A stretch of 63,047 bases of DNA from Gemmatimonadales bacterium (GCA_013140635.1 JABFSM010000054.1:1-63047); one strand, 5' to 3'; counted from the first letter of the stretch, positions 1-63,047 are shown. Notes: generated by a model not told the origin, from the sequence alone. Program-made: numbers and translations.

Positions 1-1601
1 GCGCGCTCGGGCGTCAGGGTCGCGGCACGGCAGAATTCGGCGAACTGAGCCTGGTACTCTGCCACCTCCGCGCCCAGCGCGGTGCGGTCGGCCACCCATC
101 GGGTGGCGCCATCCCGAGGCCTAACCGCCACAGTCAGGGCGCTCCCCGCCGGTGCCGCGGCGTCCTCGAGGCGCTCAACGAGATGCACCGATACCGGCAA
201 GGGCCGCGCCTCGGGGCCTCGCCCCGCGCTTCGAAGGACCGGCCGGCGCGCCGGCAGATCTGCCGAGTACGTCAGGTGCTGCCGGAGACGGCCGAGCTCG
301 GATCGCACCGACTCTCGAAGCGTGTCGAACCCGCGGGCAAAGTCGACCGCGGCGCGAAGCGGCACCTGGCCCGCGAACCAGTCGGAGACCCCCTCCACCA
401 GGCGAGCCAGCGCGGGATCGGCGAATCCGACGTCGAACTCGGCGCAATCGCCCAGCCGAGCGAAATACCCCAGCACGGCGGTGACCCCCTCTTCACCGTC
501 GCCCACGCCCATCGGGGCCTGATCGGCATGCGTGTATTCGAGAGGGTTGGGGACGCCGCCGCGGAGAGGAGCGGCGGGGACCTCGAACGGGTGTTCCGTC
601 TCGAGCCGGTCGATCCAAAAGGGCTCGTGGGGACAGGTGGCGGCGGTTACGGCGGTGAGCCGCGCCACGGACGCCTCGTTCGGGAGGTCGAACCGCCCGC
701 CGGGCGCGATGCCTAACCGACTGGCCCCATCACGGGGTGACAGCGGCGTCCCGTCCAGCGTTTGCAGCCGGCGAAGCACGAGGTTGCGATCGCCGGTCGC
801 GACCTGAATCCCGGCGTCGTCGATCGAGAGGACCGTGCCCGGCGCGGCACCCGAACCGCGTTCCCCAAGCGAGGCCTCCTGCACGATGATGGCACGGCTC
901 TCATGGCTCGTCTTTGGCGAGACCAGCGGATTGGGGTAGGTCCCGAAATCCAGTGCCCGGATGAGGGTGGCGATCGTCTCCGCCGACTGGGTCCAGTCCA
1001 GGACCCCGGCGGCCGAGGGGCGGTCGGATCGCCGAAAGATCCGGCCCGGCGCGGCGTCCTGAGGATGCGGCCGGAGACGGCCTTCACCCAAGTCACGGAC
1101 CAATTCCTCGAAGCTCTCGATTCCCGCTTCGTAGCACTTCGTGTTGAGTGTGAGTGCCGTCTCACCCTCCGAAATGTCGAAGGCCCGGCGCGTGAGGACG
1201 GCGCCGCGATCGACCGCGCCCGTCATCAGGTGCCAAGTCACTCCATGCCTGGGCTCCCCGTTCAGGAGCGCCCAGACCGGGGTGTTGAGACCGGCGTACT
1301 CCGGCAGCGGCCCGTCATGAAAATTGATCGCCCCCTGCGAAGGCAGGTCGAGGATCGCCTTGGGAAGGATCTCGAGATTGGTGATGCTGAAGAGGTAGTC
1401 GAATGGCTGGAGGAGAGTGGCCTGGAGGAGCGCATCGGCGTCCGGGAGTACACGGATGCCTCGGCCAGCCGCCCATCGGTGAACGGGGCGGGCCTTAGAC
1501 ACGACTGCGACTACCTGATGACCTCCCTGTTCCAACAACTCGCCACATTGGATCAGCAGCGACTCGGAACCGACGAGGACGCACCGCCACGAAGTCGACA
1601 T
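1..1601 (-). CDS. Formyltransferase-domain protein with a C-terminal condensation-like extension. Only the N-terminal part is present because the ORF runs off the left edge, so it is absent from the ORF track.
   Basis: I translated the minus strand myself from the ATG at 1601..1599. It reads MSTSWRCVLVGSESLLIQCGELLEQGGHQVVAVVS...INFHDGPLPEYAGLNTPVWALLNGEPRHGVTWHLM (Fmt/PurN-type H-x3-LP-x3-G core), then ...FWIDRLETEHPFEVP... There is no stop before position 1. The listed plus-strand ORF 762..1790 is its antisense shadow. Confidence 0.7.
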   Translation of the reverse strand, partial: MSTSWRCVLVGSESLLIQCGELLEQGGHQVVAVVSKARPVHRWAAGRGIRVLPDADALLQATLLQPFDYLFSITNLEILPKAILDLPSQGAINFHDGPLPEYAGLNTPVWALLNGEPRHGVTWHLMTGAVDRGAVLTRRAFDISEGETALTLNTKCYEAGIESFEELVRDLGEGRLRPHPQDAAPGRIFRRSDRPSAAGVLDWTQSAETIATLIRALDFGTYPNPLVSPKTSHESRAIIVQEASLGERGSGAAPGTVLSIDDAGIQVATGDRNLVLRRLQTLDGTPLSPRDGASRLGIAPGGRFDLPNEASVARLTAVTAATCPHEPFWIDRLETEHPFEVPAAPLRGGVPNPLEYTHADQAPMGVGDGEEGVTAVLGYFARLGDCAEFDVGFADPALARLVEGVSDWFAGQVPLRAAVDFARGFDTLRESVRSELGRLRQHLTYSADLPARRPVLRSAGRGPEARPLPVSVHLVERLEDAAAPAGSALTVAVRPRDGATRWVADRTALGAEVAEYQAQFAEFCRAATLTPER

Positions 1602-1819
1602 TCTTACTCGGAGATTGGAAGCCCCCAGAACCCCACGCCTCTACTGCAAGAACCACCACATCGTCGAAGAGCTGAGGGAGTGCGCTATAAACGTATATAT
1701 CACAAGGTTTTACATATCTTTAGAGTGTCAGATAACCGGGGTCTCCGCTCGAGAATGTTGCGTAAGCGCATCCGTATTCCGCAGCGATAGCCGCCGCTCG
1801 CTATGCCGGAAAATAGCAG

Positions 1820-3031
1820 TCAGAAGCGGAGGAGTCTGCCGAGGAGAATCCCACAGGTTGCAGCAGCAAGGCCCAGGACCCAGGTCAAGGCGCTGGAGGC
1901 AGCGCATCCGAGGAGAAAAGGCCCCCCAGCCAGGGTCAGAACCGACACCCCGAGTCCCCAGGCCGCTCGCCGAGTGAGGCCGAGGCCGATCGGGAAGAAC
2001 ACCGCTCCCGCCGCCAGAACCGAGATCCACCAGTTCGTGCCGCCCAGGTCGTAGTCGAAAGGGAGGAACCCGGCCCAGAATACTTCCGGCGTCAGGGTAA
2101 GACGTTGCTCTTTTCGGCCGATTCGACTTTCGGCCGAGAGCGTCACATGCCGGAGGCTCCATTCCATCGATACCGTGACGGAGTCCCCGGCCTGCTCCGG
2201 TATTGCCTCGCGCACTATGAAGACGGGCCCTCGGAGCCCCGCATTCGTCATCCGGAGGCGCGGAAAGCCGAGAACGCTCTGTCCTTGCTGCCAGAGACCA
2301 AGGAAGTCGCCGCCGGTCGGGCTTACCACGCCGGCCAATTGAGCCCGGCCGGTGAATGCCCGTCCGGTCGTGAGGACAACGACGGCCCGCACCGTATCCG
2401 TTGCCCCGAGCTTTGCCTGCAATGCATCGGTGGCGGCGATCGGGCCGTCGGGAATCGGGAGCCCGCGCACTTGGAACGACACGATGCGGCCCGGGAAGAG
2501 CGTCGTTCTGGCGAACTCGTGCGCCCACTGCCCATACCATCCATTTCCCGACGGCACCCCAGGTGCGATCAACAGGCCGCCCACGTTCCAGGCGACCACC
2601 GCCGCGGCGGCTATCGCTGGCCCGAGCCGTCGCCACACCGCGGCGCGGCGCCCCCACCCGGCAACGATGATGGCACCGAGCCCGCCGCCGAGCGTATTCG
2701 TGACGACGTCGTGGATCGAGGCGTCCCGTCCGGGAATCCACGACAATTGGCAGAGCTCGATCATCACGCTGACGGTCGCCGCCACAAGGGCCGCGCGTAC
2801 CGGCGTCCGCCCGGTCAGCGCGAGGCCGCCACCGAAGGGCATGAAGAGCAGGACATTGAGCACGATGTCCGTGAGGAGCAGACTTCGCCCGACGGTGGAA
2901 TCGCCACCGGTCGGCGTGGGCATCAGCGTGAGTATCCCGATGACGAGCGCGGACGCCACCGTCACAACTTGGCCGTATGCCGAAGCCCTCTTCTCGGCGG
3001 ATGATCGTCCGGCTATTCTGGAGTCTGCCAT
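1820..3031 (-). CDS. VanZ-like integral membrane protein
   Basis: 403-aa ORF with an N-terminal VanZ-like pattern (LLLTDIVLNVLLFMPFG...ELCQL...GRDASIHDVVTNTLGG). Hydrophobic helices occur at both ends. Confidence 0.7.
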   Translation of the reverse strand: MADSRIAGRSSAEKRASAYGQVVTVASALVIGILTLMPTPTGGDSTVGRSLLLTDIVLNVLLFMPFGGGLALTGRTPVRAALVAATVSVMIELCQLSWIPGRDASIHDVVTNTLGGGLGAIIVAGWGRRAAVWRRLGPAIAAAAVVAWNVGGLLIAPGVPSGNGWYGQWAHEFARTTLFPGRIVSFQVRGLPIPDGPIAATDALQAKLGATDTVRAVVVLTTGRAFTGRAQLAGVVSPTGGDFLGLWQQGQSVLGFPRLRMTNAGLRGPVFIVREAIPEQAGDSVTVSMEWSLRHVTLSAESRIGRKEQRLTLTPEVFWAGFLPFDYDLGGTNWWISVLAAGAVFFPIGLGLTRRAAWGLGVSVLTLAGGPFLLGCAASSALTWVLGLAAATCGILLGRLLRF

Positions 3032-3069
3032 GACCTGCCTCGAACCTCCGGCTGCTGAGCGGAGCCCTG

Positions 3070-3918
3070 TTGCGTAAGCAAGACCCGATCCATCTCTTCT
3101 CGGTGGACGTGGAGGAGCACTTCCAGGTCAGCGCCTTCGATGGGGTGCTCTCTCGCGACGCCTGGGACAGCCAACCGAGCCGAGTCGAGGCCAGCACGCA
3201 ACGGTTGCTCGATCTGCTCGCCAAGTACGACGCGAAGGGAACCTTCTTCACCCTCGGCTGGGTGGCGGAGCGCCGGCCGGACCTGATCAAACGGATCGTC
3301 GACGCCGGCCACGAGCTCGGCTCGCACGGTTGGTGGCATCGGAAAGTCACCACGCTTACGGCGGAGCAATTCCGCGATGAGATCCGGCGGTCGAAGGATC
3401 TGCTCGAGCAGATCTCCGGTACTCCGGTTCGTGGATTCAGAGCCCCGAGTTTTTCGATCGTGCCCGGACTCGAGTGGGCCTTCGATGTGCTGATCGAGGA
3501 GGGGTACGACTACGACTCGAGCCTCTTCCCGATTCGCCGCCCGGATTATGGGTATCCCACGGCGCCTCGCGCCCCGTACCGGTTGACCCGGCCGTCCGGC
3601 TCTCTGGTGGAGTTTCCCATGGCCACTCTTTCCGTGGCGGGGTTCCGCGTGCCGGCTGCAGGCGGGGGGTACCTTCGCCAGTTCCCCATCCGGATCATTC
3701 AGGCCGCCTTTCGGCAAGCGGGAAGGGAAGGACAGCCGGCGATGTTCTACATCCACCCGTGGGAAGTGGACCCGGGGCAGCCGCGCCTTCCGGTCGGATT
3801 GGTGACTTCGTTCCGGCACTACCGCGGCCTCGAAGGGGCGCTCGGCCGAATCGAAGCGCTGCTCGGAGAATTCCGCTTTACGTCCACGGCCCGCTGGCTG
3901 GCCGAGCATTCGCTGTGA
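3070..3918 (+). CDS. Polysaccharide deacetylase, PEP-CTERM/exosortase-locus subfamily
   Basis: 282-aa ORF with a TTG start. Motifs: LFSVDVEEHFQVSAF, GTFFTLGWVAER, GHELGSHGWWH. Its stop overlaps the next start (GTGA at 3915-3918). Confidence 0.85.
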   Translation: MRKQDPIHLFSVDVEEHFQVSAFDGVLSRDAWDSQPSRVEASTQRLLDLLAKYDAKGTFFTLGWVAERRPDLIKRIVDAGHELGSHGWWHRKVTTLTAEQFRDEIRRSKDLLEQISGTPVRGFRAPSFSIVPGLEWAFDVLIEEGYDYDSSLFPIRRPDYGYPTAPRAPYRLTRPSGSLVEFPMATLSVAGFRVPAAGGGYLRQFPIRIIQAAFRQAGREGQPAMFYIHPWEVDPGQPRLPVGLVTSFRHYRGLEGALGRIEALLGEFRFTSTARWLAEHSL

Positions 3919-4943
3919 CCCAGGCCGCGCCCTATGAGGGAACCGCTTCCGAATGGGATGCGTTCGCCGCCCGATACCGGGGATATACCCATTTTCATCG
4001 CTATGCGTGGAAGTCGGTAATCGAAGAAACGTTCGGGCATCAATGTCTCTATCTCTCGGTCAGAGACGGCTCTGGCGCGCTCGCCGGGGTTCTCCCGCTG
4101 GTTCGCGTCAAGAGTCTGTTGTTCGGGCACTATCTGGTCTCGCTCCCCTTCGTCAACTACGGAGGCCCGCTCGGTGAACCCGATGCGGTGAGGGATCTCG
4201 TGGCCTCGGCGGTGGAAGAGGCGGCGCGCTCGGGCGCCAAGCTCCTCGAGCTCCGAAGCCGCGTCGAGCTTCCGGTCGACCTCGCCGTTTCCCACCGCAA
4301 GATCACCGTCGTTCTCGATCTGCCCTCGGATGCCGACGCGCTCTTCAAGAGCTTCACCTCGAAACTCCGAAGCCAGGTCCGCCGCCCGATGAAGGACGGG
4401 GTCACGATGCGGTTCGGAGCCGACCAGGTCGGGCCCTTCTTCGACGTATTCAGCCGCCATATGCGCGATCTCGGGACGCCGACCCTTCCACACCGGTTCT
4501 TCGAGGCCATCGCCCGGGCCTTTCCGACGGACGCGACCTTCGGATGTGCCTGGCATGACGGGCGACCGGTGGCGTGTGGCGCCGGCTTCAGCTGGGGGAC
4601 CGAATTCGAAATGACTTGGGCGTCGTCACTCGTCGAATTCAACAAGCTCTCCCCGAATATGCTCGTGTACTGGGAGTTCATGCAGCGGGTGGTGGCCCAG
4701 GGAGGCGGGGTCTTCAACTTCGGCCGGTGTACGCCCGATAGCGGCACGCACCGCTTCAAGCGCCAGTGGGGTTCGCGCGACGAGCCGCTCTGGTGGTATC
4801 AGCGCACGGCGCAGGGTGTTGGCGAAGCGGCCACCCCCTCACCCGATCAGGGAAAGTACCGCTGGGGTCCGAGGCTCTGGAAACACCTCCCCCTGGCCGC
4901 CTCGCGGTGGCTCGGACCCCGCATCGTTCGTTTGATTCCCTGA
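3915..4943 (+). CDS. FemAB-family protein (PEP-CTERM-locus type; aminoacyl/peptidyl-transferase-like GNAT fold)
   Basis: It lies in frame within listed ORF 3474..4943. I chose the GTG at 3915, which is coupled to the upstream stop. Motifs: WDAFAARYRGYTHFHRYAWKSVIEETFGH...GVLPLV...FRHMRDLGTP...FNFGRCTPDSGTHRFKRQWG. Confidence 0.8.
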   Translation: MTQAAPYEGTASEWDAFAARYRGYTHFHRYAWKSVIEETFGHQCLYLSVRDGSGALAGVLPLVRVKSLLFGHYLVSLPFVNYGGPLGEPDAVRDLVASAVEEAARSGAKLLELRSRVELPVDLAVSHRKITVVLDLPSDADALFKSFTSKLRSQVRRPMKDGVTMRFGADQVGPFFDVFSRHMRDLGTPTLPHRFFEAIARAFPTDATFGCAWHDGRPVACGAGFSWGTEFEMTWASSLVEFNKLSPNMLVYWEFMQRVVAQGGGVFNFGRCTPDSGTHRFKRQWGSRDEPLWWYQRTAQGVGEAATPSPDQGKYRWGPRLWKHLPLAASRWLGPRIVRLIP

Positions 4944-6103
4944 TGCCGCTTCGCCACCAGCTCCCCGCCTGGTCGCCGGTCACCCTTCGTTCCCTTGCCG
5001 CCGGTCTCTTTCCTGCCACGGATGCGCTCGAGCGGCTAACCGAACGAGTACGGACAGAATACGGCGTCGGTACGGTGATCCTGACCGCCAGCGGAACGGT
5101 CGCGTTAGCACTGGCCATTCGTGCCTCGGCACCTTCAGGTACGCGGCCCCGCGTTGCCCTGCCGGCTTGGGCCTGCCCGGACCTGATGACGGCGGCGGAT
5201 ACGGTCGACGCGGAAGTCCTCCTATATGATCTCGATCCGCGGACGTTGAGCCCCGATCTCGACTCACTTGGACGGGTGCTGTCCCGGGGGCCCCACGCGG
5301 TGGTCGCCGTGCATTGGTTCGGGCTCCCGGCCGACCTGGGTCCTCTCAGACAGATAGCCGCTGAGGCAGGGGCTCGGCTCATCGAGGATGCCGCCCAAGG
5401 TGCCTGTGGCCGAACCCCGGAGGGACCACTTGGCGCGTTCGGTGACTATGGAATCCTGAGTTTCGGCCGCGGCAAAGGGAGAACCGGCGGGGGCGGGGGC
5501 GCCCTCCTCGCTTCTCCGGCGGTTGGACTCGACGCCGCTCTCGTGGCGGCGGAGAGGGGGCTCCGATCGATCGCCGTGCTGGCGGCCCAGGGGGCGTTCT
5601 CTCGTCCATGGCTCTACGGAGTTCCCGCCTCCATTCCCTGGCTTGGTCTGGGGGAAACCCACTATCATGCTCCCCCACCGATTGCGGGGATGCACCGAAG
5701 GCAGGCTGCGGCGCTGGAGCCGGTATGGCCGGTCGCCGAAGGCGAGGGGGAGAGAAGAAGGGCCAATGCCCACCGATGGGCCGAGGCTCTGGCCGGCGTT
5801 TCTGGTGCGGATGTCTACCTTTGCCCCGCCGGTTTGACCCCTGGCTGGCTTCGGTTTCCCATCCGGTTGGCTGATGCAATTCGGGGTCGATTCCGGTCTG
5901 CCGGTGCTCGACAGCTCGGGATCATGCCGGCGTATCCCACCACCTTGGACCGGCTCCCGGTGCCGGCCGGTCGGTTGCTGGAGAGTTCGGAATCGCTTCG
6001 GGGGGCGCGGGAGCTGGCTCAAGCGCTCTTCACCTTGCCGACGCATCGGCATGTCGGCGTGGGTGACTACCTGAAAACGCTCCGGTTGTTCAGCAATACC
6101 TGA
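4943..6103 (+). CDS. DegT/DnrJ/EryC1/StrS-family PLP aminotransferase-like protein
   Basis: The ATG at 4943 overlaps the upstream TGA (TGATG). It has the fold-type-I sugar aminotransferase layout (ILTASGTVALALA...IEDAAQG...ILSFGRGKGRTGGGGGAL with a candidate PLP lysine). About 386 aa. Confidence 0.7.
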   Translation: MPLRHQLPAWSPVTLRSLAAGLFPATDALERLTERVRTEYGVGTVILTASGTVALALAIRASAPSGTRPRVALPAWACPDLMTAADTVDAEVLLYDLDPRTLSPDLDSLGRVLSRGPHAVVAVHWFGLPADLGPLRQIAAEAGARLIEDAAQGACGRTPEGPLGAFGDYGILSFGRGKGRTGGGGGALLASPAVGLDAALVAAERGLRSIAVLAAQGAFSRPWLYGVPASIPWLGLGETHYHAPPPIAGMHRRQAAALEPVWPVAEGEGERRRANAHRWAEALAGVSGADVYLCPAGLTPGWLRFPIRLADAIRGRFRSAGARQLGIMPAYPTTLDRLPVPAGRLLESSESLRGARELAQALFTLPTHRHVGVGDYLKTLRLFSNT

Positions 6104-6302
6104 GAATTCCTGCACTTTGTTCGGCCCACGTTAGGTCCAGATTCTCCGGTGTGTGCAATGATTGTCGCACGGTTCGTCCCCTGACCAAATGCTTCTACCA
6201 CGGAGATTTGCGTGACCCTCCGGATGACAAATTTCTGAGGATAGTCGCTCCACCAGCGCATTATTCTGCATTAATCTAAGTATAGCTAAGTCAATCAATT
6301 AC

Positions 6303-6330
6303 ATCCGGCATCTTAGCGGATAGTTTTTTT
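6303..6330 (+). terminator. Weak intrinsic-terminator-like hairpin plus T7 run inside the long leader of the Big_2 lipoprotein gene
   Basis: ATCCG (6303-07), 9-nt loop, CGGAT (6317-21), then AG + TTTTTTT (6324-30). A second T6 run lies at 6339-44. The stem is short and AT-containing, so the call is weak. Confidence 0.3.
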
Positions 6331-6483
6331 ACTGTGCTGTTTTTTGACGATTCGCGGCACCTTTGTGCGCCCACTTCTTGCGATTTCAGGTATCACAACA
6401 GACCCGTAATCGCGACTGGCTCACCGGCCCCGCGATTCTCATATGAACCAGAGCTTTGCAGCTCGTCGTCAAAGGCCAGATTC

Positions 6484-9400
6484 ATGACCTACCTCTTCAA
6501 GCTCGCTCATCGGATTGCCAAGATTCGAACCCCGCTCCTCATTGCCGCCATCGCCCTCTCGGGATGCGGCAAGGGGGAGAAGACCGACTTCCTAGCCCCG
6601 AACCCCAATGGGAGCACCCCGGTCCTTCAGACGATCAGGGTAGAGCCCCAGCTGGGCTCCGTTCGCGTCGGTGACGAAGTGCAGTTCACCGCCACGGGCT
6701 ATAGTGCGACCGGCGCCCTCCTCCCCGTTACGGTGGACTGGTCGGCAACCGGCGGCATCATCACCTCCGACGGCCGCTTTACCGGCGTCTTGACGGGCCC
6801 CCACACGGTGACGGCGCGAGCGCGGGACCGGCAATCGGTTGCCGACTCGGCCCGGGTTACCGTCTGGAATAGCCCGACCGAAATCCTCGCCCTCGTCGTG
6901 TCGCCCGATTCGGCGATCATCGAGGAGGGAGATACCCTAGAGTTTTCGGCGGCTCTCGCGATGGTCAACGGCGCGCTGACGCAGAGTGCGGCCGTCTCCT
7001 GGTCTTCGTCCGGCGGTTTCATGGACTCGTTCGGGCGCTTCAGCGCCGCAGTCGCGGGTGAGTACGTGATCACCGCACAGTCGGTCAGCAGCCTTCGCGG
7101 GATCGCTCGGATCTTCGTCCAGAAGAAGCGGCGGCGCCTGCAGAGGATCAACATCGATCCGACCGGGATCCAGCTCAACCCGGCGCAGACCCGGCAGTTC
7201 CAGGCCGCGGGCGATTGGTCCGATGGCAGCAGCGCCGCACCCGATGTCGTCTGGAGCGCCACCGGCGGCACCGTCGCCAATGGGCTCTTCACCGCCGCCG
7301 GCACCCCGGGAAGTTTCCAGGTCGTGGCGCGGGAGCAGGACGGCAACATCGCCGATACCGCCTCGGTGACGATTGTCGAAACGGCTATCACGAAGCTGGC
7401 GATCACCCCCGGCTCCGTTTCGCTCACGCCGAACGCGCCCCAGCAGTTCAGTGCGCTGGCGCAGCGCGCCGATAATTCATGGAACACCGTTGCGCTCAAC
7501 TGGCGGATCGTCGGCGCGGGAAGCATCTCTTCCGCTGGGCTCTACACCGCCCCCGCCGCCGCCGGGAACTACCAAGTGATCGTCGGGACGCCGGGCAGCG
7601 CCGTCGAGGACACCGCTGAGGTCCGCATCGAGACGCCGGTCGCGACCCTGAACCAGATCATCGTGGCCCCGTCCAGCGCGACGGTCGCGGCGGGCGGAAG
7701 CCGCCAGTTCTCGCTGACCGGTGTGTGGAGCGATGGTGGGTCGACCGCTCCGGATGCCTCCTGGTCCGCGACCGGTGGTACCATCTCGGCGAGTGGTCTC
7801 TTCGTGGCGGGCTCGGTCTCTGGTACGTACACCGTGATCGCCACCGCCACGAACGGGAAGGCCGATACGAGTGTCGTCACCATCTCCGCTCCCGTGCTCA
7901 CGGCCGTCCAGCTTACTCCCGCGAACAGCTCGCTCCAGGTCGGTCAGACGCAGCAATTCGCGGTCTCCGGAAGCTGGAGCAACGGCGCCACGACGGCTCC
8001 GGCGGTCTCCTATACGGCGAACGGCGGCACGATCAGCGCCGGCGGCCTCTACACTGCCGGGTCGAGCGCCGGTACCTATTCGGTGATCGCGGCTGAGCAG
8101 GGTGGTACGCTGGCCGATACCAGCTTCGTCACGATTTCGACCCCGGCGCCGGTTCTCGCCGGCGTGCTGCTCTCTCCCGCTTCGGTGACGCTCAATGCCG
8201 GCGGCGTTCAGCAGTTCACCGCGGTTGGGTCGTACAGCAACGGCACGACCGGCACGATTACCATCTCCTGGTCGGAGACCGGTGGTTCGATCAATAGCAC
8301 CGGCCGCTTCACCGCCGGGTCGACTCCGGGCACCTACCGGGTTGTCGCTCGGCTCTCCGGCGGCACTATGGCGGATACCTCGACGGTGATCATCGCGTCG
8401 CCGGCGACCCTCACCGGGCTCAGCGTTTCGCCGAAGCCCTACTCGGCCCAGGTGAGCAGCGCGGCGCGGCAGTTCAATGTGAGCGCGACCTGGTCGAGCG
8501 GCGCCACCACGGTGCCCTCGATTCTCTGGACCGCCACCGGCGGCAGCATCACCTCGGGCGGTCTTTACACGCCGAGTTCGACGGCCGGCACCTTCCGGGT
8601 CATTGCGCGGCACTCGGGCGGCACGCTTGCGGACACCACGGCGGTGACCCTCACGGCGGCCCCGCCGCCGCCGGCAACGCTCAGCAGCGTCACGATTTCG
8701 CCGAAGCCGGTGTCGATGCCGGTGGCCGGCGCCCAGCAGTTCAACGCGAGCGCGCTCTGGTCGGACGGCGGCACCACCGTGCCGAGTATCACGTGGAGCG
8801 CCACCGGCGGCACCGTGAACGGCAGCGGCGCCTACACGGCCGGTTCGACGGCGGGTACCTTCCGCGTCATCGCGGCCGGCGGCGGCAAGGCCGATACCGC
8901 TAACATCACGATCAGCGCTGTGGCGCCGACCGTGACGAGCTTCGTTCTTTCGCCCGGGAGCGCGACGGTTCCCGCGGGCAGCACCCAGCAGTTCTCGACG
9001 GCCACCACCTGGTCCAATGGTGCGAGCGGGGGGGTCACGGTATCATATTCCGCTACCGGAGGCTCTATCTCGACCAACGGACTCTTTACCGCGGCCCAGG
9101 CGGCGGGCACCTTCGCAGTCATCGCCTCCTGCAGCTGCGGGCGGGCGGATACGTCCGTCGTTGCCGTCTCGGCCGTCTCCGGTCCGACGCTGACCAGCTT
9201 GCGGGTCAGCCCCAAGCCGGTCTCGGTGTACACCGGCGGCGTCCAGGCCTTCTCCGTGACCCCCACGTGGAGCGACGGTTCGAGCACTCTTCCGTCGATC
9301 ACCTGGTCGGCCACCGGCGGCAACATCACGAATGGCGGCGTCTACACTGCCGCGGGCTCGGCCGGGACGTTCCGCGTCATCGCGAGCGGCGGCGGCAAGG

Positions 9401-10236
9401 CCGACACCTCAGAAGTCACGGTCCTCAACCAGCCGCAGGCTGGGAATCCGGTAACCGCCGGAGGCAATCAGCCGTCCGGCTTCCTGACGGCCATGGCTAC
9501 GAAGTTCGACTTCGTGCCACCGATCAACGCCTCCTTGAACGGCTGGAACAGCCGGGTAACCGGCGGCACGATCGACGCTAACAACGCCTTCACGGTGCAG
9601 GACACTGACGCGCCCTACGGGCCGACGGTGCTCCGCATTCAGTTCCCCGCAATCTCGAACGGCGAGCACTTGGGCGGGAACGCGCCGGTATGGCTCTTCG
9701 GCGGCGGGAACTTCGGCTCGGGCGCGCGGCTCTACGTTCGGGTCCGTATGAAGATCGATGCCCGGTGGAGCAACATGGGCAACGGCGGCACCAAGCTGAT
9801 GTTCGTGCGGAATTCCTCCGCGACAGACAACCACTACACCGGCTTCAACTTGATGGAGACGGACAGCCCGACGTCGATGACCGCTTCGGCCGGGTGGCAG
9901 GGTACCGGCGAGCCGGGGCTGAGCTTGTTCCACCGTCCATCGACGGGGGCGGTCAACCTGGTGGATGGGCAGTACCACGACCTCGAATGGCTTCTCACCC
10001 CGGAGAACCCGGCCGGTTCCACTAACGGACGCATCGACCTCTGGGTTGATGGGGTGAAACAGAACTTCAGCTACGGGTGGGAGAACAACATCCGGATGTT
10101 CAACCCCGGCGACACGCGTCGCTGGGAGGGAATTGAAATTCAGCCGACGTTCGGCGGTGGGATCAAGGATCCGCCGGTGCTCAGCACGCCGCTCTGGTGG
10201 AACATCGCCTCGGTCTACGTGAGCACGGGTAACTAA
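6484..10236 (+). CDS. Large surface lipoprotein with 11 tandem Big_2 (bacterial Ig-like) domains and a C-terminal jelly-roll / polysaccharide-lyase-like domain
   Basis: The internal ATG at 6484 gives MTYLFKLAHRIAKIRTPLLIAAIALSGC, a signal peptide with lipobox LSGC (Cys codon at 6565). Each ~85-aa unit repeats W(S/T)ATGG-x-I...G-x-Y/F-x-V-I-A...ADT. The C-terminal ~270 aa (GGTKLMFVRN...RIDLWVDG...WWNIASVYV) looks ConA-like. Confidence 0.85.
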   Translation: MTYLFKLAHRIAKIRTPLLIAAIALSGCGKGEKTDFLAPNPNGSTPVLQTIRVEPQLGSVRVGDEVQFTATGYSATGALLPVTVDWSATGGIITSDGRFTGVLTGPHTVTARARDRQSVADSARVTVWNSPTEILALVVSPDSAIIEEGDTLEFSAALAMVNGALTQSAAVSWSSSGGFMDSFGRFSAAVAGEYVITAQSVSSLRGIARIFVQKKRRRLQRINIDPTGIQLNPAQTRQFQAAGDWSDGSSAAPDVVWSATGGTVANGLFTAAGTPGSFQVVAREQDGNIADTASVTIVETAITKLAITPGSVSLTPNAPQQFSALAQRADNSWNTVALNWRIVGAGSISSAGLYTAPAAAGNYQVIVGTPGSAVEDTAEVRIETPVATLNQIIVAPSSATVAAGGSRQFSLTGVWSDGGSTAPDASWSATGGTISASGLFVAGSVSGTYTVIATATNGKADTSVVTISAPVLTAVQLTPANSSLQVGQTQQFAVSGSWSNGATTAPAVSYTANGGTISAGGLYTAGSSAGTYSVIAAEQGGTLADTSFVTISTPAPVLAGVLLSPASVTLNAGGVQQFTAVGSYSNGTTGTITISWSETGGSINSTGRFTAGSTPGTYRVVARLSGGTMADTSTVIIASPATLTGLSVSPKPYSAQVSSAARQFNVSATWSSGATTVPSILWTATGGSITSGGLYTPSSTAGTFRVIARHSGGTLADTTAVTLTAAPPPPATLSSVTISPKPVSMPVAGAQQFNASALWSDGGTTVPSITWSATGGTVNGSGAYTAGSTAGTFRVIAAGGGKADTANITISAVAPTVTSFVLSPGSATVPAGSTQQFSTATTWSNGASGGVTVSYSATGGSISTNGLFTAAQAAGTFAVIASCSCGRADTSVVAVSAVSGPTLTSLRVSPKPVSVYTGGVQAFSVTPTWSDGSSTLPSITWSATGGNITNGGVYTAAGSAGTFRVIASGGGKADTSEVTVLNQPQAGNPVTAGGNQPSGFLTAMATKFDFVPPINASLNGWNSRVTGGTIDANNAFTVQDTDAPYGPTVLRIQFPAISNGEHLGGNAPVWLFGGGNFGSGARLYVRVRMKIDARWSNMGNGGTKLMFVRNSSATDNHYTGFNLMETDSPTSMTASAGWQGTGEPGLSLFHRPSTGAVNLVDGQYHDLEWLLTPENPAGSTNGRIDLWVDGVKQNFSYGWENNIRMFNPGDTRRWEGIEIQPTFGGGIKDPPVLSTPLWWNIASVYVSTGN
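6625..9426 (+). repeat. Eleven tandem coding repeats (~255 nt / ~85 aa each) encoding Big_2-like domains
   Basis: Recurrent peptide blocks: WSATGGIITSDGRF, WSSSGGFMDSFGRF, WSATGGTVANGLF, WRIVGAGSISSAGLY, WSATGGTISASGLF, YTANGGTISAGGLY, WSETGGSINSTGRF, WTATGGSITSGGLY, WSATGGTVNGSGAY, YSATGGSISTNGLF, WSATGGNITNGGVY. Confidence 0.85.
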
Positions 10237-10265
10237 GCCCGGCCAGACCGGGAGGATTGAAGGAG

Positions 10266-10296
10266 GGGCGGGCGAGGTTGCCCGCCCTTACTTTTG
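10266..10296 (+). terminator. Rho-independent terminator after the Big_2 lipoprotein gene
   Basis: GGGCGGGC (10266-73), loop GAGGTT, GCCCGCCC (10280-87), followed by TTACTTTTG. It lies 30 nt after the stop at 10236. Confidence 0.7.
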
Positions 10297-10301
10297 TCTA
10301 T

Positions 10302-11450
10302 ATGCGCATCCTATTTCTGGCTGAAGGGAATCCGGAAAGCTCTGAGGGTTCGTTCTCGGGGATCTCGAAGAGCCTCGTCGACGGCTTGCGCTCGGCGGGC
10401 CACACGGTAGCGACCGGCGATGTCGACCTTCACGGCACCGGACGGATACTCGCGGCGCTCCCGCTCTTTTCTCCCCGGCGCCAGCGGTGGTCGGTTCGGT
10501 ACCACTCCCATGCCTGGCCCGCCCGCCTCCGGGGCCGCAACGCCGCTCGGCACATCGAGGCCCATCCCGAAACCGAGGTGATTCTCCAGACCGGCGCCAC
10601 CTTCGCGCCTTTGGGTCGGGGCCACCGGCCGTACCACCTGTATTGCGATTCGAACATCAAGATGGCGGAGCGGGGGGCGGGAACCGGCTTTTCGTGGGCT
10701 ACGCAGCTTACCCCCGGGGAACTCTCCGCAGTGGTCGAGCGGGAGCGGCAGGTGTACCTCGGCGCGGCTGGGATCTTCACGATCAGCGAGTATCTCCGCC
10801 AGTCGTTCATCTCGGACTTCGGGATGAATCCCGCCAAGGTCGTCACCGCCGGCGCGGGCCCTAACTTCGCATCGTCCTTCGTGCCGCCGGAACGGGTGCC
10901 GAAGCCGGCGGGAGCGCCCCCGACCATTCTCTTCGTCGGGGTCCAGTTCGAGCGAAAAGGGGGAGATGTCCTGCTCCGCGCCTTCGAGAAGGTCCGCGAG
11001 CGGCTTCCAGGCACTCGGCTCTTGGTCGTCGGACCGAAGGAGCCGGTGCCGGAGGCCCCGGGGTTGGAATGGCTGGGGTTCCTGCGGAAGGACGACCCAG
11101 GAGACCGGGACCGGCTCCTCGACGCCTATCGAGAGGCCGATCTCTTCTGTCTCCCCACTCGCTACGAACCATTCGGTATCGCATACCTCGAGGCGATGCT
11201 CTTCGGGCTTCCTTGCATCGGAACCAACGTCTGGGCCGTTCCGGAGATGGTGCACGATGGCGTCACCGGATTCCTGATTCCGCCGGACGACGCGGAAGCG
11301 CTCGCCGATAGACTGCTCACCCTGCTTCAGGACCGGGCGCTTGCCGAGCGGTTCGGCCGGGCGGGGAAGGCCCTGGCCGCGGAGCGTTTTACCTGGAAGG
11401 CCGCGACCGAGCGCATCGCGAACTACATGACCGGCTCTCTCGCGCGATGA
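10302..11450 (+). CDS. GT4-family (retaining, GT-B) glycosyltransferase
   Basis: The ATG at 10302 (MRILFLAEG) lies just after the terminator. E-x7-E region: YEPFGIAYLEAMLFGLPCIGTNVWAVPEMVHDGVTGFL. Confidence 0.85.
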   Translation: MRILFLAEGNPESSEGSFSGISKSLVDGLRSAGHTVATGDVDLHGTGRILAALPLFSPRRQRWSVRYHSHAWPARLRGRNAARHIEAHPETEVILQTGATFAPLGRGHRPYHLYCDSNIKMAERGAGTGFSWATQLTPGELSAVVERERQVYLGAAGIFTISEYLRQSFISDFGMNPAKVVTAGAGPNFASSFVPPERVPKPAGAPPTILFVGVQFERKGGDVLLRAFEKVRERLPGTRLLVVGPKEPVPEAPGLEWLGFLRKDDPGDRDRLLDAYREADLFCLPTRYEPFGIAYLEAMLFGLPCIGTNVWAVPEMVHDGVTGFLIPPDDAEALADRLLTLLQDRALAERFGRAGKALAAERFTWKAATERIANYMTGSLAR

Positions 11451-12433
11451 AGGTTCCCGGCGCCGCCGTTCTCTGTTATCACGGGGTGACGACTCCCGAG
11501 CTTCCCTCGGGTTCGATCGCGAACATCCCCGCCGACGAGATCGTCGAGGTGGTGACGGCGCTCCGCAGCGATCGTGAGATCGTCCCGCTGGCCGAACTAC
11601 TGCTCCGGCAATCCACCGGGAAGTCGGTGGCCGGGTTGGCGGCGCTGACCTTCGACGATGCCTATCTCTCCCTCGGGCAGGCGCTTGCTCCCTGGCTCCA
11701 GGCCCAACGCATTCCCTTTGCAGTCTTCGTGACCACTACCGCGTCGTCCTCGGGAGCCAAGTTCTGGTGGGACCGGGTGGACGATCTCTTCCCGGTCGTT
11801 TCCCCCGTGCGGTGGCGGAGTTTCGAGGACGCGGTCGGTCTGCCCGAGAGCTACCGCCGGGGCCAGCCCGCCGCGGAGGGGCCGCTGCGTCCCCTTCGCC
11901 AGTTCGTGCTCGCCGAGTTCAAGGGTCGCTGCGCGTCCGTATTGGACGTGGCGCTCACGGCGCTCGAGCAAGAATGCGGGCAGGGAACCAGGCACCGGGC
12001 CATGACCTACGAGGAGATCGAAGCGATGCACCGCGGGGGCGGGGTGGAAGTGGGGGTGCATACGGTGAGTCATCCGGTGTTGCCCCTCCTGTCCGACGGC
12101 GAGTTCGGCCGGGAGGTTGGCCACTGCTTCGGCGAGCTGCGGGAGCGCTTTTCCACGACGATCCCGGTGCTCGCCGTGCCCTTCGGGCTCTTCGACCTAC
12201 GAACGCTGCGGCTGGCGCGCGAGGCGGGGATGACCCACTGCCTGACGCTCGAGAACGTGCTCTTCGGCTCGGCGTCGCGGGAGGGAGCGGTGTCCAGGCT
12301 CTCGATGACTCGCGGCATTCCGGTCTGGAAGCGCCGTCTTCGCTGGCTCGGCGTGACGGAGGCGGTGCGCGCGGTTCTGCGGTTCGGCCGCCGCCCCGGC
12401 GCGTATCCGGAACTCCCGTCTCCGACGAGCTGA
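11447..12433 (+). CDS. Polysaccharide deacetylase (CE4 / NodB-homology domain)
   Basis: ATGA start/stop overlap with the upstream gene. Motifs LTFDDAYLS and GVHTVSHPVL. Confidence 0.8.
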   Translation: MKVPGAAVLCYHGVTTPELPSGSIANIPADEIVEVVTALRSDREIVPLAELLLRQSTGKSVAGLAALTFDDAYLSLGQALAPWLQAQRIPFAVFVTTTASSSGAKFWWDRVDDLFPVVSPVRWRSFEDAVGLPESYRRGQPAAEGPLRPLRQFVLAEFKGRCASVLDVALTALEQECGQGTRHRAMTYEEIEAMHRGGGVEVGVHTVSHPVLPLLSDGEFGREVGHCFGELRERFSTTIPVLAVPFGLFDLRTLRLAREAGMTHCLTLENVLFGSASREGAVSRLSMTRGIPVWKRRLRWLGVTEAVRAVLRFGRRPGAYPELPSPTS

Positions 12434-12439
12434 CGCTCG

Positions 12440-13867
12440 ATGCTCTTCGATACGCCGGTCTACATCCTTTTTCTCGCGCTGGTCGTTCCGGTTTACTGGT
12501 GGCTCAAGACCCGGCGGCGCCAAAATCCCTTTCTTCTTGCCGTCAGCTACCTCTTTTACGGCTGGTGGGACTGGCGCTTCCTCGGCCTGATCCTCGCCTC
12601 CACGGTGGTGGACTTCTACTGCGCCCGGGAGATCGACCGGTCCGACGACCCAGGCCGGCGTAAGGTCCTGCTGACGGTTTCCGTCACCGTCAATCTCGCT
12701 TTCCTCGGCTTCTTCAAGTACTTCAACTTCTTCATCGATTCGGCGGCCGTGATGTTAGGCGCGCTGGGCCTCGACGTGCCGATGCCGGTGCTGCGCATCC
12801 TCCTTCCTCCCGGCATTTCGTTCTACACCTTCCAGGAACTCGCGTATATCGTCGACGTGTACAAGCGCCGCATTCCGCCGGCCCGTTCGCTGGTCGACTA
12901 CGCGCTCTTCATCTCGCTCTTTCCGCACCTGATCGCCGGGCCGATTCAGCGCCCGTCGCACCTGCTGCCCCAGGTGGAAGAAGAGCGCCGGAAGAACTTC
13001 AAGACGATGACCGACGGGCTCCTGCTGATTCTGATGGGGCTCTTCCGAAAGGTCGTCATTGCCGACAACTGCGCGCTGCTCGCGAACAGCGCGTTCGACG
13101 GAAACTTTGGCCCGCCGACGACGGCGGTCGTCCTGCTCGGTGTCTATGCCTTCGCCTGGCAGATCTATGGAGACTTCAGCGGATACAGCGACATTGCCCG
13201 CGGATCGGCGCAGCTGCTCGGATTTCATTTCATAGTCAACTTCCGGCAGCCATATCTCTCCCGCTCGATTCAGGAGTTCTGGCGCCGGTGGCACATCAGT
13301 CTGAGCACCTGGCTCCGCGACTATCTCTACATTCCGCTGGGCGGGAACCGAAGGGGTGAGAGGCGCACGTACAAGAACCTCTTGACGACGATGGTGCTGG
13401 GGGGTCTCTGGCACGGGGCCAACTGGACCTTCGTGATCTGGGGTGCCCTCCATGGCGCCATGCTCGCCGTGACCCGCTTCTTCACGCGCGGCCGTGAGGA
13501 GCCCGATCCGGTATCCGATGAAGGGCAGAGTCTCCTCCGCGGGTGGGGAAAGCGGGTGCTCGTCTTTCACGTAGTTTGCCTAGCGTGGATCTTCTTCCGG
13601 GCTCCCTCCGTCGGCGAGGCGGCGCAGTTCCTGGGCGGTGTCGCGAACTGGGATTGGCGCCCCGAGTACGCGGCCGCGCTCTGGTACCTCGGCTTCTTCA
13701 CTCTCCCTCTTTTCGTCGTCGACCTCCATCTCGAGCGGTCGGGCGGCGAGTATCCCCTTGCGACCGCCGGGGCGCGCCCGCGTATGGCCCTTGCGGCCGT
13801 CCTTGTTGGTATGATCGCGCTACTGGCCGGAACCGACTCGAATGCCTTCATCTATTTTCAGTTCTGA
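12440..13867 (+). CDS. MBOAT-family membrane O-acyltransferase (AlgI/DltB-like)
   Basis: 475 aa and polytopic. Motif: FWRRWHISLSTWLRDYLYIPLGGNRRG...GGLWHGANWTF (conserved His region). Confidence 0.9.
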   Translation: MLFDTPVYILFLALVVPVYWWLKTRRRQNPFLLAVSYLFYGWWDWRFLGLILASTVVDFYCAREIDRSDDPGRRKVLLTVSVTVNLAFLGFFKYFNFFIDSAAVMLGALGLDVPMPVLRILLPPGISFYTFQELAYIVDVYKRRIPPARSLVDYALFISLFPHLIAGPIQRPSHLLPQVEEERRKNFKTMTDGLLLILMGLFRKVVIADNCALLANSAFDGNFGPPTTAVVLLGVYAFAWQIYGDFSGYSDIARGSAQLLGFHFIVNFRQPYLSRSIQEFWRRWHISLSTWLRDYLYIPLGGNRRGERRTYKNLLTTMVLGGLWHGANWTFVIWGALHGAMLAVTRFFTRGREEPDPVSDEGQSLLRGWGKRVLVFHVVCLAWIFFRAPSVGEAAQFLGGVANWDWRPEYAAALWYLGFFTLPLFVVDLHLERSGGEYPLATAGARPRMALAAVLVGMIALLAGTDSNAFIYFQF

Positions 13868-14822
13868 TCCTTCGGGCGGCCCGCCTCAGGATCGGCGGCT
13901 CTTCGCCGGCATCCTGGCGCTGGTGTGCGTTCTTGCCGCGGGGCTCGAGGTCGCGACCCGCTTCGTGGTCCTCGACGCGAGCCGCCTCCAGCGCCGGATC
14001 GAGAGCGCACTGGCGGAAGCGAAGACGATTCGGCCGAGCCCTGCGGCGCCAAGCGTGTTGGTGGTGGGCAATTCACTCCTCCTGGAGGCGGTCAATCCGG
14101 ACTCGATGCGGGCCCTGGTCGGACAGACGATGGACGTGCGGCTCCTGCCGATCGAGCAGACCACCTACTTCGACTGGCTGTATGGGGTCGCGCATCTACT
14201 CGAAAAGGGGTCGCGCCCCGACATCGTGGCCGTCGTCCTCCCGAGGGTCCACTTGCTGAACGACGGAATCTGGGGGCCGTATAGCGTCTTCCGCCTGGTC
14301 TCGGCGCGCGACTTGCTGGCCCTTGCCCGCGATCTCGACCTCCATCCAACCGTCATCACGAGCTATGCGCTGGCCGAAGTGAGCGAATTCTACGGTGCCC
14401 GTACGGAACTCCGCGGCGTGGCGCTCCGCGCACTCCTGCCCGGTATCGAGCAACTTGCCCCGGTCTTCGGTGGCTTCGGGCGGGGTGCCCCGCCCAAGGG
14501 GCGGCCGCTCGTGGATACGCTGGCCATCGCACGGGAGCGCATGCGGCGGATGAAGGCAACGGTCGAAGAGGGCGGATCGAGACTCGTGTGGGTCCTTCCT
14601 CCGGCCGGGGTTCTCGATTCCACGTTCGACGCCGGTAGGGACCAGGTATTGCGGGCCGCTCGGGAGGCAGAAGTCCCGGTCATGGCGCTCGACCATTCCA
14701 GTACTTACGGTGCAGATGCCTTCAGTGACGGACTCCACTTGACGCCCGCGGCCGCCGGCCGCTTTACCGCTTCCTTTGTGGAGGGGCTGCGCCGGCGGCC
14801 CCTCGAGGGAACGCGGCCATGA
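13842..14822 (+). CDS. Membrane-anchored hypothetical protein, a likely accessory partner of the MBOAT acyltransferase (AlgJ/X- or DltD-like role inferred from position only)
   Basis: 326-aa ORF overlapping the MBOAT stop by 26 nt. It has one N-terminal TM helix (LFAGILALVCVLAAGLEV) and VLVVGNSLLLEAVNP. I recognised no catalytic motif with confidence. Confidence 0.55.
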   Translation: MPSSIFSSDPSGGPPQDRRLFAGILALVCVLAAGLEVATRFVVLDASRLQRRIESALAEAKTIRPSPAAPSVLVVGNSLLLEAVNPDSMRALVGQTMDVRLLPIEQTTYFDWLYGVAHLLEKGSRPDIVAVVLPRVHLLNDGIWGPYSVFRLVSARDLLALARDLDLHPTVITSYALAEVSEFYGARTELRGVALRALLPGIEQLAPVFGGFGRGAPPKGRPLVDTLAIARERMRRMKATVEEGGSRLVWVLPPAGVLDSTFDAGRDQVLRAAREAEVPVMALDHSSTYGADAFSDGLHLTPAAAGRFTASFVEGLRRRPLEGTRP

Positions 14823-16051
14823 GCGAGCAACAGCCCTCCCTCCTCTTTCTTTCCCACCGGCTTCCCTACCCGGCTCACAACGGGGCGGCGCTGCGGACGC
14901 TGAACACCCTGAAACAGCTCCGCAAGGGATTCCGCGTCACGATGCTCTGCTTCGACCGGCGCGATGCGCCGACCGGAGGGCTGACGCCGGAGGCGCGGCT
15001 CGAGGCGATCGCCGAACTGGCCGACGTGGCGGTTGTCCCGATTCCGCAGGAGCGGTCCGGGACCAGGCTTCTCTGGGATCACCTCCGGAGCGTGGCCGCC
15101 GGGAAGCCGTACACATGGTACGTCCACGATTCGGCGGCATTCGGGGGCCACCTCCGGCGGGTGCTCGACCGAGGCGCTTTCGGCCTCGTTCATGTCGACA
15201 CCCTCGACCTGGTGCGCTGGCTTCCGGAACTGCGCGGGATTCCGGCGGCATGCACGCACCATAACGTCGAGTCGGCGCTCTTGCGCCAGCGTGCGGAGCA
15301 TGAGCGGGGTTGGCGGGGCGCCTACATGGCATGGCAGGCGGAGCGGCTCCTGGAGGCGGAGCGCGAGTGGATGCCGCGCCTGGCGCTCAACGTGGCCTGT
15401 TCCGACGACGATGCGGCGGCGTTTCGCCGGATCGCCCCCGGCTCCCGAGTCGAGGTGGTGCCGAACGGCGTCGACGTCGAGTATTTCCGGCCGGCGCCCT
15501 TGGAGGCGCCACGCGGAGGGCTCGTGTGCGTAGGAGGCACTTCTTGGCACCCCAACCGCGACGGGCTGGAGTGGTGCGCTGGCGAGCTCCTGCCCAAGAT
15601 TCGCTCCCGTGCTCCGGAAGCGAGCCTCACCTGGATCGGCAAGATTTCCGAGGCGGAGCGGACTCGATATGCTTCGACGCCCGGCCTCCGGTTGACCGGC
15701 TACGTTCCCGATGTCCGTCCGTACGTCCAGCAAGCCGCCTGTTTCATCGCTCCACTTAGGGTCGGTGGAGGAACTCGGCTCAAGATTCTCGACGCCTGGG
15801 CGATGGGGGCGCCGGTGGTTTCCACCCGAATCGGCGCGGAGGGGCTGGCGGCGGTGCATGAGGAGAATGCGCTCCTCGCCGATGACGCGGAGAGCTTCGC
15901 GGATTCTGTCGCCAAAGTCTTGGCCGATCCGACCCTCCAGCTGCGGCTCGGCGCCGCCGGGCGGCGCACCGCAGAGACGATATATGATTGGGACGTGCTG
16001 GGCGTAAAGATGAGAGCGCTCTACGAGTCCGCCCTTCGCGCCACAGATTGA
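14819..16051 (+). CDS. GT4-family glycosyltransferase (resembles the PEP-CTERM/EpsH1-associated sugar transferase type)
   Basis: ATGA overlap with the upstream gene. Motifs LLFLSHRLPYPAHNGAALRTLNTL and GGGTRLKILDAWAMGAPVVSTRIGAEGL. Confidence 0.8.
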   Translation: MSEQQPSLLFLSHRLPYPAHNGAALRTLNTLKQLRKGFRVTMLCFDRRDAPTGGLTPEARLEAIAELADVAVVPIPQERSGTRLLWDHLRSVAAGKPYTWYVHDSAAFGGHLRRVLDRGAFGLVHVDTLDLVRWLPELRGIPAACTHHNVESALLRQRAEHERGWRGAYMAWQAERLLEAEREWMPRLALNVACSDDDAAAFRRIAPGSRVEVVPNGVDVEYFRPAPLEAPRGGLVCVGGTSWHPNRDGLEWCAGELLPKIRSRAPEASLTWIGKISEAERTRYASTPGLRLTGYVPDVRPYVQQAACFIAPLRVGGGTRLKILDAWAMGAPVVSTRIGAEGLAAVHEENALLADDAESFADSVAKVLADPTLQLRLGAAGRRTAETIYDWDVLGVKMRALYESALRATD

Positions 16052-16118
16052 TCCCGTCATCTGGGCCGCGAAAATGTGCAACTTGTTTGTAACAAACGAG
16101 TTACACCATTGAGACCAG

Positions 16119-16134
16119 GGGCGTATTTTTTGCA
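16119..16134 (+). promoter_or_regulatory. Candidate sigma-54 (-24/-12) promoter for the Wzy/ligase-like gene
   Basis: gGGCGT-ATTTT-TTGCA, with GG at 16120-21 and GC at 16132-33 (canonical spacing). It lies ~50 nt upstream of the start at 16182. A 13-bp palindrome GTTTGTaACAAAC sits at 16085-16097. Confidence 0.45.
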
Positions 16135-16181
16135 GTTCCAGTGGGGTTCCGGCAGGTGGTCGACTTTGGGGGATTTGTGAT

Positions 16182-17645
16182 TTGCGGGGGACGATGACCA
16201 TAAGCGCGGTGTACGAAGCCGAGGCTTCGGCGGGCGCGGCGGAAGCCAAGAGCGGGTCGCTGACGTTGGTGAGGAACGGGCTGCAAGTTGCGCTCGCTCT
16301 GCTGACGATCATGACGATTAGCCGCGTTCACCAACAGTTCCCCGCGATTGCGAGCATTCGGCCGGCCATGGTGCTCACCTTCCTGGTGGCCATCTTTGCC
16401 TATCTGAATCCACGGCTGATCGTGCCGGACAGCCTGCTCACGACGTGGCCCGCGAAGGTGCTACGCTACCTCGTCATCTGGACATGTCTGTCGGTGGCAT
16501 TCGGCATCTCGATGGGCAACTCCGGTCAATACGTCATCACCACCTTCTCGAAAAACGTCATCTACGCCTTCCTGCTCGTGGCCGCGATTCGGAACGTTCG
16601 CGACCTCTACACCTTTGCCTGTGCCTATATCGCCGGGTCGCTGGTGCTCACCTTCAACTCACTCTTCGTTTTCAAGTTGGTGCACTATAGCGGCGACTTC
16701 AGCTACGCCCGCCTGAGCGATATGTATACCTGGGACGCGAACGACGTGGTGTGCGTCCTCATGGTGGCACTCGCGCTCTCGCTGTTGGTGCTGCAGGTGG
16801 GTGGGAAGTGGATGAAGGTCATGTCATTTCTGACGATCATCGGGATCGCCGGTACGGTCTCGCGGAGCGGGTCGCGAGGGGGTCTGGTCGGCATTCTGGT
16901 TGTCGGGCTCGCCGTCCTCCTGCTGGCGCGCGGCATTTCGGTGGTCAAGCGGGTCGCGGTGCTGGTGGTTTCGGCGGGAGCGCTCTTTGCCTGGGCGCCG
17001 CCGGGCTACTGGATGCAGATGGAGACCCTTCTCAAGCCGAAAGAGGACTACAACTACACGTCCAAGGACGGGCGTCGAGAGCTCTTCAATCGCGGAATCG
17101 GTTACATAGCGGCCTATCCGGTCTTCGGGCTGGGCATCAATAACTTCCCGAAGGCAGAGTGCGAGATTTCCGAGAAGGCCAAAATTGCCAGGCGGCAGAA
17201 CACCGGCCTGCGATGCACCCCGCCGCACAATTCGGTGATTCAGGCCGGCTCCGAAACCGGCATCCCCGGGCTCCTCCTCTGGGTCGGGCTCTTGATCTTC
17301 GGTTTCGGGCAGATGCTTTATCTCTCGTACACCTTGCCGAAGAGCTGGTTGAAGGGAACGCCGGAACAGCGGTTCCTCGCCCTCGCCCCCAGCTATCTCG
17401 CGATTGCGATCGTCGGTTTTGCGTCGACCGCCTTCTTCCTCAACTTCGCCTGGCTGGAGATCTACTACTTCATCGCCGCCATGATGGCGGGGTACCTCGC
17501 CTGCCTGGTGAGGTTCCGCAACGGGAGCGGGGCGTTGTCGCCCGTTCCGCACATCCTGCCGACGGGCGGGTCGGAGTGGCGAAGCCGGCGGGGCGGAAGC
17601 CCGGTCGCCGCACCGGTCGGCCGATTGTCCTCGCGGCGTTCCTGA
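16182..17645 (+). CDS. O-antigen ligase / Wzy-type polymerase-like polytopic membrane protein
   Basis: About 10-12 hydrophobic helices. Wzy_C-type loop SRSGSRGGLVGILVVGLAV plus a large periplasmic loop. The start could instead be the ATG at 16194. Confidence 0.8.
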   Translation: MRGTMTISAVYEAEASAGAAEAKSGSLTLVRNGLQVALALLTIMTISRVHQQFPAIASIRPAMVLTFLVAIFAYLNPRLIVPDSLLTTWPAKVLRYLVIWTCLSVAFGISMGNSGQYVITTFSKNVIYAFLLVAAIRNVRDLYTFACAYIAGSLVLTFNSLFVFKLVHYSGDFSYARLSDMYTWDANDVVCVLMVALALSLLVLQVGGKWMKVMSFLTIIGIAGTVSRSGSRGGLVGILVVGLAVLLLARGISVVKRVAVLVVSAGALFAWAPPGYWMQMETLLKPKEDYNYTSKDGRRELFNRGIGYIAAYPVFGLGINNFPKAECEISEKAKIARRQNTGLRCTPPHNSVIQAGSETGIPGLLLWVGLLIFGFGQMLYLSYTLPKSWLKGTPEQRFLALAPSYLAIAIVGFASTAFFLNFAWLEIYYFIAAMMAGYLACLVRFRNGSGALSPVPHILPTGGSEWRSRRGGSPVAAPVGRLSSRRS

Positions 17646-17661
17646 GACTGGGCCTCACGGC

Positions 17662-18864
17662 GTGACCGAGGCACCCCGCCGCTCGGTGCTCGTCACCGAC
17701 GGAAACGAGCGCGCCGCCTTGGCGAGTGTCCGCTCGCTTGGGAAGGCGGGCTTCGAGGTCGGGGTGCTGGCGGATCGTCGCTCGACCCTGGCGGGGGCAT
17801 CGCGGTATGCCGCGCGAAGCCACCTGGCGCCCTCACCCCTCGTCGAACCGGCCGCGTACGCGGACGCCGTTTGCGCCCTGGCCAAGGCGCACGGCTATCG
17901 CGTGGTGCTTCCGATGAGTGAAGCCGCTCACCTAGCGCTCTATCCGGTCGAATTCCGGCTTGCCCCCTGCCGGCTCGCGGCCGCTCCCGCCGACCGCTTT
18001 CAGGCGGTCTGCGACAAAGAGCAGGTCCTGCGGGAAGCGACCGCGCTCGGACTCTCCGTCCCCGCCCAGATCGTGCTTTCCTCGAGGCCGGGCCCCGAGT
18101 GGTCTCTCCCGGTCGACGCCCTGTTCCCGCTGGTGGTCAAGCCGGCCCGCTCGGTCGTCGGCACCACCTCGGCGCGCCGCAAGCTCGCGGTGCTCCACGC
18201 CGCGGACATGAACGAGCTCAAATCGTTGCTCGCGGGGCTGGCGGAGGCCGCCTATCCCGTGCTCCTGCAGCAACGCATTCCCGGGGAGGGCATTGGGGTG
18301 TTCCTGCTTATTTGGGAGGGTCGAGAGCTCGCGAACTTTGCTCACCGGCGTATTCGGGAGAAGCCGCCCGGGGGCGGCGTGAGCGTGGCGCGGGAGAGCG
18401 TGGCCCAGGACCCCGACTTGCTCGACCGGACCCGCGCGCTTTTTGCCCGCTTCGGCTGGAGCGGGCCCGGCATGCTGGAATTCAAGCGGGGCGCCGACGG
18501 AACGCCGTACGTCATGGAAATCAACGGCCGCCTCTGGGGCTCGCTCCAGCTTGCGATCGATGCCGGGGTGGACTTTCCCCGCTTGCTGGTCGAAGCGGTC
18601 CTCGGCGCGGCTCCGGCCCCGCCGCCACGTTATGAGGCCGGCGTCCGGACCCGGTGGTGGTGGGGCGATGTGGACCACCTCATCGCGAGGTTTCGACACC
18701 CGGAAGATGCGCGGCTCTTGCCGGCCGGCACGCCCGGGCCGCTCCGCACGGCGCTGGATGTTCTCCTCGACGGCTTCCGAGGCGCCAAAGGCGAGATCCT
18801 CCGCCTCTCCGATCCCGGGCCTTTCTTTCGGGAGTCGCTCGATTGGTTCCGGAGGGGCCGATGA
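17662..18864 (+). CDS. ATP-grasp domain protein (carboxylate-amine ligase-like)
   Basis: GTG start. Motifs: PLVVKPARSV..., VLLQQRIPGEGIGVFLL, GPGMLEFKRGADGTPYVMEINGRLWGS. Confidence 0.8.
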   Translation: MTEAPRRSVLVTDGNERAALASVRSLGKAGFEVGVLADRRSTLAGASRYAARSHLAPSPLVEPAAYADAVCALAKAHGYRVVLPMSEAAHLALYPVEFRLAPCRLAAAPADRFQAVCDKEQVLREATALGLSVPAQIVLSSRPGPEWSLPVDALFPLVVKPARSVVGTTSARRKLAVLHAADMNELKSLLAGLAEAAYPVLLQQRIPGEGIGVFLLIWEGRELANFAHRRIREKPPGGGVSVARESVAQDPDLLDRTRALFARFGWSGPGMLEFKRGADGTPYVMEINGRLWGSLQLAIDAGVDFPRLLVEAVLGAAPAPPPRYEAGVRTRWWWGDVDHLIARFRHPEDARLLPAGTPGPLRTALDVLLDGFRGAKGEILRLSDPGPFFRESLDWFRRGR

Positions 18865-19979
18865 CGGCTGGCCGCCGGCCGCTTCGCATCGGCATGCTCC
18901 TCGAATCCGACGGGCCCGGCGGCGCCGAGGTGGTCGTCTTCCGGCTTACCCAGGAGCTCCGGCAGCGCGGCCACCATGTGGTGCCGTTCGGCCCGCTGCG
19001 CGGGGTCGGGTGGCTCGGGAAGCTCTTCGATGAGGCCGGGGTGGCCCGGCGCACCCTCGACATCCGCCGCGCGCTTGACCCGGCGGCGGTCTGGTCGCTC
19101 GTCAAGCAGTGCCGCGCCGAGCGGCTCGATGTGCTGCACAGCCACGAATTCGCGATGGCGATCTACGCCACCGCCGCGGCCCGGCTCCATTCGCTGCCCC
19201 ACGTCATCACCATGCACGGCAATCAGCAGATGACAGCGGCCTGGCGCCGCCGGGTGGCGCTTCGCTGGGCGTTCCGGCGGAGTCGCGCCACCGTGGCGGT
19301 ATCGTCCGCCACGAAGGCGCAGCTCGATGCCGACTTGGGGCTGCCCGAGGGCATGGTCCGGGTGATCCGGAACGGGGTGCCGAAGCCTAACGGCAACGCC
19401 GAGGCGGTCCGCCGCGAAGTCGGGGTGGCTCCCGGAGAGATCGTCCTCCTGATGGTCGGCAACATGGACCACCGGAAGGGCCACATGGTGTTGCTGAACG
19501 CGCTCGCGCTGCTGGAGGACCGGGGCCGGCGCTTTCCCTGGCGGCTCCTCGTGGCCGGCGGGCGCGGGGGCGACCAGGAGGCTCCCGTCGCGGAGTTCGT
19601 CGCCGCCCGCGGCTGGGGGGGCCGGGTGAACGTCCTGCTCCAGCGGAGCGACGTCCCCGACCTCCTGGCCGCCGCCGACATCTTCCTGATGCCGTCGCTC
19701 TGGGAGGGGCTGCCCCTTGCCGTGCTGGAGGCGATGCTCGCCGGACGCCCGGTCCTCGCGTCCCGCACGTCCGGTATTCCGGAGGCGATCGAAAGCGGCG
19801 TGGACGGCGTGCTCGTTCCGCCGGGCGATGCCGCGGCCCTCGCCGACGCGCTCGCTCCTCTCCTCGCCGATCCCGCCCGTCGCGCCCTCCTTGGGGACGC
19901 GGCCCGGCGCCGCGCCGAGCGGGAATTCACCATCGAGGTGATGACCGACCACTACGAGCAGATCTATGCCGGCCGGTAA
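18861..19979 (+). CDS. GT4-family glycosyltransferase
   Basis: The ATG at 18861 overlaps the upstream TGA (ATGA). Motifs MLLESDGPGGAEVVV and SLWEGLPLAVLEAMLAGRPVLASRTSGIPEAIESGVDGVLV. Confidence 0.85.
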   Translation: MTAGRRPLRIGMLLESDGPGGAEVVVFRLTQELRQRGHHVVPFGPLRGVGWLGKLFDEAGVARRTLDIRRALDPAAVWSLVKQCRAERLDVLHSHEFAMAIYATAAARLHSLPHVITMHGNQQMTAAWRRRVALRWAFRRSRATVAVSSATKAQLDADLGLPEGMVRVIRNGVPKPNGNAEAVRREVGVAPGEIVLLMVGNMDHRKGHMVLLNALALLEDRGRRFPWRLLVAGGRGGDQEAPVAEFVAARGWGGRVNVLLQRSDVPDLLAAADIFLMPSLWEGLPLAVLEAMLAGRPVLASRTSGIPEAIESGVDGVLVPPGDAAALADALAPLLADPARRALLGDAARRRAEREFTIEVMTDHYEQIYAGR

Positions 19980-21114
19980 GCCGCCGGAGGCGCTGTTATG
20001 CGTGGTACCCTACGAATCGAACGTGGGGTTCGCCTGGAGTTTCATCGAAGGGTTGTATGCACGGCTCGCCGACCGCCTGGCGGGGCAGGGCATCCCGACC
20101 TTCGTCTCCTATCGCCGGATCGATCGACCCCCCACGACGCTCCAGGGCAGTAGTGCCGCGCCGATAGAATTGGACCTGGAGCGCTCTTCGTTCGGGGCGC
20201 TCTGGACGATTCTGCGCGAGCTGCGCCGCCGCCGCATCCGGGTTCTCTACTTGACCGACAGCGCCTCGGTCACGCCGCGCCACTGGTTTTTTCGGCTGGC
20301 CGGAGTGCGCTGGATCGTGGTGCACGATCACACCTCCGGCGCGCGGACCGTGCCCCGCGGCTTCCGGCGCGCGCTCAAGTGGCTCGCGGCGCGGGTGCCG
20401 GGACTTGCCGCGGACCGGGTCCTTGCGGTGAGCGACTATGTGGCCAGGCGGCAGCGTGAGGTGGTGCTCCTTCCCGAGCGGCGTCTCCGTCGAGTCTGGA
20501 ACGGCCTGCCGCTGCCGGCCGAGATCCATGCCCGGGACGCCCGGACTCGGCTCGGGCTTCCCCTATCACCCGACATTGTCGTCTGTGTCTGCCGCGCCGC
20601 GCCGGAGAAAGGGGTGGAGACCCTCTTCCGCGCGTTCGATGCGGTGTGGCGGGAGCGGCCGAGCTCCACGCCCCCATTGCTCATCTACGTGGGAGATGGC
20701 CCGCACCTTCCCGCGCTACTCGCCTGCCGAGAGACGCTTCAGTCGAAGGACGCCATCCAGTGTGTGGGGTACCAGCGTGATGTCGGGGCATACCTCTCCG
20801 CGGCCACAGTTGTGGCGGTGCCCTCGATTTGGGAGGATGCCCTTCCGCTCGGCGTCCTCGAGGCGATGGCCAGGGCGCGACCGGTGGTCGCTTCCACTGT
20901 GGGCGGAATTCCGGAAATGGCGCGGGATGGGCGCGAAGGAGTGCTCGTGCCTGCAGGGAACGTCGAGGCTCTCAGAGGGGCGCTCTGCGCGCTTCTCGAC
21001 GATCCTTCGGGGCGGGAGAGGCTGGGTCGGGCGGGGCGTGAGCGAGTGGCCGAGTCGTTCCGCCCGGAGGATCAGCTCGAGGCGATTCACGAGTCGATTG
21101 CGGCGGGCTTCTAA
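19966..21114 (+). CDS. GT4-family glycosyltransferase
   Basis: Motif: SIWEDALPLGVLEAMARARPVVASTVGGIPEMARDGREGVLV. It overlaps the upstream gene by 14 nt. Confidence 0.85.
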   Translation: MPAGKPPEALLCVVPYESNVGFAWSFIEGLYARLADRLAGQGIPTFVSYRRIDRPPTTLQGSSAAPIELDLERSSFGALWTILRELRRRRIRVLYLTDSASVTPRHWFFRLAGVRWIVVHDHTSGARTVPRGFRRALKWLAARVPGLAADRVLAVSDYVARRQREVVLLPERRLRRVWNGLPLPAEIHARDARTRLGLPLSPDIVVCVCRAAPEKGVETLFRAFDAVWRERPSSTPPLLIYVGDGPHLPALLACRETLQSKDAIQCVGYQRDVGAYLSAATVVAVPSIWEDALPLGVLEAMARARPVVASTVGGIPEMARDGREGVLVPAGNVEALRGALCALLDDPSGRERLGRAGRERVAESFRPEDQLEAIHESIAAGF

Positions 21115-22322
21115 CCGACCTCTGCGCAAATGCCGAGCAAAGCGCGGTTCGTCTCCCGCACGTCGTAGTACTCGAGGACGAACGTCCGGCCGGCGTCGCC
21201 GAGCTCGTCCAGATGCCGGTCGTCCATCGCGAGCAGCCTCTCGTACGCCGAAGCGAGCGCTTCGGCATCCCGGCACGGAATCGAGTAGGGGGCCATGGCG
21301 GGAGGAATCGACTCGGGCAGCCCGCCGTTCTGGGTCGTGATGACCGGCAGCCTCATCAGCATTGCCTCTTGCACCACGCACCCCTGCGTTTCCCTCCACT
21401 GCTCGGTGGGCACACTGGGCAAGATCAGCGCGTCGAACTGATCCATCGCGCGGATCATCTTTCGGCTGGGCTGGTTGGCGAGGAAATGGACGGAATCGGT
21501 CAGCCCAAGCCGATGAGCGGAGGCCTCCAGGTCGTCTCGGCAGGGTCCGTTGCCCATGATGGTCAGCGACACAGACACGGTTGTGCGGGACCGGACGATC
21601 GCCAGCGCCTCGAGGGCGTATTGCAATCCCTTTTCTTCCACGAGCCGCCCGGCGTAGAGCAGGCGGAAGACCCCGCCGGGGCGGCGCGACTTCGGCAGGC
21701 TCGGCGTGTATTCGGCGAGGTTGAAGCCGACCGGAACGATCCGCACCTTCGACTCGCCGCATCCTCTCGCGAGGACTTCCTCCCTGCTGGACCTGGTGTT
21801 GGTGAAAACGACGTCCGCGAGTTCGAACGCCAGGCGGGCATTCGACGAGACCCGCATCGTCGATGACTCGCCGCCGTGGTGATAGAGCGCCACGACGGCC
21901 CTCGGGTAGAGCTCCTTGAGGAAGGGAAGGGTGCAGAGGAGCCAGAAGTCATGCACCAGGAGCACATCGGGCGCGCGCTCGGGGAAGACGAGCGCCTTGC
22001 TGAACGCGCTCAGCCGCGTGCGCAAGGTGTCGGTGACGGCGCCGGCCGCCGTGAGTGCGCGACCCAACATTCGCGGCGCCGAAGCGATCATCCGCCCGGC
22101 AAACCGGGGTGCCTCACGCAATGACTGGGGGAAATAGCGAGTCCGTCCGACGAGACCCAGCTCCTCGATGACCGGATTCACCACCGGCCAGGCTTGGGTG
22201 GCGAGGATGCTGAGGTCGTGCCCATCCCGGACGAACTGCGCCAGCTGCGCGTCGAGGTACGGCCGGTACGGATTGGGATAGGTCTCCGTCGCGACGAAGA
22301 TGCGAATCGGAGGCGCGTTCAT
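21111..22322 (-). CDS. GT4-family glycosyltransferase
   Basis: 403 aa. Motif: RETQGCVVQEAMLMRLPVITTQNGGLPESI. It is convergent with the plus-strand operon, and the stops overlap by 4 nt. Confidence 0.8.
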   Translation of the reverse strand: MNAPPIRIFVATETYPNPYRPYLDAQLAQFVRDGHDLSILATQAWPVVNPVIEELGLVGRTRYFPQSLREAPRFAGRMIASAPRMLGRALTAAGAVTDTLRTRLSAFSKALVFPERAPDVLLVHDFWLLCTLPFLKELYPRAVVALYHHGGESSTMRVSSNARLAFELADVVFTNTRSSREEVLARGCGESKVRIVPVGFNLAEYTPSLPKSRRPGGVFRLLYAGRLVEEKGLQYALEALAIVRSRTTVSVSLTIMGNGPCRDDLEASAHRLGLTDSVHFLANQPSRKMIRAMDQFDALILPSVPTEQWRETQGCVVQEAMLMRLPVITTQNGGLPESIPPAMAPYSIPCRDAEALASAYERLLAMDDRHLDELGDAGRTFVLEYYDVRETNRALLGICAEVG

Positions 22323-23299
22323 TCCACGGTAATCCCGGCAAGTCCGAGCGTCATCCTTCGGGGGGACGCCGACGGCGGACCCTTCGCCTGCACGATTCGC
22401 GGAAGATGGGCCCAGGGCGCCTCATCGAACCGGCACCCCGGCGGCGGGTGCGCCACGTATCCCTCGGCAACGGCAAGGCGTATGCTGGCCGAGAGCCATT
22501 TCGAGGACTTGTAGTTCATGAAGTGAAGATAGGGGACCTCAACCCCATCTCGCACCGAGATGAGCCGCCCATCGGTCCATTCCCATTCCAGGGGGTGCTC
22601 CCAGAACTGCGAACCGTCGTGCCACCGGACGTTGCTGAGCGGCGTGGTGTAGGCTTCCCGTGCGTAGAAGCTGCGGTCAAGCGCAGCATCGAGGCCCAGA
22701 GACCGAACGAAACGGTACCACTTGAAGGCATACCACCGGCCGAACGTGCGCTGCAGCGCGAACAACTCCGTGCTGAATTGAAATTCGTCGTAGCTCACAT
22801 GGTCCGGCCGCTCCAGCTCCATTTGCCAGCCCGACACCGCGAAGCATTTGCGCCGGAACGTCTCGGTGTTGCGCAGCAGGCAGAAGTGTCCCGCTACGCG
22901 CCGGTCATGGGTGGTGATGACATTCGCTCCGCGGCGGACCGGACCTTCGAGAAACCGCTCCAGGTTGCCATAGAGCACGTCCATGTCGCCGAAGCCCCAG
23001 TAACGGGCTCCCTGCAGCTCCTCGGCATGGATTTCCCCGAGAAACGGCTTGAGGTCGGTGAGTTTGTACGCGGGCATCGCGGAGAGATCGATGCCCAGGC
23101 GGTTTCCCGCAAAGCCGGTGTAGTCCTTGAAGGATCGGCGCTCGACGCCAACGTTTGGCGGGAGATGGTGGGGAGTCGGGTCGTCGGTGTAAATCAGCCA
23201 GCGAATCGTGGGGTTCCGCTCACAGGTGGCCAGGAACAGCGGAAACCACTCGGGAAGACTCCCGAAATAGGGCAGGATGATACAGGCTGTCGGTGGCAA
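22319..23299 (-). CDS. Uncharacterised glycosyltransferase-like protein (family typical of capsule/EPS loci)
   Basis: 326 aa. The N-terminal IILPYFGSLPEWFPLFLATCERNPTIRWLIYTDD signature and WGFGDMDVLYG resemble a DUF-type putative GT family. The assignment is from memory only. Confidence 0.55.
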   Translation of the reverse strand: MPPTACIILPYFGSLPEWFPLFLATCERNPTIRWLIYTDDPTPHHLPPNVGVERRSFKDYTGFAGNRLGIDLSAMPAYKLTDLKPFLGEIHAEELQGARYWGFGDMDVLYGNLERFLEGPVRRGANVITTHDRRVAGHFCLLRNTETFRRKCFAVSGWQMELERPDHVSYDEFQFSTELFALQRTFGRWYAFKWYRFVRSLGLDAALDRSFYAREAYTTPLSNVRWHDGSQFWEHPLEWEWTDGRLISVRDGVEVPYLHFMNYKSSKWLSASIRLAVAEGYVAHPPPGCRFDEAPWAHLPRIVQAKGPPSASPRRMTLGLAGITVE

Positions 23300-23326
23300 C
23301 GGCGGTCCGTCGATGGTCCGGGCGGC

Positions 23327-24190
23327 CTACGGGCCGGCCGCAGCGTCAGCGGCGGGTGACGCCGCGCCGTAGCCGAACAGCACATGCTCGGTGGGAAGGG
23401 CTCGCCAGGCGCCCGGCGGGAGCTTTCCCTGTCGCACAAGTTGGCGCGCCTTCATCCACCCGCGAACGCCATGAAACCGGAGTGCATCGCGGGCCGCCAC
23501 GAAGAGCTTCGAGCGCCGGAGCCGAGCGAAGGGAAGCTGTTCCATCGGCTTCGACCAGCCGGTCACGTAGGATTGGTAGTGTTGCTCGTTGAGCCAGCTG
23601 CCTTTCGGCCCGACTATCGCTCGAAATCGAACCGGGTACGGGTATTTGCTATAGACGTCGATCTCGTGAGCGATCGGGAACGCATGCTCGAGCCGCCGGC
23701 GGGCTGCCTCCCGCGTGATCATGTACGAGTAGCATCCCCAAGGCCCCCCCGAAAGCCGATAGGCCCGAAAGGTCTCGTTGATGATGAATGGGGAGCCTGC
23801 GTCGTAGAAGACCTGCCCGTCCGAGTTCATCCAGTCGCAGTTGAGGTAGCAGTAGTCCCAGTCGGCGTTCTCGATGCCGCGTTGCAGGACTCGGACGAAC
23901 CGAGGGTCCGGCCGCGCGTCGTCTTCAACAACCAGGCCGTGGGGTTTCCCGGTCTTGAGGAACTGCTCATAGGTCCGTATGTGGGACATGTAACAACCGA
24001 TATGCCCCAACGGGAGCTCGACACCGGGCGCGACCACCCGAACCAGCTCCTCCTTCGAAAGCGCGGAACCGTCCACGCCCTCAATGAGCTCGAACTCGGC
24101 GCCGATGTGCCGAAGGTGGCGAGTGGCGGCCTTACGGCGCTCCGCCGCCCTGGCAAGGCTGATGAGGAATACGGGTATGGCCTGGCCCAA
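23327..24190 (-). CDS. GT25-family glycosyltransferase (LPS/EPS beta-glycosyltransferase-like)
   Basis: Motif: IPVFLISLARAAERRKAATRHLRHIGAEFELIEGVDG. 287 aa. Confidence 0.75.
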   Translation of the reverse strand: MGQAIPVFLISLARAAERRKAATRHLRHIGAEFELIEGVDGSALSKEELVRVVAPGVELPLGHIGCYMSHIRTYEQFLKTGKPHGLVVEDDARPDPRFVRVLQRGIENADWDYCYLNCDWMNSDGQVFYDAGSPFIINETFRAYRLSGGPWGCYSYMITREAARRRLEHAFPIAHEIDVYSKYPYPVRFRAIVGPKGSWLNEQHYQSYVTGWSKPMEQLPFARLRRSKLFVAARDALRFHGVRGWMKARQLVRQGKLPPGAWRALPTEHVLFGYGAASPAADAAAGP

Positions 24191-24209
24191 GCACTACCTC
24201 CCTTCGGAC

Positions 24210-25400
24210 TTATCCGCCCAGCACTTCGTCGTAGACCGCCGCCGTTGCGTTGGCGTTGTTCGAAATGTCGAACCCCTGTGCCCGTTCTTCCGCCGCCCGT
24301 CCGATGGCGGCGCGAAAGCCCCCGTCTTCCGCGAGCCGGGCCAAATGCGCGGCCAGCTCCGCCGGGCGGGCGGGGTGAAAGAGGAGCCCCGAGCCTTCCG
24401 ACACGATTTCCGCCGGTCCGCCAAGCTCGGACGCCACGATCGGCTTTCCGAGCGCCATCGCTTCCACCACGACGAGGCCGAACGGTTCCGGGAAAGTCGA
24501 AGCATGGACGATGGCGTCGGCGGCCAGCATGAGATCCGGGATATCCCGACGTTCACCGAGAAAGACGAGGCGATCGGCAAGCCCGGCCTCGGCGATCCGC
24601 CGATCGAGCTCGGCCCGATAGCCGGCCGCATAGGAGGGCGTTGCCCCGGCAAACCGGACTTGAGTACGCGCCCGGATGCTTTCGGGGAGCGCGATCACCG
24701 CCTCGACCAAGACGTGCTGTCCCTTCCAGTCTTTGATATTGCCGGGCATCAACACGAAAAAATCATCTGGCCGCAGGCCGAGCCGCTGACGGGTGAGCTC
24801 GGGAGGGGTGGTGGCGCGGGCGCGGAATTCCTTGATGTTCGTGCCAAGGTGGATCACCCGGATGAGCTCCTCGGGGATGTCGCACTCGACCAGCCGCGAG
24901 GCGATATGCTGGCTGATGGCTATGACTCGGTCGAACCGGCCGGTCAGCCAACGCCGAAAGGCGGCCTCGTCTCGCCCGGCATCTCCCATGGCCGTCACGA
25001 GGCAGGGGCAGCCATGCCACTTGGCCGCCGGCAGCCAGTCGTCGCATCCGACCCGGGGCGAGTTGTTCAAATGCAGCAGGTCGATTCGGAGGTCGGCGAG
25101 CGCCCGGCGCCGCGACACCACCGCGCGCAGCATCTTGAGGGCGCGTTCCGGGATGGACCCCGATTCGTTGACACGGTTTTCGTACGACCGCACCGTCTCG
25201 AAGAGATGCGTCTCCACGCCGGCGGCGCGAAGGGCGGGCACGAATCGGTTGTCTTCGTAGAACATCACGACCGGCTCGTAGCGGGTCCGATCGAGATGCA
25301 CGGCGAGGTCGTACAAGGCCTGATACGATCCGCCGACGGTCCCATCCTCGTTCGCCTCGACGAAGAGAATTCGACGGGGCCGCGGCGCCGCCGTCGTCAC
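24210..25400 (-). CDS. GT4-family glycosyltransferase
   Basis: It lies in frame within listed ORF 24210..25907. I chose the GTG at 25400, which overlaps the Wzt stop (GTGA). Motifs RRILFVEANEDGTVGGS and STFPEPFGLVVVEAMALGKPIVASELGGPAEIV. Confidence 0.8.
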   Translation of the reverse strand: MTTAAPRPRRILFVEANEDGTVGGSYQALYDLAVHLDRTRYEPVVMFYEDNRFVPALRAAGVETHLFETVRSYENRVNESGSIPERALKMLRAVVSRRRALADLRIDLLHLNNSPRVGCDDWLPAAKWHGCPCLVTAMGDAGRDEAAFRRWLTGRFDRVIAISQHIASRLVECDIPEELIRVIHLGTNIKEFRARATTPPELTRQRLGLRPDDFFVLMPGNIKDWKGQHVLVEAVIALPESIRARTQVRFAGATPSYAAGYRAELDRRIAEAGLADRLVFLGERRDIPDLMLAADAIVHASTFPEPFGLVVVEAMALGKPIVASELGGPAEIVSEGSGLLFHPARPAELAAHLARLAEDGGFRAAIGRAAEERAQGFDISNNANATAAVYDEVLGG

Positions 25401-26638
25401 GACCGCCAGACCGCGCCTATGGGCGTTTCGGAGCCGCTCACGCCGCGGGCCGTGGTCGGCTTGAACTCCGCGTTCAGATTCACGTTGCCGAAAAACGGGG
25501 TCGACTCTCGCACGGGAACGAAGGCACTCGGGCCGTTGGCGGCGAACTGCTGCGCCAACACGTCGAAACTGCAGGTCTCGATCGTATAGGCGCCTGGGGG
25601 CAAGTTCATCTGGAGAGAGAGCCGGACCTCGAACGGTCCGCTCTCCGGAAGCGCGACCCCGGCCCGCTTGGTACTGGTGGCGAAGATGACCTTGCCGGTG
25701 CCCGGTTCTTCGATCCTCACGTCGACCGGATCGAGGTGCGGGGGCACTCCTTCCGGCGCGATGGTGCCGCGGATCGTGAGGTTGATGCGTTCGCCGGTCA
25801 CCACGCCGTCGCGCTCCGCCAGGAGGATCTGCTCGATATGCACCGGGCACGATCCGTTGCCGGCCGTCGTCCGGTCCACGTTCAGGTTGAGGTACGCCGA
25901 AACGCACTCCGTCGGCGAACCCTGCTGGACCATCGCGCCGCGGTTGAGCAGCAGCGCCTTGGTGCAGAGCTCCGTCACGCGCTCCAGCTGGTGCGAGACG
26001 ATGACCACCGGAATACTGCTCCGAATCATCTGGCGGAGCCGCTCGAAGGCGCGCTGCTGGAAGCGGAAGTCGCCCACCGCCAGGACCTCGTCGATGATCA
26101 GGACTTCCGGCTCCAGATGGGCGGCGATCGAGAAGCCCAAGCGAGCGTTCATGCCGCTCGAATACCGCTTGACGGGGGTGTCGATGAAGTCTTCCAGCTC
26201 CGCGAAGCCGACGATGTCGTCGAAGCGGCGCTTGATGTCGGCTTGGCGCATGCCCATGATGGCGCCCTGCAGCGCGACGTTTTCCCGGCCGGTCAAGTCC
26301 GGATGGAAACCCGCGGCGATTTCGATGAGGGCTCCGATCCGTCCACGCACCTCGGCCTGGCCCCTCGTCGGACGGATGATCTTGGTCAGCGTCTTGAGGA
26401 CGGTGGACTTGCCGGCCCCGTTCGGACCGATGATGCCCAGCGCCTCGCCGGGCTCGACCGAAAAGCTCAAGTCGCTGAGCGCCCAGAAGTCTCCCGTGGC
26501 CATCTCGTCTGCCGGCCGGCGCCTGCGGAAGAGGCGGCCGCCGAGCGCCGGGATGAGATCGCGCAGGCTGTCATGCACCTGGCCGCGCCGGAACCTCTTC
26601 CAGACATGGTCGAATTGCACCCGGGGGGTGTGGTTCAT
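25397..26638 (-). CDS. wzt: Polysaccharide ABC-exporter ATP-binding protein (Wzt type) with a C-terminal glycan-binding-like domain
   Basis: ATG at 26638 (MNHTPRVQF). Walker A GPNGAGKST, signature YSSGMNARL, Walker B LIIDEVLAVGD. A ~170-aa beta-rich C-terminal extension follows the NBD. Confidence 0.85.
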   Translation of the reverse strand: MNHTPRVQFDHVWKRFRRGQVHDSLRDLIPALGGRLFRRRRPADEMATGDFWALSDLSFSVEPGEALGIIGPNGAGKSTVLKTLTKIIRPTRGQAEVRGRIGALIEIAAGFHPDLTGRENVALQGAIMGMRQADIKRRFDDIVGFAELEDFIDTPVKRYSSGMNARLGFSIAAHLEPEVLIIDEVLAVGDFRFQQRAFERLRQMIRSSIPVVIVSHQLERVTELCTKALLLNRGAMVQQGSPTECVSAYLNLNVDRTTAGNGSCPVHIEQILLAERDGVVTGERINLTIRGTIAPEGVPPHLDPVDVRIEEPGTGKVIFATSTKRAGVALPESGPFEVRLSLQMNLPPGAYTIETCSFDVLAQQFAANGPSAFVPVRESTPFFGNVNLNAEFKPTTARGVSGSETPIGAVWRS

Positions 26639-26646
26639 CGGCAGGC

Positions 26647-27564
26647 TCACAAGTACTCGGCGAACAGGAATTCGAGCCGGTGAAAGAGCACCGCGCTCGC
26701 CGTGAGCAGGACCGCGGCCGCTCCAAATCCGTAGACGAGATACCACGGCTGCCAGATGATCGTTTCCACCCCGGACGCGGCGACCGTCGCGATCGGGGAA
26801 AGTAAGTTATGCCCCTCGATAACCGCTAGGCGCAGCCCCTCCAAAAACGGAGCCAGGGGATTCAACATGAGGAGCGTGGCGAACTTCGGCCCCCCCATGC
26901 CGGCGTCGAAAAAGACCGGAGTGAAGAAGATCCCGAAGGTGAGCATGATCTGCACCAGGTACTTGACGTCTCGCAGAAACAGATTGGCGCAGGACAAGAG
27001 CAGGCACATCGCGGCCGTGAAGGTGACGATGCCCAGGAGGAGGAACGGCAGCCAGACGAGCCCGGTGAGCGAAACCGACCCGGTCACGACGAGCAGCACG
27101 CTCACAACCCCGAGCGAGATCGCCGAGTCGAAGCACTGCGCCAGCATCGACGACAGCGGAAGGACCTCACGGGGAAAGTAGACCTTGCCGACGAGATTCA
27201 TGTTGCCGCTCAGACTGACCACGGCAAAGCCGATGCTCCCGACAAAGAACGACCAGGGAACCGCCTTGAGGGCGGTTCCGGCGACGTCGTTGAGCGTTAC
27301 CCCTCCCCCCGCCCGGGACAGGGCCAGGCGGACGACCACTCCGGCTGTTACGATGAGCATCGGCATGAGAATCGCCCACGCCACTCCCATCACGGCCTGC
27401 TTGTAGCGAACCCTGATGTCTCGCAGCGTCAGTTGCAGGAGCAGTTCTCGATGGCTCACCAGGTCGTGAACGATCTCGCGGAGGTCCGCCAGTGCGGTGA
27501 ACCTGGACGAGGGGGGCACAGCAGAGAGGTTTGGTTCCCCCTGGGCGCTCACGGTGTTTGACAT
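26647..27564 (-). CDS. wzm: ABC-2 type polysaccharide exporter permease (Wzm type)
   Basis: Motif: HRELLLQLTLRDIRVRYKQAVMGVAWAILMP, plus six hydrophobic helices. The start is ambiguous: ATG at 27564 preferred, with upstream in-frame starts at 27591 and 27615. Confidence 0.8.
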   Translation of the reverse strand: MSNTVSAQGEPNLSAVPPSSRFTALADLREIVHDLVSHRELLLQLTLRDIRVRYKQAVMGVAWAILMPMLIVTAGVVVRLALSRAGGGVTLNDVAGTALKAVPWSFFVGSIGFAVVSLSGNMNLVGKVYFPREVLPLSSMLAQCFDSAISLGVVSVLLVVTGSVSLTGLVWLPFLLLGIVTFTAAMCLLLSCANLFLRDVKYLVQIMLTFGIFFTPVFFDAGMGGPKFATLLMLNPLAPFLEGLRLAVIEGHNLLSPIATVAASGVETIIWQPWYLVYGFGAAAVLLTASAVLFHRLEFLFAEYL

Positions 27565-27580
27565 ATTCTGTTGTGGCAAA

Positions 27581-27595
27581 GCAAGATACATGCCG
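27581..27595 (-). promoter_or_regulatory. Candidate sigma-54 promoter facing wzm-wzt
   Basis: The minus strand reads CGGCAT-GTATC-TTGCT. The predicted TSS lies only ~5 nt before the ATG at 27564, so either the mRNA is nearly leaderless or a downstream GTG is the true start. Confidence 0.4.
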
Positions 27596-27683
27596 TTGAT
27601 TGCAGCGATTTGCACTCAATAATCGGGTCCCGGGTAGGGTCGAATTCTCGGGGATTTCCCCCGGGATGGCCCTGCCGGCCATT

Positions 27684-27699
27684 GGGCAGGAATCCTGCA
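27684..27699 (+). promoter_or_regulatory. Candidate sigma-54 promoter facing the methyltransferase gene
   Basis: gGGCAG-GAATC-CTGCA, with GG at 27685-86 and GC at 27697-98. It lies 55 nt upstream of the ATG at 27754. Confidence 0.4.
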
Positions 27700-27753
27700 A
27701 AGGCGCGGACTATTGCATCGGACTCAAATACCCCCATTCACCGGGTGAATGTG

Positions 27754-28563
27754 ATGACGCCGAATCCTCCCCACTCGATCGAGGCAGAAGAGCGCTTCGA
27801 AATTCAGCGCCACAACGAGCTGTACGACCGGCAGAGGCCCCAAGAGCTCGGCATCATGACCCCCTGGGACTGGGAGCGGTTCGACCAGATCCTGGAGCGC
27901 ACCGACCCCTACATCGAGTCGGTACGCCGGCTGGGCGATCTTCGCGGTAAGCGGGTATTCGATGTCGGCTGCGGCAGCGGCTGGCTCAGCATCATCCTGG
28001 CCAAACGGGGTGCGTTGGTCGATGGGATGGACATCTCACCCGAGGCGGTGCGCACGGCGGAGCTGCGGTCGGCCCGGAACGGGGTGGGCGATCAGTGCCG
28101 TTTTCGCGCCGGTTCGTGTTACGAACTCCCCTATGAAGACGGCCGCTTCGAGGTCGTCGCCGGCCAGAGCATTCTCCATCACGTCGGTGACAAGGCGAGG
28201 GCCGCCGCGGAATTGTTTCGGGTGATGCGCCCCAGCGCGCACGCCGTTTTCCACGAGCCGTTCGGCAACAGCCTGATGATGGAGCGGCTCCGGCGCCTGG
28301 TGCCGGTGCCGTCAGGCTCCCCCGACGATCCGGAGCAGTGGTCTCACCAGTTCAAATACAGCGACCTCCCACCCTTCCGGGCGCACTTCGAGGTCGAGAT
28401 CGAGGAATTCCAGTTCTTCTCGCGTCTCGATCGGGTCATCCGGTCGCCGAAGGTGCGGCTCGCCCTGGGACGCTTCGATCGTGCGCTTCTTGCCAAGGTC
28501 GGCTTTCTCCGGCAGTACGCCCGGGCGATCGTGATTGTCCTGCGGAAGCCACCCGCCCGCTAA
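27754..28563 (+). CDS. Class I SAM-dependent methyltransferase
   Basis: The ATG at 27754 lies in frame within listed ORF 27571..28563. Motif I: VFDVGCGSGWLSIILAKRGALVDGMDIS. Also FEVVAGQSILHHV. Confidence 0.8.
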   Translation: MTPNPPHSIEAEERFEIQRHNELYDRQRPQELGIMTPWDWERFDQILERTDPYIESVRRLGDLRGKRVFDVGCGSGWLSIILAKRGALVDGMDISPEAVRTAELRSARNGVGDQCRFRAGSCYELPYEDGRFEVVAGQSILHHVGDKARAAAELFRVMRPSAHAVFHEPFGNSLMMERLRRLVPVPSGSPDDPEQWSHQFKYSDLPPFRAHFEVEIEEFQFFSRLDRVIRSPKVRLALGRFDRALLAKVGFLRQYARAIVIVLRKPPAR

Positions 28564-29225
28564 CGGCCCGACTCACCACCCTCAGTTGCCGCCGCCGGCC
28601 GCCGTGCCTGGAGCCATGTCGCCAGTTGCAGCGCGTCTCGCTCCACCGCTTTGAACAGACGTGTGGCCTCGGGCTCATCTGCCGCGTATGGGTCGGGAAT
28701 GTCGGTGCCGCGATAGACGCCGCCCAGATCCACGCCGCCAAGGAGCACCACCCGGTCGTGGCCGCTAGGTGCGCGCGCCAGGATCTCCGCTTCGATCCCA
28801 TGGTCCAACGCCACGATGAGGTCGGCCCGGGATACCAGGGCGTAGTCGAAGGCCTGCGCCCGGTGGTCGGCTAGGGATAGCCCGAGGGTCCGGGCGTACG
28901 CGGCGGCGCGAGGGTCGGCCCCGGTGCCCGGCTTGGCGTTGATCCCCGCCGAAGTGACCGACACCGTCGTTCCCTCCTTGAGCCGGGCTCGCACGATGGC
29001 TTCCGCCAAAGCACTCCGCATGATGTTGCCGCGGCATACGAAGATGACCAGAGCCGGGTTGCCCAACCGCTCGGGGAATCGGTCCAGCTTTGAGAGGAGC
29101 CGGCGGGCAAGCACTCTCCGAATGAAGATCGTCCGCGAGCGGAGGGTGGGCAGCGCACGAAGCTGACCGACGAAAGCGGCCAGTCCGGGGGCTACCCGTT
29201 TGATGTGACGGCGAAGAGTGCTCAC
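28560..29225 (-). CDS. Low-molecular-weight protein-tyrosine phosphatase (Wzb-like) with an N-terminal extension
   Basis: C-x5-R-S loop VIFVCRGNIMRS and IPDPY. I chose the GTG at 29225 because the upstream 61 codons of listed ORF 28560..29408 lie in low-GC, non-coding-looking sequence. The start is uncertain. Confidence 0.7.
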   Translation of the reverse strand: MSTLRRHIKRVAPGLAAFVGQLRALPTLRSRTIFIRRVLARRLLSKLDRFPERLGNPALVIFVCRGNIMRSALAEAIVRARLKEGTTVSVTSAGINAKPGTGADPRAAAYARTLGLSLADHRAQAFDYALVSRADLIVALDHGIEAEILARAPSGHDRVVLLGGVDLGGVYRGTDIPDPYAADEPEATRLFKAVERDALQLATWLQARRPAAATEGGESGR

Positions 29226-29409
29226 CCGCCGAAAAGTCGTGGAATGCCTTGGCCAATTCAATGTGCGCCTGGTGCCGAGATCCAAGATAGGGGCAGAGAA
29301 CTGTCCTATCGTGGAACTGTATACGCTGCAATTACTTATGGCGTATTGCCCCCGAGGTGGCCGGTTCCGCCCCTTGGACCAAGCCACCGCGACAGCGCGG
29401 GGTCTCATT

Positions 29410-29425
29410 CGGCATAGGGTTTGCT
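29410..29425 (+). promoter_or_regulatory. Candidate sigma-54 promoter for the PqqD-B2-NTase-ABC operon
   Basis: CGGCAT-AGGGT-TTGCT, with GG at 29411-12 and GC at 29423-24. It lies 46 nt upstream of the ATG at 29471. It shares the -24/-12 hexamers with the site at 27581-95. Confidence 0.55.
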
Positions 29426-29470
29426 AAGTCCTTGGCCTAGTTCTGGATGCGCACCTAATCGGGATCGACG

Positions 29471-29737
29471 ATGACCACATACCGCCGCCACGCCGATCTT
29501 CGACTTACTTCCCTCGAAGGTGAAGGCGTCGTCCTCCACCTCGGCGCCCGGCGCTATTTCACCGTTACAGAGAGCGGACTCACCATCCTCGAAGCGCTGG
29601 TCGAGCCGAAGAGCTTCGACGCGCTCGTCGAGGCGATCCTCCACGAGTACGAGATCGACCGGCCCAAGGCCGAAGAGAGCACCCGCAAGTTCCTGGACGA
29701 GTGCCTCAAGGCCGCGTTGGTGGAAGAAGTGCCGTGA
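29471..29737 (+). CDS. PqqD-family protein (RiPP recognition element / lasso B1-like peptide chaperone)
   Basis: 88 aa. Motif: LEGEGVVLHLGARRYFTVTESGLTILEALVEPKSFDALVEAIL. This matches the typical PqqD/RRE length and pattern. Confidence 0.8.
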   Translation: MTTYRRHADLRLTSLEGEGVVLHLGARRYFTVTESGLTILEALVEPKSFDALVEAILHEYEIDRPKAEESTRKFLDECLKAALVEEVP

Positions 29738-30159
29738 CACGGTCCGGGGTCATGCGCTGGCGGATCCGGACCGTCGGAACCGTGCTGGTGGTGCCTCCGC
29801 TCTTGCACCTGCTGCCCCTGCACCGGTTGGCGCCTCGCCTGGGGCGCGGGAGGCGCTACCCATCCGATCCGGTGCTCACCGAGCGGATCGTCGGCTGGGT
29901 CGACCGGCTGCTCTGGCGTCTGCCCTGGCCCTGGCGTTTCACCTGCCTCAAGCGCGCCGCCGTCCTCTACGCGTTGCTCCGCCGCACCGGGATCGACATC
30001 GAGCTCTGGATCGGCGTCCGGCGCGACGAAACCCGGAGCCTGGCCGCGCACGCCTGGCTCGTGCATAACGGCTCTCCGTTTCTCGAGACCGGCGCCGAGC
30101 ACATTCCGTCGTTTCAGGTGATCGCCCGCTTTCCCGAAGCCGGCGCGGCCGTCCGATGA
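29734..30159 (+). CDS. Transglutaminase-like cysteine protease of the lasso-peptide B2 type
   Basis: The GTG at 29734 overlaps the pqqD-like stop (GTGA). Motif: FTCLKRAAVLYALLRRTGIDIELWIGVRRD...LAAHAWLVHNGSPF, the Cys...His core of McjB-C-terminal/B2 proteins. Confidence 0.75.
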   Translation: MTRSGVMRWRIRTVGTVLVVPPLLHLLPLHRLAPRLGRGRRYPSDPVLTERIVGWVDRLLWRLPWPWRFTCLKRAAVLYALLRRTGIDIELWIGVRRDETRSLAAHAWLVHNGSPFLETGAEHIPSFQVIARFPEAGAAVR

Positions 30160-31277
30160 CGCACCCCCCCATCGCGCTCCTGCTCCGCACCCTCCGGCTC
30201 CAGGGAGGCCTCACCGATCGGGAAGCGGCCGCGGAGTGGGCGCGGGTCGATATCCACGGGCTCGAGCGGCTGCTGGCGTTCGAGGGGGCGGCGCTCTGGC
30301 TTTACCGCCGACTGCAGGCGCTCGGTGCGGCTTCCGCGCCGGCCGGCGCGGAGGCGTTGCGCGCACTGGCCCATGGCATTGCGATGGCCAACATGCGTGC
30401 CGACGAGGAAGCCGCCGCGGTGCTCGCCCTGCTCGGCCGGGCCGGCATTCCGGTGGCTCTCATCAAGGGCCAGGCCCGCCGCGCCGCCGCGGAGCGATAC
30501 CCCTTTGCCAATGCGCGCGCCGTGGCCGATGTCGATCTGCTGGTGCCGGACGACGCGGCCGACCGGGGCTTCGAGCTGCTCGTGGCGGAGGGGTACGAGC
30601 CGAGCTTCGGCTGGGCGAGTCCCTGGAAGGTGGAACACCACCGCCCCGCGCTCTGGAATCACCGGCGGGTGGCCGTGGAACTCCACACCACCACCGGCGA
30701 TACCGTCCCGCCGGCGGAGGCGTGGCGCCGCGCCACGGCCCTGGCCGACGGCGTCACCTGGAACGGCGCCCCCCACCGCGTGCCTAACGCCACCGAACTG
30801 GTGTGGCAGGCGGCCGCCCACGCCCTCGGCGACGGAACCAAGGGGTACACGCTGAAGGCGTTCCTCAACGCGGCGGCGGTGCTGGCCCGCGCGCCGGAGA
30901 TCCGCTGGGACACGATCCGGGAGCGGATCGATGCCGGGGAAGTGGTCGATCTCCGCTCCAGGCGGCGGGTGCCGAAAGCGCGCCTCTGGAGCTGGCTTCG
31001 CACCGCCCAGGATCTGGCCGGCGGCCCCCTTCCCGGCATCCTGGCCGGCGCCGTTCCCTTTCCGCTCGAGCGCCATCTGGTGTGGCGCGCGGCGGTGTTG
31101 AACCGAGGGTTTGGGGAACGGGTCCGGGAACGGCTGCTCGAAGAGGGGGCCCGGACCGAGGCGCGGATGAGTCTCAGCCCCGCCGTGGCGGGCTCCGGGC
31201 CGATGCAGCGGCTCCGGCGACGGGGGTCCTCCCTGGCCGCGCGGCTGCTCTATAACGGGTGGCTCGCGTGGCGATAA
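30156..31277 (+). CDS. Uncharacterised nucleotidyltransferase family protein (NTP_transf_5-like)
   Basis: ATGA overlap with the B2 gene. Motifs VADVDLLVPDDAADRGFELLVAEGY and VAVELHTT. This family is recurrent in lasso and HprK-related cassettes. Confidence 0.7.
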   Translation: MTHPPIALLLRTLRLQGGLTDREAAAEWARVDIHGLERLLAFEGAALWLYRRLQALGAASAPAGAEALRALAHGIAMANMRADEEAAAVLALLGRAGIPVALIKGQARRAAAERYPFANARAVADVDLLVPDDAADRGFELLVAEGYEPSFGWASPWKVEHHRPALWNHRRVAVELHTTTGDTVPPAEAWRRATALADGVTWNGAPHRVPNATELVWQAAAHALGDGTKGYTLKAFLNAAAVLARAPEIRWDTIRERIDAGEVVDLRSRRRVPKARLWSWLRTAQDLAGGPLPGILAGAVPFPLERHLVWRAAVLNRGFGERVRERLLEEGARTEARMSLSPAVAGSGPMQRLRRRGSSLAARLLYNGWLAWR

Positions 31278-33103
31278 AGGCGGGGATCACCGCCGGCCTC
31301 ACCCATTTTCGCTCGTTGCTCCGCGCGCATCCGCGCCTCGTCGTTCGCTTCGTCCTGACCTCCCTCGGCCGCTCCGCCGCCGGCCTCGGGACCATCCTCT
31401 TGACGCGCGACTTTCTTGCCGGGGTGCTCGACCGAAGCGCCGGGGCGGGAAGCGGTCCGGCGCTTTCCCTCTGGGGCATCGCCGGCCTCCTGTTCGCCTC
31501 GTTCCTCTTTTCGAGCCTGCTCGCCTTCGACAATCGCGTCACCCAGCAGCGAATGGTGAAGGTCTTGGAGCTCGGGATGATGGAGCGGGTGATCCGCCAT
31601 CTGCTGCGGCTCTCGGTGGCGTTCTTCGACCGGCAGAGCCACGGCGATCTGCTCCAGGCGGTGCGCCAGGACGTGATGGCGCTCCGGACCCTCGTCTTCG
31701 CGCTGGCGGGGATCACCCTCGAAGCGGTCGGCGCGCTGGGGCTCTTCCTGGCCGCGCTCTGGCTCAGCCCGCGCCTGACGCTCTGGGCGCTGGTCGTGCT
31801 TCCGCTCTGCAGCATCCCCGTCATCGTCGCGGCCCGCCGGGCTCTGGCCCGGTCTCGCGAGCTCCGCCGCACCGGCTACGTGCTGTTCGACGCGATTCTT
31901 CAGCTCCTTCGCGGCATCCGGATCATCAAGGTGTACGGGGGCGACGAGGCCGAAGCGCGCACCACGATGGAAAAGGGGCGTCGTTACTTCGACGAGCTCA
32001 TCGAGATGGTCCGGATCAGCTCATATGCCCAGGTCGTGCTGGAAACGATCGGCGGGCTCGGGCTTGTCATCGTGGTGGTGGTGGGCGGCTTCGACGTGAT
32101 GGCCGGCCGGCTCGACTGGCCCTCCCTGCTCGCCTTTCTCCTGGCGCTCCGCGCGCTCTTCGGACCGGTCAACAACATCAACAGCGGGCTGGTGGCGCTG
32201 GGCGGGTTGGGTGCCTCGGTTGAGCGGGTCTCCGAGCTCCTTGCCACGACACCCGAGGTTCCCGAAGCGGCGGATGCCGACCCCCTTCCTCTTCCCCCTG
32301 CTCTGATCTCCTTCGACCGAGTCGGTTTTGCGTACCGCAACGAGCCGGTGCTCCGGGATGTCTCTTTTTCGGTGCGGGCCGGCGAAACGCTCGGGATCGC
32401 CGGGCCTTCAGGATCGGGGAAGACGACGCTCCTCAACCTCGTCGCGCGTTTCTACGATCCGGCCGAGGGGGCGATACGGTTCGATGGGAAGAATCTGACG
32501 GAGATCCGGCTTGCCGACCTCTATGCCAACTTGGGTATCGTGACCCAGGAGCCCTTCCTTTTTGCCACGACGGTCCGCGAAAACATCCGCTGCGGACGCC
32601 CCGCCGCGGCGGATGGTGAGGTCGAGGAGGCCGCCCGCGCAGCGGGAATTCATGAGGAGATTCTCGCCTTGTCGGGAGGCTACGAGACGGTCGTCGGCGT
32701 TGGCGGCGTCGGGCTCTCCGGCGGCCAAGCCCAGCGAATCAACATCGCCCGCGCGCTGGTGAAGAACCCGCCGATCCTCCTCCTCGACGAGGCCACCGCG
32801 AGCCTCGACTCGATGTCCGAGCTCGTGGTGCAGCAGGCATTGGAGCGGCTCATGGTCGGTCGCACGACCTTCGTGGTGGCGCATCGCCTCTCAACGCTGC
32901 GCCATGCCTCTCGCATTCTGGTGCTGGAAGGAGGACGCATTGCCGGTCTCGGACCCCATGGTGAGCTCCTCGAGACCTGTCCCCTCTACCGGAGAATGTG
33001 GGACCTTCAGCAACTAGCGGGAATGGAGCCAGCCCCTATTGGGAATACTGTTGCACTTGTGCAGCAAATACCCGATTTTCCCCCTCAGATTGGACCCTCC
33101 TGA
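31259..33103 (+). CDS. ABC exporter, fused TMD-NBD half-transporter (MsbA/McjD-like)
   Basis: Six N-terminal helices. Walker A GPSGSGKTT, signature LSGGQAQR, Walker B ILLLDEATASLD. It overlaps the NTase stop. Confidence 0.85.
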   Translation: MARVAIKAGITAGLTHFRSLLRAHPRLVVRFVLTSLGRSAAGLGTILLTRDFLAGVLDRSAGAGSGPALSLWGIAGLLFASFLFSSLLAFDNRVTQQRMVKVLELGMMERVIRHLLRLSVAFFDRQSHGDLLQAVRQDVMALRTLVFALAGITLEAVGALGLFLAALWLSPRLTLWALVVLPLCSIPVIVAARRALARSRELRRTGYVLFDAILQLLRGIRIIKVYGGDEAEARTTMEKGRRYFDELIEMVRISSYAQVVLETIGGLGLVIVVVVGGFDVMAGRLDWPSLLAFLLALRALFGPVNNINSGLVALGGLGASVERVSELLATTPEVPEAADADPLPLPPALISFDRVGFAYRNEPVLRDVSFSVRAGETLGIAGPSGSGKTTLLNLVARFYDPAEGAIRFDGKNLTEIRLADLYANLGIVTQEPFLFATTVRENIRCGRPAAADGEVEEAARAAGIHEEILALSGGYETVVGVGGVGLSGGQAQRINIARALVKNPPILLLDEATASLDSMSELVVQQALERLMVGRTTFVVAHRLSTLRHASRILVLEGGRIAGLGPHGELLETCPLYRRMWDLQQLAGMEPAPIGNTVALVQQIPDFPPQIGPS

Positions 33104-33114
33104 GGCCCTCTATG

Positions 33115-33130
33115 TGGCAAGGTTCCTGCA
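33115..33130 (+). promoter_or_regulatory. Candidate sigma-54 promoter for the nucleotide-sugar operon
   Basis: TGGCAA-GGTTC-CTGCA(T). It lies 57 nt upstream of the ATG at 33187. A TGCACttGTGCA palindrome lies at 33052-33063. Confidence 0.55.
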
Positions 33131-33186
33131 TAGGAACTGATTGATCCAGAATCATTTGCACGATTCCCCCCAACGCTGAGCAGGAA

Positions 33187-34320
33187 ATGACGGCCGCGGC
33201 CACCAAGATTCCAGCGCTGCCCGCGCTGCTAGACCAGGATCTCTCGTTTATTCAGGGCCAGTTGCGGTCTGAGCTGACGGAGCTTGCCGGCCGCCGGATA
33301 TTGATCACCGGCGGGGCCGGCTTTTTGGGGTACTACCTCGTTCAGGCGTTGGACCATTGGAATCGGTCTGCACCTTCAGCCGACCGTATTGCCATCACCG
33401 TCTTCGACAACTTGAAGCGTGGCGAGCCGCGCTGGCTCACCGATCTCGCGGCCGGGAAGCGGCTGACGCTCGCCCGGCATGACATGCGAGAGCCGCTTCC
33501 GGCCGACATGGCGGCCTTCGAGTACATCATTCACGCCGCCGGTATCGCGTCGCCGACATTCTACCGGCGGTTTCCCATCGAGACGATGGACGCGAATATC
33601 AACGGGCTCCGCGCCTTGCTCGAGTACGCCCGAGCCCGGCAGGAGAGCGCCGATCCGGTTCGCGGATTCCTTTTCTTCTCCAGTTCGGAGATCTACGGGG
33701 ATCCGCCCGCCGAGTGGATCCCAACGCCGGAGCACTACCGCGGCAATGTCTCCTGCACCGGCCCCCGCGCTTGTTATGACGAATCGAAGCGGTACGGCGA
33801 AACGTTGTGCGTGGAGTTTGCGCGGGTCTACGGGCTCCCGATTACCGCCGCGCGCCCCTTCAACAATTTCGGGCCGGGGCTCAAGATTTCCGACCGGCGG
33901 GTGATTCCCGATTTTGCCGCGGACATTCTCGCGGGCCGGGACATCGTGCTCCTCTCCGACGGCAAACCTTCCCGGACCTTTTGCTACGTGGCCGATGCGG
34001 TCGCCGGCTATCACAAGGTGCTGGTCCGGGGCCGCCCGGGAGAGGCGTACAACATCGGTATCGAGACGCCCGAAATCACCATGGCCGAATTGGCCGCGCG
34101 GATGGTGGAGATCGGCCGGGAGCTGGTCGGCTATTCGGGAAAGGTCGTCTTGGGGGCGAGCGCCGAAGCGGCGTATCTGGAAGACAATCCGGCGCGGCGG
34201 TGTCCCTCGATTCAGAAGGCCCGTGAGCATATCGGCTACGCGCCGGCGATCACGCTGGACGAGGGGCTCCGCCGAAGCTTCGCTTGGTACACGCACCATC
34301 GTCAGGGCAGCGACGCCTGA
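33187..34320 (+). CDS. NAD-dependent epimerase/dehydratase (extended SDR; UDP-glucuronate decarboxylase-like)
   Basis: Motifs ILITGGAGFLGYYL and YDESKRYGE (YxxxK). 377 aa. Confidence 0.8.
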   Translation: MTAAATKIPALPALLDQDLSFIQGQLRSELTELAGRRILITGGAGFLGYYLVQALDHWNRSAPSADRIAITVFDNLKRGEPRWLTDLAAGKRLTLARHDMREPLPADMAAFEYIIHAAGIASPTFYRRFPIETMDANINGLRALLEYARARQESADPVRGFLFFSSSEIYGDPPAEWIPTPEHYRGNVSCTGPRACYDESKRYGETLCVEFARVYGLPITAARPFNNFGPGLKISDRRVIPDFAADILAGRDIVLLSDGKPSRTFCYVADAVAGYHKVLVRGRPGEAYNIGIETPEITMAELAARMVEIGRELVGYSGKVVLGASAEAAYLEDNPARRCPSIQKAREHIGYAPAITLDEGLRRSFAWYTHHRQGSDA

Positions 34321-35669
34321 TGCGGGTCGCCATCATCGGTGCCGGATACGTCGGGCTGGTCAGCGGCGTCTGCTTGGCCGAGCAGGGGCATCAGGTGACC
34401 TGCGTGGACCTGGACCCCGCGAAGGTCGCGCGCATCAACGCCGGCGAGCCGCCGATTCACGAGAACGGCCTCGGCGAGTTGCTTCGCCGGCATGTCGGAC
34501 GGGGTTTCCGCGCCACGACCGATCTGGCCGCCGCGGTCCGCGGCGCCGAACTGACCATGATCGCGGTAGGGACGCCGTTCGACGGCCACCGTATCGACCT
34601 TACGGCCGTGACGGCCGCGAGCCGAGAGATCGGCGCGGCGCTGCGAGGAGTCGACGCCTATCACGTCGTCGTCGTGAAGAGCACCGTGGTGCCGGGCACG
34701 ACCGAAACGACGGTGCGCCGGGGCGTCGAGGAGGGATCGGGCAAGGTGGCGGGGCAGGGGTTCGGCTTGGGCATGAATCCCGAGTTTCTCACCGAAGGAC
34801 AGGCGGTGGAGGATTTTCTCCACCCCGATCGGATCGTTCTCGGCGGCATCGACGAGCGAACGCTGAACCGGATGGCGGAGCTCTACCAGGGATTTGCCGG
34901 GGTTCCCGTCGTACGGACCAACCCGCGCACCGCGGAAATGATCAAGTACGCCTCGAACGCCATGCTGGCCACCGCTATTTCGTTCAGCAACGATCTGGCC
35001 GGCCTCTGCACGCTGCTGGGAGAGATCGACATCGCCGAGGTCATGCAGGGCGTCCATCTTTCCGCCTACCTCTCGCCGGCGCTCGAGGACGGCACCCGGA
35101 TTCGCGCCCCGCTCGCCTCCTTCTACGACGCCGGCTGCGGCTTCGGCGGCAGCTGCCTGCCGAAGGACGTCAAGGCGCTCGTGGCGCAGGGAGCCGAGTT
35201 GGGCCACCCGCTTCGGGTGCTCCAAGCGGTGCTGGACGTCAATCGGGACCAAAGCCACGAAGTGCTCCGGCTGCTTCGCAAGCATCATCCGACGCTTCGC
35301 GATCTGCGGGTGACCGTTCTCGGCCTGGCCTTCAAGCCGGATACCGACGACGTCCGCGAATCCCCCGGCCTTCGAATCGTCGAACTGCTCCTCGATGAGG
35401 GGGCGCGGGTTACCGGATACGATCCGGCCGCGCGTCCCGCGCTCAACGGACGCCATCCCGCCACCGCCCTGACGCTCGCTCCCGACCTCGCTGTGGCGAT
35501 AGGCGGTGCCGAGGCGATCGTGATCGCGACTCGGTGGGATGAATTCCGCCGGCTTCCCCGCCTGCTGGACGGCGTGGTGCCGCAGCCCCTCGTGGTCGAC
35601 GGGCGGCGGCTGTTGCCGCCGAAGAGCGTGTCACGTTATGAAGGGATCGGACGGGGGATGCCGGCGTGA
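34320..35669 (+). CDS. ugd: UDP-glucose/GDP-mannose 6-dehydrogenase family protein
   Basis: The ATG at 34320 overlaps the upstream TGA. Motifs MRVAIIGAGYVGLVSG and GFGGSCLPKD (catalytic Cys). Confidence 0.85.
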   Translation: MRVAIIGAGYVGLVSGVCLAEQGHQVTCVDLDPAKVARINAGEPPIHENGLGELLRRHVGRGFRATTDLAAAVRGAELTMIAVGTPFDGHRIDLTAVTAASREIGAALRGVDAYHVVVVKSTVVPGTTETTVRRGVEEGSGKVAGQGFGLGMNPEFLTEGQAVEDFLHPDRIVLGGIDERTLNRMAELYQGFAGVPVVRTNPRTAEMIKYASNAMLATAISFSNDLAGLCTLLGEIDIAEVMQGVHLSAYLSPALEDGTRIRAPLASFYDAGCGFGGSCLPKDVKALVAQGAELGHPLRVLQAVLDVNRDQSHEVLRLLRKHHPTLRDLRVTVLGLAFKPDTDDVRESPGLRIVELLLDEGARVTGYDPAARPALNGRHPATALTLAPDLAVAIGGAEAIVIATRWDEFRRLPRLLDGVVPQPLVVDGRRLLPPKSVSRYEGIGRGMPA

Positions 35670-36190
35670 TCTTCGATCCGACGCCGATTCCGGGGGCCTA
35701 CGTCGTAACGCCCGAGCCGCTTCGGGACGAGCGCGGGTCCTTCGCGCGGGTCTGGTGCCGCGAGGAGTTCGCCCGCCACGGGCTCGCGGACGTGGTCGCG
35801 CAAATCAATGTCGGCGTGAGCCCCAAGGCCGGCACGCTGCGTGGGCTTCACTACCAGGTGCCGCCTTATCAGGAAGCGAAGCTGGTCTGCTGCACGCGCG
35901 GGGCGGCGTTCGACGTCGTGGTCGGTCTCCGCAAGGGCTCTCCGGCCTACGGGACATGGCACGGAGTCGCGCTCGACCCCGGCGCGGACCGGATGCTCTA
36001 TGTGCCGGAGGAATGCGCGCACGGATACCTCACGCTCGTCGACGACACGGAGGTACGGTACCAGGCGTCGACGCCATACTCCTCGGCGGCCTCACGCGGG
36101 GTTCGGTTCGATGACCCGGCGCTCGGGATCGCCTGGCCGCGGCCGATCGAGGTGGTCTCCGCCCGCGACGCCGCGTGGCCCGCCCTATGA
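35666..36190 (+). CDS. dTDP/CDP-4-dehydro-6-deoxysugar 3,5-epimerase (RmlC-like cupin)
   Basis: GTGA overlap with the upstream gene. Motifs IPGAYVVTPEPLRDERGSFARVW and LRGLHYQ. Confidence 0.8.
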   Translation: MIFDPTPIPGAYVVTPEPLRDERGSFARVWCREEFARHGLADVVAQINVGVSPKAGTLRGLHYQVPPYQEAKLVCCTRGAAFDVVVGLRKGSPAYGTWHGVALDPGADRMLYVPEECAHGYLTLVDDTEVRYQASTPYSSAASRGVRFDDPALGIAWPRPIEVVSARDAAWPAL

Positions 36191-37509
36191 ACCGAGCCCT
36201 TGACGCTCTGCTCGCCGAAGCCGCTCGGGCGGGCCGGCCGATCCGGGTCGGACTGATCGGCGCCGGTGTGACGGGGCGGGCCATCGCCTTGCAGTTGCTG
36301 ACGCCGCCTATCGGCATCCATCTGCTCGCCGTTGCCAATCGCACCGTCGAGCGGGCGGAACAGGCCTTTCGGGAAGGCGGAGCGCCGGCCCCGGTTCGGG
36401 TGGCCGAGCCCGACGCGCTCGATCGGGTGGCCGACGCGATGGGCCATGCCGTCACGACCGACCCCTCCGTACTGAACCGGGCGAAGTCCATCGACGTGAT
36501 CGTCGAGGTCACCGGAACCCAGGAGTTCGCCGCCCGCGCGGTGACCGAAGCGATTGCCCACAAGAAGCATGTGGTGCTCGTCAACGCGGAGCTCGATTCG
36601 ACACTCGGTTCGCTGCTGGCCGCGCAGGCGCGGGATGCCGGGGTGGTCCTGACCAATACGGACGGCGACGAACCGGGCGTGGCGATGACGCTGCTCCGGT
36701 ATCTCCGGTCGCTGGGACTCGAGACCGTGGCGGCCGGAAACCTGAAGGGGATGATCGACCACTACCGAACCCCCGAAACGCAGCGCGCATTCGCGGAGCA
36801 GTACGGCCAGGACGCCCGCAAGGTGACTTCCTTCGCCGACGCGACGAAGCTCTCCATGGAGGCGACGATTCTCGCCAACGCCACGGGGTTCCGCGTGGGC
36901 AAGCGAGGGATGTACGGCCCCAAGTGCGCCCACATCTCCGAATTGCCGGCGCTCCTGCCCGACGCCGATCTGCTTGCCGGAGGATTGGTGGACTTTGCGC
37001 TCGGCGCGGCGCCGCATACCGGCGCCTTCGTGATCGTCCACGAGCCGAATCCGGCCAAGCGGCGGCATCTTTCCTACTACAAGCTCGGAAGCGGGCCGTT
37101 CTACGCTTTCTACACGCCATTTCACCTTCCGCACATTCAGATCGTGTCGACCATCGCCCGCGCCGCGTTGCAGCGTGATCCGACCGTGGCCGCGGTGGGG
37201 GCGCCGAGATGTGAAACGATCACGATCGCCAAGCGCGATCTCCGCGCCGGCGACGTGCTGGATGGCGTCGGCGGCTTCTGCGCTTATGGCCTGATCGAGA
37301 ATACGGCCGAGGCCCGGGTGGAGCGGGCCCTGCCGATGGGGTTGTCCGAGGGTTGTCGCCTGCGTCGCGGTCTCCCCCGCGACAGCGTCGTGCGGTTCGA
37401 CGACGTCGAATTGCCGGGTGGGCGCCTCATCGACCAACTGTGGGAGGAGCAGACGACTCGATTCGAATCGGCTCTGCTCTCTCCCTCGGGAACTGGAGGA
37501 GCTTCATGA
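36187..37509 (+). CDS. NAD(P)-binding oxidoreductase with a C-terminal SAF domain (homoserine-dehydrogenase-like)
   Basis: ATGA overlap with the upstream gene. Motifs IRVGLIGAGVTGRAIA and ITIAKRDLRAGDVLDGVGGF (SAF-like). Confidence 0.65.
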   Translation: MNRALDALLAEAARAGRPIRVGLIGAGVTGRAIALQLLTPPIGIHLLAVANRTVERAEQAFREGGAPAPVRVAEPDALDRVADAMGHAVTTDPSVLNRAKSIDVIVEVTGTQEFAARAVTEAIAHKKHVVLVNAELDSTLGSLLAAQARDAGVVLTNTDGDEPGVAMTLLRYLRSLGLETVAAGNLKGMIDHYRTPETQRAFAEQYGQDARKVTSFADATKLSMEATILANATGFRVGKRGMYGPKCAHISELPALLPDADLLAGGLVDFALGAAPHTGAFVIVHEPNPAKRRHLSYYKLGSGPFYAFYTPFHLPHIQIVSTIARAALQRDPTVAAVGAPRCETITIAKRDLRAGDVLDGVGGFCAYGLIENTAEARVERALPMGLSEGCRLRRGLPRDSVVRFDDVELPGGRLIDQLWEEQTTRFESALLSPSGTGGAS

Positions 37510-38300
37510 AGGTCGTACTCTTTTGCGGCGGGCTCGGCATGCGGCTCCGCGACCACGCCGACAACGTGCCGAAACCGATGGTGCCGCTCGGCTACCGGCC
37601 GATTCTCTGGCATCTGATGAAGTACTACGCCTACCACGGGCACCGGGACTTCATTCTCTGCCTCGGCTACCGCGCCGACCTGATCAAGAACTTCTTCCTC
37701 AACTATGAGGAGGCGGTGTCCAACGACATCATCATCTCGCAAGGGGGGCGCCGGCGCGAGCTGCTGACCAGCGACATCGACGATTGGCGGATCACGCTGG
37801 TCGAAACCGGCCTGAGCAGCAACATCGGGGAACGCTTGGTGGCGGTGAAGAAACACCTCGCGGGCGAGGAGATGTTTCTCGCCAACTACAGCGACGGGCT
37901 GAGCGACCTGCCGCTTCAGCGGCAGATCGACACCTTCGAGCGCGAGGGCTCGACCGCCTGCTTCCTCTCGGTCAAGCCTAACCTGAGCTATCACTTCGTT
38001 GCCGCCGATGCGAACGGGCAAGTCGAGAGTTTCCGGGACATCGCGCACTCGGGGCTCCGGATCAACGGCGGGTTCTTCATCTTTCGGAAGGAGATCTTCG
38101 ACGTCATCCGCCCCGGTGAGGAACTCGTCGAGGAGCCGTTCCGGCGGTTGATGGAGCAACGCAGCCTCTTGGCTTACGAGTACGACGGATTCTGGCTGCC
38201 GATGGACACCGCGAAAGACCGGGCCAAGCTCGACGAGCTCTACGCCTCGGGGTCGCCCCCGTGGACGGTCTGGCGGAAGAACGGATCGACGAATGGTTAG
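37506..38300 (+). CDS. rfbF: Glucose-1-phosphate cytidylyltransferase
   Basis: ATGA overlap with the upstream gene. Motif: MKVVLFCGGLGMRLRDHADNVPKPMVPLGYRPILWHLMKYY. Confidence 0.85.
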   Translation: MKVVLFCGGLGMRLRDHADNVPKPMVPLGYRPILWHLMKYYAYHGHRDFILCLGYRADLIKNFFLNYEEAVSNDIIISQGGRRRELLTSDIDDWRITLVETGLSSNIGERLVAVKKHLAGEEMFLANYSDGLSDLPLQRQIDTFEREGSTACFLSVKPNLSYHFVAADANGQVESFRDIAHSGLRINGGFFIFRKEIFDVIRPGEELVEEPFRRLMEQRSLLAYEYDGFWLPMDTAKDRAKLDELYASGSPPWTVWRKNGSTNG

Positions 38301-38973
38301 CGATCGGCGATCGCTGCTCTCGCTCCGTCCCCCAGGCCGGCGGGCGCTCCGGATTCTCTGTCTTGGCGCCCACGCCGATGACATCGAAATCGGTTGCGGA
38401 GGTACCCTCCTCGGTCTGACCGATCGACGGCCCGCGCCGCGTATGCACTGGGTCGTGCTGAGCGGGAACTCGGCGCGCCAGGCGGAAGCGCGCCGGAGCG
38501 CCCGCTCATTCCTCGGCGAGTCGCGCGCGCCCGAGGTGACCACGCATGCCTTCAGGGAGAGCTACTTCCCGGCGCAGTATGCGGCGATCAAAGACGCGCT
38601 GCAGGCGCTGGCCAAGCAGGTATCGCCCGATCTTGTCCTGACGCACACCAGGGACGATGCCCACCAGGACCATCGCATCGTCTCGGAACTCACCTGGAAT
38701 GCATTCCGGGATCACCTCATCCTCGAGTACGAGGTGCCCAAGTGGGATGGAGATCTCGGCCGCCCGAATCTCTATGTGCCGGTCACTCGCCGGTCGCTGG
38801 AGCGAAAGATCAGGATGCTCTTCTCGACTTTTCGGAGCCAGCGCGGCAAGGACTGGTTCGACGGCGAGACGTTCCGCGGCCTGGCGCGCCTGCGCGGCAT
38901 GGAGTGTCGTTCGCCGAGCGGATTTGCGGAAGCGTTCCACGCCCCGAAACTCACGCTCACGGTGGGAGCATAG
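38293..38973 (+). CDS. PIG-L / LmbE-family N-deacetylase
   Basis: Motifs ILCLGAHADDIEIGCGGTLL and DAHQDHR. Confidence 0.8.
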   Translation: MVSDRRSLLSLRPPGRRALRILCLGAHADDIEIGCGGTLLGLTDRRPAPRMHWVVLSGNSARQAEARRSARSFLGESRAPEVTTHAFRESYFPAQYAAIKDALQALAKQVSPDLVLTHTRDDAHQDHRIVSELTWNAFRDHLILEYEVPKWDGDLGRPNLYVPVTRRSLERKIRMLFSTFRSQRGKDWFDGETFRGLARLRGMECRSPSGFAEAFHAPKLTLTVGA

Positions 38974-38986
38974 CATTCCCCTACGG

Positions 38987-40069
38987 GTGAGCCATCTCGT
39001 TGCTCCCGCACCATTCGGCGGGCTCGAAGCGGTCGTTGCCGCCCTTGCGGGGGGAATGGCGCGCCGCGGGCATGATGTGCGCATCCTTGCTCTCCTCGGC
39101 GCGTCGGGCGGCTGCGCGGCCTTCGAGGAGCTCATACCCCTCGGTGTCGAGCTCGTGGAATTGCGGCACCCTCCCCGAGACTATCGTGCCGAGGCGCGCG
39201 CGGTACGCACCGAAATCGACCGGCGGGGAGCCGGTGTCCTTCACACCCACGGTTACCATGCCGATCTGGTTGGGCTCTGGGCAAGCGGAGCGCCCGGCAG
39301 CCGTCTGGTTTCGACGGCGCACGGTTTCACCGGCGGTGGTTGGAAGAACCGGCTGTACGAGTGGGTGGATCGGCGGGTACTTCGCCGGTTCAACGCCGTC
39401 GTCGCTGTGTCGAGACCATTAGGGGAGCGGCTTACGGCATCCGGGGTACCGCGAGATCGAGTGGCGGTTATCCCGAATGGGTACGTCCCTCCAGAGGAGC
39501 TCTTGACCCGGGAGCAAGCGCGCCAACGTCTCGGTATTCCTTCGGAAGCGTTGGTTGCGGGATGGGTTGGGCGGCTGTCCCACGAGAAGGGCCCCGACCT
39601 GATGCTCGAGGCGCTTCGGCTGGCCCCCGCCTGGCATTGTGCCTTTATCGGGACTGGCCCGCTCCGGCAGCTGTTGATCCGGCAGGCGGAGCGGCTGGGT
39701 ATCGCTCCGCGAGTGGGCTGGCATGGCGCACTGCCGGCCGCCGCCGGGTACTTTCGCGCGTTCGACGCCATCGTCGTGAGTTCGCGCACGGAAGGGACGC
39801 CTATCGTCGTGCTCGAAGGGATGGGAGCAGGAGTGCCGCTCATCACCACCGAGGTTGGAGGGATTCCGGACATGCTGACCGGTGCCGAGGCGCTGCTCGT
39901 TTCCGCCGGTTCGGCGGAGGGTATTGCCGAGGCACTGGAGGAGGTGCGCGCTCGGCCTGAAGCAGCGCGGCGACGCGCGCTGGCGGCTCGGGCCCGGCTG
40001 GAGGCAGACTACTCGCTCGATTCGATGCTCGACAGATACGAGACTCTCTACCAGGGGCTTGCCGCCTGA
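38987..40069 (+). CDS. GT4-family glycosyltransferase
   Basis: The GTG at 38987 lies in frame within listed ORF 38657..40069. Motifs VSHLVAPAPFGGLEAVV and SRTEGTPIVVLEGMGAGVPLITTEVGGIPDML. Confidence 0.8.
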   Translation: MSHLVAPAPFGGLEAVVAALAGGMARRGHDVRILALLGASGGCAAFEELIPLGVELVELRHPPRDYRAEARAVRTEIDRRGAGVLHTHGYHADLVGLWASGAPGSRLVSTAHGFTGGGWKNRLYEWVDRRVLRRFNAVVAVSRPLGERLTASGVPRDRVAVIPNGYVPPEELLTREQARQRLGIPSEALVAGWVGRLSHEKGPDLMLEALRLAPAWHCAFIGTGPLRQLLIRQAERLGIAPRVGWHGALPAAAGYFRAFDAIVVSSRTEGTPIVVLEGMGAGVPLITTEVGGIPDMLTGAEALLVSAGSAEGIAEALEEVRARPEAARRRALAARARLEADYSLDSMLDRYETLYQGLAA

Positions 40070-41253
40070 TGCTGGACAACATCACCGACTCCTCCCGGAT
40101 CGAAGGCGAGTTCATTCTCCTCTTTCCCATCGTCTTGCTGGTCTTTTCGTATATGGTGTATCCGGCCATCATGTGGGTGGTCGGGCGGTTCCGTTCCTAT
40201 CCTCTCCCCAAAGAGGACCCGCCCGAATGGCCCGAGATTACCATCACCCTTCCGGTCTACAATGAAGAGAGGGCGATCGCCGCGACGATCGAAGCGCTCC
40301 TTGCGCTGGATTATCCGGTCGATCGTCGCCACATCCTCGTTGTGTCCGATGCCTCGACCGATCGCACCGATGAGATCGTCGGGGGGTTCGCGTCCCGAGG
40401 GGTACGGCTGGTGCGGTTGCCGGTTCGCGCGGGAAAAACCGCCGCGGAAAACGCGGCGTTGTTACATGTCAAAGGCGAAATCATCGTCAATACCGATGCC
40501 ACCATCCGGATCCTCCCCGGTGCACTGAAGGCGTTGGTGAGAGTCTTTCAAGACCCGAAGATCGGGTTGGCTTCCGGCCATGACACGAGCGTGGGGGACG
40601 CGTCCCACGAGGGGAACTATGCCGAATCGGGCTACGTCGGCTATGAAATGTGGGTGCGTTCGCTGGAAACCAGAACCGGTTCGATCGTCGGGGCGAGCGG
40701 CTGCTTCTATGCGAATCGGCGGGAGCTATTCGACATCTTGTTTCCGTCGGCGCTGAGCCGAGACTTCGCCTCGGCGCTCATCGCCGTGGAGCGGGGATAC
40801 CGTGCGGTCTCGGTCGACGATGCGGTGTGCCTGGTTCCTCGTACCAAGTCGCTCAAGTCGGAGTACCGGCGGAAGATCCGCACGATGACCCGCGGTCTCG
40901 AAACGCTTTGGTACAAGAGGGCGGCGATCTTCAAGGGAGGGCCGTTGTTCGCCTTCCAGGTCCTGACCCACAAGCTGATCCGTTGGCTGGTTTTCCTTCC
41001 CTTGCCGCTCGTCCCGATCGGACTCCTCATTCTCGCGCCGACCTACCCCTGGGCCAGGTGGAGTCTCTACGCCGCGATTCTCGGAACCCTGCTCGGCATC
41101 GCCGCCTTTGCTTGGCCCGATGGCAAGCGGCCTCCCAGGATTCTCGGCATTCCCGGGTTCGTCGTCGGTTCAACGGTTGCGGGGTTCATCGCATGGATCA
41201 AAGCGCTGCAGGGCGAACTCAATCCGGTTTGGGAGCCAACCAGGAGAAACTGA
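40069..41253 (+). CDS. GT2-family membrane glycosyltransferase (synthase-like, with N- and C-terminal TM helices)
   Basis: Motifs ITITLPVYNEERAI, VVSDASTDRT and VNTDAT. C-terminal helices follow the catalytic domain. Confidence 0.8.
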   Translation: MLDNITDSSRIEGEFILLFPIVLLVFSYMVYPAIMWVVGRFRSYPLPKEDPPEWPEITITLPVYNEERAIAATIEALLALDYPVDRRHILVVSDASTDRTDEIVGGFASRGVRLVRLPVRAGKTAAENAALLHVKGEIIVNTDATIRILPGALKALVRVFQDPKIGLASGHDTSVGDASHEGNYAESGYVGYEMWVRSLETRTGSIVGASGCFYANRRELFDILFPSALSRDFASALIAVERGYRAVSVDDAVCLVPRTKSLKSEYRRKIRTMTRGLETLWYKRAAIFKGGPLFAFQVLTHKLIRWLVFLPLPLVPIGLLILAPTYPWARWSLYAAILGTLLGIAAFAWPDGKRPPRILGIPGFVVGSTVAGFIAWIKALQGELNPVWEPTRRN

Positions 41254-41387
41254 CTTGAAGTTGTTGTAGCGGTGCCGCGTCAACCGCACTTTCAGAGCTG
41301 AGTGCCGGCTGTCGTCGTTCGGCGCTTCTCTCGCACAAGTCTCTTCCCATTCACCTCTTAGAAAACCGCATCTCCCGCGTGCCATAC

Positions 41388-41402
41388 TGGCTCGGGGCTT
41401 GC
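41388..41402 (+). promoter_or_regulatory. Candidate sigma-54 promoter for the mini PEP-CTERM protein gene
   Basis: TGGCTC-GGGGC-TTGC(G), with GG at 41389-90 and GC at 41401-02. It lies 34 nt upstream of the ATG at 41436. Confidence 0.55.
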
Positions 41403-41435
41403 GGTGCCCATCCTAGTAATGGAATCTGGTCGCCA

Positions 41436-41660
41436 ATGACACCACTCCGATTGCTTCTCGCGCTGGTCGTCCTCTCCATCGCTTCAGCCCCCGCTGTGTC
41501 CTCGCTCCAGCTTTCGACACCGGATCCCGCACACCCCCTCGAGCTTTCGGCAGGTTCCGAGGATACTTCGACTCCAGGGCCGGCGGTCATGCTTCTGGTG
41601 GCGGCGGGGCTGCTGGGGTTGGCTGGGCTCGGGTATGGGCGGCGGAGGCGGCACCACTAG
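41436..41660 (+). CDS. 74-aa secreted mini-protein with a PEP-CTERM-like sorting signal (PGP variant)
   Basis: The internal ATG of listed ORF 41379..41660 gives a signal peptide MTPLRLLLALVVLSIASAPAVSS. A ~24-aa acidic/Pro-rich segment follows, then TPGPAVMLLVAAGLLGLAGLGYGRRRRHH (motif + TM helix + Arg cluster). Confidence 0.65.
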   Translation: MTPLRLLLALVVLSIASAPAVSSLQLSTPDPAHPLELSAGSEDTSTPGPAVMLLVAAGLLGLAGLGYGRRRRHH

Positions 41661-41666
41661 ATAACT

Positions 41667-41686
41667 GGGCGGCTTACCAGCCGCCC
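41667..41686. terminator. Hairpin between convergent genes (possible bidirectional terminator)
   Basis: GGGCGGCT, loop tacc, AGCCGCCC (8-bp GC stem). It overlaps the last codons of the minus-strand sugar transferase. The flanking T/A runs are poor. Confidence 0.4.
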
Positions 41687-42456
41687 TTACGAAGCAGAAT
41701 GACCGGGATCGTCTCAAGCATAATCTTGAGGTCCTGCCAGAACCCCTGCGACCGCACATACTCGAGATCGAACTCCACCTTCCGCTCGACGTCTTCGAGG
41801 CAGGAGTCGTATTGCTGCCGGACCTGCGCGAGGCCGGTGATGCCGGGCCGGGCCCGCTGCCGCAGCTTGTAGTCGGGAATCGCTTCCCGAAGCTGCGCAA
41901 AGATCGTCGGGCGCTCGGGCCGAGGGCCTACGACATTCATCTCCCCCTTGAGCACGTTGAGGAGCTGGGGAAGCTCGTCGAGCCGATACTGCCGGAGGAC
42001 GCGTCCGATCTTGGTAACGCGCGGGTCGTTCTTCGTGGCCCAGACCGGTCCGGTCTGTTGTTCCGCGGCCATGTGCATCGTGCGGAACTTGTAGATCGTA
42101 AACGGCTTACCGCCGAGATCCTGCTTGCGGCGCGGATCGTTCGGTCCGGCGTTCGAGTTCCGGTTGTCGAGTCCTACGCGGACTTGGGTGTGAAAGATCG
42201 GCCCTCTCGAGGTCACCTTGACGAGAATCGCGATGACGATCCAGAGCGGAAGCGTCAGGATGATCCCCAACGAGCCGACGATGACGTTGAGGAGGCGGCG
42301 TGCCCCCGCATGGTCCTCGAGCTGGGTATCAGCCGGCGCGGGCGGCACGACCCTGAGGTAGGGTTGACGGGTGCCCGCGACCCGTCCGGCCCGCTCCTCG
42401 TTCCGTCCGCCGGGGAGTTTGATCATTGGTGGCTGGGGGTTCGGTGCAGAGGTCAT
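41674..42456 (-). CDS. Polyprenyl-phosphate glycosyl-1-phosphate transferase (bacterial sugar transferase, small single-TM type)
   Basis: Motifs GPIFHTQVRVG, GKPFTIYKFRTM and DELPQLLNVLKGEMNVVGPRPE. Confidence 0.9.
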   Translation of the reverse strand: MTSAPNPQPPMIKLPGGRNEERAGRVAGTRQPYLRVVPPAPADTQLEDHAGARRLLNVIVGSLGIILTLPLWIVIAILVKVTSRGPIFHTQVRVGLDNRNSNAGPNDPRRKQDLGGKPFTIYKFRTMHMAAEQQTGPVWATKNDPRVTKIGRVLRQYRLDELPQLLNVLKGEMNVVGPRPERPTIFAQLREAIPDYKLRQRARPGITGLAQVRQQYDSCLEDVERKVEFDLEYVRSQGFWQDLKIMLETIPVILLRKGGW

Positions 42457-42460
42457 TACC

Positions 42461-43294
42461 TCAGAACACCTGTCCCGCGAGGTAGCCGAGCGAGAGTGCC
42501 GCCGTGATGACCGGTAGGATCACGCTGAAGAAGCCCGATCCTCCGACGCGGACGGTACGGGAGCCGCCGATGAGAATCTCGTCGCCGGCGGCCAGGCTGA
42601 GCTGATCGATGGTCTTTCCAGCCGTGAGCGCCTGCGCAAAGCCCTCGCGCGTGACAATCTCCTTCCCGGCGCGTTCCACCCGGGACTTCGTGGGATCGCT
42701 GCCCTGGTTGGGACCCCCGGCGGCCATGATCGCGTCGCCCAACATTACATCGGGTGCAATCTGGTAGAACCCCGGACGGGTTACCTGCCCGAGGAAGCTG
42801 AGACGGACCGTCGTCTGGACGTGTACGACCGGATTCCGCAAATACTTCTGGATTTCGGTCTTGACGTGATTCTCGGTTTCGGATCGAAGGACTCCCCGAA
42901 CCGAGATCTCCCCAACCGCCGGCAGGAGGATCGTCCGGTTGGGAGAAACCGTGAACGAATCGGACAGGGTAGGCTCGCCCTGGACGGAGATGATGACACG
43001 GTCGCCGGGGCGGAGATCGCCATCGGTGAGCCGCCCGCGCAACAGGGCGATTTCACGCCGCTTGGCATCCTTGATTCTGCCGCTGTAGCCGGGGGACGAG
43101 AGAATCGTCTCCGCATCGGCAATCGCCGCCTCGAGTTGGGCGCGGGTCGTCTGCGCCTGAATCCCCCCTTGAGGGGGGGCTGGGGGCGCGACCGGCGGTC
43201 CGCCGGGACCCTGGGCGGAACCCTGCGTCGTGCCTATTCCAATCCCGGCGAGCACCAGGATTCGCCTTACTAGAGTTCTCACTGGCAGACTCAT
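42461..43294 (-). CDS. wza: Polysaccharide export protein (Wza-like; Poly_export + SLBB domains)
   Basis: Signal peptide MSLPVRTLVRRILVLAGIGIG. Motifs LRPGDRVIISVQGEP and GAVTRPGFYQI-type block (GQVTRPGFYQIAP). Confidence 0.8.
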   Translation of the reverse strand: MSLPVRTLVRRILVLAGIGIGTTQGSAQGPGGPPVAPPAPPQGGIQAQTTRAQLEAAIADAETILSSPGYSGRIKDAKRREIALLRGRLTDGDLRPGDRVIISVQGEPTLSDSFTVSPNRTILLPAVGEISVRGVLRSETENHVKTEIQKYLRNPVVHVQTTVRLSFLGQVTRPGFYQIAPDVMLGDAIMAAGGPNQGSDPTKSRVERAGKEIVTREGFAQALTAGKTIDQLSLAAGDEILIGGSRTVRVGGSGFFSVILPVITAALSLGYLAGQVF

Positions 43295-43374
43295 GGTTCG
43301 AGCAAAGAGCAGGGACTGTGCTTACGCCAAGGCCTCGCGATACTCGGTCTCAAGATCATGTGGGCCACCATATA

Positions 43375-43389
43375 GCGAGACTTGGGCCA
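43375..43389 (-). promoter_or_regulatory. Weaker sigma-54-like promoter candidate facing the wza-like operon
   Basis: The minus strand reads TGGCCC-AAGTC-TCGC(T). The GG/GC spacing is correct but the -12 element is TCGC rather than TTGC. It lies ~80 nt upstream of the ATG at 43294. Confidence 0.3.
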
Positions 43390-43807
43390 GCGTTACGAGG
43401 TCAAGAGGATACAAAAAGCGCGGCAACGTTGCATCAGTGCGTTGCGATGATGCTACAGCAGTGCTGTGTCGGTGTGACTATTGTGCCGTGACTTGGTCCT
43501 TAAGTCCAAGTAGCGCATATAATAAACAGGCTCCAGCTTCGGCAGAACATTTGCGGCAAGACTCACTGTCGAGCCGCACGCAGGTGGGTTCCGAAAGACC
43601 GGTTTCTTCCAGGGCCTACTGTGTAACTTATTCTGTAGCAATCAGTTATAGATCAACAACGAAACAGATGGTCTTGAGAGCAAGAAGCACGGAATCTCAG
43701 CATTCAGCGGTACGATGCCGTCCAAATGCAACATCTCAGTGCATCGGAACGTTGCAGGCTCTTGTCAGGTGCACGTTGACTCGCTTCTTCCCAGGTGGGC
43801 GGACTCA

Positions 43808-44677
43808 ATGGATGAAGGCTCCAGGCAGCCCAAGGTTCTGATCGCGAACGATCAGGAGTGGTCTGCCCGATCGCTGGAGAGCATTTTCGCGGGCGAGGAC
43901 TACGCCGTGATCCGTGCGTTTACCGGGCACCAGGCAATTCAAAAAGCGGCCGCTGCGCTTCCCGATGTCATCATCCTCGACCGGCAAATGCCGGATCTCG
44001 ATGGCGCGGAGGTCTGTCGCCGGCTGCGGGCCGACCCCCGCTTCGGCGCTACCACCCCGATCCTGATCACGACCGCAGGTCAGGCGGGCCGCGCTCAGCG
44101 CATCGAAGCGTTCCAGGCCGGTGCCTGGGACTTCATCGGCCAACCGATCGATGGCGAGGCAATCCTCTGCAAGGTGCGGACATTTCTCCAAGCGAAGCGA
44201 GCGGCGGAGCATCTGCAGACGGACACCATGGTGGATTCCACGACGGGTCTCTATACCCGCGAGGGGATGGCGCGGCGAGCCCGAGAGGTGGCCTCCGAGG
44301 CGACCCGGCATCATCAGTCGGTAGCCTGCGTCGTATTCACTCCGGATGTCCAGGTTCTTCAGGACGCGATTCACTCCATCGATGAAATCGCGAAGGGTGT
44401 CGCCCGATTCTTCAAAGAGTCCGGCCGAACCGCCGATGTGGTCGCTCGGCTCGGTCCGCTCGAGTTTGCGGTCATCGCTCCAACCACCTCCGCGGAGGGC
44501 GCGGCGCGGATGGTGGAGCGGATCGAGTCGGCGCTCACGGCTCAGTCTGACGGCGATGGGGGCCGCGTTCCGGTCCGGGCCGGATACTTCGCGGTCGCCG
44601 ACTTTGCCGACGAGCCCGTCGGGTTTGAAGAGATGATCGCCAAGGCCTTGGCCTCCGCCAAAGTCACGGCCGCTTAG
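43808..44677 (+). CDS. Response-regulator receiver fused to a degenerate GGDEF domain (A-site GPLEF, I-site RxxD retained)
   Basis: ATG at 43808. REC motif DVIILDRQMPDLDG. The GGDEF-like domain carries RTAD-VVARL-GPLEF (nt 44426-44467), which has the same spacing as RxxD-x5-GGDEF. Confidence 0.75.
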   Translation: MDEGSRQPKVLIANDQEWSARSLESIFAGEDYAVIRAFTGHQAIQKAAAALPDVIILDRQMPDLDGAEVCRRLRADPRFGATTPILITTAGQAGRAQRIEAFQAGAWDFIGQPIDGEAILCKVRTFLQAKRAAEHLQTDTMVDSTTGLYTREGMARRAREVASEATRHHQSVACVVFTPDVQVLQDAIHSIDEIAKGVARFFKESGRTADVVARLGPLEFAVIAPTTSAEGAARMVERIESALTAQSDGDGGRVPVRAGYFAVADFADEPVGFEEMIAKALASAKVTAA

Positions 44678-44692
44678 CGGGCGTTCCGCAGG

Positions 44693-47125
44693 TCAGGCCT
44701 TCGCGCCCTGCGTCAGCCCTTTCGGTTCTTCCTGGCCCTCGATCTCATCTTCCGCGGCATACCCGTAACTGTACGAGTAGTACTTGTAGGCGCCCGCACC
44801 GGCGTGAATGTGGTTGAGCACCGCGCCGAGAACGCGAACCGGCAAACGGTCGAGAATCCGCAACTTCGCCTCCGCCATCTGCCGGTCGGTCTCGCCGCTC
44901 CGAAGAACGATCAGCATGTTGCCGGTGTGGGTCCCCAAGACGAACGGATCGATGCCGGCACCCAGCGGCGGGCTGTCCACCAGCACGACTTCGTACTGAC
45001 TCTTGAGCCGCCCGATGAGTTCGGCCATCCTCGCCGAGCCGAGGAGCTCGGGGCCATGCTGCAGGCGAGTGCCGCACGGGATCATCGTCAAGTTCCGGTG
45101 CGACGTCGGCCGGAGGGTGGACTCGTACGAGACCTGCGGATTGCCCAGGTAGTCGAGCAAGCCGGGCCGCCGTTCCGCACCGAATGTCCGGTGGAGGTCG
45201 CCGCGCCGGGTATCGCCGTCGATCAGAATCGTGCGGTAGCCCGCCTCGGCGAACGAGAGCCCGAGGTTGGAGGAGATCAGCGACTTCCCATCGCCCGGAC
45301 TCGGGCTCGAAACCGTAATGCAAATCGGGCTGCCCGGCTCGAACGAGTGGGCCAGATTGAGCCGGATGGAGCGGAAGGCCTCGACCACTTGGGCCAGATG
45401 GTCGGAGGGGACCGCCTTGCCATTCCGGCTGCGCGGAATGGCGGGGACCGCGCCGAGAATCGTGAGCCCGAGCTCATGCGACGCCTGATCCGGATATCGG
45501 AAGCGGCGGTCCATACGGTCGAGCAGCACGGCGAGGCCAAGGCCGAGCCCCAGGCTGGCCAGGAACCCCATCGTGATGATCTTGGAGGCTTGGTTGCCCA
45601 GCGGCCGAGTCGGGACGGCGGCGTGGTCGAGTACGCTCACGTCGGGGATGGCGCTGATCTCGGCGAGCTTCGTCTCTTCGTATCGGCTCTGCAGGTTGAT
45701 ATACAAGATCTTCGCGCTCTCGAGCTCCCGTTCGAGCCGCCCTTCGGTGATCGTCCGGACCGGGATGCCCTTGAGCTCTTCGCCCGCGCTGTTGATGCGG
45801 GAGTCGAGGTCGCCTTCCTGGATGGCCAGCTGGCGCGCCAGCGCTCGGGCATACGCGGGAATGGTCGAGCTCCGCAGGGTGTTCACGCGGTCCTGCAGAT
45901 CCTTGACCCCCTTGAACTCGTCGGTGTACTTGGTCCGGAGCGCGCGAAGCTCCGCGTCGGCCACGGTGAGTTCGGCCAAGACTTTCGAAAGCTCGGGGGC
46001 GGAGCGGACCGAACTGATCGTCTGAAAGGCGTCGACGGCGATCTCGCCGCTGGTTAGGCGGCGGAGCACATCCTCGATGGCCCGGCGGTCGTTGCGCACC
46101 GTTTCGAGCTGGACCCGCTGGTCGAAGTACCGGCCGTAGGCCGTCTGCTCGGTCATCTGGAGGCCGGAGGCGACGGCGACGTTTTCGCGGGGCTGGGTGA
46201 TCGTCGCCACGCGGAACGAGGCGAGCCCCTGTTCGGCGGCGCGGAGGCGCTTTTCCTGTTGACTCACCTGGTCGGCGAGCAGGGAGGAGAGCTCGCGCAG
46301 TTTCTGCTTCTTCAAGTCCGCCGCGACCTTGAGGAACTGTTCCTGGATCGCTTGCATCGTCGAGGCCAGCAACTGCGGATCGGTGCCTTTGAGTTTGAGC
46401 TCCAGGAAGTTGCCGTTTTCCGTCGGCATGAACGGCTCCAGGTCTTCCTTGAGCTGGGCGGAGGCATCTCTCGGCGAAAGGAGGCTGAACGAAACCGACA
46501 TCCCCGCCGCCAGCTTCTGTGGCCCCGGCATCCATTTGAGCCCCGCCTCGCGGCCGACCGAGTCGGTGAGCGCGCCGGCGGAAAGCTGAAGTCCGCTGTT
46601 GTTCTTCAACGAGTAGCCCCGCCCGGAGTCATCGACCGACAGGATGTACTGGCCGGGCAGAAACCGTTCGGAGAGTTCGAGGTCGGCAAAGAGGTTCGGG
46701 GCCGCGCCTTGGCCGGGGAGCAGATAGAGCTTGAGCTTGTTGACGACCGGCTCGAGCACCGCATAGGACTTGAGGAGCTCTATCCAATTGGACGAGGAGA
46801 GCAGCTCGGGCGCTTGGATCGGACCGCCGTTCTGGGAGCGGTCGTTCTTGATATAGATGGTCCCGCTGACCTCGAATTCCTTCTCGATCATGCGCGTGGC
46901 AAGGACGCTGACCGTCGCTCCAGCCACTGTCACCAGCACGATCAACCAGGCAAACCGCCGGATCGCCGAGAAGATACGGAGGAACTTCCCGCTTCCCGGA
47001 TCGTCGAGGGCGGGGCCCAAGCCAGCCTGAGTCAACGCAGCCTGCGTTGGCGCATGGGGGGGGACTACCCGAGTCCCGACGTCAGATGGAGTGCTTGACT
47101 GACCGGGGATCAGCGAACCAGTCAT
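44693..47125 (-). CDS. wzc: Polysaccharide co-polymerase / BY-type tyrosine autokinase (Wzc/GumC-like)
   Basis: 810 aa with two TM helices flanking a coiled-coil periplasmic domain. Walker A SPSPGDGKS, A' ILIDGDTRRGD, Walker B VVLVDSPP. C-terminal Tyr cluster YKYYSYSYGY. SD AGAGGA precedes the ATG. Confidence 0.9.
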   Translation of the reverse strand: MTGSLIPGQSSTPSDVGTRVVPPHAPTQAALTQAGLGPALDDPGSGKFLRIFSAIRRFAWLIVLVTVAGATVSVLATRMIEKEFEVSGTIYIKNDRSQNGGPIQAPELLSSSNWIELLKSYAVLEPVVNKLKLYLLPGQGAAPNLFADLELSERFLPGQYILSVDDSGRGYSLKNNSGLQLSAGALTDSVGREAGLKWMPGPQKLAAGMSVSFSLLSPRDASAQLKEDLEPFMPTENGNFLELKLKGTDPQLLASTMQAIQEQFLKVAADLKKQKLRELSSLLADQVSQQEKRLRAAEQGLASFRVATITQPRENVAVASGLQMTEQTAYGRYFDQRVQLETVRNDRRAIEDVLRRLTSGEIAVDAFQTISSVRSAPELSKVLAELTVADAELRALRTKYTDEFKGVKDLQDRVNTLRSSTIPAYARALARQLAIQEGDLDSRINSAGEELKGIPVRTITEGRLERELESAKILYINLQSRYEETKLAEISAIPDVSVLDHAAVPTRPLGNQASKIITMGFLASLGLGLGLAVLLDRMDRRFRYPDQASHELGLTILGAVPAIPRSRNGKAVPSDHLAQVVEAFRSIRLNLAHSFEPGSPICITVSSPSPGDGKSLISSNLGLSFAEAGYRTILIDGDTRRGDLHRTFGAERRPGLLDYLGNPQVSYESTLRPTSHRNLTMIPCGTRLQHGPELLGSARMAELIGRLKSQYEVVLVDSPPLGAGIDPFVLGTHTGNMLIVLRSGETDRQMAEAKLRILDRLPVRVLGAVLNHIHAGAGAYKYYSYSYGYAAEDEIEGQEEPKGLTQGAKA

Positions 47126-47213
47126 CGGATCCTCTTATTCCTCGTGATTCCAGACCGTTGAATCGGGACGACCATGCGGTGGCATAGCTGCACCACCTCA
47201 TCCCACAACCCTA

Positions 47214-47230
47214 ATGCAAGGGCGGTACCG
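47214..47230 (-). promoter_or_regulatory. Candidate sigma-54 promoter facing wzc
   Basis: The minus strand reads CGGTAC-CGCCC-TTGCA(T). It lies ~90 nt upstream of the ATG at 47125. Confidence 0.4.
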
Positions 47231-47412
47231 CAACATAGCAATTCGACCGTCCCCCAGACAGGATGGGCTCTACCAGGACTTGCCGGCGAAGCGATGGACT
47301 TGATGTTGTATAATTCCTACACATGTATTGTATCTGTGCATCGAATTCGGTCTCTTGTATCGCCGTGCCGACGACGGTGCAGAATGCTCGTGGGCATTGT
47401 GTCTCATCTTTG

Positions 47413-47428
47413 CGGCATAGTTTTCGCT
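47413..47428 (+). promoter_or_regulatory. Candidate sigma-54 promoter facing the sigma-54 activator gene itself
   Basis: CGGCAT-AGTTT-TCGC(T), with GG at 47414-15 and GC at 47426-27. It lies 44 nt upstream of the ATG at 47472. Confidence 0.45.
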
Positions 47429-47471
47429 TTTGTTGTGGGCGTCCACTTACAACCTGATCGGCTCGGCGGCC

Positions 47472-49007
47472 ATGAGCAGTCCACTGGTTACGGATCCAAA
47501 CCGCTCCTACGCACCCGGAAGCGACAGCTCCGCGGCGCGCGATCCGCTTTCGATCCCCCCGGAGATCAAAGCCAGTATTCGGATTCTCCTGGTCGACGAC
47601 GAACGGACCCTTCGGGAGAGTTGCGCCAGCGTCCTTCAGATGGACGGCTTCTCGGTAACGCTGGCGGGGCGGGGTGAGGAGGCGGTCGACCTCCTCAAGA
47701 ATCGGAAGTTCGACATCATGCTGGTCGACCTGTATATGTCGCAGGTTTCCGGCCTCGAGTTGCTGCGGGCCGCGCTCGATTCCAATCGAGACATCATCGT
47801 GGTCGTCATGACCGGCAATCCCAGCGTGTCGACCAGCATCGAAGCGCTCCGTGCCGGCGCCTGGGACTACCTTCCGAAGCCGTTCTCGGCGACCCATCTC
47901 CAGGTCTTGATCGGCCGAGCATCGCACGCGGTCATGGTCAATCGCGAAGCCAGCGAGCTTCGCCAGCGGGTTCTTCAGCAGCACAGCCACAGCGATACTC
48001 TGACCCTCATCGGCATTTCACCGCCATTCCGGAAGGCAGTCGAGTTGGCGCGGAAGGTGGCCCTGACCGACGCGAGCGTCTTCATCAGCGGGGAAAGCGG
48101 AACCGGCAAAGAAGTCATTGCCCAGTTCATTCACCAGCACAGCCGCCGGTCGCGCAAGCCGCTCGTGGCCATCAACTGCGCGGCGCTTCCGGAACCGCTC
48201 CTGGAATCGGAGATGTTCGGCCACCGGAAGGGCTCCTTTACCGGCGCCGATCGTGATAAGCCCGGCCTGCTCGAGACCGCGAATGGCGGCTCCTTTTTCC
48301 TGGACGAGCTCACCGAAATGCCGCTGGCGTTGCAGGCTAAGTTGCTGCGAGTCATTCAAGACGGTGTCGTGCGCCGAGTCGGCTCCGAGTCGACCGACGC
48401 CCAAATCGACGTCCGCTTCATTTCCGCCACCAACCGCGATCCGCAGCAGGCGGTGGATAGCGGCGTGCTTCGCGGCGACTTGTTCTACCGGCTCCGCGTG
48501 GTGCCGATTGCCCTACCGCCGCTTCGGAAGCGCCAAGAGGACATTCCGCTCTTGGCCAATCACTTCCTCACCTACTATTGGCACCGGCACCGCCAGATGC
48601 CCGACCGGTGTCCGCGGCTCAGCGAGGAGAGCATCGCCTTCCTCAAGTCGCGCCCGTGGCGCGGCAATGTGCGGGAGCTGCAGAACGTCATCGAGCACAC
48701 GACGGTCCTGATGGATCCGGATCAAGTGATCCAGCCGGGCGACATCCCGCTCTACGAGGACGGCGCCGGCGAACCCGCGGTGGAGGCTCGGCCGGTTCCG
48801 ACACCGATGGGGAACGAACCGTATCATGTGGCGAAGGACCGAGTCGTGGCCGATTTCGAGAAGCAGTACCTTACGGCGCTGGTCGAGCGCGCCGCGGGCA
48901 ACATGTCGAAGGCGGCGCGGCTTGCGGGGGTCGACCGTACCACGCTCTATCGTTTGATCGACAAGCACCAGTTGCTGCGGGCCGACGGTGAAGGATCGGT
49001 CGAGTGA
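47472..49007 (+). CDS. NtrC-family sigma-54-dependent response regulator (REC-AAA+-HTH; candidate PEP-CTERM-box regulator, PrsR-like)
   Basis: REC motif ILLVDDERTLRE...DIMLVDLYM. AAA+ motifs GESGTGKEV, FFLDELTEM and ESEMFGHRKGSFTGA (GAFTGA variant). HTH motif NMSKAARLAGVDRTTLYRLI. Confidence 0.85.
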   Translation: MSSPLVTDPNRSYAPGSDSSAARDPLSIPPEIKASIRILLVDDERTLRESCASVLQMDGFSVTLAGRGEEAVDLLKNRKFDIMLVDLYMSQVSGLELLRAALDSNRDIIVVVMTGNPSVSTSIEALRAGAWDYLPKPFSATHLQVLIGRASHAVMVNREASELRQRVLQQHSHSDTLTLIGISPPFRKAVELARKVALTDASVFISGESGTGKEVIAQFIHQHSRRSRKPLVAINCAALPEPLLESEMFGHRKGSFTGADRDKPGLLETANGGSFFLDELTEMPLALQAKLLRVIQDGVVRRVGSESTDAQIDVRFISATNRDPQQAVDSGVLRGDLFYRLRVVPIALPPLRKRQEDIPLLANHFLTYYWHRHRQMPDRCPRLSEESIAFLKSRPWRGNVRELQNVIEHTTVLMDPDQVIQPGDIPLYEDGAGEPAVEARPVPTPMGNEPYHVAKDRVVADFEKQYLTALVERAAGNMSKAARLAGVDRTTLYRLIDKHQLLRADGEGSVE

Positions 49008-50086
49008 GCGCTCCGACCGAGGTTGAAACGGGACTGGTGGAGGCTCTGGAGGCGGCCTGCCGGCAAGTACCGGCGGAGTCCGGCGGCGCGCTGCTCGCCG
49101 ATGCCGCCTCGAGCGAAGAAGTCTCCGCGCTGGTGGGCGTTATTTCTTCCGGGGTACTGGCCCACCTTCGCGGCGAGGCGATGCCTGCGTTGCCCCGGAC
49201 CCATCTGGCCCGCCGCATCCTGCAAAGCTTCCGCAAACACTATCTCGAAGGCGCGGCCGCTCAGTCGCCCCCGGCGTCGAGCGCCACCCTCTTGGCCGGC
49301 CTCGGGTCGATCGAAGCGGTGGCGGCGGCGCTCGAGGGAGACTGGCGCCAGCGGTTCAGCGACCGTCTCTCCGGTCCCGACGGCCTCGAGTTGGTCGTCG
49401 AGGTGGCGCACGATCTTCGCTCCCCGTTGACCTCGATTCTCTTCCTGGCGGAGACGCTGCGCCGCGGGCGAAGCGGCCCGCTGACGCCGCTTCAGGAGCG
49501 CCAGCTCGGGTTGATCTATGCGGCGGCGTTCGGGCTTACCTCGGTGGCCAGCGACGTCATCGAGCTCGCGCGCGGCGGCGAACGCCAGGTCGATCTCGAT
49601 CCGCTCCCATTCTCGGTCGCCGATATTCTCGAGTCGGTGCGCGACATCGTCCAGCCGATTGCCGAGGAGAAGGGCCTCGAGGTGCAGCTGGTCTCGAACG
49701 AAGAGGGGCTCCGGGTCGGACACCCTGTGGCCCTGAGCCGGGTGCTGCTCAACCTGACCACGAACGCCCTCAAGTTCACCGATGAGGGCAACGTCGAGAT
49801 GCGGGCCGAGCCCCTTGCCGACACCCGGCTCGAATTTTCGGTGCGGGACACGGGGCGGGGCATTCCTCCGAATTCGATGGCGATGCTCTTCGAGCCTTTC
49901 CGGCGGCGGCAGCGAGATCGGGAGTATGCGTTCTCCGGGTCGGGGCTCGGCCTCTCGATTTGCCGGAAATTGGTGGAGGCGATGGGGTCCGAGCTCAAGG
50001 TGGAAACCGAGGCGGGGAAAGGCACTACCTTCTCGTTCGTGTTGGCGCTTCCCCGGGTCAATCCGGAGGATGGACAGCTCAGCTGA
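49004..50086 (+). CDS. Soluble sensor histidine kinase (HisKA + HATPase_c, no TM segment)
   Basis: GTGA overlap with the regulator gene. H-box VAHDLRSPLTSI, N-box LLNLTTNALKFT, G-boxes VRDTGRGIP and GSGLGLSICRKLV. Confidence 0.85.
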   Translation: MSAPTEVETGLVEALEAACRQVPAESGGALLADAASSEEVSALVGVISSGVLAHLRGEAMPALPRTHLARRILQSFRKHYLEGAAAQSPPASSATLLAGLGSIEAVAAALEGDWRQRFSDRLSGPDGLELVVEVAHDLRSPLTSILFLAETLRRGRSGPLTPLQERQLGLIYAAAFGLTSVASDVIELARGGERQVDLDPLPFSVADILESVRDIVQPIAEEKGLEVQLVSNEEGLRVGHPVALSRVLLNLTTNALKFTDEGNVEMRAEPLADTRLEFSVRDTGRGIPPNSMAMLFEPFRRRQRDREYAFSGSGLGLSICRKLVEAMGSELKVETEAGKGTTFSFVLALPRVNPEDGQLS

Positions 50087-50360
50087 CAACCTCGGACCTA
50101 CCGTGTCCCGGCTCGGCTAGGTAGGTTTGGCGCGCGGACGGTTGGGCGGCCATTGGGGCCGCCACCCGAGTCCGAGCGATTCAACAGCGGTATCGCCCCG
50201 AGGGTCCCGTACCGAATTCCTGGCACCACCACAACGTGGTCCGGGAAGCGGAAGGGACTCAGGAAGGGGCGGGCCGCGGAGACGACAGCAACACGTGAGT
50301 CACCCGACCCATCGGGCCGGCCGCCAGGCCTTGGCCCAGGCGCAAAGCGCCCCATCACCC

Positions 50361-51863
50361 GTGCACACGCATCATGCTCCGCACGCGGCCCTCCTCATCG
50401 ACTTCGACAATGTCACCCTCGGGATTCGAAGCGACCTGACGAAGGAGCTTCGTACCCTTCTCAACAGCGACATTATCAGGGGCAAGGTGGCGGTCCAGCG
50501 CGCCTACGCGGACTGGCGACGGTACCCACAGTACGTGGTTTCCCTCTCCGAGTCGTCGATCGATCTGATCTTCGCCCCGGCCTTCGGCACCAACAAGAAA
50601 AACGCTACCGACATCCGCCTCGCGGTCGACGCGACGGAGCTGGTCTTCACGCGGCCGGAAATCGGGACCTTTATCCTGCTCTCCGGCGACAGCGACTTCT
50701 CGTCGTTGGTGATCAAGCTCAAGGAGTACGGGAAGTACGTCATCGGCGTGGGCATTCGCGAATCGGCGAGCGACCTGCTGATCCAGAACTGCGACGAATA
50801 CTATTCGTACAGCGATCTGGCCGGACTCACCAAGGAAGCCGATGTGCCGTCGGCGCCGCGCGACCCTTGGGAGCTGGCGGCGCAAGCGGTGGAGCAGATG
50901 ACCCGCAACGGCGACGTCATGCGCTCGGACCGGCTCAAGCAGGTGATGCAGCAGATCGATCCAAACTTCGACGAACGCAACATCGGCTTCAACCGCTTCA
51001 GCAAATTCGTCGCGGAAGCGGGAACGAAAGGCGTTCTCAAGGTCACCAAGCTCGACAACGGACAGTATGAAGTGGCGCTCGCGGGTAAACGCGCGACGCC
51101 GGCCAAGGCCGACGTCAAACCGGAACCCTCGGCCGAACCGGCGCGCGACGGCCGCGGGCGGCGGGGCCGGGGTCGGGGGCGTGGTCGAGGCCGTGCTCCG
51201 GAAGCGCCGGCCGAGAGAGAACCGGAGGCCGCTCCTTCGGGGAGCCCGGGGCGGAGCGCCGGCCTTTCGTTGGCCGGGGCCTTTCAGCTGCTCAACCGTG
51301 CGTTGGCGGAAATGCCGACCCCGGTGGGTGGCGAGGCGGTACGGGCTCGAATGGCCGCGCTCCATGGGCGGGAGGATTCACTCCTGGAGCCGGAGCGGTT
51401 TGCGCGGTTCCTTCGCCAGGCGAACGATGCGGAGATTGCGGACGTTCGTCATCTAGCCGATGGAAGCTACGAACTGAGCTCGCATCGGGCCGATCTTTCG
51501 ATAGGCCACGCGGTGCTTTCTTCGGAACCGGCGACGGAACGAAATGGAAGCACCACTCCCCCGGCTGGGGGTGCTGCGCTCCGATTCCGCCGAGGGTCTC
51601 GCGCACCGGTCCGGCCGCTTGAGTTGCCGCTCATTGGAATGGTGCATGTGGACGATGAGCCCAAGGCCACACCGGAACCGGAGGCGGCGCCGGCCGCCCC
51701 GGCGACGGCGGGGGCAGACGAGCCGAAGCGCGGTCGCCAGCGGGGCGGGCGCGGGCGCGGTGGAAAAAAGGCGGCGGCCGCGGTTGACGCCGAGCCGGTT
51801 ACGGCGGCTGTGGCCGAACCGGTGCGGAAGCCCAAACGGCCGGGAGCCAAGAAGCGGGGGTGA
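50361..51863 (+). CDS. NYN (LabA-like) domain + OST-HTH/LOTUS domain protein with Arg/Gly- and Ala/Pro/Glu-rich tails
   Basis: NYN motifs ALLIDFDNV and FILLSGDSDFSSLVIKLKEYGKYVIGVG. LOTUS-like block DVMRSDRLKQVMQQIDPNFDERNIGFNRFSKFV. RG tracts GRGRRGRGRGRGRGR and RGRQRGGRGRGGKK. The start is uncertain (GTG at 50361 preferred; upstream GTG at 50295 or TTG at 50127). Confidence 0.75.
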   Translation: MHTHHAPHAALLIDFDNVTLGIRSDLTKELRTLLNSDIIRGKVAVQRAYADWRRYPQYVVSLSESSIDLIFAPAFGTNKKNATDIRLAVDATELVFTRPEIGTFILLSGDSDFSSLVIKLKEYGKYVIGVGIRESASDLLIQNCDEYYSYSDLAGLTKEADVPSAPRDPWELAAQAVEQMTRNGDVMRSDRLKQVMQQIDPNFDERNIGFNRFSKFVAEAGTKGVLKVTKLDNGQYEVALAGKRATPAKADVKPEPSAEPARDGRGRRGRGRGRGRGRAPEAPAEREPEAAPSGSPGRSAGLSLAGAFQLLNRALAEMPTPVGGEAVRARMAALHGREDSLLEPERFARFLRQANDAEIADVRHLADGSYELSSHRADLSIGHAVLSSEPATERNGSTTPPAGGAALRFRRGSRAPVRPLELPLIGMVHVDDEPKATPEPEAAPAAPATAGADEPKRGRQRGGRGRGGKKAAAAVDAEPVTAAVAEPVRKPKRPGAKKRG

Positions 51864-52453
51864 AGCCGCTCGCCAGAGCTTTCTTTGATCGCCCCGCGGA
51901 GGTCGTTGCCAAAGACCTGCTCGGGGCGATGATCGTTTCTACGATCGGCGGGTGCCGCACGAGCGGAGTGATCGTGGAGACCGAAGCGTACCTCGGATTC
52001 GACGACCCCGCCTCCCATGCCTATCGTGGCCGCCGCCACGCCGGGAATCTGAATCTCTATGCGCCCCCCGGACCCTGGTACGTGTACCTCTCCTACGGCA
52101 TCCACTGGTGCGCCAACCTCGTCACCGGGAATCCGGCGGCGGGAGCGGCGGTGCTGCTTCGCGCGGTAGTTCCCCAGGAGGGCGTCCCGGTGATGCGCCG
52201 GCGGCGCGGGAAGGCTCCCGACCGCCACCTTGCCGATGGCCCGGGAAAGCTCTGCCAGGCACTCGGCATTACGCGCAGAGAGGACGGTCTCTTGATGAGC
52301 CGGTCCGCGCTTCGAGTCGGTCTGGTAGGTGAGAGTCCGGCGGGCGGGATCGTGGCGACGCCGAGGGTGGGCATCACCAAAGCCGCGGATTGGCCGCTCA
52401 GGTTTCTTCGAACGACCGGTTCAGCAAGTGGAGGGCGTGCACGGGGGGATTGA
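51860..52453 (+). CDS. mpg: DNA-3-methyladenine glycosylase (Mpg/AAG family)
   Basis: Motif: FFDRPAEVVAKDLLG...GVIVETEAYLGFDDPASHAYRGRR...YVYLSYGIHWCANLV. Confidence 0.85.
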   Translation: MKPLARAFFDRPAEVVAKDLLGAMIVSTIGGCRTSGVIVETEAYLGFDDPASHAYRGRRHAGNLNLYAPPGPWYVYLSYGIHWCANLVTGNPAAGAAVLLRAVVPQEGVPVMRRRRGKAPDRHLADGPGKLCQALGITRREDGLLMSRSALRVGLVGESPAGGIVATPRVGITKAADWPLRFLRTTGSASGGRARGD

Positions 52454-53546
52454 CCCATTGCTCGAAGTAGGCGCGGTTGACCTCGCCCATTCTTGCCATG
52501 AGGTCGGGGTGGTCGAGCAGGCGCCGGCAGAGCTCGACACATTCCGCGGGGCTATGGTAGGGGAGGTAGTGAACCCCCGCCTCGATCGGCGCCAGGAACT
52601 CCTTATCGATCGGCTGGCTGACCACCGCGCATCCCGCCGCAAGGTATTCGGCAAATTTCCATCCGACGCTCCCACTCAGACCGACACAGTTGACGGCCAC
52701 GGTGGCCGATCGCAACTGCCGGTGGTGTTCCTCCGTGTTGACATGCCGGTGCAAGAGCAGCGGTTCGGCCACTTGCTTGGCGAAGGGGGAGTGAACGATC
52801 CCGATGGTCGCCATATCGGGGAAGGCCCGCTGGAGCACCCGCACCGTTTCGACACGATCGTCGTTGGCCACGTCGAAGACGTCGCCGGAACCGGGTGTCG
52901 TCATCCATAGCCGCGGCTGAAAGACGATGAGCGGCTGCTTCGCGTCGGTGGGATTGGCGCGGGCGGAGTCGGGAGGTGGCAGCAGCAGCCAGAGCCGGGC
53001 GTCGTTGTAGGCCTGGCGGAGCAGTTTCGTCAGATTCGGCCGAGCCTGACGGGCTTGGCTGGTGTGGAGCGATCCATAGATCGCCGCGGCCACCAGGCGC
53101 CAGGCCGGCCGCGAGAACCCGGCGACCGTCATCCCGAGCGGCCGGATCTTGTGCGCGCCGGCCGGCCCGGCGGCCGGCCGGGTCTCGGGACCGCACTGTC
53201 GCTTGTAGTAGAGATCCGCGAAGTCGAGGGGGTCGGGATAGATCTTGTCGCCCCGGTCGTGAAAATCGAAGACCACCTGCTTGGTCCGGCCCGAACGGAT
53301 TTCGGTGACGATCAGTTCCATCGTCATGAGGGAGTCGCACACGCGGTCGATGTACTCGACCGCCAGCGAGATGACGCCGCGGCGCTTGAGGATGGCGAGC
53401 CCCGTCAGCAGTCCCGACATCTGGACCAAGTCGAGCTGGGGGTAGACCCGCCAGACCACATGGTATCGCTTGCCGGCCGTCATGCTGTCCGGACCGGACG
53501 CGGGCGCCGGGCGCCTCTTCGGGGCGGCCAGGAGATCAGGCGGCAC
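52398..53546 (-). CDS. CgeB-like / GT1-type glycosyltransferase-domain protein
   Basis: The C-terminal block VNCVGLSGSVGWKFAEYLAAGCAVVSQPI...HYLPYHSPAECVELCRRLLDHPDL resembles the Glyco_trans_1_2 type. An alternative start is the ATG at 53483. Confidence 0.55.
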   Translation of the reverse strand: MPPDLLAAPKRRPAPASGPDSMTAGKRYHVVWRVYPQLDLVQMSGLLTGLAILKRRGVISLAVEYIDRVCDSLMTMELIVTEIRSGRTKQVVFDFHDRGDKIYPDPLDFADLYYKRQCGPETRPAAGPAGAHKIRPLGMTVAGFSRPAWRLVAAAIYGSLHTSQARQARPNLTKLLRQAYNDARLWLLLPPPDSARANPTDAKQPLIVFQPRLWMTTPGSGDVFDVANDDRVETVRVLQRAFPDMATIGIVHSPFAKQVAEPLLLHRHVNTEEHHRQLRSATVAVNCVGLSGSVGWKFAEYLAAGCAVVSQPIDKEFLAPIEAGVHYLPYHSPAECVELCRRLLDHPDLMARMGEVNRAYFEQWVNPPVHALHLLNRSFEET

Positions 53547-54855
53547 GTCGACCTAACGCCTTTGCGGCCGCGCCCTCGCCGCTCATGAATGCCTCGTCGG
53601 TCCAGAGGTACCCCCAGTCGCCATACCGCCCGCAATAGCCGATGCCGACCTCGTCGAGGTATCCATGCACCACGGCGAGCGCGGGCGCCCGCTCGAGATC
53701 GAAGATGATATTGGCGTACTCCACGACCTGGGCGTGCCGGAGCACGATCGTATCGTCCTGGCGAAGGATGCCGCAACGCACCAGCCCGTCGATCGTCGAC
53801 TGGATCAACGACTCCGGACTCACGCGGAGGGGCCGGTACTTCTTCGAGAAATAGATCTCGGACTGAATGCTGGACATGCCCTCCGGCACCGTGTGCAGCG
53901 ACATGTTCCGGGGAAAACTGACTCGGCTGAACGGAAACTCCTCTTCGTAGAAGTAGGTCCAGCTCGAGGTCGAGACATCGGGGCGGGCCACGCCCAGGTT
54001 GACCAGCACCACGGTGGTACAGGCCAGCCGGGCGGCCGCTTCGCGAACCTCGCGTGGCGCACCGTCGATCATGGGGATCAAGTCGGGAAGCGGCACCGAC
54101 GAAATCAAATGATCGTAGTCGACGGCTCGGCCATTCGCGAAATGGGCGCGGCGCGCCTTCGGCTCGATCCGAATCAACTTGTGCCGCAGGTGGATGTCGC
54201 AGCGCTCGTGAAACCGGCGCAAGAATTCGGCGAACCCGTTCTTCTTGGGGTATCGATAGTCCTGGACGTAGTGGATGTTGGGCGGATTCGAGACAAGCGC
54301 CCCGGTCAGGATCTCCTCCAGCTTGGCCTGGTACAGCCGGGGGCCCACCCACTCCGTGCTCATGTTGGCGGCATCGGTCGTATGGTACTTCCTGGTGTAC
54401 TGCATCGGGAAGGTCTCGGCGTAGCTTCGGCCGTATCCCGCCACGAGCCAATCTTCGTAATTGCGGATTTCCACCGGCGCTCCCTGGCGGGCCGCCACGA
54501 AGTCGGCGATGACCTTCACGACGAGCTCCTCCGGGAGACCCCGAAGATTGGTGATCACCGGATGGGTGACCCAATGGCCTCGCCAGTAGTTGTCGATTCG
54601 GGCATCGATGGTTTCGTACTCGCCTCCGAGATTCGCAAGCAGGAGGTCCTTGATGCGCTGATCCTTCGTGAAGGAGACGTGAGGGCCCTCGTCGAAAATG
54701 AAGCCGTTCACCGTATGCGAGGCGGTGTGGCCGCCGGGATAGTCCAGTTGGTCGAAGAGGGCAGGCGTCAGCCCCTCGGCCTGGAGAAGATGCGCCGCGC
54801 CCAGAGCACCCATTCCGGTGCCCATGATCACGATTCGTGGGGCTGTTCCTCGCAT
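53536..54855 (-). CDS. FAD/NAD(P)-binding oxidoreductase (amine-oxidase / UDP-galactopyranose-mutase-like)
   Basis: ATG at 54855. Motif: RIVIMGTGMGALGAAHLLQAEGLTPALFDQLDYPGGH (GxGxxG + dinucleotide fold). About 439 aa. Confidence 0.7.
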   Translation of the reverse strand: MRGTAPRIVIMGTGMGALGAAHLLQAEGLTPALFDQLDYPGGHTASHTVNGFIFDEGPHVSFTKDQRIKDLLLANLGGEYETIDARIDNYWRGHWVTHPVITNLRGLPEELVVKVIADFVAARQGAPVEIRNYEDWLVAGYGRSYAETFPMQYTRKYHTTDAANMSTEWVGPRLYQAKLEEILTGALVSNPPNIHYVQDYRYPKKNGFAEFLRRFHERCDIHLRHKLIRIEPKARRAHFANGRAVDYDHLISSVPLPDLIPMIDGAPREVREAAARLACTTVVLVNLGVARPDVSTSSWTYFYEEEFPFSRVSFPRNMSLHTVPEGMSSIQSEIYFSKKYRPLRVSPESLIQSTIDGLVRCGILRQDDTIVLRHAQVVEYANIIFDLERAPALAVVHGYLDEVGIGYCGRYGDWGYLWTDEAFMSGEGAAAKALGRRAA

Positions 54856-54898
54856 CCGCTCGCTCCGGAATAGTATATATAGATTCCGAGACATCGGT

Positions 54899-54913
54899 GC
54901 AACAAGCGTACCG
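54899..54913 (-). promoter_or_regulatory. Candidate sigma-54 promoter facing the oxidoreductase/GT-like pair
   Basis: The minus strand reads CGGTAC-GCTTG-TTGC(AC). It has the same -24 hexamer as the wzc site. It lies ~45 nt upstream of the ATG at 54855, which argues against the longer 54894 start. Confidence 0.45.
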
Positions 54914-54961
54914 CGAGGGGTGGTAGCCTAACGAAATTGGGGATCGATCGGTCCGGCGGTG

Positions 54962-55009
54962 CGGAAAACAGCGATGGCCGGAAGCCCCGCACCGCGGGGG
55001 TTCCCGGCC
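54962..55009 (-). terminator. Likely intrinsic terminator of the outer-membrane protein gene
   Basis: A long imperfect hairpin GGCCGGAAGCCCCGC-acc-GCGGGGGTTCCCGGCC (54976-55009). On the minus strand it is followed by ...CTGTTTTCC. Confidence 0.5.
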
Positions 55010-55041
55010 ATCCTACGACCGACGGAGGGCTCGGCGGAGAA

Positions 55042-55731
55042 TCAGTACCCGCCGCCCTTGATCTCCTGTTTGGTGCTTCCGAGCGAAAAGCGGAGGCCGC
55101 CCATGATCGAGTGCCCGGTGCCGCGGAGGAGATTGCCCTCGCTGGGCGACGAACTGATCTGATACTGCCCGAACGCCGCGAGACGGCCAACCCGGAATTG
55201 GACCCCTGCCAGGAACGACATGAACCCGGTGGCCGATTTCTCGTGGGCGTCATCGGCGCTCGCCGCCGCGTCGGCGGGGGAGGTAAAGACATCATCGACT
55301 TGTGGGCTCACCACCTGGAGGAAGCCGAAGCCGACGCCGAGGTAGGGCTCCAACGAGCCGCGCACCGGATAGCCGGTGAGGCTAAAGCCGTAGCGGCGAA
55401 GGCGGTCAAAGGTCACCGCGCGGGTCACCCCGGCGTTGGAATCGACAAAGGCGCTCGATTCGTTGTTTCCGAACGCCTCGTCGACGCCGATGATCAGGCC
55501 CCCGCGGCGGGAAACGATCGAGAGGTGCGCGCCGAACGCCGGAAGACCGGTCCGGGTCTGGGCCTGAGTCTCGAAGATCATCGCGCCGGTCTGGGCCCCG
55601 AAGAACCACTTGAACCGATTGTCTCGGATCTCTGCGACGGGCGCGTCGGAGCGCACCTGTTGCGCGGCGGTCGGCCCGGCGACGGCGAACGCCGACGCGA
55701 CGAGCGCGAAGACTCGGGAAGAGAAGCGCAT
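55042..55731 (-). CDS. Outer-membrane beta-barrel protein (OmpA-like/OMP_b-brl type)
   Basis: ATG at 55731. Signal peptide MRFSSRVFALVASAFAVAGPTAAQQ. Alternating-hydrophobicity strands, and the C-terminus ends in aromatic ...GGGY. Confidence 0.7.
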   Translation of the reverse strand: MRFSSRVFALVASAFAVAGPTAAQQVRSDAPVAEIRDNRFKWFFGAQTGAMIFETQAQTRTGLPAFGAHLSIVSRRGGLIIGVDEAFGNNESSAFVDSNAGVTRAVTFDRLRRYGFSLTGYPVRGSLEPYLGVGFGFLQVVSPQVDDVFTSPADAAASADDAHEKSATGFMSFLAGVQFRVGRLAAFGQYQISSSPSEGNLLRGTGHSIMGGLRFSLGSTKQEIKGGGY

Positions 55732-56055
55732 TGAGACTGCCTCCAAACGGGAAGTCGGTGCCCTTCAACTATGGCTGCTGCAACAACTTGGTGGCAATGA
55801 GGCTAGCAAACCCCGTGCTCGGACAGCTGGGTGTCGCAAACTTGTCAGGTCGGTAGTGCGCCGGGTGGTGGCATGGTCAATTCAGTGATGTTAAGTAGTT
55901 GTATTTCAAATGCTTACGGCCAGCCCCATCCGCGGCTGCCACCGCAACCACATGATCCCCGGACCTCGGCCCGACTCTCCCGGGCTTCTGAAACGCATCC
56001 TTTCGGCAAAAGACGATACGGCTGAGTGGGGCTGAATGTCCCCGGGGTCTTCCGG

Positions 56056-57009
56056 TCACCTGCGGGCGAGTTCTACCAGAAGATCGGGCCTCTCGAAGAG
56101 ATCTGGGCCGAGTGTGAGATGGTAGCAGCGCGCCTGGTTTGCCAATCGCCCGAGGGCGTCGAGGTGTTCCTGGGAGTGCACCGGCTCGTACAGTACCCAC
56201 TGCGACCACTTTACCAGGCCCGCGAGCACGTCGCGAGGGGCCATAGGTGCCAGTTCGGTTTGCTCGCCGATCGTCGGGAAGGCGATAATCTCAGGGAGGA
56301 TCTCCGGAACCCAATGTCCACCGAGCTCCTCAGGCCAGTACCCCTCCTTTGCCCGCTCCGGCAGGGGCAGGCCCCCTTTCGCCCCTAGTAGGCTTCGACC
56401 ACCGCTCCGAAGCGCGATTCTCGACCGGAACCCCATGACGGCGATCTTCCGGCCATGCGCCGCCAGGAACCCGATGTCGTCGGTTCCGATACCCCAGCCC
56501 CGCGAAGCGACGAGCGCCGTGGTGGTGGACTTTCCGCAGTTCGAATCGCCGGCAATGAGCCAACCGTGGCCTTCGGGGTCGCGGAGGGCCGCCCCGTGCA
56601 CGTGATACCAGCCAAGCCGCCGGAGCACGAAGACGAGGACGACGAGCAGGAATGTCCTCGCGGCCTCGGCGATGTGGGGCACCGCCTCGGGGCTGAACCA
56701 GAGCGCGACCTCCGGCCGAGTTGGATGTACGACAGCCATCGCCGGCGCACTGGTCCACATCACTCTGACGGTGCCGGAGGGGGGGCCCGCTTGAATGACC
56801 ACGGTCGGTTGGCGGAGGGGTTCCCGCGTATCGCTGCCGAAGGGCGGGGTGGGAGACACGGTTACCGAAATGCGAAACCGGCCCGGCCACGCCAGCTCGG
56901 ACTCCGTAAGCCAGGCGCGCAGCCCCGCCTCGACCGCCGGGTCGGCGCAATCCAGCTCGTAGCCCCCGGCGTTGCCGGGTGAGGTCTCGACAATCTCTGG
57001 TCTGGTCAC
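56056..57009 (-). CDS. HPr-kinase-related P-loop protein (HprK-related kinase type)
   Basis: Motif: HGAALRDPEGHGWLIAGDSNCGKSTTTALVASRGWGIGTDDIGF (HprK C-terminal-domain-like P-loop). I preferred the GTG at 57009 (~317 aa) because codons upstream (57010-57225) cross low-GC sequence. An alternative start is the ATG at 57102. Confidence 0.7.
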   Translation of the reverse strand: MTRPEIVETSPGNAGGYELDCADPAVEAGLRAWLTESELAWPGRFRISVTVSPTPPFGSDTREPLRQPTVVIQAGPPSGTVRVMWTSAPAMAVVHPTRPEVALWFSPEAVPHIAEAARTFLLVVLVFVLRRLGWYHVHGAALRDPEGHGWLIAGDSNCGKSTTTALVASRGWGIGTDDIGFLAAHGRKIAVMGFRSRIALRSGGRSLLGAKGGLPLPERAKEGYWPEELGGHWVPEILPEIIAFPTIGEQTELAPMAPRDVLAGLVKWSQWVLYEPVHSQEHLDALGRLANQARCYHLTLGPDLFERPDLLVELARR

Positions 57010-57160
57010 TGGCGGTCTGGTCTGTCTCCGAGGAAGGAAGCTTCGACGTCGAATACATACTATGCAAAGACAGCGCCGGGTACCTTGCGGCCCCGGCGCC
57101 ATCCTCCCAGCACGTGCAGTCAGAATCGCGAGATCGAGTCTCCGGACTCGCGCCGGTGCG

Positions 57161-57313
57161 TTAGCACCAGCCGAAGTACCGGTACAACCAATTGCACTCG
57201 GGCGCTTGCGTCTGGCTGGTCTCACCCCCGCCCGACACGAGCGTCTGCGTCAGCACCGCCAACGCCGCTTCCTCGTGCAGGACCGGTTCAACAAACTGCC
57301 GCTTCTGCCGCAT
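57161..57313 (-). CDS. 50-aa candidate RiPP precursor peptide (lasso-type leader signature)
   Basis: I translated MRQKRQFVEPVLHEEAALAVLTQTLVSGGGETSQTQAPECNWLYRYFGWC* myself. The Shine-Dalgarno is strong (GGAGGAAGAACC-ATG). 42 of 49 third positions are G/C, matching coding DNA here. It lies directly upstream of, and co-directional with, the HprK-like gene. Confidence 0.6.
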   Translation of the reverse strand: MRQKRQFVEPVLHEEAALAVLTQTLVSGGGETSQTQAPECNWLYRYFGWC

Positions 57314-57441
57314 GGTTCTTCCTCCAGTCCGGGGTTCCCAAGGGGATGGGTTCGTTCCTTGAGCCATCGGTGCCCCCTGGTAGTGCCACCGTCAGACGCT
57401 GTGCGAAGTCGTGCGAACCCAGCGATGGCTCCCATCAAAGG

Positions 57442-57456
57442 GCAAGTTGCAAGCCG
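57442..57456 (-). promoter_or_regulatory. Candidate sigma-54 promoter facing the precursor-like ORF
   Basis: The minus strand reads CGGCTT-GCAAC-TTGC(C) with correct GG/GC spacing. It lies ~130 nt upstream of the ATG at 57313. Confidence 0.4.
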
Positions 57457-57490
57457 GAGGATGCCGCCCGTTGTCTGCTAGATAACTCAT

Positions 57491-57515
57491 TGATTTTGCT
57501 TGATTTATCTGATTT
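57491..57515. repeat. Three phased TGATTT direct repeats in an AT-rich island
   Basis: TGATTT occurs at 57491-96, 57501-06 and 57510-15 (9-10 bp phasing). The minus strand of 57483-57495 reads AATCAATGAGTTA, which fits the IHF-type WATCAANNNNTTR pattern. Confidence 0.5.
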
Positions 57516-57624
57516 GATCGAAGTGGCTTGCGAGGGATCGAATCGGCAATCGATGACTCGGCGCAACAGCGAAGAACGGGTCAGATGGCCGATTCTTGAG
57601 GTGCCAAAACCAGCAGCGGTGGCT

Positions 57625-58824
57625 TCAGATCAGTCCGAGTTTGACACCGACGCGCTTGAAGGCCGCGAGCGCCTCGTCGAGGTCCGCCCTCGTATGCGCC
57701 GCCGAAATCTGGCATCGGACCCGTGCCGTGCCATGAGGCACAACCGGGAATCCGAAGCCGGTGACGAATACCCCCTCGTCGAGCATCATTTCACTCACCT
57801 GGATCGCGGCGGCGGTTTCGCCGATGATGACCGGAATGATCGGCGTCTCGCCGTCGAGCGGCTTGAACCCCAGGGCAAGCAACTGTTCCCGGAAGTACCG
57901 GGTATTGGTGCGGAGCCGCTCGACCCGTTCCGGGTGCGCCTCGAGGAACCGAACGCTTGCGAGCGCGCTCCCCGCGACGGTGGCGGGGAGCGCGTTGCTG
58001 AAGAGTTGGGGCCGCCCGCGCTGCGTCAGGTAGTCACAGAGCCCTTCGCTCCCCGCCACGAATCCCCCCGCGGCTCCGCCCAACGCCTTGCCCAGCGTGC
58101 TGGTGATGATGTCCACCTCGCCGACCATGCCGAAATGCTCCGGCGTGCCTCGGCCGGTCTTGCCGAGCACACCGGTGGAGTGGCTGTCGTCGACCACCAG
58201 CACCGCCCCATGTTTTCGGCAGACCTCTTTGAGGCCGGGGAGGTCGGCGATGGCGCCTTCCATCGAGAAGATGCCGTCGGTGATCACCATCTTCACCTCG
58301 CGGTCACGAGCCGCGGAGAGCTTGGCGTCGAGATCGGCGAGGTCGGCGTGTTCGTACACGCCGGTTTGACACTTGGTGATGGCCTTGGCGAGCCGGATGC
58401 CGTCGATGATCGAGGCATGGTTGAGCCGGTCGCTCAGCACCAGGTCGCGTTCGGTGAGCACGGTTCCCGGAAGGGCCTCGTTGGCGTTCCAGCAGCTCAC
58501 GAACGAGAGCGACGCGTCGGTGCCGACGAGCCGGGCCAGCGCTTCCTCGAGTTCGCGATGGATCGTGAAGGTGCCGCAGATGAAACGCACGGAGGCGGTG
58601 CCCGCCCCGTAGCGATCGAGGGCATCTTTCCCGGCGGCCACCACCTCCGGCTCGGCTGACAGGCCGAGGTAGTTGTTCGACGAGAGGATGATGACCTCGC
58701 CGCGGCCCTCCATCCGCGCTCGCGGGGCTTGTGGTCCCTCCAGGTAATTGAGCCGCTTGTACACGCCGTCCCGGCGGAACTGCTCGAGTTGCCCGGCAAT
58801 GCGAGATTCGAGGGCGTCGCTCAC
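57625..58824 (-). CDS. kbl: Glycine C-acetyltransferase (2-amino-3-ketobutyrate CoA ligase)
   Basis: Motifs YKRLNYLEGPQ, ILSSNNYLGLS and STLGKALGGAAGG (PLP Lys). 399 aa. Confidence 0.9.
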   Translation of the reverse strand: MSDALESRIAGQLEQFRRDGVYKRLNYLEGPQAPRARMEGRGEVIILSSNNYLGLSAEPEVVAAGKDALDRYGAGTASVRFICGTFTIHRELEEALARLVGTDASLSFVSCWNANEALPGTVLTERDLVLSDRLNHASIIDGIRLAKAITKCQTGVYEHADLADLDAKLSAARDREVKMVITDGIFSMEGAIADLPGLKEVCRKHGAVLVVDDSHSTGVLGKTGRGTPEHFGMVGEVDIITSTLGKALGGAAGGFVAGSEGLCDYLTQRGRPQLFSNALPATVAGSALASVRFLEAHPERVERLRTNTRYFREQLLALGFKPLDGETPIIPVIIGETAAAIQVSEMMLDEGVFVTGFGFPVVPHGTARVRCQISAAHTRADLDEALAAFKRVGVKLGLI

Positions 58825-59864
58825 TGGGCAATCTCCAGGATGACCTTCCCCGCCGAACCCTCCTTGATGACGGCAATCGCATCCGCAATCCCTTCCAGCG
58901 GGAAGCGGTGAGTCACGACGGGAAGGGGGTCGAGCTGGCCGCTACGCAGGAACCGGGTCATCTGGTGCCAGGTCGAGTACATCTTGCGGCCGGTCACGCC
59001 GTATAGCGTGAGCCCCTTGAAGATGATGTCCCGGGCGAAGTCCACCTCGGTGCTCCGGCTCGGCGTGCCCAACAGATTCACCCTCCCGCCGAGGCGGGCC
59101 GCGGCGAAGGCCTGGGCATGTCCCGCCGGATGGCCGCTCATTTCGCAGATGAGATCTACGCCAACGCCGCCCGTCAGCTCGAGGATCCGGGAGAGCACGT
59201 CGTCCTTTCCCGGATTGAGCGTCACGTCGGCGCCCATTTTCCGCGCCAGCCCCAGGCGGAGGTCGTTGTAGTCGCTCGCAACGACGAGAGAGGCTCCCGC
59301 GGCCTTGGCCACCCCGCAGGCGAAGCATCCGATTGGACCGCATCCGAGCACGAAGACCGTGCTGCCGGTGACGGCGTCCCCTTCGAGCACCGTGTGGACG
59401 GCGTTGCCGATCGGGTCCATGATCGCGCCGATGTCGACTGGAATGCCCTCGAGGGGAATCACGTTGGTCGCGGGCATGGCGATGTAGTCGGCAAAAGCGC
59501 CATCACGGTCGACGCCGATAATCCGAGTCCGGGTGCAGAGATGCCCATGCCCGGTCCGGCACTGGAGGCAATGGCCGCAGATGATGTGGCCCTCGGCGGT
59601 CACCTTGTCGCCCACCTTGAGGAGCCCTTCGGCGGCGGCTTGCGGGCCCAAATCGGCGATCTCACCGGCAAACTCATGGCCGATGACCACCGGCGGCCGG
59701 AGCCGGTTGCTGGCCCAGCTATCCCATTCCCAGATGTGGAGGTCGGTGCCGCAGACACCGGCGGCCTTCACGCGGATGAGCACGTCGCTCGGTCCGAATG
59801 TTGGAACGGGAACTTCGCGCAGCTCCATTCCGGGCCGGGGACCGGTCTTAACCAAGGCGCGCAT
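58821..59864 (-). CDS. tdh: L-threonine 3-dehydrogenase (Zn-dependent MDR)
   Basis: Motif: VLIRVKAAGVCGTDLHIWEWDSWA...GHEFAGEI. It overlaps kbl by 4 nt, the classic tdh-kbl pair. Confidence 0.9.
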   Translation of the reverse strand: MRALVKTGPRPGMELREVPVPTFGPSDVLIRVKAAGVCGTDLHIWEWDSWASNRLRPPVVIGHEFAGEIADLGPQAAAEGLLKVGDKVTAEGHIICGHCLQCRTGHGHLCTRTRIIGVDRDGAFADYIAMPATNVIPLEGIPVDIGAIMDPIGNAVHTVLEGDAVTGSTVFVLGCGPIGCFACGVAKAAGASLVVASDYNDLRLGLARKMGADVTLNPGKDDVLSRILELTGGVGVDLICEMSGHPAGHAQAFAAARLGGRVNLLGTPSRSTEVDFARDIIFKGLTLYGVTGRKMYSTWHQMTRFLRSGQLDPLPVVTHRFPLEGIADAIAVIKEGSAGKVILEIAQ

Positions 59865-59912
59865 CGACGCTCAGGGGAGTTGAGGGCGGGGGAATATAGC
59901 GGAAAGACCGGT

Positions 59913-62852
59913 CTACACGGCCGCCGGGACCGCCACTTTTTCGATGCGCACCGCGCTCACCTTGAATTCGGCGATCTTGGCATAGGGATCGAGCGCGGGA
60001 TTGGTCAATACGTTGGCCGCCGCCTCGCGGAAGTGCATCGGGATGAAGACCTGTCCCGGGGCCTGCCGGTCGGAAACCCGCACGCCGATCAGCACACTTC
60101 CGCGCCGGCTCGACACCCTGACCGTCTCGCCTTCCGCCAGGCCGAGCTCGAGAGCGTCCACCGCGGCTATTTCGACGACGGGCACCGGTTCGCGGGAGTC
60201 GAGCCCGGTGGAGCGGCGCGTCATCGTGCCGGTATGCCAGTGATACATCTGCCGGCCGGTATTGAGGAAATAGGGATAGTCGGCGCTGGGCAGTTCGGCC
60301 GGGGGGAGGTACTCCACCGGCACGAGCCGCGCGCGGCCGTCGGCGGTCGGAAAACTGTCCGCAAAGAGGAAGGCGGTGCCCGGCGAGTCGGGCGTCAACA
60401 CCGGATATTGCAGCGACCCCTCCCGCCGCAACTTTTCGTAGGACACTCCCCGCCAATTCGGGGTGACCCGCGCAATCTCGTCCATCACCTCGGAAGCGGA
60501 GTTGTGCGGCGTGGCGAGTCCGAGCCGGCGGGAGAGATCGATCAGGATCTCCAGATCGCCCCGCGCCTGGCCGGGGGTCGGCACCGCCGCGTTGGCGATC
60601 TGAATATGGCGGTCGGTGTTGGCGTAGGTTCCCTCTTTTTCCGCGAAGGAAGCCCCCGGCAGTACCACGTCCGCCCAGCGCGCGGTCTCGGTCAGGAAGA
60701 GATCCTGCACCGTGAGGAATTCGAGCTTCCGGACCCACTCCTCGGCCTTGGCCACGTTCGGGTCGGAGAGGACCGGATTCTCGCCCATCACGAACATCGC
60801 CCGGACCGAACTCCCCTCTTTCACCACTTCGGTGACCATCAGCCCCTTCTCGAGCGAAAGGGACTCGGCGGGCACTCCCCACGCCGCCGCGTACTCGGCG
60901 CGATTGGCGGGGTCGGTCACTGGGCGATAATCGGTGTACGCGAACGGAATCGCGCCGACGTCGCTCGCGCCCTGCACGTTGTTTTGCCCGCGAATCGGAA
61001 TCATCGCGGCGCCCCAGCGGCCGATCATGCCGCAACTGAGCAGCAAGTTGAGCAAGCTCGTCACGATGTCGGTACCGGTGGCGTGCTGGGTGAGCCCCAT
61101 CGCCCAGAGGGTGGAGGTGTTGGGCCCTTTGGCATAGAGCTCGGCGGCTCGCTTGATCTGCTCCGCGGGAATGCCGCAAATCTTCTGCGCCATTTCCGGG
61201 GTATAGGGCGCGACCGCCGCCTTCACCTCCTCGAATCCCGCCGTGCGGCCGCCGATGAAACGGAGGTCGGCGAGCCCCGCCGCGATAATGTGCTGCAGCA
61301 TGGCGTTGTAGAGCGCCACGTCGGTGCCGGGAAGCATCTGCAAATGGACGTCGGCGAGCGCGGCCAGTTCGGTCTTTCGCACGTCCGCCACAATCAGCTT
61401 GGCGCCTTTGGCCCGGGCCCGCTTGATCAATGCGCCGAATACGGGGTGGCTCTCCGTGGTATTGGCGCCGGCAATGAAGATGACATCGCACGCCTCTTCG
61501 ATTTCGCGCATCGAGCCGGAAGCGGCGGCGGTGGCGAGCGCCCGGTTCATGGCCGCCACGGAGGTGGAATGGCAGAGCCTGGTGCAGTGATCGACGTTGT
61601 TGGTGCGGAAGGCCCCCCGCACCATGCGCATCAGGAGGTAGTTCTCTTCGTTGCTGCATTTGGCGGAGGAAAACGCGGCGAGCGCCTGTGGCCCCGCGGT
61701 GTCACGGATTCGAAGGAACTCCTGGGCGGCAAGGCTCATCGCCTCCTCCCAAGTGGCCTCGCGGAAGGTGTCGTACCACTCGGCAGGCGTGGCGACCCGG
61801 TCGCGCACGTCGCCATCGTCGATCAAGAGCTGGCCGGTCTGCGGCGGCTTCCCAACCTGGCGGCTCGGTGGCTTTGGCTTCCGCCGGTGGCCCTCTTCGG
61901 CCACCGTTTGCCAGGCGCCGTCGCGGTAGCGCGGCGACTCACCGGTCCAAGTCCAGCGGCCGTCGCGCTGCTCCCATCCCTTTCGGATGAGTGGCTGGGT
62001 CAACCGATCGCGGTGCTGCGGGAAATCGTACCCGAAACGGCCCTTGACGCAGGTGGAGCCTTGGTTCGGCGTACGCTCCTCGATCCAGGGGGAGGTAACC
62101 CGGACAACGGTGTCGTCGTGCACGTGGAGGTCGATCTGGCACCCGACACCGCAATAGGGGCAGACCGATCGGACCTTCCGATCCGGTTCCAGGATGGCGA
62201 GGGCGTCGAACCGCTTTCGCGGCATCACTTCGAAGATGGCGCCGGTTGGGCAGACGCGGACGCACTCGCCGCACCAGGTGCACCCGGCGTGATCGGGATC
62301 GCCGTCGCCGCCGACGATGATTTCGGTGTGCATGCCGCGGAGGGCCACGTCGAGCACGCCGACTTCCTGAATGTCCTCGCACGCCCGCACGCAGCGGGTG
62401 CAGAGAATGCAGCGGGACATGTCGTGGCTGATCATCACGTCGCCGGGACGGGTGTCGCCGCCGCGGAGGGGGAGCTCGCGCGTCTCAGGGATCACACCAT
62501 AGCGGGTGACATACTCCTCGAACTCGTTGGCCGGATGCTCTCGACCCCCATTGGCCAGATGCTCGCCGGGATATCGCTCCAGGAGGAACCGCAGCACGCT
62601 CTTCCGGTTGTCGACGGCCGGGTCTGATTCGGTTTCGACCACCATGTCCTGCGCCGCGGGGGTTCCGCACGCCGGAACCAGCTTGGGCGCTCCCGCGACG
62701 GAAACGAGGCAGATGCGGCAGTTGGCGACGTTGGGAAGCTTCGGATACCAACAGAGAGTGGGGATGTCGACGCCCTGAGCCCGGGCGGCGTTCAGGATGG
62801 TGGCGCCGGGCTCAAACGGGATGACCGTTCCGTTCAGGGTAAAGCTGGGCAT
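59913..62852 (-). CDS. Formate dehydrogenase alpha subunit (NAD-linked type with N-terminal 2Fe-2S/4Fe-4S domains and a Mo/W-bisPGD domain; Cys variant)
   Basis: 979 aa. Motifs CWYPKL...CRICLV, CILCTRCVRAC, CPYCGVGCQ and HCTRLCHSTSV. There is no in-frame TGA, so it is not a selenoprotein. Confidence 0.9.
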   Translation of the reverse strand: MPSFTLNGTVIPFEPGATILNAARAQGVDIPTLCWYPKLPNVANCRICLVSVAGAPKLVPACGTPAAQDMVVETESDPAVDNRKSVLRFLLERYPGEHLANGGREHPANEFEEYVTRYGVIPETRELPLRGGDTRPGDVMISHDMSRCILCTRCVRACEDIQEVGVLDVALRGMHTEIIVGGDGDPDHAGCTWCGECVRVCPTGAIFEVMPRKRFDALAILEPDRKVRSVCPYCGVGCQIDLHVHDDTVVRVTSPWIEERTPNQGSTCVKGRFGYDFPQHRDRLTQPLIRKGWEQRDGRWTWTGESPRYRDGAWQTVAEEGHRRKPKPPSRQVGKPPQTGQLLIDDGDVRDRVATPAEWYDTFREATWEEAMSLAAQEFLRIRDTAGPQALAAFSSAKCSNEENYLLMRMVRGAFRTNNVDHCTRLCHSTSVAAMNRALATAAASGSMREIEEACDVIFIAGANTTESHPVFGALIKRARAKGAKLIVADVRKTELAALADVHLQMLPGTDVALYNAMLQHIIAAGLADLRFIGGRTAGFEEVKAAVAPYTPEMAQKICGIPAEQIKRAAELYAKGPNTSTLWAMGLTQHATGTDIVTSLLNLLLSCGMIGRWGAAMIPIRGQNNVQGASDVGAIPFAYTDYRPVTDPANRAEYAAAWGVPAESLSLEKGLMVTEVVKEGSSVRAMFVMGENPVLSDPNVAKAEEWVRKLEFLTVQDLFLTETARWADVVLPGASFAEKEGTYANTDRHIQIANAAVPTPGQARGDLEILIDLSRRLGLATPHNSASEVMDEIARVTPNWRGVSYEKLRREGSLQYPVLTPDSPGTAFLFADSFPTADGRARLVPVEYLPPAELPSADYPYFLNTGRQMYHWHTGTMTRRSTGLDSREPVPVVEIAAVDALELGLAEGETVRVSSRRGSVLIGVRVSDRQAPGQVFIPMHFREAAANVLTNPALDPYAKIAEFKVSAVRIEKVAVPAAV

Positions 62853-63047
62853 TGCCGGGCGGTCCGTCCGAGAGAGGGGCAGTTTCGAGGATACGGCCCT
62901 CGTACGCTTCGGCGCAAGCTCCGGCGCCCGCGTCGTCGCTCCAAACGTATGTCCAGATTGGGGTTCGGGTGCTCGGTCGGAGCTGTTAGGCGGTGTCTAC
63001 GCCGTCGAGGCCCGCGATTCGGCCCGCGGGAGGGGGTGGGTCAGCAG

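What the first reader, a model, noticed from the sequence alone, without database searches (positions are those of the whole stretch)
57161..57313. 50-aa ORF with a lasso-type leader signature and a Trp/Tyr/Cys-rich core, upstream of an HprK-like kinase
Seen in sequence: the ORF reads MRQKRQFVEPVLHEEAALAVLTQ|TLVSGGGETSQTQAPECNWLYRYFGWC. Three things support it as a real gene: an excellent SD (GGAGG, 7 nt before the ATG), 42/49 G/C third positions (genome-like coding bias), and a position 150 nt upstream of the HprK-like gene on the same strand. Established knowledge: lasso precursors carry a leader motif Y-x2-P-x-L-x3-G-x5-T-x that ends at the cleavage site. Here F7-V-E-P10-V-L12-H-E-E-A16-A-L-A-V-L-T22-Q23 matches at P, L and the penultimate Thr (F for Y, A for G). 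The predicted core then starts at T24 and has Glu at core position 8, which is a permitted macrolactam ring size. Bulky W/Y/R/F residues follow, and two Cys (core 17 and 27) could form a disulfide. Hairpins lie between this ORF and the kinase gene (CGAGTC-tccg-GACTCG at 57135-57150, nested in CGCGAG...CTCGCG at 57127-57152). That arrangement is common in RiPP operons for setting the precursor:enzyme ratio. Inference: this may be the missing substrate of the PqqD/B2/NTase/ABC genes at 29.4-33.1 kb. A Thr at core position 1 and a C-terminal Cys (not Ser) differ from characterised phosphorylated lasso peptides, so the chemistry may be new.
Basis: partly seen in the sequence, partly recalled or inferred. 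Interest (0 to 1): 0.88.

Follow-up and report, generated by a model that had tools for sequence, protein, structure and literature searches.

The report
Precursor peptide of cyclase-less lasso-like pathway
The 50-codon ORF is a real, conserved precursor-peptide gene of a five/six-gene peptide-modification cassette that is widespread in Gemmatimonadota; it uses lasso-peptide leader-recognition and leader-cutting proteins plus a kinase, but has no ring-forming enzyme, so the product is most likely a linear phosphorylated peptide rather than a lasso.

Summary
The ORF is at 57161-57313 on the minus strand and reads as quoted. It has GGAGG 7 nt before the ATG and 42/49 G/C third positions, and it lies 151 nt upstream of a P-loop kinase gene.

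It is a real gene. Small ORFs with the same leader (F-x2-P-x-L-x5-L-x3-T-x) and hypervariable C-termini sit upstream of the homologous kinase in about 25 related loci. A profile search finds 344 such peptides.

In relatives the order is precursor(s)-kinase-PqqD-B2-NTP_transf_5(-ABC), all contiguous. In this window the cassette is split: A-K at 56.0-57.3 kb and PqqD-B2-N-ABC at 29.5-33.1 kb.

The lasso reading is not supported. No Asn-synthase-type cyclase was found in the 63-kb window or beside 26 of 28 homologous cassettes. Of 149 family cores, 83 have no Asp/Glu at all. What is conserved is a Ser 2-6 residues after the Thr-x site.

The closest described system is the linear polyphosphorylated peptides (LPPs) of Bacillota (Nat Commun 2026). 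This cassette uses a lasso B2 cysteine protease where LPPs use a signal-peptidase-like enzyme. I rate it a new variant of a known kind. The chemistry is inferred, not shown.

The parts
57161..57313 (-). Precursor peptide gene (50 aa). Leader is codons 1-23 (57245-57313), with the RRE-binding motif F7-V-E-P10-V-L12, L18 and T22-Q23. Predicted core is codons 24-50 (57164-57244): TLVSGGGETSQTQAPECNWLYRYFGWC. The conserved Ser27 codon is 57233-57235. The two Cys are residues 40 and 50.
57321..57325 (-). Shine-Dalgarno GGAGG, 7 nt before the ATG
   Evidence: A similar GAGGAGG lies before the L028 homologue.
57066..57106 (-). Strong GC-rich hairpin between precursor and kinase. The core stem is 57089-57100 paired with 57072-57084, with loop GCAA. 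A strong hairpin at the same position occurs in most related loci (z <= -2 in 17 of 21). It is a likely terminator/attenuator that sets the precursor:enzyme ratio.
   Evidence: The simple terminator scan finds none, because there is no free T-run.
57127..57152 (-). It is present but weak, and its conservation was not shown.
56056..57009 (-). HprK/PEPCK-fold P-loop kinase of 317 aa (Pfam PF27840 ScmC family in relatives). It carries GDSNCGKSTT and TDDIGF motifs. It is the predicted peptide Ser kinase.
29471..29737 (+). PqqD-family RiPP recognition element (B1-like), predicted to bind the FxxPxL leader
   Evidence: PF05402, 47.9 bits; synteny; congruence
29701..30159 (+). Lasso-type B2 cysteine protease (Transglut_core3). 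Catalytic Cys (TCL) and His (AHAW) are invariant in 28 loci. It is the predicted leader peptidase, cutting after Thr22-Gln23.
   Evidence: (NF033537, 61.8 bits against cutoff 33)
30156..31277 (+). NTP_transf_5 nucleotidyltransferase. It is the counterpart of PsmN/LppN and is predicted to add a group to the phospho-Ser.
   Evidence: PF14907, 100.7 bits
31259..33103 (+). MsbA-like ABC exporter with no peptidase domain. Homologues 72% identical follow the NTase in L025 and L027.

Best explanation
The ORF encodes the precursor (A) of a RiPP cassette A-K-B1-B2-N-D. A rearrangement has split this cassette into two pieces in this genome.

Proposed pathway (every step is inferred; what is shown is listed in the For line):
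1. The PqqD-type RRE (29471-29737) binds the leader motif F7xxP10xL12.
2. The HprK-fold kinase (56056-57009) phosphorylates, possibly repeatedly, the family-conserved Ser just after the cleavage site (Ser27, core position 4).
3. The B2 cysteine protease (29701-30159) removes the 23-residue leader after Thr22-Gln23.
4. The NTP_transf_5 enzyme (30156-31277) may decorate the phosphate, for example with hexose, as PsmN does.
5. The MsbA-like ABC pump (31259-33103) exports the product.
6. Cys40 and Cys50 probably close an aromatic-rich disulfide loop outside the cytoplasm.

No macrolactam is made, because the pathway has no cyclase. The product is therefore a linear phospho-peptide. It is a Gemmatimonadota analogue of the Bacillota LPPs, with a lasso B2 protease in place of the SpI-like peptidase. 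A conserved hairpin between A and K probably lets the precursor transcript outnumber the enzyme transcripts.
For: Shown by sequence and comparison:
- The gene is real and conserved.
- The cassette order A-K-PqqD-B2-NTP_transf_5 holds in 21 of 24 genome loci and in L025-L029.
- The window kinase and the window PqqD/B2/NTase rank relatives in the same order, with Spearman 0.86/0.68/0.64.
- The closest relative, L028, has a near-identical leader and the same E-C...aromatic...C core.
- No Asn_synthase was found in any window ORF scanned or near most relatives.
- Of 149 cores, 83 have no Asp/Glu, and 144 have a Ser at core positions 1-6.
- The B2 Cys and His are invariant, and the protein passes the NCBIfam B2 cutoff.
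- The kinase model has pLDDT 93.4 and matches PEPCK and HprK/P folds. The P-loop region aligns to HprK.
- A strong hairpin follows the last precursor gene in most of the 21 related loci folded (z <= -2 in 17).

From the literature:
- LPP clusters contain precursor, HprK-like kinase, RRE, leader peptidase, MsbA-like pump and NTP transferase. They have no cyclase and sit in capsule loci.
- In LPPs the kinase polyphosphorylates core Ser3, and the leader motif is YxxPxVLxHQxIxFETxxS (PMC13381572).
- The main Gemmatimonadota consensus FVxPxLxEEASLAxVTLxS has the same spacing: aromatic-1, P4, aliphatic-6 and -12, T16, S19.
- HprK-like kinases and an NTP transferase modify paeninodin and pseudomycoidin (PMC8498205).
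Against: - No experiment supports any step. Phosphorylation, its site and the cleavage site are all inferred by analogy.
- In this peptide the conserved Ser is at Thr+5, not Thr+3 as in most family members and in LPPs.
- Only this 63-kb contig of the MAG was examined, so a cyclase could lie elsewhere in the genome.
- Two sister loci (L025, L029) carry a short PP-loop Asn_synthase-like gene beside Asp-rich precursors.
- An acidobacterial cousin cluster (L032) does contain a full-length cyclase.
- The window core does have Glu at position 8.
- The kinase matches HprK only weakly by sequence, with E about 0.003-0.01.
- LppN showed no activity in the published heterologous system, so the NTase role is open.
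Confidence: 0.62

Rival explanations
1. It is a true (phosphorylated) lasso peptide. Thr24 is joined to Glu31 (core Glu8) by a cyclase encoded outside this contig, and the bulky Trp/Tyr/Arg residues and a disulfide lock the tail.
For: The leader is lasso-type and the B1/B2 pair is lasso-type. Glu is at core position 8. Sister loci L025 and L029 have an Asn_synthase-family gene next to acidic precursors. Acidobacterial L032 has PqqD-B2-full-length Asn synthase-kinase-NTP_transf_5.
Against: No Asn_synthase domain was found in any window ORF scanned. The nearest relative with the same core type (L028) has a gene that reads like nadC (my reading of its translation; not scanned against Pfam) upstream of the precursors, not a cyclase. 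None was found within about 6 kb in 23 further loci. The short L025/L029 protein matches no lasso-cyclase model and matches Asn synthase only at E about 1e-4. Most family cores cannot form the ring. From my own knowledge, not tested here, Thr is not an established position-1 residue.
Confidence: 0.12
2. The peptide is a carrier or anchor for a glycan. The kinase and NTP_transf_5 build a phospho-sugar or polysaccharide linkage on the conserved Ser, using the surrounding EPS machinery, and the conjugate leaves through an ABC exporter.
For: B1-B2-N-D sit in the middle of a large EPS locus. L027 and L032 are also in EPS loci. A Wzm/Wzt-type ABC-2 exporter is a recurrent neighbour of the cassette in L011, L012, L014, L019, L021 and the window. 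PsmN adds hexoses to a phospho-Ser (PMC8498205). The LPP authors raise polysaccharide genes as possible modifiers.
Against: Many cassettes, such as L025 and L028, have no EPS genes in the DNA fetched. Hypervariable cores and multiple paralogous precursors look more like diversifying secreted peptides than a structural primer. There is no direct evidence.
Confidence: 0.1
3. The peptide is only cleaved and exported, with a disulfide as its sole modification. The kinase-like protein is a non-catalytic scaffold or acts on another substrate.
For: The kinase resembles HprK only weakly by sequence. Its Pfam family is named after ScmC, which NCBIfam describes only as a cassette protein and whose function I recall (not checked here) as uncharacterised. 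This core lacks the C-terminal Ser used by paeninodin-type kinases.
Against: The P-loop GKST, the TDD motif and several His/Arg/Trp are invariant across 27 homologues. The confident model matches kinase folds. The kinase gene is the tightest neighbour of the precursor, even after the cassette split in this window. A Ser near the cleavage site is conserved in 144 of 149 cores.
Confidence: 0.1
4. The ORF is a chance open frame in GC-rich DNA and is not translated.
For: GC-rich genomes contain many spurious ORFs. The ORF seems to be missing from the GenBank annotation, because the exact sequence is held only from Logan assemblies.
Against: There is family-wide conservation with invariant residues and a synonymous substitution pattern. 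The Shine-Dalgarno site, conserved synteny and 344 homologues also argue against chance.
Confidence: 0.02

Closest known systems
Linear polyphosphorylated peptides (LPP; lppA-K-B-S-D-N) of Bacillota, Popov et al., Nat Commun 2026 (PMC13381572)
   Same: Both have a precursor with an aromatic-xx-P leader and a conserved Ser just after the cleavage site, at the same spacing (1, 4, 6, 12, 16, 19) in the main subfamily. [quoted passage not shown] Neither has a macrolactam cyclase. Both have 1-5 precursor genes with hypervariable C-termini and are embedded in polysaccharide loci (searches compared).
   Different: Here the leader peptidase is a lasso B2 cysteine protease, not the SpI/SipW-like serine peptidase that defines LPPs. 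The phylum is Gemmatimonadota, whereas LPPs are stated to be restricted to Bacillota. The leader has F instead of Y and a T-x cleavage motif rather than cleavage directly after Thr. Cores are much shorter (4-57 aa). In this window the cassette is split, and the Ser is at Thr+5.
Phosphorylated and phosphoglycosylated lasso peptides (paeninodin, pseudomycoidin, proteobacterial polyphosphorylated lasso peptides)
   Same: Both use B1 and B2, an HPr-kinase homologue, an NTP transferase and an ABC exporter. The leader has YxxPxL and a penultimate Thr (PMC8498205).
   Different: Those clusters contain the lasso cyclase C and phosphorylate the C-terminal Ser. Here there is no cyclase, the window peptide ends in Cys, and the universally conserved Ser is N-proximal.
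Cyclase-containing kinase/NTase lasso-type clusters in EPS loci of other phyla (example L032, Pyrinomonadaceae)
   Same: Both have PqqD, B2, a ScmC/HprK-like kinase and NTP_transf_5, flanked by glycosyltransferases and Wzy.
   Different: L032 has a 610-aa GATase+Asn_synthase gene between B2 and the kinase, plus a methyltransferase. I did not measure L032's kinase identity to the window; its family entered through L024, which is 27% identical.
HPr kinase/phosphorylase (HprK/P) and the PEP-carboxykinase-like fold
   Same: The P-loop G-x-S-x-x-GKS-T followed by DD aligns with HprK. Foldseek matches PEPCK and HprK/P; 1kkl gives TM 0.55 on the target.
   Different: Sequence matches are far below family cutoffs: TIGR00679 scores 13 bits against 240, and PF07475 scores 15.5 against 33.3. 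The N-terminal domain is different, and the genomic context is a RiPP cassette rather than carbon catabolite control.
ScmC (SynChlorMet cassette protein, TIGR04249 / PF27840) and HprK-related kinase A (TIGR04352)
   Same: These are the best NCBIfam matches of the kinase. PF27840 is recorded for many homologues. From my own knowledge, both families occur in cassettes with PqqD-like proteins.
   Different: Scores are far below the curated cutoffs, at about 17 bits against 125 and 200. The partner genes differ.

Membership tests
Lasso peptide biosynthetic system | Precursor leader with Y/W-x2-P-x-L and a Thr at position -2 | tested here: met
   The leader has F7-x2-P10-x-L12 and T22-Q23. P10, L18 and T22 are invariant in 26 homologues, with Phe in place of Tyr.
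Lasso peptide biosynthetic system | Discrete RRE (B1, PqqD family) | tested here: met
   PF05402 scores 47.9 bits against a cutoff of 23.4. The NCBIfam lasso_PqqD models match only below cutoff, at 41.8 against 80.
Lasso peptide biosynthetic system | B2 cysteine protease | tested here: met
   NF033537 scores 61.8 bits against a cutoff of 33. Cys and His are invariant in 28 loci.
Lasso peptide biosynthetic system | Lasso cyclase (Asn-synthetase homologue, PF00733) | tested here: not met
   No PF00733 hit was found in any of about 55 window ORFs. None was found beside the cassette in 26 of 28 loci. The rest of the genome was not available.
Lasso peptide biosynthetic system | Core with an Asp/Glu acceptor at position 7-9 | tested here: inconclusive
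   The window core has Glu8. However, only 35 of 149 family cores have D/E at 7-9, and 83 have none at all.
Linear polyphosphorylated peptides (LPP, PMC13381572) | SpI/SipW-like leader peptidase LppS co-localised with the RRE | tested here: not met
   No signal-peptidase domain was found in the window ORFs scanned. The conserved cassette has no extra gene, and a B2 protease occupies the peptidase role.
Linear polyphosphorylated peptides (LPP, PMC13381572) | HprK-like kinase, discrete RRE, NTP transferase and MsbA-like pump, with no cyclase | tested here: met
   Searches support the domains, and one search supports the synteny. The MsbA-like pump is present in the window, L025 and L027 only.
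Linear polyphosphorylated peptides (LPP, PMC13381572) | Precursor with a conserved leader, a hypervariable C-terminus and a conserved Ser just after the cleavage site | tested here: met
   144 of 149 cores have a Ser at positions 1-6. The main consensus matches the LPP motif spacing. In the window the Ser is at core position 4.
Linear polyphosphorylated peptides (LPP, PMC13381572) | (Poly)phosphorylation of that Ser in the product | not testable with these tools
   This needs expression and mass spectrometry.
Paeninodin-type phosphorylated lasso peptides | C-terminal Ser as the phosphorylation site | tested here: not met
   The window peptide ends in Cys. In the family, 93 of 149 cores end in Ser.
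HprK/P-type P-loop kinases (PEPCK-like fold) | P-loop GxSGxGKS followed by an acidic DD motif on the HprK/PEPCK fold | tested here: met
   GDSNCGKSTT and TDDIGF are invariant and align with HprK 1jb1. The AF2 model (pLDDT 93.4) matches PEPCK and HprK/P at E about 1e-6. The curated sequence cutoffs are not reached.

The most novel reading that the evidence does not exclude
Lasso-type leader recognition and cleavage (B1+B2) has been uncoupled from macrolactam formation in a whole bacterial phylum. It would then make short linear peptides whose N-proximal Ser carries a phosphate-linked sugar or polysaccharide, built by the kinase/NTP_transf_5 pair. These peptides would be co-regulated with, and exported alongside, exopolysaccharide through Wzm/Wzt or MsbA-like pumps. 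In other words, they would be ribosomal peptide-glycopolymer conjugates of the cell envelope or biofilm, not antibiotics.
Probability: 0.12. Interest if true: 0.85.

Novelty: new variant of a known kind. Interest (0 to 1): 0.6.

Why it matters
- It adds an apparently unannotated precursor gene to this contig. It also ties together two gene sets 24 kb apart that annotation pipelines would treat as an orphan 'lasso B1/B2' pair and an orphan hypothetical kinase.
- It shows that linear, kinase-dependent relatives of lasso peptides are not confined to Bacillota, as the 2026 LPP paper states. They exist as a large family (hundreds of precursors) in Gemmatimonadota, with a different leader peptidase. 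The cyclase has therefore been lost, or was never gained, in at least two lineages.
- The family offers a natural test of whether B2 proteases work without a cyclase.
- It offers a very diverse set of short cores: a His/Gly/Asn-rich type ending in Ser, 8-10-residue peptides, and the Trp/Tyr/Cys loop seen here.
- The link to exopolysaccharide loci could make the unknown biological role of phosphorylated RiPPs testable.

Tried and rejected
- Exact look-ups of the window kinase and B2 in the contig index found nothing, so I called genes by third-position GC myself.
- I looked for a lasso cyclase among all large ORFs next to the cassette in ten loci. These turned out to be copper amine oxidases, a beta-lactamase, malate synthase and others.
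- tblastn with the short Asn_synthase-like protein of L025 hit only L029. That protein matches no lasso-cyclase model.
- The simple sigma-70 promoter and intrinsic-terminator scans found nothing around the ORF.
- The sigma-54-like sequence I thought I saw upstream of the precursor (TGGCAC...GGGGGCA, about 57378-57395) has the wrong spacing, so I dropped it.
- I considered a double-glycine leader cut after SGGG and rejected it, because the ABC pump has no C39 peptidase domain.
- An alternative 68-codon start (ATG at 57367) was rejected. The family N-terminus and the Shine-Dalgarno site fit the 50-codon form, and only that form is on record.
- I tested whether T24-L25 rather than T22-Q23 is the cleavage motif. 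T24 is not conserved in the nearest relatives (L028 A1, L029), whereas T22 is.
- The paper on paeninodin phosphorylation (PMC4919450) was not held.
- Literature searches for 'HprK-related kinase' and for RRE-Finder plus HPr kinase found nothing.
- A look-up of the cyanobacterial homologue P0303 failed. L033 showed an orphan kinase with no cassette.

Full report
**1. The observation**

The window is a Gemmatimonadales MAG contig. The kinase product is 100% identical to GenBank HOP28_03035.

On the minus strand, 57313-57161 reads MRQKRQFVEPVLHEEAALAVLTQTLVSGGGETSQTQAPECNWLYRYFGWC. GGAGG (57325-57321) lies 7 nt before the ATG. Third-position G+C is 42/49, and GC by codon position is 0.62/0.46/0.86, like the real genes of this 65.7% GC contig. 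The next gene on the same strand (57009-56056) starts 151 nt downstream.

One detail differs. The two small inverted repeats at 57127-57152 share bases in their 5' arms, so they are not simply nested.

**2. It is a real gene**

I anchored on the kinase. A database search found 155 homologues, almost all from Gemmatimonadota. I aligned 27 of them (A1) and fetched 24 genome loci.

Upstream of the kinase, nearly every locus with enough sequence has one to five small ORFs. They share a leader, consensus (K/R)(K/R)xF(V/T)xPxLxEEA(S/A)LAxxT(L/Q), followed by a hypervariable tail of 4-57 residues. In an alignment of 26 such peptides, P10, L18 and T22 are invariant and F7 nearly so (window numbering). 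A profile of that alignment finds 344 peptides at E<=0.01. All are unnamed or 'hypothetical'.

The closest relative, L028 (kinase 69% identical), encodes MKQKRQFVEPLLHEEAALATLTQTLVSGGSAPEPTPPVYECGQWEWIWNNDCR. It has the same leader and the same Glu-Cys...aromatic-rich...Cys architecture. Over the first 29 codons the two genes differ at 12 codons. Nine of these are synonymous, and 11 of 16 base changes are in third positions.

The exact 50-residue product was also called on two other assemblies, with the same fdh-tdh-kbl-A arrangement. It is on record only from Logan assemblies, so it appears not to be annotated in the GenBank record. That last point is an inference.

**3. It belongs to a cassette that is split in this genome**

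tblastn with the window proteins shows the order precursor(s)-kinase-PqqD-B2-NTP_transf_5, contiguous, in 21 of 24 genome loci. The same order holds in L025-L029. In the nearest clade (L025, L027) an MsbA-like ABC gene follows that is 72% identical to the window's.

In the window, A-K lie at 56.0-57.3 kb on the minus strand. PqqD (PF05402), B2 (NF033537, 61.8 bits against cutoff 33), NTP_transf_5 (PF14907) and the ABC exporter lie at 29.47-33.10 kb on the plus strand.

The window kinase and the window PqqD/B2/NTase rank the other loci in the same order: L028 > L029 > L025 ~ L027 > L026 > L001 and so on. Spearman coefficients are 0.86, 0.68 and 0.64. The two pieces are therefore halves of one system.

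**4. It is not a lasso system**

Pfam scans of about 55 window ORFs found no Asn_synthase domain and no signal peptidase. The large ORFs flanking the cassette in ten other loci are unrelated enzymes.

A short (385 aa) PP-loop Asn_synthase-family gene occurs next to Asp-rich precursors only in L025 and L029. It matches no lasso-cyclase model. L028, which has the window's core type, instead has a gene upstream that reads like nadC. This is my reading of its translation; it was not scanned against Pfam.

At family level (149 peptides):
- 83 cores have no Asp/Glu at all.
- Only 35 have one at positions 7-9.
- Many cores are 4-10 residues long, too short for a lasso.
- 144 of 149 have a Ser within the first six core residues, usually preceded by Val/Ile/Thr.
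- 93 end in Ser.

**5. The enzymes look functional**

- Kinase family: G-x-S-x-x-GKSTT, TDDI and several His/Arg/Trp are invariant.
- Kinase sequence matches: HprK families match only at the P-loop and far below cutoffs.
- Kinase fold: an AlphaFold model built with 27 homologues has pLDDT 93.4. It matches PEP carboxykinases and HprK/P at E about 1e-6; 1kkl gives a target TM of 0.55. I regard PEPCK and HprK/P as one fold superfamily, from prior knowledge.
- Kinase Pfam family: relatives carry PF27840 'ScmC'.
- B2 protease: the TCL Cys and AHAW His are invariant in 28 loci.

**6. What is known**

HPr-kinase homologues phosphorylate the C-terminal Ser of paeninodin-type lasso precursors. Proteobacterial ones polyphosphorylate. 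In pseudomycoidin an NTP transferase adds hexoses to the phosphate (PMC8498205).

In May 2026, Popov et al. (PMC13381572) described 'linear polyphosphorylated peptides' (LPPs) in Bacillota:
- The cluster contains LppA, an HprK-like LppK, the RRE LppB, an SpI-like peptidase LppS, an MsbA-like LppD and the NTP transferase LppN.
- There is no cyclase, and the clusters are often embedded in capsule loci.
- The leader motif is YxxPxVLxHQxIxFETxxS.
- LppK puts up to four phosphates on core Ser3.
- LppN was inactive in the heterologous host.
- The authors state that LPPs are restricted to Bacillota.

The main Gemmatimonadota consensus FVxPxLxEEASLAxVTLxS has the same spacing of aromatic-1, Pro-4, aliphatic-6 and -12, Thr-16 and Ser-19. 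The window's clade has two extra residues between Thr-x and x-Ser (LTQ-TL-VSGG).

The Gemmatimonadota cassette is thus the functional counterpart of an lpp cluster, with a lasso B2 cysteine protease where LPPs have LppS. A cyclase-containing cousin exists in Acidobacteria. L032 has PqqD-B2-610-aa Asn synthase-kinase-methyltransferase-NTP_transf_5 inside an EPS locus. The broader kinase family has at least 1776 members in Cyanobacteria, Acidobacteria and Chloroflexi.

**7. Most likely mechanism (inferred)**

1. The RRE binds F7xxP10xL12.
2. The kinase (poly)phosphorylates Ser27.
3. B2 cuts after Thr22-Gln23.
4. The NTase may add a sugar or nucleotide to the phosphate.
5. The ABC pump exports the product.
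6. Cys40 and Cys50 form a disulfide loop.

A strong GC hairpin follows the last precursor gene in most of the 21 related loci folded (z <= -2 in 17). In the window it lies at about 57066-57106, and the 110-nt segment downstream of the precursor stop that contains it has z about -4. This fits the common RiPP arrangement of a terminator or attenuator between precursor and enzymes.

**8. Context**

Most of the window (about 1-55 kb) is an exopolysaccharide locus. It contains:
- GT4, GT2 and GT25 glycosyltransferases, Wzy and MBOAT.
- Deacetylases, including one with DUF3473.
- Wza, Wzc and Wzb, and a priming sugar transferase.
- A Wzm/Wzt ABC-2 exporter and nucleotide-sugar enzymes.
- A sigma-54 response regulator with its histidine kinase.

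The same kind of context is seen in L027 and L032 but not in all loci.

**9. Limits**

Nothing here is experimental. Only one contig of the MAG was available. The phosphorylation site, the cleavage site and the NTase chemistry rest on analogy. The biological role is unknown, as it also is for LPPs.

Noticed in passing
window 29410-29425 (+), 57063-57078 (-), 47215-47230 (-), 43374-43389 (-), 33115-33130 (+), 3077-3092 (-) and others: Matches to the sigma-54 promoter pattern (TGGCAC-N5-TTGCW, up to 2 mismatches) are no more numerous than chance: 19 against 17 expected. However, 10 of the 19 lie 0-120 nt upstream of a gene start on the same strand, against 0.9 expected for random placement. These include the PqqD operon, the kinase, Wza, Wzc and an epimerase. 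With the sigma-54 response regulator and histidine kinase at 47430-50086, this suggests the peptide cassette and the EPS genes are co-regulated. The different base composition of intergenic DNA was not controlled for.
   Followed up: partly
window 25397-27615 (-); L011, L012, L014, L019, L021 downstream of the NTase: A Wzm/Wzt-type ABC-2 glycopolymer exporter pair (NCBIfam galactan/teichoic-acid export families) lies about 2 kb from the window's PqqD gene. Homologues 46-47% identical lie just after the NTP_transf_5 gene, on the opposite strand, in at least five loci of the His/Gly-rich subfamily.
   Followed up: partly
L025 8086-9246; L029 867-2024: A short (385-386 aa) PP-loop protein (SGGRDSS motif; PF00733 on record) sits directly beside precursors with Asp-rich cores in the two sister loci. 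It matches Asn synthase only at E about 1e-4 and matches no lasso-cyclase model. It may be an amide-forming tailoring enzyme or a minimal cyclase confined to that subclade.
   Followed up: partly
L005 3548-5518; L016 4044-5924: A copper amine oxidase gene lies immediately upstream of the kinase in two loci. In L016 it lies between a precursor gene (3609-3719) and the kinase. It may be a clade-specific tailoring enzyme.
   Followed up: no
Database peptides P0121-P0240; L010, L011, L012, L017, L021: The largest precursor subfamily has cores of the type ISGG(K/R/G)...(H/G/N-rich)...HGHGHNS. Overall core composition is 25% Gly, 11% His and 10% Asn, and these cores almost always end in Ser. This looks like a metal-binding or highly basic linear peptide and is quite unlike the window's Trp/Tyr/Cys core. 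Several peptides stop right after a conserved GG(Q/V/G)PT motif.
   Followed up: no
L008 1136-1612; L021 4592-7187: L008 has five tandem precursor genes with 8-10-residue cores. L021 has a tandem duplication of kinase plus PqqD around the precursor.
   Followed up: no
L032 5216-11352 (Pyrinomonadaceae, GCA_013816505.1): This acidobacterial EPS locus has PqqD-B2-full-length Asn synthase-ScmC/HprK-like kinase-methyltransferase-NTP_transf_5 followed by Wzy. It is a cyclase-containing cousin of the cassette, also inside polysaccharide genes. I did not look for its precursor.
   Followed up: no
window about 57470-57530 (-): An unusually AT-rich stretch (…gatcaaatcagataaatcaagcaaaatcaatgagttatctag…) lies in the 311-nt gap between kbl and the precursor gene. 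It is a candidate promoter or regulatory region, but the sigma-70 and sigma-54 patterns do not match it.
   Followed up: no
window 3070-3918 (+), 47430-50086 (+); L026 18101-18886: A DUF3473 polysaccharide deacetylase and a sigma-54 regulator/kinase pair resemble, from memory, components of PEP-CTERM/exosortase EPS systems. L026 has a PEP-CTERM-domain protein near its cassette. I did not search the window for an exosortase.
   Followed up: no
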